DNA of 64,000 nt, from positions 3,782,001-3,846,000 of the forward strand of contig CM035358.1 in NCBI GenBank assembly GCA_020137815.1, in the 5' to 3' direction. The translations under genes and the position numbers were made by a program. The notes beneath the pieces are model-generated. The model was not told the DNA's origin and searched no databases. It worked only from the letters and a program-made list of their open reading frames with translations. Below are positions 1-64,000 of this stretch, piece after piece. Source of the stretch: Hormiphora californensis. Its lineage: Eukaryota > Animalia > Ctenophora. Numbering within the stretch: position 1 is the stretch's first letter; each line of letters starts with the position of its first letter.

Positions 1-85
1 AACAACATGACTCCCACCAGGTCGAGTAACAACATGACTCCCACTGCAGGTCGAGTAACAACATGACTCCCACTGCAGGTCGAGT
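1..85 (+). repeat. Three tandem 27-29 nt units, each carrying a copy of the CAG|GT acceptor of the NOX exon
   Basis: AACAACATGACTCCCACTGCAGGTCGAGT-type units at 1-27, 28-56 and 57-85. Confidence 0.8.
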
Positions 86-1489
86 TAGCACAGTCAGCCA
101 GGGAACTAATGGAACTCACATAGTGGACACAGTACCAGAGGAACCAGCACAACCAAGTAGAACAGAAACTCCTGCAGGGACACCCAAACCACGAGAAAGG
201 TTCCTGGATATCCACATCTACCTTACATCAGCCCTCAGCAAGAAGGATTTCCGTGCAGTAGGACTTCAGGTCAGTTTATAATGATTGTTTGCAATCTTTC
301 CAGCTATAATATATTGTTGAGAACTTCTGCAGACTATAGTCTACATCCCTAATTGGGCTGTCGGGTGACGGAGGGTAGACAAATCACGTAAAGCCAATCG
401 AATAATCAATTGTTGTGTTCTCTAGTTGGCACTCCAACTAATGCGAGAAGGCAGTAAGGTGGACGCCATTACGGGGCTAAGGGCCCAGACAAACACAGGA
501 CGACCTGATTTTGAGGACTTGTTCAACAGGATCGTCCAACCCGATAACAAGAGAAAGGTACTCCTTCGATTTAGGTTTCTATCTCTGATAATCATCCTAT
601 TTTTTCACATCTTCAGCTTCCATTCTGACCACCACCACCATCTTTATTTGTTTAATTCTCGTTTAATTCTCCCACCCTGTACTTGTTCTAATCCTCCTTT
701 ACAATACTAGTAAACCCGTTCGCCCTACGGGCGAATTTCGGGGAAATGGTATTGGTAGCTGGAATAGGGAACACTGACATCATCAGTCTAACTAATGACA
801 TGCACTATCCCATCTTAAGTAACGGTACCTTAGAAGGAGCTCAGGCGGGATCGCTGCGAGTTTCTGGTTTCAGAACGTCAAATGATGATCCGGCGATCAA
901 AGTTATAAAAGAACTTACTATTTCGTCTGCTTGCAGTATTCATCTGCCTTAATCTCTGAGATTGATCATCGGTTCTGTTTAACCTCTAACGTCTTGTTCG
1001 TTCTCTCTGCACTTCTTTTGGTGATGCTGCATTTGAACCCCTCAGTGTATGGAAAAGTAGAGAATAGCGGTGAGATCTTGCGTGAATAACTCCAATTGTC
1101 GCTGTCGTATATCAAGAGTTGTTGAAGAGAGCATATAATTAGCTGGAACAGTGAAACAGACTAAAGCAAGATCAAATGCACGTGCACGTGCAGTATAACA
1201 GTAGCAACCATGCCATTGGCAACGGCTCCGACTCCTGGCCCCACTCCAATAGTACTCCACAGTTCACCTCTAGGCTCTAAACCTGCACGTGCTAAATGCC
1301 ATATAAGGTAAAAAACGTTACACTGGATTTCCCTATTTGCTTTAATAATAGTATGATTTGTGTACATTTTTCACAACATCTTATCATTGGCAGGTGACGG
1401 TATTTTTCTGTGGTTCGCCAGTGATTGAAGAAGTATTAAAGGAGCAATGTACAAAACGACAATTCAAGTTCAAAGCGGAAAAGTTCTAA
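79..1489 (+). CDS. NOX5: NADPH oxidase (NOX5/DUOX-like), last exons of the NADPH-binding domain; 5' part lies outside the window
   Basis: GT-AG exons ~79-269, 426-557 and 1394-1489 join in frame: FLDIHIYLTSALSKKDFRAVGLQ|LALQLMREGSKVDAITGLRAQTNTGRPDFEDLF...|VTVFFCGSPVIEEVLKEQCTKRQFKFKAEKF*. TGL...GRP, VFFCG and the terminal ExF are NOX C-terminal motifs. Confidence 0.85.
707..960 (-). mobile_element. Probable non-autonomous Helitron; only the 3' end is recognised and the far boundary is a guess
   Basis: The minus strand has the hairpin TTCGCCC-GTA-GGGCGAA followed 8 nt later by CTAG|T at 707, the canonical Helitron 3' terminus. It lies in a NOX intron. Confidence 0.5.
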
Positions 1490-2632
1490 AATCCCCCACC
1501 ATACCACCATCACCCCTGGAATCCAGATTAAAATTGTAGTGAAACCCGCGCCCCCACTTGGACACTAAGTACATTGTTACCAATTAAGAGTTGGACTAAT
1601 ATGGGGAGGAGTTGCTGGCGATATATAATAGAACTCTCGTATTATAATAGAACGAACAATTTTTATACACGTTCAGTGTGACAAAACTCCCGAAACAAAA
1701 GTAAACAGTGTTTTTAGTTGTTCTTTCTTCAATAAAAAACTGTAATATCTTGTTAATCTGTTACGTTTTTTAATTTCGTGACCCTTTTAGTTTCTGTAGC
1801 GAATATCTTGAGAACTAAAGAATAAAAAGAGATGGATGAACAGTTAAGAAAGAGAGGGAGAGAAATACAGAGATAGAGAAATACAGAGATATAGAGAGAT
1901 ATAGAGAGAGATAGAAATACAGAGATAGAGATAGTGTAGTTAGTAGTTTCGTTGTCAGTTGCATGCCTGGCAATAGTGTGTTCTTGTCCGAGACAAATAA
2001 AAGCGTGTGTTTGATATGTTTTCTCTTCTTTTTGAGTTTATTTTATGTGAAAGTGATATATAAATAAGAAAGATATTAACTGAGAGGAAGACGTGTGCGA
2101 ACCTCTTTTTATATTTTCCATTTCACTATAATTAGATTCTTTACGAAACAAAGATAGCCGTGTTTTGAGTTGTCAATTGGGTGCACTGATGCGATAAACT
2201 TTGTGAGAGGGCGAGAGGCTTACCTACTTGGAATCACTGTCTGGCACCGCAGACCCGATCTGACCATGTAAACTGGCGCTTGATAAGGTGTCTAAAGCGG
2301 TGCCGGATAGAAAACTCGAAGTTTACTGAAAATTTTTAAAGTGTACCCAATTGTGAATGTCAAAGTTGAAACGCAGAGGATTTTGTTGGGTTGAATAATG
2401 TACAACGGATAGAAAAGGGGATGGGGGTCAAACAATAACACACACTCACACTACAAATCAGTGATAAATAAAATAAACAATCCTCCATCTCAGTAATCAC
2501 TCTCCATCACTCTCTTAAACCTCCTTTTCAAATCACAATTATTAATTATATTGGTATTGATTTCTCGTTTCCATCACAAAATGTCCCATTCTCTCCACAA
2601 ACAGTCTCACGGAATATCTTCATTGCTCCCAT

Positions 2633-3702
2633 TCAGGTGGGTTGTTCCTGGGCTCCCTTTTCCTCTTCCTCGTTCTTGAGAAGGAGCAAGGGCCACATTC
2701 CCAGTATACACCCAATACAGATACCAATACACCGACCATAGAATACCCACCTGATAAAGTGAGTTGGTATTAGTGATTTGGAAATTGGTTCAACACTAGT
2801 TGGATAATCATTAAACAGGGTACTTCTTATATTGTCCCCTAAATGTAATCAACTTCAACTTCAAGGGGCCTAAAATGTGCCCTAAATAACCGCCACTTCT
2901 TCCCCTACCTATGTGCAATTGAAGACTCTCTCTGGACAGCAGTCAGGACACTGGACCTTCCTAGAAACTTTTTCACCGATTTCTCCACAGTTCCTGCGGT
3001 GCCTATTCCCGCCACGTCAGATATTAAGTTACCCATGGCTGCGGCAGCTAGAGTTGACAGACCTGAAGGGGAGGTAGAATGGGGTGAATAATTCGGATAA
3101 ATAGTGGGCTAGTTTATGCCTGTCTTTCGATATCGTTTTCAGTCAGAAACTAAGAGAATATAAAGGAGCTGTGTGTCATAGAACCTACCTAGAGTTGCTC
3201 CCAGTTTCAGGTCAATGTATTCCCCCGCACATAACATGATCGTATTGTCAAGGAATCCGAAACCAATGAAGGGAATCCTGTAGGAACATAAAGTCAATCA
3301 AAATGGAAAGGATCGATGCGAAATATCGGGAATAATCTTGACAAGCATTGTTTATCTATACCCTGCATATGAAGCCTCCAGTGCCAGCAACTTTCGGGTC
3401 ATACTCCCAGCCCCATTTCCATTCCCGTGCTCATTTTGGAGTGCTGCCAAAAGGTATTTCCTCTCACATCTGCTTAGTTCGTCAACAAATGTCTTTGCAG
3501 TATCTTCGTTGGTGATCTCAGGGCGCAACACTGATATACTTCTCCTGAAGAGGAGGGTAGAGGGGGGATTATCCAAACTCTAACACTGGGAAACTTTGTG
3601 GAACACCGCAAGAAAGGTCTAAACAAGCTGATTGTGTTCTTACCTGCTGTTCAGTACGAAAGAAATTCGGGGGCACTTTCTCAGAACATTCCTGCAAATC
3701 AT
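2633..3702 (-). CDS. TMEM65: Transmembrane protein 65 (mitochondrial inner membrane), 5 exons
   Basis: Exons ~3702-3643, 3545-3362, 3278-3190, 3062-2909 and 2750-2633 give MICRNVLRKCPRISF...GIPFIGFGFLDNTIMLCAGEYIDLKLGATLGLSTLAAAAMGNLISDVAGIG...IGCILGMWPL, which are TMEM65 signature motifs. Confidence 0.92.
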
Positions 3703-4088
3703 GAACTATACAGAAGGAAAATAGTTAGTAGTAATCGTCGTGTTGGGAAATAGAAAGAGGTTTCTTGGGGAATGGGGGCGAGACTGGTCGGGCAGTTGAG
3801 TCGCCTGACACTGTTTTAGAATAAAAAGAAAGTATGAAAAATTCAACCGTTGTACGGGGTTCACCGGGTTCGGTAATTGGAATCTTCAAAAGAATGCTCT
3901 TGAACTCTGCCAAGTCAAACCGGGTAGGGCGTTCCAGAATTTATTCCCACGGTCACAGAGTGCGCGCAGGTTCGCGCACACAATACACTCTCAGGGGGCA
4001 AAAACTAGCAATGGCAGATTTTCAACTTCACACACTGAAACGTCAAACGTGTAACAACCACGTACAAAACTGAGACATCTATAAATTA

Positions 4089-4751
4089 CAAAGCCACCTG
4101 CCGACGCTGTGGAGAGGACTACATTGGTGCTACCGGTAGACCCCTCTCAGAAAGGGTCAACGAACATGAGCGCAGCCAACGCCTTGGAAACACGAAGAGC
4201 GCCCTGGGACGACACCTTACTGAGGAGCACCCCGAAGCAGTGACCATGAGGAAGAGGAAGAGGGGCAGACCAGGACAGAGGGAGCGAGAGGAGAGAGAAA
4301 AGGACTTTGAGATTTTCTTTGAGAATTTTGATTTTAGAGTTGTCGGGAGAGGGAGAGACGTTCTTGAGACTTTTTTGAGGGAGAATCTGACAATTCAGCG
4401 GGAACACCCAGCTCTGAATGATTGCCAGACGAATGGTTTCGTGTTCTGATTGGTTCTGATTGGCTCATGTCACAGCCGCTAAACCCAGAGTATGATCCCA
4501 TCCGATGTCAGATTTCAGAGGTGGTGCAACCACTAATTGCTAGAAACAGTTCTGATTAGGATTCGAGTGTCAAGTGTCGGGCTATAAATGTGTGTCACTA
4601 TGAACAGTTTATTTCTTTCACTGATGAGGGCTATTTTACGCCGAAACGTCTGTTTTGCTATTGAAATTTGTTCACCTTTGTAACATCCCGAGTCTTCTAT
4701 GCCTGACCAAACTTCGAACCACGTGAGATCAATACAGGGATCATCCCCTCA
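4089..4751 (+). mobile_element. 5'-truncated Penelope-like retroelement (GIY-YIG endonuclease end plus pLTR-like region)
   Basis: Open frame 4087-4449 reads YKATCRRCGEDYIGATGRPLSERVNEH...E...HPALN. A 14-bp direct repeat ACATCTATAAATTA flanks it at 4075-4088 and 4752-4765. TATAAA is at ~4583 with a hammerhead core downstream. Confidence 0.88.
4601..4674 (+). ncRNA. Minimal type-I hammerhead ribozyme motif
   Basis: CTGATGA (4621-4627), stem II GGC...GCC, then GAAAC-GTC (4643-4650). Flanks TGAACA/TGTTCA and ATTTC/GAAAT can extend stem I. This position is typical for Penelope elements. Confidence 0.7.
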
Positions 4752-5174
4752 ACATCTATAAATTAAATTCCGATCACACCTCTCGATAATCATTCCAGAC
4801 AGATTAATTTCTCATAATCTACATCGAGCTCATTACAGTTAAATTAATAAATAATCATGTTACAAACTCTTCCACCGACTCTCCTTATCATCTCCCATTC
4901 CCTCTCACTCTCTCTTTCTCTCTCACTCTCCAACTCACATCTTCAGCATATCAAAATCTTAGGAATTCATGGCAAATTGGATATATCTTACAATCCTCGG
5001 CTGATTCTTAGAGCTACGAAACGACTGAGAATGTGAAGGATAAGAAATGGATCTTAACCTTCAGATTTCTAAAGACGTTTATAATAAGGGTAAACTAACG
5101 ACAAAATGCTCCTGGACACGCCAAACAGAATAGACGTCAGACTAAAGAGTAGTGGTCTATTCTCTCATTTTCTA

Positions 5175-5206
<32 letters not shown>

Positions 5207-5703
5207 TCCCACACATACTCTCATCCCCAAGGCTGTAGTAAGAGAGCGACACACCGGAAATGAAAGAGTTAATGTTCTCTAGTTGGTTGGTTAGATTCTT
5301 GAGGTGCTCTCATGGGAAGAAAACTCTCTCTTTCCTTCTAAAAACACATAATAAAGGCGGATTTTTTCATCCAAAAAGTCGAATTTGGTGATATTTACTA
5401 CGCACCACACGTTAACATGGGAGGCACGCAAAAAAACGAGCGCACGAGAGGGGGGGGGGTGAAAATCCGACTTTATAACAAAATATAACAACCCACACAT
5501 TTTTTTCGTTCACAGAAAAACAAAACACCTGCTGTACAAATCGAGAAACAAACAACTAGACACAAAGAGTTTTACAAACACTAAAAACACACAAAATAGG
5601 CGCACTGTAACGGTAACTAGATCTCTTCCTTTTACTCAAAAAACAAATAGAACTAAGTAGGAATCTGTTAGAAAAAGACAAAAGTACAGAAAGTAGAAGG
5701 ATG

Positions 5704-16011
<10,308 letters not shown>

Positions 16012-16210
16012 TCTCTGATTTAGGGAGAAATTTAGGAAATGATAATGTTTCAAAACACGTATATATCGTTGGTTATGGGGAAGAACGCTTCAGTAGTGGC
16101 CAGTGGGGAGAGATTGAAAGACAACAGTGAATCAAGTGAACAAAAAGAGTTAAGTACAGAAATTACACAGTCGAATTAATCCCCCTATATATTTATACTG
16201 GCTGAAAAAA

Positions 16211-16863
16211 TCAATAAAATATTCTCTTTTGAATAACATAAGCGACGGTACAGAGAAACAAAAAGAAGCACAAGTAAGTTAGAATTGTGTCTGTCATGGC
16301 TCGTTGCCCAATCTTTGTTACCAGCCGGTGAGAGCTGACAAGAACTGAAGATAAAGTCCTGTACTCTCCATCTACCTCGTCGACCTCCTGCATGATGAGG
16401 TCGCCAGATTCTTAACAGTTTCCTCTTGTTGACGTACCATTGCAGCAAGTAACTCTGTGTTACGCTTGTAACGTGTTTGTGATATCCTCAGCTACTTTTG
16501 TAACATCTTTCTTTCCTCGCTTTTTTAGCCGACCCTGAAGCCAATAATTCCTCCCTGTCTGCCTTGGCTTTCTTCTCAGTCTGGAACGTTCAGTGCTGCT
16601 CTGATCTGTTTCTGAAGAGTCCCCAAGTTCAGTCACTGTGCAGGATGATGTTGCTGACGTAGGAAGTCTTCAGCCTCCTCGGACTGCTGCTCTACAATCT
16701 TGACATTGAGTATGTTTAATTTGGATCGGATTTGTTGTATCAGGGGAAAGGGAGAGGGACCCTCAGAACCGTTATGGATCTCATCAATCTTCAGGCGAAT
16801 GTTACTCTCGTGCTGGTATATCTGGTGGAGAATCAGTCGTGCATCGTCGCTAACAACATCCAT
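16211..16863 (-). CDS. BNIP1: SEC20/BNIP1 ER SNARE, intronless; about five or more apparent 1-bp frameshifts (sequencing error or pseudogene)
   Basis: Segments in shifting frames are colinear with BNIP1: ARLILHQIYQHESNIRLKIDEI; TLQKQIRAAL; KADREELLASG; KDVTKVAEDITNTLQ; LLAAMVRQQEETVKNLATSS; EYRTLSSVLVSSHRLVTKIGQRAMTDTILTYLCFFLFLCTVAYVIQKRIFY* (Sec20 SNARE plus tail anchor). Confidence 0.82.
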
Positions 16864-16921
16864 CACAGATCAGATCATTATAACTGATATAAAAGGGATT
16901 TAATTAGTGTTGATTTAATAA

Positions 16922-16986
16922 AACAAATAAAATCCATATAACTATTAAATCAACTTGATTTAATAGTTATATGGATTTTATTTGTT
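16922..16986. repeat. Perfect 32-bp inverted repeat with a 1-nt spacer
   Basis: AACAAATAAAATCCATATAACTATTAAATCAA-C-TTGATTTAATAGTTATATGGATTTTATTTGTT. Confidence 0.92.
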
Positions 16987-17074
16987 GATTTTGGTAAAGA
17001 AAACACATGGAGATTGTAACTTTAAATAAGGTTGATATAAAAGTAATAAATTAAGTTACAAAACTACTCAGTCA

Positions 17075-17335
17075 TCATTCCGACACCACACAACATTTTC
17101 TTGCCCCAATATTGTAAAAGCTCAAGCCCCAATCCGCGACTAGAGACGAACACAGACCGGTGATGCTCATATTCGCCTCCTCGCACTCTTCCATTTCTCC
17201 CAGGAGCTGAGCCACACTGGCGGGCAGAGTCTCCCCAATCATGGCGGATAGTCCCCCAGGCAGGACGGTAGAGGTGGGTTGTTTGTGGGACAAACTGACT
17301 GCTATCGCAGAATATTTCATGGTGTTGTTCACACT
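17075..17335 (-). pseudogene. 5'-truncated second copy of ORF102
   Basis: Shares NNTMKYSAIAVSLSHKQP...LVADWG but lacks the N-terminus and acceptor; has a different C-terminus, LSFYNIGARKCCVVSE. Confidence 0.55.
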
Positions 17336-17591
17336 GATAAGCAACAAACAATGAGTTTTCAAAGACTTAAATACAAAACAGGATACAAACAGCTAAAAAA
17401 CATTTCAATTTCATTGTCACTTCTCTCCCTTCTCTCCGTTTAGTTTCTCGTCTGTTTCCTCGAACACCTTCTTCTGCATCTCTGCTATCTCATTATATAT
17501 GGATTTTATTTGTTGATTTTGGTAAAGAAAACACTTGGATATTGTAACTTTAAATAAGGTTGATATAAAAGTAATAAATTAAGTTACAAAA

Positions 17592-17900
17592 CTACTCAGT
17601 CATCATTCCGACACCACACAACATTTTCTTGCCCCAATCAGCGACTAGAGTCGAACACAGACCAGTGATGCTCATATTCGCCTCCTCGCACTCTTCCATC
17701 TCTCCCAGGAGCTGAACCACACTGGCAGGCAGAGTCTCCCCGATCATGGCCGATAGTCCCCCTGGCAGGACGGTAGAGGTGGGTTGTTTATGGGACAAAC
17801 TGACTGCTATCGCAGAATATTTCATGGTGTTGTTCACCACACGGCGGGACAGTTGCCGGCCAGTTGTAGTGGCAGCACGACGGAACGCCCCACTATACAT
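17592..17900 (-). CDS. Unknown 102-aa protein (ORF102) with a mitochondrial-presequence-like N-terminus
   Basis: MYSGAFRRAATTTGRQLSRRVV is Arg-rich with no acidic residues. The ATG is preceded by CTAAC-CTCCCTCTCTCTAG|AC. The duplicate copy keeps nearly the same protein despite substitutions. Confidence 0.6.
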   Translation of the reverse strand: MYSGAFRRAATTTGRQLSRRVVNNTMKYSAIAVSLSHKQPTSTVLPGGLSAMIGETLPASVVQLLGEMEECEEANMSITGLCSTLVADWGKKMLCGVGMMTE

Positions 17901-18037
17901 GTCTAGAGAGAGGGAGGTTAGAAAGTGGATTAGTTGTGTGAAATAAGATTAAACACTGATAAGCAACAAACAATGAGTTTTCAAAGACTTAAATACAAAA
18001 CAGGATACAAACAGCTAAAAAACATTTCAATTTCATG

Positions 18038-18748
18038 TCACTTCTCTCCCTTCTCTCCGTTTAGTTTCTCGTCTGTTTCCTCGAACACCTTCTTCTGCAT
18101 CTTTGCTATCTCATCATCCACCGCCTCAACGGACAGAACCTCCGGAACATAAAACTGCATCATGTTCTCAATACCATTCTTGAGCGTTACTGAAGAACTG
18201 GGACAGCCAGAACAGGATCCTTGGAGGGCAAGTTTTACAATACCATCCTCAAAACTGACGAACCGGATATCACCTCCATCCTCCTGAACAGTCGGTCTGA
18301 TTCGGGTATCCAGTAGCTCCTTGATCATGATTGTAGTTTCATCGTCGTCAGCATTGATAATAGTGTCACTTGATCCAAGGGAAGCATCATCCAAAATAAC
18401 AGGCTGGTTACTGGCGAAGAAATCCATCAGACAGGCGAAAATGTCTGGCTTCAGTAAGTTCCATGCCTGGTCATTGTCGTCCTTAGTTACACTGATAAAA
18501 TCAGTTGCAATGAAAACCCTGGTAACTCCATCAATTCTAAAAAGTTGTCGCGCCAAAGGGGACACTCTACTGCTTTCAATGGAGTTGAAATCGTAAGTTC
18601 CGATGTGATCTAGGACCTGTATTCCCGGTACAAATTTGAGACTGTTCGGGTTTGGAGTAGTTTGCGTCTGTATGAACATATTTCGGACGGGTTGGATGGC
18701 CCATGGTTGTCTGGCTGACTTTTGGAACAGTCGTAGAACACTTCTCAT
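18038..18748 (-). CDS. NFU1: NFU1 iron-sulfur cluster scaffold, mitochondrial, intronless
   Basis: [74 protein letters not shown] (CxxC). Confidence 0.97.
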
Positions 18749-18752
18749 CACT

Positions 18753-19635
18753 AGGGATCCCTAAAAAAGTTCAGTATTTACACAGAGTTTACACAGTCTT
18801 TACTCAGTCGTTACACCCAGAGCGGCGCGTGCTGCGCACAGTGGCTTTTTCCAAGAAAATATTGGATTGTGTGCTGCACAATTGACAAAATTGAGCGCTG
18901 CGGCGAAAAAAGTTTCCGAAAACGCTGCAAATCGAGTGCGAAAGACGCAGTCGTTACACCCAGAGCGGCGCGGGCGCTCTGGGTTAGGGTTATCTATTTG
19001 TGCAACGAAAGTCATACTGGAATGTTCGGGCGTCCAGCATGATGACCAGGGGACTTAAGGGGTTCAGAGAATCACTTGCGCGTAGGCAGCAACCCTGTGG
19101 GCGAGCCGTACGGGCCGATAGTTATACTCCATTTTTTTTCAACTGTTCACCCCCCAAAGTCGTGCGCGGAATTGTTTTGCGCGTTTATCACATGTTAACG
19201 TGTAGCGCGCGCCACCCAAATTCTAATTTTTATTAAATTTCAGTTTTTGGGTGAACAGTTGAAAAAAAATGGACTTTAATAATAGTTTTTTAAAGTTTTT
19301 AAAAGTTAATAAAAGTTAAAAATGCGCGGCACCCTGAAAAGCCGAAAAAAATTAACTTTTTCAGGGTTCCGCGCATTTTTAACTATTTATAACTTTTATT
19401 AACTTTTAAAAACTTTAAAAAACTATTATTAACTATCGGCCCGTACGGCTCGCCCACAGGGTTGCTGCCTGCGCGCATATGATTCTCTGAATCCATTTAG
19501 ACCCCCGGTCCTCATGCTGGACGCCCGAAGTCTCGAAAAGCCAATTCCAAAGATCGATAACCCTACTCTGGGTGTAACGACTGAGTAAAGACTGTGTAAA
19601 CTCTGTGTAAATACTGAACTTTTTTAGGGATCCCT
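18753..19635. mobile_element. ~880-bp non-autonomous TIR element with nested internal inverted repeats
   Basis: ~70-bp TIRs AGGGATCCCTAAAAAAGTTCAGTATTTACACAGAG.... Further IR pairs at ~19028-19125/19430-19527, ~19128-19152/19248-19273 and ~19277-19345/19357-19432. CT flanks both ends. Confidence 0.88.
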
Positions 19636-19855
19636 CTAAACAGTGGCAGTTTGTGACACAGGACCGGTGAAAGAGGGTGAAAACGAAACGAAAAGTCACA
19701 AAAATCACAAACTTTGGGAAGAATTTTTTTGTTTTTTGTTTCAAAACCTGGTAAAGTGCGATGCTTTGGCAGTAACGCGCGAACATTTTGGTTATTGCGA
19801 CGCGCGCGTAGTTTTTCATCACAGAAATAAAATTGCGAAGTTCAAAAATTCAGAT

Positions 19856-20025
19856 TGGCAAACGTTGCTGGCCCCCTGTTCTGCGCCACGCGCAGCGCGG
19901 GATAAGGCAGCGCTTTTCAAAAATTCAGATTTCTCTTTTGAAAATTTCGAATTTTTTTAATTTCTAATTTTCTGTTGAAAAGCGCTGCCTTATCCCGCGC
20001 TGCGGGGGCCAGCAACGTTTGCCAA
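19856..20025. mobile_element. Small palindromic MITE
   Basis: TTGGCAAACGTTGCTGGCCCC...GCAGCGCGGGATAAGGCAGCGCTTTTCAA and its inverse. Confidence 0.75.
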
Positions 20026-20632
20026 AATTTTCTGCCTCTTGGTGTGTCTTGGTGTGTCTTGACGCCCCTGCAGCCAGTTATTTACATCCCTATTCCCTTC
20101 ACATTTCAAAATAATGATTTTATTGCAAACATCGATGTTTTAAGTCAAATATTGCTCTAAAACTAGAAATCGCCAATTGTCAACGGTTTTTGCTTTTGCC
20201 AAGGCGGTGCCACCGTTAACACCCGTTGTTTACAGCTTAGGAGATGTCACAGTTGGTTCAAACAATATTGGCTATTTATTTTCAGTTTTATTTTCCAAAC
20301 GTCACACCACAATATTGCTGCTAAGAGAGAAACACAAGTTAGAATTTTCAATTTAAACACAAAAAACTCTCCAAATTCCGAGGTTAAACTTAAGGGTACA
20401 CCTCGGCAAAATTTTTGTCGAGTGCCCGCTTAGCTCTCCATATGGGGTTGTAGGGCATACCAAGCCGACCTCAAATATGCAATTTTAGCCCTTAACTCGA
20501 ATTCATATTTTTGCTACAGCCCCTCAAAGTTTGACCCTAAAAACAGGTTTTTAAGGTCCCTAAATTTTATTTTTAGGGCTAGAAAGCTGAAAATTTAGGG
20601 ATTCATAGAGGATACCAAGGTGTATAGCTCAA

Positions 20633-23600
20633 ATAAAGCTGAATAAAGCTGAATAAAGCTGAATAAAGCTATGAAAGAAACATCCAATCTCAAACAGGAT
20701 AAATTTCTATCGTGGAAGCTTGACTACGTGGCTGATGATCCAGCTGCTGTCAGTGGGTTATACAACAATCTGGGAAAAGACAAGATCCCACAGGAGCTTC
20801 CAAACGGAAGTTCTTCGAGTGAAACAGCAGAAAACTTTGGCACTTTCTTCAAATCGAAAATCGAGGATATCTACGAGACGATCAGAGTTGAAAACGACAA
20901 TCTGAACCATTGCCAGAACTACCACAAACTGACTACACTGGTGCCACATTTTCATCCTTCGTAAAGTAACTGAAGAGGAATCAGTGCTAAATTCAATCTA
21001 TGGAGAAAAAAGCACTGTGATCTCGATCCTATCCCTACCAGCAAACTCGTAGGTGTTCTCCCGAAGTTACTTCCTTTATCTCTGACATTGTCAACAAAAG
21101 CCTCACAAGAAGGTTAGTTCCTGAACAGCTGAAGCAATCACTGATTCGACCCTCGTTCAAGAAGAAAAGGAAGCCCGGAAGAACTAAATAAAACAGACGG
21201 TAATCCAACTTAGCTTTTATATCCAAGCTAATTGAAAAATGTGCGTCTATACAGCTTACGGAGCACCTTGAGACGAACGAACTGTTTCCAGGAGTTCAAT
21301 CGGCGTACCGGGAAACATCATAGCACCGAGGACACACCTGGTAAAAGTAGTGAATGATCTTCTTTCTAATACAGACACGAAGTCGAAGGCTGGTACTTGT
21401 GTATTGCTAGACCTCAGTGCTGCCTTCGACACGATTAACCATGAATTGTTACTTGGGAAACTGAGGGAGGAATTTATGGCGTTGATGGTACTTGCCTTGA
21501 ATGGTTTGCCTCCCTACCTCAAAGATAGGAAAGCTCTTTGAAAATTTTGATTGATACCTACATCCTTATTTCCCTTAGCCATCAACATCGGAGTTGCCAC
21601 AGGGCTCTTTATACTTGGACCACTGTGTTCATTCTGTACACAAAAGAGCTGGAAAGTATTGCTAGGCACTATGGATGATGGTGAGCTCTATGCTGACGAT
21701 ACTCAGTTGTTGATGTTTCTTTCAGCAACGATTCTCTCCTAGACTCGAGAAGAAACTGCAGGGTGCTTAAACCACATCAAAGCGTGGATGTATCCAAGAA
21801 CTTCCTCGACTCAACCCAGCCCCAAAACTGAATATGCCTGTTTTAAAACAAACATGATCAAACAGAAAACCCTGAAAGCCTTCAAACGATGAGCAACCAT
21901 GATCTACAAAGCACTTACACTAGTAGGAACCTTGGTGTATTCTGGACTCAGAGAGCTCTCCCTATTGGTCACGATCCAGAACCGTAAGGGACGTGTCAAC
22001 TAGCCCTTATGAATCTTGGAAAATCCACAGAATGTTGGGTGTTAATTGAAAAGTCAACTCCGTTACAGTTAATACACAGCAGACTGGAACTACTGTAACC
22101 AGCTCCTTGCTGGTTCTTCTGGCCAAGAAATAGGTCGATTACAGAAGATTCAAAAATCTGCAGCCGTTTCGTTCTTTGGACAACGCCTCTACCAAGGCAA
22201 CCACAAACCTCGCCAACAGCAACAGCTTCATTTTTCCTACCCGTTTCGAGAAAGGGTGCAGTACACAGTTGTGTCTACTGACATACAAAACACTGAATGG
22301 TATAGCCCCACCTACCTATCGAGAGATGATAACACTCCGTCACAACGAAGTTAAAAAGTCTACGAAGGGATGCTGACACAAAACCTACTGACAAGAACTA
22401 TGCCAGATATTGTTCGAGTAAAGGTGCGTTTAGTGTCGCTGCTCCGGGAAATATGGAATAGCTTACCTTCTTCTTTCGGGAAAGCTCATCCATCACATCA
22501 TTCAAATCCAACTGAAAACCCACTTCTTCCGAAAGGCATACGAGTGCTTAAAAAACAATGGTGAAGACAATTTATACTATGGAATTGTGGTAGGAAAGAT
22601 GAGAGAGAGTTGAGGATCCCGAATTAGAGTGTGATACCGCGAAAAGTTAGAGAACGACCAGTACTCTTTTCACTCACTCTTTCTAAACTGTCTTTTTACT
22701 AATTATATTTAATACTTTTCTTTTTATGTGAACGGATCTCCAGAACGCGGTAAAAAAAGAGCCTGGTTAAAAAATAAAAAAAAAAAAAAAGAAAAAGAAA
22801 GGTAAAGCAGAAAAGAGTCCAAAAAAAAAAGAAAAAAAAAAAAAGGAAACAAAAAAGGGGCAAAGAAAAAAGGGGGATATAAATTATAAATGACACCAAA
22901 GTGGGGGTATGGGGTGGAAGGGTTCCAGTGAGGTGTTTGCGCAGTGGAGCATGTTGGGCTTCACTTATAGAAGTGCAGCCCGTATGGTGTAGTGCAGTGG
23001 AGCGTGTTGGGCTTTACTTGATAGAAGTGCAGCCAGTTATGGTGTAGTGCAGTGGAGTGTGTTGGGGTTTACTTATAGAAGTACAGATCAGGTAGGGTGT
23101 GTGGTTTGCAGGGATGTGTGTTTTGGGCTTTTTTACTTATAGATCAGTACGTGTATGGGTTGTGGTGCAGGGAGGTGATGGGCTTTACTTATAGAAAGTA
23201 CAGACCAGTGTGGTGAAGATGAGGCAGCAAACGAGTGATGACGTCTCAGTCTGCGTCGCTGTGGCTCTCCTACAGGAAGTAGTCGGATCATCAGTCCTCA
23301 CCCAGGTGGTATAAGACAGTATCGCTTGTTTAAGGGCTAAAGCCTGGGCTAAAGTATTTATTTCGGATCACTAGATCCAAGAGCTATCTTATCAATCGCA
23401 GTAAGCAAGAGACAGTATTAATATTTCATCATCCGATTTAAATATCGTTTAACTAACAAGACCTCCTTCAGAAAATATCATCTTGTAAAAACATCTGGAA
23501 ATCCTTGGTATAGAATAACCGCTTTTGAAACGAGAGTTAGTGAGACGAAGTCCGCACCAAGGTGATGCAAGTAGTCAAGACCTAACAGAACTCGTGTTGT

Positions 23601-23660
23601 CTTTATAATATGAACAATGAAAAGCGGACAATAAATGTATATTTGTATTTGTATTTGTAT
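20633..23660 (+). mobile_element. 5'-truncated CR1/L2-group LINE with a frameshifted reverse transcriptase
   Basis: RT motifs SNLAFISKLIEK, QSAYR, VLLDLSAAFDTINHELLL and YADDTQL. (ATTTGT)n 3' tail at ~23640-23660; short AAATA duplication at both junctions. Confidence 0.9.
22935..23212 (+). repeat. Degenerate ~58-bp tandem repeat (about 5 units) in the LINE 3' region
   Basis: Recurring GTGTAGTGCAGTGGAG...TTGGGCTTTACTTATAGAAGT. Confidence 0.75.
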
Positions 23661-24734
23661 AAATAGAAATTTTTTGAAATGGAGCTCAATTTTTTGTCTG
23701 AGACTATATTTACTTTTTTTTGACTTGAGGCCATATTTGGACATGTTCCTATGGACCGTTAAGGCTAAAAATTGGATATTTGGTGCTCCTAACAATGTCA
23801 AAGTGCCACAAATTTTCAGGAGGTCCGAATTTGAATGTGGCCTACCGCTTTTTTCGTAAAGACATATTTTAGGGAAACTTAAATGGCTATATCTCAAAAA
23901 CGGTAGGTCCTAGCGATCTAATTTTGTGCATAAAAATCGATGCAGCGGGTCCGATGTTTGGGGGGGTCTTCTCTTAGACATTTTGCTCTAAGTTCTTTAC
24001 CGTTTTTTCAGAAACGTATTTTAAGGTTTGTACATGTTTAGCAGAAGAAATGCTTAGCTAGAGCTAATCTTACCTATTTCTGCTAAAAATGTTCAAACCT
24101 TAAAATAGATTTCTGAAAAAACGGAAGACTTAGAGCAAAATGTCTAAGAGAGACCCCCCCAAAATCGGACCCGCTGAATCATTTAGCACGAAATTAGATC
24201 GCAGGACCTACCGTTTGAGAGATTAGCCATTTTAAGTTTTCCTAAAATATGTGCTTTACAAAAAGAAACCTGTAGCACATTTCAAATTCGGACCTCCTGA
24301 AAATTGTGGCTACTTTGACAATGTGTAGGAGCACAAAATATCCAAATTTTAGCCTAACGGTCCATAGGAAACATGTCCAAATATGGCCTCAAAGTCAAAA
24401 AAAGTAAAATAGTCCAGACAAAAAAATTGAGCTACATTCAAAAAATTTCTATTGAGCTATACACCTTGGTATCCTCTATGAATCCCTAAATTTTCAGCTT
24501 CTAGCCCTAAAAATAAAATTTAGGGACCTTAAAAACCTGTTTTTAGGGTCAAACTTTGAGGGGCTGTAGCAAAAATATGAATTCGAGTAAGGGCTAAAAT
24601 TGCATTATTGAGGTCGGCTTGGTATGCCCTACAACCCCATATGGAGAGCTAAGCGGGCACTCGACAAAAATTTTGGCGAGGTGTACCCTTAAATGATGAT
24701 CCATGGAAGATTAGGGCTTGGTTTATCCTAGTCT

Positions 24735-25030
24735 AATAGTGAACCATAATAATGTTCAAGAGCCTCCAATAGCGAACCACATCCAGAAGAGACCATATCC
24801 AAGAGCGAACCTCGACCCAGAAGAGACCATAATCAAGAGCGCACCAAATCCAAGAGAGCTCCCCATCCAGAAGATACCAAGCGCAGGGGATACCACACGC
24901 AGAAGATGTTCGCGGCGTGGTATTTGCACGCACGACCTCTTCTGTGCGTGGTATCCCTTGCGTGCTCTCCTGGTCCAGGGTCCTGTTGTGCTCTTGGCGG
25001 CTCTTGAACTTTATTATGGTTCACTATTAC
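24735..25030. repeat. Small element with nested inverted repeats
   Basis: AATAGTGAACCATAATAATGTTCAAGAGCC / GGCTCTTGAACTTTATTATGGTTCACTATT, with an inner GGGATACCACACGCAGAAGA / TCTTCTGTGCGTGGTATCCC pair. Confidence 0.65.
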
Positions 25031-25360
25031 TTTGCTGTTTAATATCGGCATGCTGTGCGGCTTAAACAGTGCCTTTTTTACCCTAAATCTAAAGTATGTA
25101 TGTGAACTTATACTGTTTACGATGCCATAGCTTGATCATATTATATGCTGCTCTTCTAATTTCTCTCAGATCCATGGTTTCGTTTCAAATCCAGTTGATT
25201 TTAGTTTCAGAGGAGCCCAAAAAGCAATGTGCTCAATTAAGTTGAAACAAAATCTCGTTAGAAACCCAACCCAATCAGAGATCCTATGTAAAAGAACTCC
25301 AGGGAAGTTCTAACTAGATAACGCTGATTGAAAATTGAAATCCTTGATACTCTTGTAGCA

Positions 25361-34139
<8,779 letters not shown>

Positions 34140-36569
34140 CCACTCAGTATCTACTGTGCTGTGGTTGAGGCACGGGCCAAGTAACCACTCAGTATCTACC
34201 TATCTGGTGGATAGAACTGCACTCTCAAAGGACGGAGAGAGTGCTCCAGATGTGATCCCCTTTACCCGTATAACACCAAGAGGGACCCCGCCCACCCCTG
34301 ATTCCATCCCTTTAGACTGCATGTGACGGGTTTTAGACTTTTAGAGTGTTTAGACTCTTTCTCTCTTCAAATAATATAGTGTTAAGATTTTGTATATACA
34401 CTTTATCATTGTGTCTCATATGATATGTTGAATATAATCCATCTCTCTCTAATCCCTTCTTTTTCTAGTAATTTAAGTGAGGTCTTGAGGAAAATTCTTT
34501 AAGTGTAAGCGTTTCAGCTTTGATTTAGCACGTGTTGTATTAAAGATATGAGAAGTTTTGATTGAAGTGATTTATTGGTGAAAATGTATCGTTTGCGTGT
34601 TATCTTTCTCTTCTTGTTGGGATATAAGGTGATGTTTTTTTGAGTAAAATATCGCTACAAAGTATAACTTATGTGTCTTTCGTGATATAACGAGTGTGTG
34701 TTTTTCAAACGGATATATGACGAATAGTGTTTCTGTTGCCGGGTGTGTGTGTCTCACTCTGTAGTGTTTCTGTATACCCTATCAAGGTTCCCAACTCCCT
34801 CACCTTTCCACTACTTTAATGGCCTGCTCTAAAGCGTTATTTACAGACGATTTTTTCTTATTTCAAGATTTTGTGTTTCAGTTTGTCCATCTCGGATCGG
34901 CGGGAAAGAGGAGATCAAAACTTGATCTTGAAAACAGGAGTCGGTTCCATGCTTGCGCGTCTTCCGAATGCTAAATTGATGCACTTTCACTTGCCTAAGA
35001 GCAGCGCGCGCAACAAACAACATTATTCGCAACAGCAAGTTGCTTTTCCCAGGCTCACTTTTCCCACTCAAATAAAGCAGAGTACTGAGTAGCGTCAGTG
35101 AGCAGATTCCTTCCTACTATCGATTCATTCCAATTTCTATGCAGCCTTAACACGTGCTATTGGCTCTGTGTGAGTTGTGAATCGAATAGAAAGAGCACTT
35201 GTGAGATACCAGAGAAATCTAGAATTCCTTATCTTTCTTTACACTCGGAGAAACGCCGGCAGACACTCGTATATCGAGACGACACCAGATTCAATTTCAA
35301 CCAGCTCCAAATGCTTGTACTTCGATATAACAAGGCCGGGGATAGATAAGGAGAGAAAAGTGTGCTTTTCATGCATTTTCAACCCACCATTGTTTTCCAA
35401 ACAAACGAACCCAAAAAGGTTTGGGCACGTCACTACCAACAGAAAGGTAGAACCTTTTTCACCCAATCCTTGCTTGTTGATGGGGATCACATTAGCAAGC
35501 AAGATGATGGGGATGGTATTATATCACAACCTGTACAGGGGGGGGGTACACCTAGCACTTGTTTGGGCATGCCCCATGTGGCTTTACGGAGGTACAGATC
35601 CCGAATTCGGTAGTTTTTCACATTCTCCACCGCAGCAATGAAAACACCCCTTTCATCAAAGTACACACATTCATAGTGCCGTGTGTCTCAACAAGTTTTA
35701 CAAGACGTTTCACAGGCTGTCTCTCCCTGTGTTTACAAGAAGCAAGACGTTTCACAGCTGCTGTTTCTCCAGCTGTGTTGTGAAGGGTGAAGACACAAGT
35801 GGGTGTCGATTGGCTGCTGACAAACCAACACAGAGAGCATGTGTTGACGAGTTGTTTACTTGGGATAGAACAAGGTAAAAACGCAGTTTATAACCAGCAA
35901 AATGTAATTAAAAATCAAAGTTGTCCCAATTCCCCCCAATTATCGGGGGGTAATGGGTTATGGGGTTTTATAAAACAATTATATATCGTGTGTCATTATA
36001 CATAACGGGGACCCGCGGCAATACTGACGAATTTCTGTACAAACTTGTTAATTGCACCCTGCACAGTTTTAAATAAACTTTTTTTTGTCAGTTGTGCTAT
36101 AAATCAAGGGTGCCGCGGGTATTCTTTTTTTAACGCTCTATAATCAACTGTTATTTCTCTCTCTATTTTCTCTCTGTCTCATTCCAACTCTCTCTTTTCT
36201 TGATAAAAAGTGATTGTAATTAACGTATAACAGATTTTCATGCAAATAATTTACTATTTTCGGGTCTCTGTCTCTCCTTGCCCCATCACGGTTTAACCTC
36301 CCCACCTTCATATTTGAAAAATAAATATACACAAAAAGTAAAAAACAATCAAAAATCACACACTTCATGCACTTGTGTTACAAAATGAATTGTCATTTGC
36401 TACACACAACAAAGTGTCACAGAGCTCACGTCGTTTACCTAAAAAACAGCTTGTGATTTAGCTCCCAACTAAATCAGTAGTCCCAGCCCCTGCTCATTTC
36501 ACAGTTTCTGTGCCCCTAAATTACTCAGATTGTCACAGTTTCTGTGTCTCCCTAGAGCTCCCCTAAGTT

Positions 36570-56381
<19,812 letters not shown>

Positions 56382-56397
56382 CTCTAGATAATATGAG

Positions 56398-56540
56398 TAA
56401 CAACATGGTAACCATAGTAACAAAATGGTAACCATGGTAACAACAAGGTAACCATGGTAACAACATGGTAACCATGGTAACAACGAGGTAACCATGGTAA
56501 CAACATGGTAACCATGGTAACAACGAGGTAACAACAAGGT
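56398..56540. repeat. GGTAACCATGGTAACAAC-type minisatellite upstream of the RTK signal exon
   Basis: Tandem 9/27-nt units. A related unit encodes GNHGNHG in the GPCR tail (~14015-14143). Confidence 0.85.
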
Positions 56541-59534
56541 AATAAACCATATTATTTGATACTAGGCCCCGTATCATATATGGTACTTTTCAAGGCCCTG
56601 TATATGTAATGTGCATGTGTTTAGGGACGTTGAGGGGGGTCACGGAAGCTTTTGACAGACAGAGGGTGAGATGTGTGTAGACCCCCATCTCACACTTTTA
56701 TAATTCTCTTTACAGGACAGAGGCAACAAGACAAGAAGGCAACGAGTTCAAAAAATAAAGAAAATGGAGGCAACAAGTTCAAAAAAAAGAAAAAAGGAGA
56801 CAAGAATTCCAAAAAGAGGCGACGTGTTCTGCAAAACAGGGCGACACACAAATTAGAAAAGGAGATGACCGTTATGAGACATAATATGGACAGGGGGAGA
56901 GGGAGAGAGAGAGAGAGAGAAAGAGGGAACAAGACAGAGAGAACCCAAAAATCTAGAAGAGATAAGAAGGGATAGCAATCCGATACCCAGAATAATTTTC
57001 TCGTCACATTGGCGACTGTGAAAAGTTGACAACCCTCAGGCTAGAGAACTGTTACAGTCACATGGAAAGATGGGTCTCTCTTAACAAGAGGTACCACTGT
57101 TTTGGCACTCATGTCGACCCCTCGTCTCTCTTAACAAGGGGCACTACAACAGTAACTGCACTGTGTTTTGGCGCCCTTCTTGTCGGCCAAGATCAATAAG
57201 AGGAGTTGGTAAACGCTGTCAGTTGTAAATTCTGTAAAAAAAGGGGAAATAAGTATCAAGGTTGCCGGTTGGGTGAGGGGCTGTCACAGCAAAGTATCGA
57301 AAGATTGGATCACAGAATAATAATTCTAATATATTCCCAATACATAAAATGATTAAACGGCGCCCTCTCTCTGTTCCTACCCTCTTCCTGTCTCAGAGGT
57401 CCTGTCTTTCAACAGATATCTGCATATTATATGTATCATCGGGGGTATGATCTCTCAACGACTTCCAAACAACCAATCACATCGCTGGAAGCATGTCACG
57501 TGATCGCCATGAACCAATCAGGAAGCAGCTTGGTGTGCATAGTATGTCGGGACGGGTTGTAACTACAGGACTTGGCCGTGATCACTCTCAAAACACATAC
57601 AATTCAACTCAAAATCGTCGCAGCATACATAACACCGTTGTTAGCGACGAAGGTTGTCTCATACACTACATGGCACGGTCGCGAGATAGAATATTTACCA
57701 AGCCTGATAGAAGAGCTACAGAATGATAAATAAACTAGAAAAAAACTAGAAAAAAAGAAGAGTTATTACAATAGCTGGGAGAGGAGGGGAAGTAATAAAA
57801 AGGAAGGGGCTGAGTGTATGTACCGTAATGGAAATGTGACTGGTATGCAAGGATTCACCGCTAGCCTTAAAAGCTTTCTTGCTATAATAAGAGAGGGGCT
57901 CTCTCTCTTTCTCTACCTCTCTCTCTCCTTCTCTCTCTCTTCTCTCTCTCTCTCTCACCGACTCTCTCTTCCTCTTGTCTCCTAATTGGTCCAATCTTTC
58001 CGACAAATCTAAGTAAAAAGAAGCTCTCGTCAAAGTATAAAAGTGGTGCTGAGAGGGGTTCGGGACGAGGGCCCCTCTTCTACTAAGATGAAACTGCTGC
58101 AGGCGTGGTAGTAAACAAGACGAAATTGGATTTTAATTCAAAGTTAATTCTATACACGGGCCTGAAGAGCTTACTACTACTGGGAACGCTACACAAATTA
58201 GGGAGAGAGATGGGGAGAGAGAGAGAGAGGGAGAGAGAAAGAGAGAGAGAGACGAGAGAGAGAAGAGAGAGAGAGAGAGATTGAGATGAGAGAGAGAGAG
58301 ACGAGAGAGAGAGGGGGGGGGGGGGGGGGGGGGGGGAAAAAGAGATGGAGAGAGAGAGAGTGAGAGGAGAGAGGAGAGAGAAAGAAGAACAAGAGAGCAG
58401 AGAGAGAGAGATGAGGAGAGAGCGAGAGAGCGGAGAGAGATGAGAGCGAGGAGAGAGAGAGAGAGAGAACTAGACTTGCGGGCACCTAACAACAAAACTT
58501 CCAATCATCGGACCAATTATCGGATTAACCACTGAGAAAAGAGAGAGTGAATGGCTGAAAGAGGGGGAGAGAGGGGAGGGTGGAACCTAGGGGTGTAGCG
58601 TTGCACTGTCTATACGTCTCACACATATGGCGCAAAAAAACTAATTGATTGGCTCCGAGCACAAAAAAAGGGTTGAATATATCTTATAAACCTTGTAAAC
58701 CGCAATATTCCCCGACAAACCCAAGGGCCCACCAAGGGGTGTAACTGGGTATCTTAGATTGCAAAATTACAAAGGTTCAGAAGGTCCTACTCAAGACACG
58801 AAAATGCAAGAAGAACACACCAGGTTGGAATGTAATTTCTGATATATGCCACCCTCTCTCTCTCAGAATTATAGGGTGTGGACAAATGAGGGTAGGTCAC
58901 ACAACATGTTAGGGGGGTCACAAACACACAAAGTCGTTACAATGTTGCAGAGGGAGAGAGGTGACGTAACATATATCCCAAAATGGCGGTGAAGAGATCA
59001 TTGATTGAGCTGGACACCTGTGTGGCAAGATTGTAACTCGATCTCTTAAGTGATCAGAGTGGGAGAGGGGGCCATTACCAAACAAAGAAGAAGGTTGTTG
59101 GTGAAAAACGCTAGAAATTATATGCTCCTGCAAGTGGGTGCGTTTAAACTTTTCTACGGCTTATCCACAGCACAGTAAATATACGCCCACCGAGGGTAAG
59201 AGAAAGAGAGAGAAAGGGATAAAGAGAGGGGAGAGCGAGAGAGAGGGAGAATTACTTTACGTTAGGATCCAGCACAAGAGAAATTATAAAAATTCGGCGG
59301 CGCCAGAAGTGAGACGGTGCACTGGGCCTATTGTAGCAGGAGGGATAGAGAGAAAAAAGATAGAGAAGGAGAGAGGGAGAGAGAGAGAGAAGGAGAGAGG
59401 CTGAGAGAGAGAAAGAAAGGAAGGGCTCATTAGGCAACGCTTCCTTTTCAGAAACATGCTAAATCAGTTTCTACTATCCAGTGATCAGCTTATAAATAAA
59501 CGACTTGGAGAATGACAGACTGAGTGGTGAGAGA

Positions 59535-59620
<86 letters not shown>

Positions 59621-60885
59621 GAGAGAGATAGAGAGACACACAGTGTGGATTAGGAAACACGTTGTATGGATTTGGAGGGTGACATAATGAACATTGATTC
59701 ATCTGTGGAATGCAGTGCTAGGACCCTACTAGCACACTACAGACGCTGTGGAACTCAAAGAAAGAAATAAAAGGGGGGTGGTCTTGGAGAAGTAGAGACT
59801 CGTGTTTGTACCCCTCTGAGGCTCTGAGTTGAGAGGAATATATCTAGAAAATCAATGTGATTCATATAACTCAGATACAGAAGACAGGTAGATACATGAC
59901 GCTAATATCTGTCATATATATCACTAAAACGGCGGCGGAGATACGAAAAAAGAAGCCGAAATTAAAGTAGTGCATTCCATGATATATGACGAGAAAAGGG
60001 ATGGAGCTGCTCTCTTTAAAAGGCCACCGTAAACAACAAGAGCACGGGTGGTGGCGCCGAAAAAAGAGTTGAGGTGGGATCTGGGGGTAACATGATACAA
60101 CTATAACTAACGACACGAGATCTCACAACCACCAACCTCTTCTTTCTATATTTTCCTCTCTTTTGCCCTCTATATATCTCTCTATCATCCTTTTTTCTCT
60201 CTCTGCATCTCTTTCACAAGTAATTTTATTTCTCTCACTCTCTTGTTTAGACGTATCTCCCTCTCTCGTACTCCATTTATTTAATATCTAATTAGTATTT
60301 CTCACGTTCTCTAAGGACATCAAAAGGTAATGAAAAGTATGTTAAAAAGGGGAACGGGAGACCCCTAAAAATACTACACCATGAGAGACGTGAGGTTCAA
60401 AGGGATTTAGCTGAGCCCCCTTCGACTAAGATAAACCAAACAACCCGTGATATAAATCTATTGCCTTTGAAACTTGACTCTCTCTCACGGCTGCTGCAAA
60501 GCTACTACCCACCCTCCTGCTACTCAAGTCTGGTGATAAGAAATGTCAGAGAGAGGGGATGTTCCTTGCAATATCAGAAACCTCAAAATCACCCCTCAGA
60601 AAGGATGGGCAGACGCTCCCGGATATATGAATTAGGTCACAGGAATTATAAACATTATCAGGGATCTGCAACTACTGAATTAGCTACAACTACCGATCTT
60701 GGGAGGCTTTCTTCCATAGCTGTCAACAGATGCAGTTGTGCCGAGCTGAACAATCTCCTCGATGTATCTTCCACATTTCGTCAGTTATTGTCAGTTAGTG
60801 TTCAGACAGGGAAAACAGAAGGATTTGACGTTGCTGAGACAGCGATAGATAGAGGGGAAGGGAGGAAGAGGAGCAGTAGACTTAC

Positions 60886-60949
60886 CCGCGTGGACATCGC
60901 TGAGGAGGTTTAGCAGCGAAACCAATCCGAGAATCCGTATCCAATCCAT
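60886..60949 (-). CDS. Candidate alternative signal-peptide first exon of the RTK
   Basis: MDWIRILGLVSLLNLLSDVHA followed by a G|GTAAGT phase-1 donor, compatible with the phase-1 RTK exon starting at ~56080. Confidence 0.55.
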
Positions 60950-61987
60950 TACAAAACGGTTTATCGAGACATAACAAAATTCTGACTGGAAAATATATTT
61001 TTGTGATGAAATAGCATGTCCAGAGACAGCTGGGGGATTATACCGTAGATGCACTGTGACGTTTTGTGTTGACATAAAAGTGAAAATTCTGAAACACTTT
61101 TTTAGGAAAGTACGATATCTCTGGGGATGTGCAAGGGAGGCGTCAGATACATTTGCGGTTTGTCGACAGGCCTAAGCGCAAAATAAAATTTCATACGATC
61201 ATCTAACAATGGGACTAAAACAAAAGCAATCAAACAAAGTGACAACTGTCGGGCGCCGTTACGATCTGGGTGTTTGGTGGCCTGTTTACTGCAGGTGCGC
61301 ACTTCCAAAAAAGTTGAGTCACTGAAATGGCTGTAACCACCAAACCACTCCACCCTTTTGGCTAATTCAAAGTTTATCTGCTAGGAAATGTCAAGGCTTA
61401 ACCTTGGTAACAGCGCTTTTCAAGAGTTTTGAGATTTTTGGATTCGCGGTTTTGAAATTTTAATTTTTTTGACAAAACTCTTCGACGCGAAACTTTTTAA
61501 AACTTGGATCTTCATAATGCGAGGCATTTTTACTATTTTATTTGGAACGCGCGAATTTTAAAAGAAAAACAAACTGCGCGGCTTTTATGTTTAATGGAAA
61601 AAGCAAAATTTCAGGCAAAATTTCAGGCAAACTTTTCCAAAAATTTTTAACGTGGTTTTCTGATTTCGTCTTCGCCCGCGCCCTCGCCATACTTGCGTAG
61701 GTCCTAGTGTACTCTCGTTGAAGCCGGATTCTTAATAGGATACAAATAAAAATGCAAACTGAAAATTAGATGTGTATGTTCCACTTAATTGGTCAACCTG
61801 CGTCCTGCAACTGCCGGGAACCTGTAGCCAACTACCGTAATATGAACTATGACCTCACCTGCTAAGTGCTAGCACTAGTGATTCACTTTGAAATAAACTT
61901 GAAACAAATGTTTACGAAAATATAATTTGCAGCGAAGAATCAATTACAAATCAATAATATCACATTTAAACACACACAGAAACTTGT

Positions 61988-63388
61988 TTAATTTATTGCT
62001 CGATCTTTTGTCTCTACTTGAAGAAAGAATGATAACAATGCAGCTGCCGACGACAGCACTGCTAGTCCTAGAATGATGAACCAGAAATAGTCCATACTGA
62101 GGGTGATGGCTGGGATAACTACAAACAACGATGCTATTCGCCCGAAAGAGAAAAAGCATGATAAGAATAGTCCCCTAATACTGGTGTCATAGTATTCGCT
62201 AAGGTAGATTAGAATCACGATAAATACCCCGGCGTTCATGAACCTTACCAAGAACAGGTCCACCATAACTTTTAATCGTCCCCCACAAATCAGCAGTGAA
62301 ATGATACACAGAGTCTCCCCTACTGACCCGATCCTGAGAGAGAGGAGACGGGAAACTAAGGCAGCAATAATAGTAAACACTAGGTTTCCTATTATCTCCC
62401 CTATAGTACTGACACTCAGAGCTAACAGTGCCTCCCCAGAGTAGGTGTGACACTTTTCCGTTTTTGTGACATTAGTTTCGTGACAATATCCCTCGTTAAA
62501 CATCCTAGGTGCACCCCACGCACTGAATGCCCAGACCATGAACGCTAAACATGTGGTAATAAGGAGTGCTACAGAGTCAAATACAAATGCCTTATCACGG
62601 GGTATAGCACTCAGTTCCAGTTCCTGTGGATTTCCAACATCATGTTTTGTCAGCTCGCCCTCAGGTAAATCTCTCCCATTCCTCTCACTGATCACATCCA
62701 GGGATTTCCGGCCGTCTTCAAGTCTGTCACATGCCACCTCATAAAACGGGCTCTCCGGCTGGAAGATGAAAGTTACAGCGGTGATTAAAGCAGGGATAGA
62801 TAGGATCACTAGCACAACTCTCCAGCCAAGTGTTTCTAGGGTGTAGTAACACAGTATAGCACTGATGAAGGAACCGATAGCCCACGCTAGGAATTGATTT
62901 CCAATGTTCCAGGCTCTTGTTGCTGTGTCTGTTGTTTCTGTTGCATACACCGACACAATACACGACATCGTCTCAAAGGCACCCGTTGCTAGAAACCTTA
63001 AAGCTATGAAAGACCACACATTTCCTGCACCGGCCGAGAGAAGAGCGAAGATTCCTCCCATCGCCAGAATTACGATTGCGGGAGTCTTCCGGCCTAATCG
63101 TGTGGTAACATAAGAGCCAATAAAACCTCCGATGATGGCAGCGAATATTGTTGAAATTGGAAGGAGTATCATAACGGTGTCAGTCAGATTCCACTCACAC
63201 CTCAGTTTTGGTAGAATGATACCCATAACCATGATCTCAACCCCCTCAACAAACTGAGCGGCACCGGTTGAAAGGACTATGAAGCCGTTACCCCAACCAA
63301 ATCCCATGTGGTCCAGACCCTGTTGGACTGTGAAGGTTTTAATGGCGGGTGGTGTTGTTGTTGGTGATAGGGATCCATAGTTGGACAT
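61988..63388 (-). CDS. SVOP: SV2-related (SVOP-like) MFS transporter, intronless, 466 aa
   Basis: About 12 TM segments; FTVQQGLDHMGFG, motif A RLGRK, LGWR, PESP, SEYYDTSIRG and C-terminal VETKDR. Confidence 0.82.
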   Translation of the reverse strand: MSNYGSLSPTTTPPAIKTFTVQQGLDHMGFGWGNGFIVLSTGAAQFVEGVEIMVMGIILPKLRCEWNLTDTVMILLPISTIFAAIIGGFIGSYVTTRLGRKTPAIVILAMGGIFALLSAGAGNVWSFIALRFLATGAFETMSCIVSVYATETTDTATRAWNIGNQFLAWAIGSFISAILCYYTLETLGWRVVLVILSIPALITAVTFIFQPESPFYEVACDRLEDGRKSLDVISERNGRDLPEGELTKHDVGNPQELELSAIPRDKAFVFDSVALLITTCLAFMVWAFSAWGAPRMFNEGYCHETNVTKTEKCHTYSGEALLALSVSTIGEIIGNLVFTIIAALVSRLLSLRIGSVGETLCIISLLICGGRLKVMVDLFLVRFMNAGVFIVILIYLSEYYDTSIRGLFLSCFFSFGRIASLFVVIPAITLSMDYFWFIILGLAVLSSAAALLSFFLQVETKDRAIN

Positions 63389-64000
63389 GAGAGCAATTCA
63401 AAACAGAGAGAAATGTTTGGAGACAGAGAGAGAGAGGTAAATAGAGAGAATCATAGATAGAGAACAATTAGAAAAGTCTCCAAATGTAAAAAACGGGCCG
63501 TGGTTTATGATTATTTTATTCAAGGTCACATACTATACGAATGCCAGCAGGGACCTTCTACTAGGATCACTTTTTACATTTCAAGATCCTTAGGATCGTA
63601 AGTTTGGATCAGGAGATGGATTATATCTAACTCCTAACCCACTCTTTAGTTTATATCACATGATGGCTAGGTGATAATGTCGTGAAATGAGCCATGGCCT
63701 CTCTAATCAGGCGACTTTCCCGCAAGTGGCGGCTCCCAAACCTCCCAAAACCCATCGATACCTACTGTGAGGACGACTTCGGGGTCACTTCTGTAAGTTT
63801 AGAAATTCTTCTGGGTCACTTCTGTAAGGTTAGAAATAGCCGTGATAACTAGTCGGGACTTGCAATTTTTGCTATCCATTTTTCAAGGGTTAGATTTGCG
63901 ATTATTTAACCCTCCTCCCCCCTCTCCCAGGTGTTTAAACATGGCTACCCCACGGATCCTAGCTGTTTTACATTCGACCCAGCAACCCGGTTACTAGCTA

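What the first reader, a model, noticed from the sequence alone, without database searches (positions are those of the whole stretch)
15990..18760. Operon-like, probably trans-spliced cluster NFU1 > ORF102 > SEC20/BNIP1 > WDSUB1
Seen: four co-oriented minus-strand genes with very short spacers. NFU1 stop 18038 to ORF102 ATG 17900 is 137 nt; ORF102 left-copy stop (~17064-17075) to SEC20 ATG 16863 is ~200 nt; SEC20 stop 16211 to WDSUB1 ATG 16011 is 199 nt. Each downstream gene has a pyrimidine tract and AG just before its start (CTAAC-CTCCCTCTCTCTAG|acATG; CTAAT-TAAATCCCTTTTATATCAG; TTTCTCCCTAAATCAG|agaATG), and I saw no convincing partner donor in the spacers. Known: nematode and tunicate operons are resolved by SL trans-splicing at such sites, and ctenophores have SL trans-splicing. 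Inference: one polycistronic pre-mRNA encoding organelle housekeeping proteins, possibly extending to TMEM65.
Basis: partly seen in the sequence, partly recalled or inferred. Interest (0 to 1): 0.85.

Follow-up and report, generated by a model that had tools for sequence, protein, structure and literature searches.

The report
Likely comb-jelly four-gene operon
In a comb jelly, four unrelated housekeeping genes sit head to tail only 137-211 bases apart and the second one's messenger RNA carries the animal's spliced leader, so they are likely read as one long RNA and cut apart, an operon layout known from worms, sea squirts and Hydra, although three of the four genes are broken in this assembled copy.

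Summary
Layout confirmed: NFU1 > orphan ORF > SEC20 > WD40/U-box gene (WDSUB1-like), minus strand, stop-to-ATG 137, 211 and 199 nt. RNA contigs from two independent studies begin with the 3' end of the published ctenophore spliced leader (SL), joined exactly at the predicted AG (17904-17903) before the orphan ORF; the leader is not encoded in the window. Trans-splicing is thus shown for one of three downstream genes. Polycistronic transcription is not shown: no contig covers any spacer, gene order in other ctenophores could not be read, and SL sits on at least 56% of reads in a relative, so it does not by itself mark an operon. RNA from other animals is intact where it covers these sites: assembly noise (favoured) or a decayed haplotype. 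TMEM65 lies 2 kb away; the extension is unsupported. Verdict: likely SL-resolved operon (0.6), a known kind; my searches found no paper on ctenophore operons. The scan noted a similar cluster elsewhere in this genome (e1-10649461).

The parts
18038..18748 (-). NFU1, single exon, 236 aa, intact; first gene of the cluster
   Evidence: Pfam Nfu_N 1.2e-30, NifU 1.7e-28; 79-81% identical to Bolinopsis and Mnemiopsis NFU1, 63-66% to three other hits tested
18753..19635 (.). 883-bp non-coding element with perfect 70-bp terminal inverted repeats, inserted 4 nt before the NFU1 ATG; AG stands on both flanks, so the insertion likely duplicated the acceptor AG
   Evidence: self-BLAST 18753-18822 vs 19566-19635 100%, inner arms 19025-19124 vs 19430-19529 91%; flanks printed
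17905..18037 (-). Spacer 1 (NFU1 3' UTR plus branch point and pyrimidine tract); no AATAAA-type hexamer, no donor-like GT
17903..17904 (-). Trans-splice acceptor AG of the orphan ORF, shown to take the spliced leader
   Evidence: loose 5' ends of 22 nt (X1) and 19 nt (X2) at 17904 equal the 3' end of the leader in PMC8527503 (checked)
17592..17900 (-). Orphan ORF, copy 1: acceptor and ATG present, 23-nt deletion between direct repeats shifts the C-terminus
   Evidence: alignment of copies; P0001 90% identical
16968..17496 (-). Tandem copy 2: last 26 codons of NFU1, part of spacer 1, then the ORF without acceptor and ATG but with the natural C-terminus (stop 17077-17075)
   Evidence: X1 contig joins 17791 to 17285, skipping 505 nt inside a 47-nt identical overlap; P0001 ends like copy 2
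16922..16986 (.). Perfect 65-nt palindrome overlapping the AATAAA of spacer 2 and the duplication breakpoint; has the anatomy of a template-switch insertion of about 45 nt (inference)
   Evidence: 31-bp stem, z -12.6; 32-nt arms exact, 11-nt repeat on both sides
16884..16885 (-). Predicted trans-splice acceptor of SEC20 (not covered by close RNA)
   Evidence: top 1.8% of AG sites
16211..16863 (-). SEC20/BNIP1, single exon; start and stop in place, about 6 one- or two-base frameshifts in 16644-16391, no stop left once frames are followed
   Evidence: Pfam Sec20; frameshift-aware alignment to P0138; X3 contig has 337 letters where the window has 345
16017..16210 (-). Spacer 3; holds TATAAATA at 16197, either a variant poly(A) signal or a TATA-like box
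16015..16016 (-). Predicted trans-splice acceptor of WDSUB1 (not covered by close RNA)
   Evidence: top 1.1% of AG sites
5703..16011 (-). WD40/U-box gene (WDSUB1-like), 11 exons traced; exons 15750-15596, 15531-15359 and 10456-10327 are each one base short
   Evidence: exon frames; Pfam WD40, U-box; X1 contig carries the extra base at two of the three sites
2631..3702 (-). TMEM65, 5 exons, intact; next same-strand gene, 2 kb downstream, probably not part of the tight cluster
   Evidence: Pfam TMEM65; frames and distance

Best explanation
Four head-to-tail comb-jelly genes, of which the second receives the spliced leader, likely form one operon transcribed from a promoter predicted to lie upstream of NFU1. 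Shown: order, strand, spacing, and leader addition at 17903. Inferred: RNA polymerase II runs through NFU1, the orphan ORF, SEC20 and WDSUB1; each upstream mRNA is cleaved and polyadenylated inside the 135-200-nt spacer, and the downstream part is rescued by splicing the capped 44-nt leader onto the spacer's AG, as in Ciona, Hydra and chaetognath operons, with the ordinary leader rather than an operon-specific one. The first link (NFU1 to ORF) is the best supported, the last (SEC20 to WDSUB1) the weakest. The lesions in this copy are more likely local assembly noise and a false or recent tandem duplication (about 0.65) than a decayed haplotype; living alleles carry a single intact ORF of about 106 aa with a predicted mitochondrial presequence.
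For: Leader at the predicted AG in 2 of 2 covering runs from two studies, matching PMC8527503 and absent from the window (0 matches; best ungapped match 17 of 24). Only 135 nt lie between the NFU1 stop and that AG, and they must also hold NFU1's 3' end. Three short spacers in a row, each with a strong acceptor and no donor. The cluster meets the operational rule used for chaetognaths (under 250 bp, at least one gene with leader; PMC12460157). Hints from X3 (about 80% alike): its SEC20 contig has 170 letters before 16758, 45 more than the distance to the predicted acceptor (leader 44 nt), and its WDSUB1 contig has 142 letters before 15701, which would start at the predicted AG; letters not visible, no indels assumed. 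The ORF is a real gene: 8 synonymous to 2 replacement differences between copies, P = 0.0004.
Against: No laid contig (30, 10) covers any spacer or joins two genes. The leader is on at least 56% of Hormiphora long reads and isolated genes here have the same acceptor-before-ATG layout, so leader plus acceptor does not single out operons. Spacer U content (0.41-0.45) lies within the range of five control 3' ends (0.25-0.48). A TATA-like word lies in spacer 3. Nine frameshifts fall in SEC20 and WDSUB1 (2013 coding nt) and none in NFU1, TMEM65 and the nested GPCR (2642 nt), P = 0.0005 under even spread, which plain random error does not explain.
Confidence: 0.6

Rival explanations
1. Separate transcription units in a compact region: each gene, or at least SEC20 and WDSUB1, has its own promoter in the spacer or inside the upstream gene, and the leader simply replaces a short outron. 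A hybrid operon with internal promoters is a variant of this.
For: Leader addition is near-universal in this group; TMEM65 and two single-exon genes have acceptors before ATG without a close neighbour; TATAAATA in spacer 3; the four proteins share no pathway (own knowledge).
Against: Spacer 1 leaves 135 nt for a 3' UTR, a promoter, an outron and a branch point with its tract; three such spacers in a row; in Hydra a comparable spacer had no promoter activity (PMC3273482).
Confidence: 0.3
2. The operon is real, but this assembled copy is a dead or dying haplotype or duplicate: the element at the NFU1 acceptor, the duplication with deletions at short repeats, the fold-back and the frameshifts are true mutations.
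For: Lesions cluster in the downstream genes and spare a GPCR nested between them; deletions end in short direct repeats and the palindrome looks like a template switch, which base-calling noise does not usually make (own knowledge).
Against: All small lesions are one or two bases, most of them lengthening or shortening a run of two or three like bases by my reading; no substitution has made a stop; listed NFU1 differences to X1 and X2 are 8 synonymous of 9 (78 rows of that table were not shown); SEC20 is an essential SNARE (own knowledge), so a long-lived null needs a second copy, which I could not look for (no genome held).
Confidence: 0.25
3. The AGs are ordinary cis acceptors fed by distant 5' UTR exons, or the cluster is an artefact of assembly.
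For: The region is visibly mis-assembled or rearranged; nested genes are common in ctenophores and occur in this window.
Against: At 17903 the upstream exon is the leader itself; spacers 1 and 3 lie outside the duplication junction.
Confidence: 0.05

Closest known systems
Ctenophore spliced-leader trans-splicing (Hormiphora californensis, PMC8527503; passages read)
   Same: Same leader over the 24 and 21 terminal bases seen, joined at an AG
   Different: That paper reports no operons (0 occurrences of 'operon' or 'polycistronic' in the main text; supplements not readable)
Hydra RFC140-flp bicistronic operon (PMC3273482; passages read)
   Same: Non-bilaterian animal; unrelated genes; short T-rich spacer with pyrimidine tract and AG; downstream gene takes a leader; orphan-like gene in downstream position
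   Different: Hydra case was proven with reporters (no promoter in the spacer, AG needed); here four genes, nothing tested in vivo
Chaetognath and tunicate operons with no operon-specific leader (PMC12460157; Ciona and Oikopleura in PMC7986045; passages read)
   Same: General leader used; housekeeping genes; distance under 250 bp
   Different: Ciona spacers are about 1 bp and Oikopleura about 30 bp; those sets are genome-wide, this is one locus
Nematode SL2 operons (C. elegans; PMC7986045, passages read)
   Same: Spacer of about 100-200 nt holding a 3' end and a trans-splice acceptor
   Different: No sign of a dedicated SL2-type leader; U enrichment of the spacers is not above controls

Membership tests
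SL-resolved eukaryotic operon | Adjacent same-strand genes with a short intercistronic distance (under 250 bp in PMC12460157) | tested here: met
   137, 211, 199 nt stop to ATG
SL-resolved eukaryotic operon | Downstream gene receives a spliced leader: orphan ORF | tested here: met
   2 of 2 covering runs
SL-resolved eukaryotic operon | Downstream genes receive a spliced leader: SEC20 and WDSUB1 | tested here: inconclusive
   no cover of either 5' end in X1 or X2; length hints only from X3
SL-resolved eukaryotic operon | Polycistronic precursor spanning a spacer | tested here: inconclusive
   0 contigs over any spacer at low depth; contigs of mature RNA are not expected to hold precursors
SL-resolved eukaryotic operon | One upstream promoter, none in the spacers | not testable with these tools
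   needs CAGE, chromatin or reporter data
SL-resolved eukaryotic operon | Gene order kept in relatives | tested here: inconclusive
Nematode SL2-type operon | Operon-specific leader | tested here: inconclusive
   the 3' half seen equals the general Hormiphora leader; the 5' half was not seen
Nematode SL2-type operon | U-rich element in the spacer | tested here: inconclusive
   T 0.41-0.45 against 0.25-0.48 in five control 3' ends
Ctenophore SL trans-splicing | mRNA 5' end equals the leader, ending in AATTTGAG at a 3' splice site | tested here: met
Ctenophore SL trans-splicing | Leader not encoded next to the gene | tested here: met
   0 matches in the 64-kb window; best 17 of 24; the rest of the chromosome was not available

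The most novel reading that the evidence does not exclude
Probability: 0.15. Interest if true: 0.75.

Novelty: new member of a known kind. Interest (0 to 1): 0.5.

Why it matters
Operons resolved by leader splicing are documented in nematodes, tunicates, Hydra and chaetognaths, and ctenophore leaders are known, but six searches found no paper describing a ctenophore operon. A proven case would extend animal operons to the earliest-branching lineage, bear on whether leader splicing and operons are ancestral or convergent, warn that ctenophore gene models may fuse neighbours, and offer a 135-nt spacer as a two-gene transgene linker, as was done in Hydra. It also places a lineage-restricted, selected small protein, probably mitochondrial, directly behind NFU1.

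Tried and rejected
No whole genome held, so no search for second copies or leader genes. Orphan ORF: no Pfam family, one homologue only, no usable Atlas hit, no PDB match below E 1. SEC20 N-terminal piece found no homologue. Two metagenome scans found no related locus. Synteny by accession failed: NFU1 accessions for Bolinopsis and Mnemiopsis were obtained but the SEC20 cluster has none; supplements of PMC11797021, PMC10876535, PMC6278862, PMC12221973, PMC13231562 and PMC11184263 held none of the terms (three files were unreadable scans). No fused SEC20-WD40 or NFU1-ORF protein among the fetched hits. Lack of RNA cover over spacers and over the 5' ends of NFU1, SEC20 and WDSUB1 is no evidence either way. 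Absence of AATAAA in spacer 1 is uninformative: 0 of 5 control 3' regions have it. Spacers 1 and 3 fold no better than shuffles. A joint in X2 from 18253 to 17633 vanished on the narrower stretch and was dropped as spurious. A fourth WDSUB1 frameshift that I suspected near 10045 by eye was not real. The score printed for the pre-insertion NFU1 AG is one base off and was not used. The lay-out hits at 18249-18329 and 19128-19278 come from other organisms or repeats and were not counted.

Full report
Organism. No genome was held. NFU1 is 79-81% identical to the Bolinopsis and Mnemiopsis proteins and 63-66% to three other hits tested, and the leader found below is that of Hormiphora californensis, so the window is from a ctenophore, most likely a pleurobrachiid (inference).

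Layout. Pfam confirms NFU1 and Sec20 and WD40 plus U-box for the fourth gene; the name WDSUB1 rests on that order of domains and a SAM-like stretch read by eye. On a matrix from 14 cis acceptors of this window the three AGs rank in the top 0.4%, 1.8% and 1.1% of 9242 AG sites (the matrix is small and its own left-out scores run from -6.4 to 12.2). No GT in the spacers reaches the weakest of 12 true donors. TMEM65 follows WDSUB1 after 1996 nt.

RNA. Three runs were offered: X1 and X2, metatranscriptomes of two studies holding 13% and 11% of the words, and X3, about 80% alike. All are contigs. In X1 a 411-nt contig and in X2 a 231-nt contig align from 17904 onward and carry 22 and 19 unmatched letters in front. 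These letters plus the genomic AG equal the last 24 and 21 bases of the leader published in PMC8527503 (checked), differ from the genomic tract upstream of 17904, and are absent from the window. Trans-splicing at the predicted site is therefore shown for the orphan ORF in 2 of 2 runs that cover it. Nothing from X1 or X2 covers the 5' ends of NFU1, SEC20 or WDSUB1, or any spacer. X3's SEC20 contig is 45 letters longer at its 5' end than the distance to the predicted acceptor, and its WDSUB1 contig would begin at the predicted AG; both are length arguments across species and count as hints only.

What the leader does not prove. In Hormiphora 56% of long reads carry it, as a lower bound. In this window TMEM65 has an equally placed acceptor, two single-exon genes have weaker ones and one has none. 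The operon reading thus rests on spacing: 135 nt between the NFU1 stop and a working trans-splice site, and two more spacers of about 190 nt. By the operational rule used for chaetognaths this is a validated operon; by the experimental standard of the Hydra case it is untested. U-richness and the lack of AATAAA do not discriminate, and spacer 3 holds a TATA-like word.

The orphan ORF. It lies in a tandem duplication (18117-17497 and 17496-16968). Copy 1 has the acceptor and ATG but lacks 23 nt near the end; copy 2 lacks acceptor and ATG. X1's contig runs from the copy-1 start into the copy-2 end, skipping 505 nt inside identical sequence, and the single homologue P0001 (107 aa) has the same make-up, so the natural state is one gene of about 106 aa. 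The copies differ by 8 synonymous and 2 replacement changes in 66 codons (P = 0.0004), as two functional alleles would. The protein has no acidic residue before position 55 and 5-6 basic ones in the first 30, which fits a mitochondrial presequence (inference); no family was found. My best guess is a small mitochondrial protein co-expressed with NFU1.

Damage. SEC20 aligns end to end with P0138 only through about six frameshifts in 16644-16391; X3's contig length fits an open frame (337 against 345 letters). Three WDSUB1 exons are one base short, and X1 has the missing base at two of them (table 4 and the loose end at 15532). An 883-bp element with 70-bp terminal inverted repeats sits 4 nt before the NFU1 ATG, and a perfect 65-nt palindrome marks the duplication breakpoint. 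The small lesions look like long-read consensus errors, but they avoid NFU1, TMEM65 and the nested GPCR (P = 0.0005), so a decayed haplotype stays open (about 0.3 of the two). Either way the functional locus is the one seen in RNA of other animals, and spacers 1 and 3 are not touched by the duplication junction.

Synteny could not be read.

Literature. Seen as passages: PMC8527503 (supplements not readable), PMC7986045, PMC3273482, PMC12460157, PMC12221973 (42, no occurrence of operon or trans-splicing terms), PMC11184263 (55, none), PMC6005172 (58, one reference title), PMC10282587, PMC12220107. Seen as search listing plus supplement look-up only: PMC11797021, PMC10876535, PMC6278862, PMC13231562. 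Not held and not seen: Derelle et al. 2010 and the Pleurobrachia genome paper; either, or unseen supplements, may already mention ctenophore operons. Searches found no such description; most subscription papers are outside the library.

Earlier scan notes. e1-10649461 reports another operon-like cluster in this genome with leaders on each gene; it agrees with my reading, was seen after I had formed it, and I did not test it.

Verdict. Observation partly confirmed; trans-splicing shown for one gene; operon likely (0.6); new member of a known kind; interest 0.5.

Noticed in passing
window 12968-14293 (+): Single-exon rhodopsin-family GPCR (Pfam 7tm_1) nested on the opposite strand in WDSUB1 intron 4, with a repetitive Gly/Asn/His tail; intact.
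   Followed up: partly
window 20390-24692: About 4.3-kb element bounded by 243-bp inverted repeats (98%), holding broken reverse-transcriptase-like fragments (label from recall); lies between NFU1 and the divergent + strand gene, in the region where the cluster's promoter would be.
   Followed up: no
window 19855-20025 and 14554-14670: Two further palindromic elements.
   Followed up: no
window 20322: Strong branch point, pyrimidine tract and AG on the minus strand about 1.6 kb upstream of NFU1 with no evident ORF behind it; could be an alternative acceptor or a 5' UTR exon.
   Followed up: no
window 8303-9313 (+): 336-codon ORF resembling LINE ORF1 (from recall; no Pfam hit above cut-off) inside a WDSUB1 intron, without a following ORF2.
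   Followed up: partly
window 7407-7859 (-): 150-codon open frame inside a WDSUB1 intron, same strand, unexplained.
   Followed up: no
window 4039-4449 (+): 136-codon fragment resembling a GIY-YIG endonuclease of Penelope-like elements (from recall; no Pfam hit) in the 2-kb gap between WDSUB1 and TMEM65; the gap may once have been shorter.
   Followed up: partly
window 41964-43517 (-): 517-codon single-exon coiled-coil ORF without a Pfam family, nested in an intron of a receptor tyrosine kinase gene (kinase exons at about 36.6-45.7 kb, read by eye).
   Followed up: partly
window about 25400-34300 (+): Multi-exon bZIP gene with a transmembrane stretch, ATF6/CREB3-like (from recall), head to head with NFU1.
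   Followed up: no
window 61988-63397 (-): Single-exon MFS transporter; the only control gene with no acceptor-like AG within 90 nt of its first ATG.
   Followed up: partly
window 6963-7163; 52514-52613: Tandem array of a roughly 18-19-nt unit in a WDSUB1 intron; a 100-N scaffold gap.
   Followed up: no
run X3: Offered under 'same species label' yet only about 80% identical to the window in coding sequence, so a species label may cover two species.
   Followed up: no
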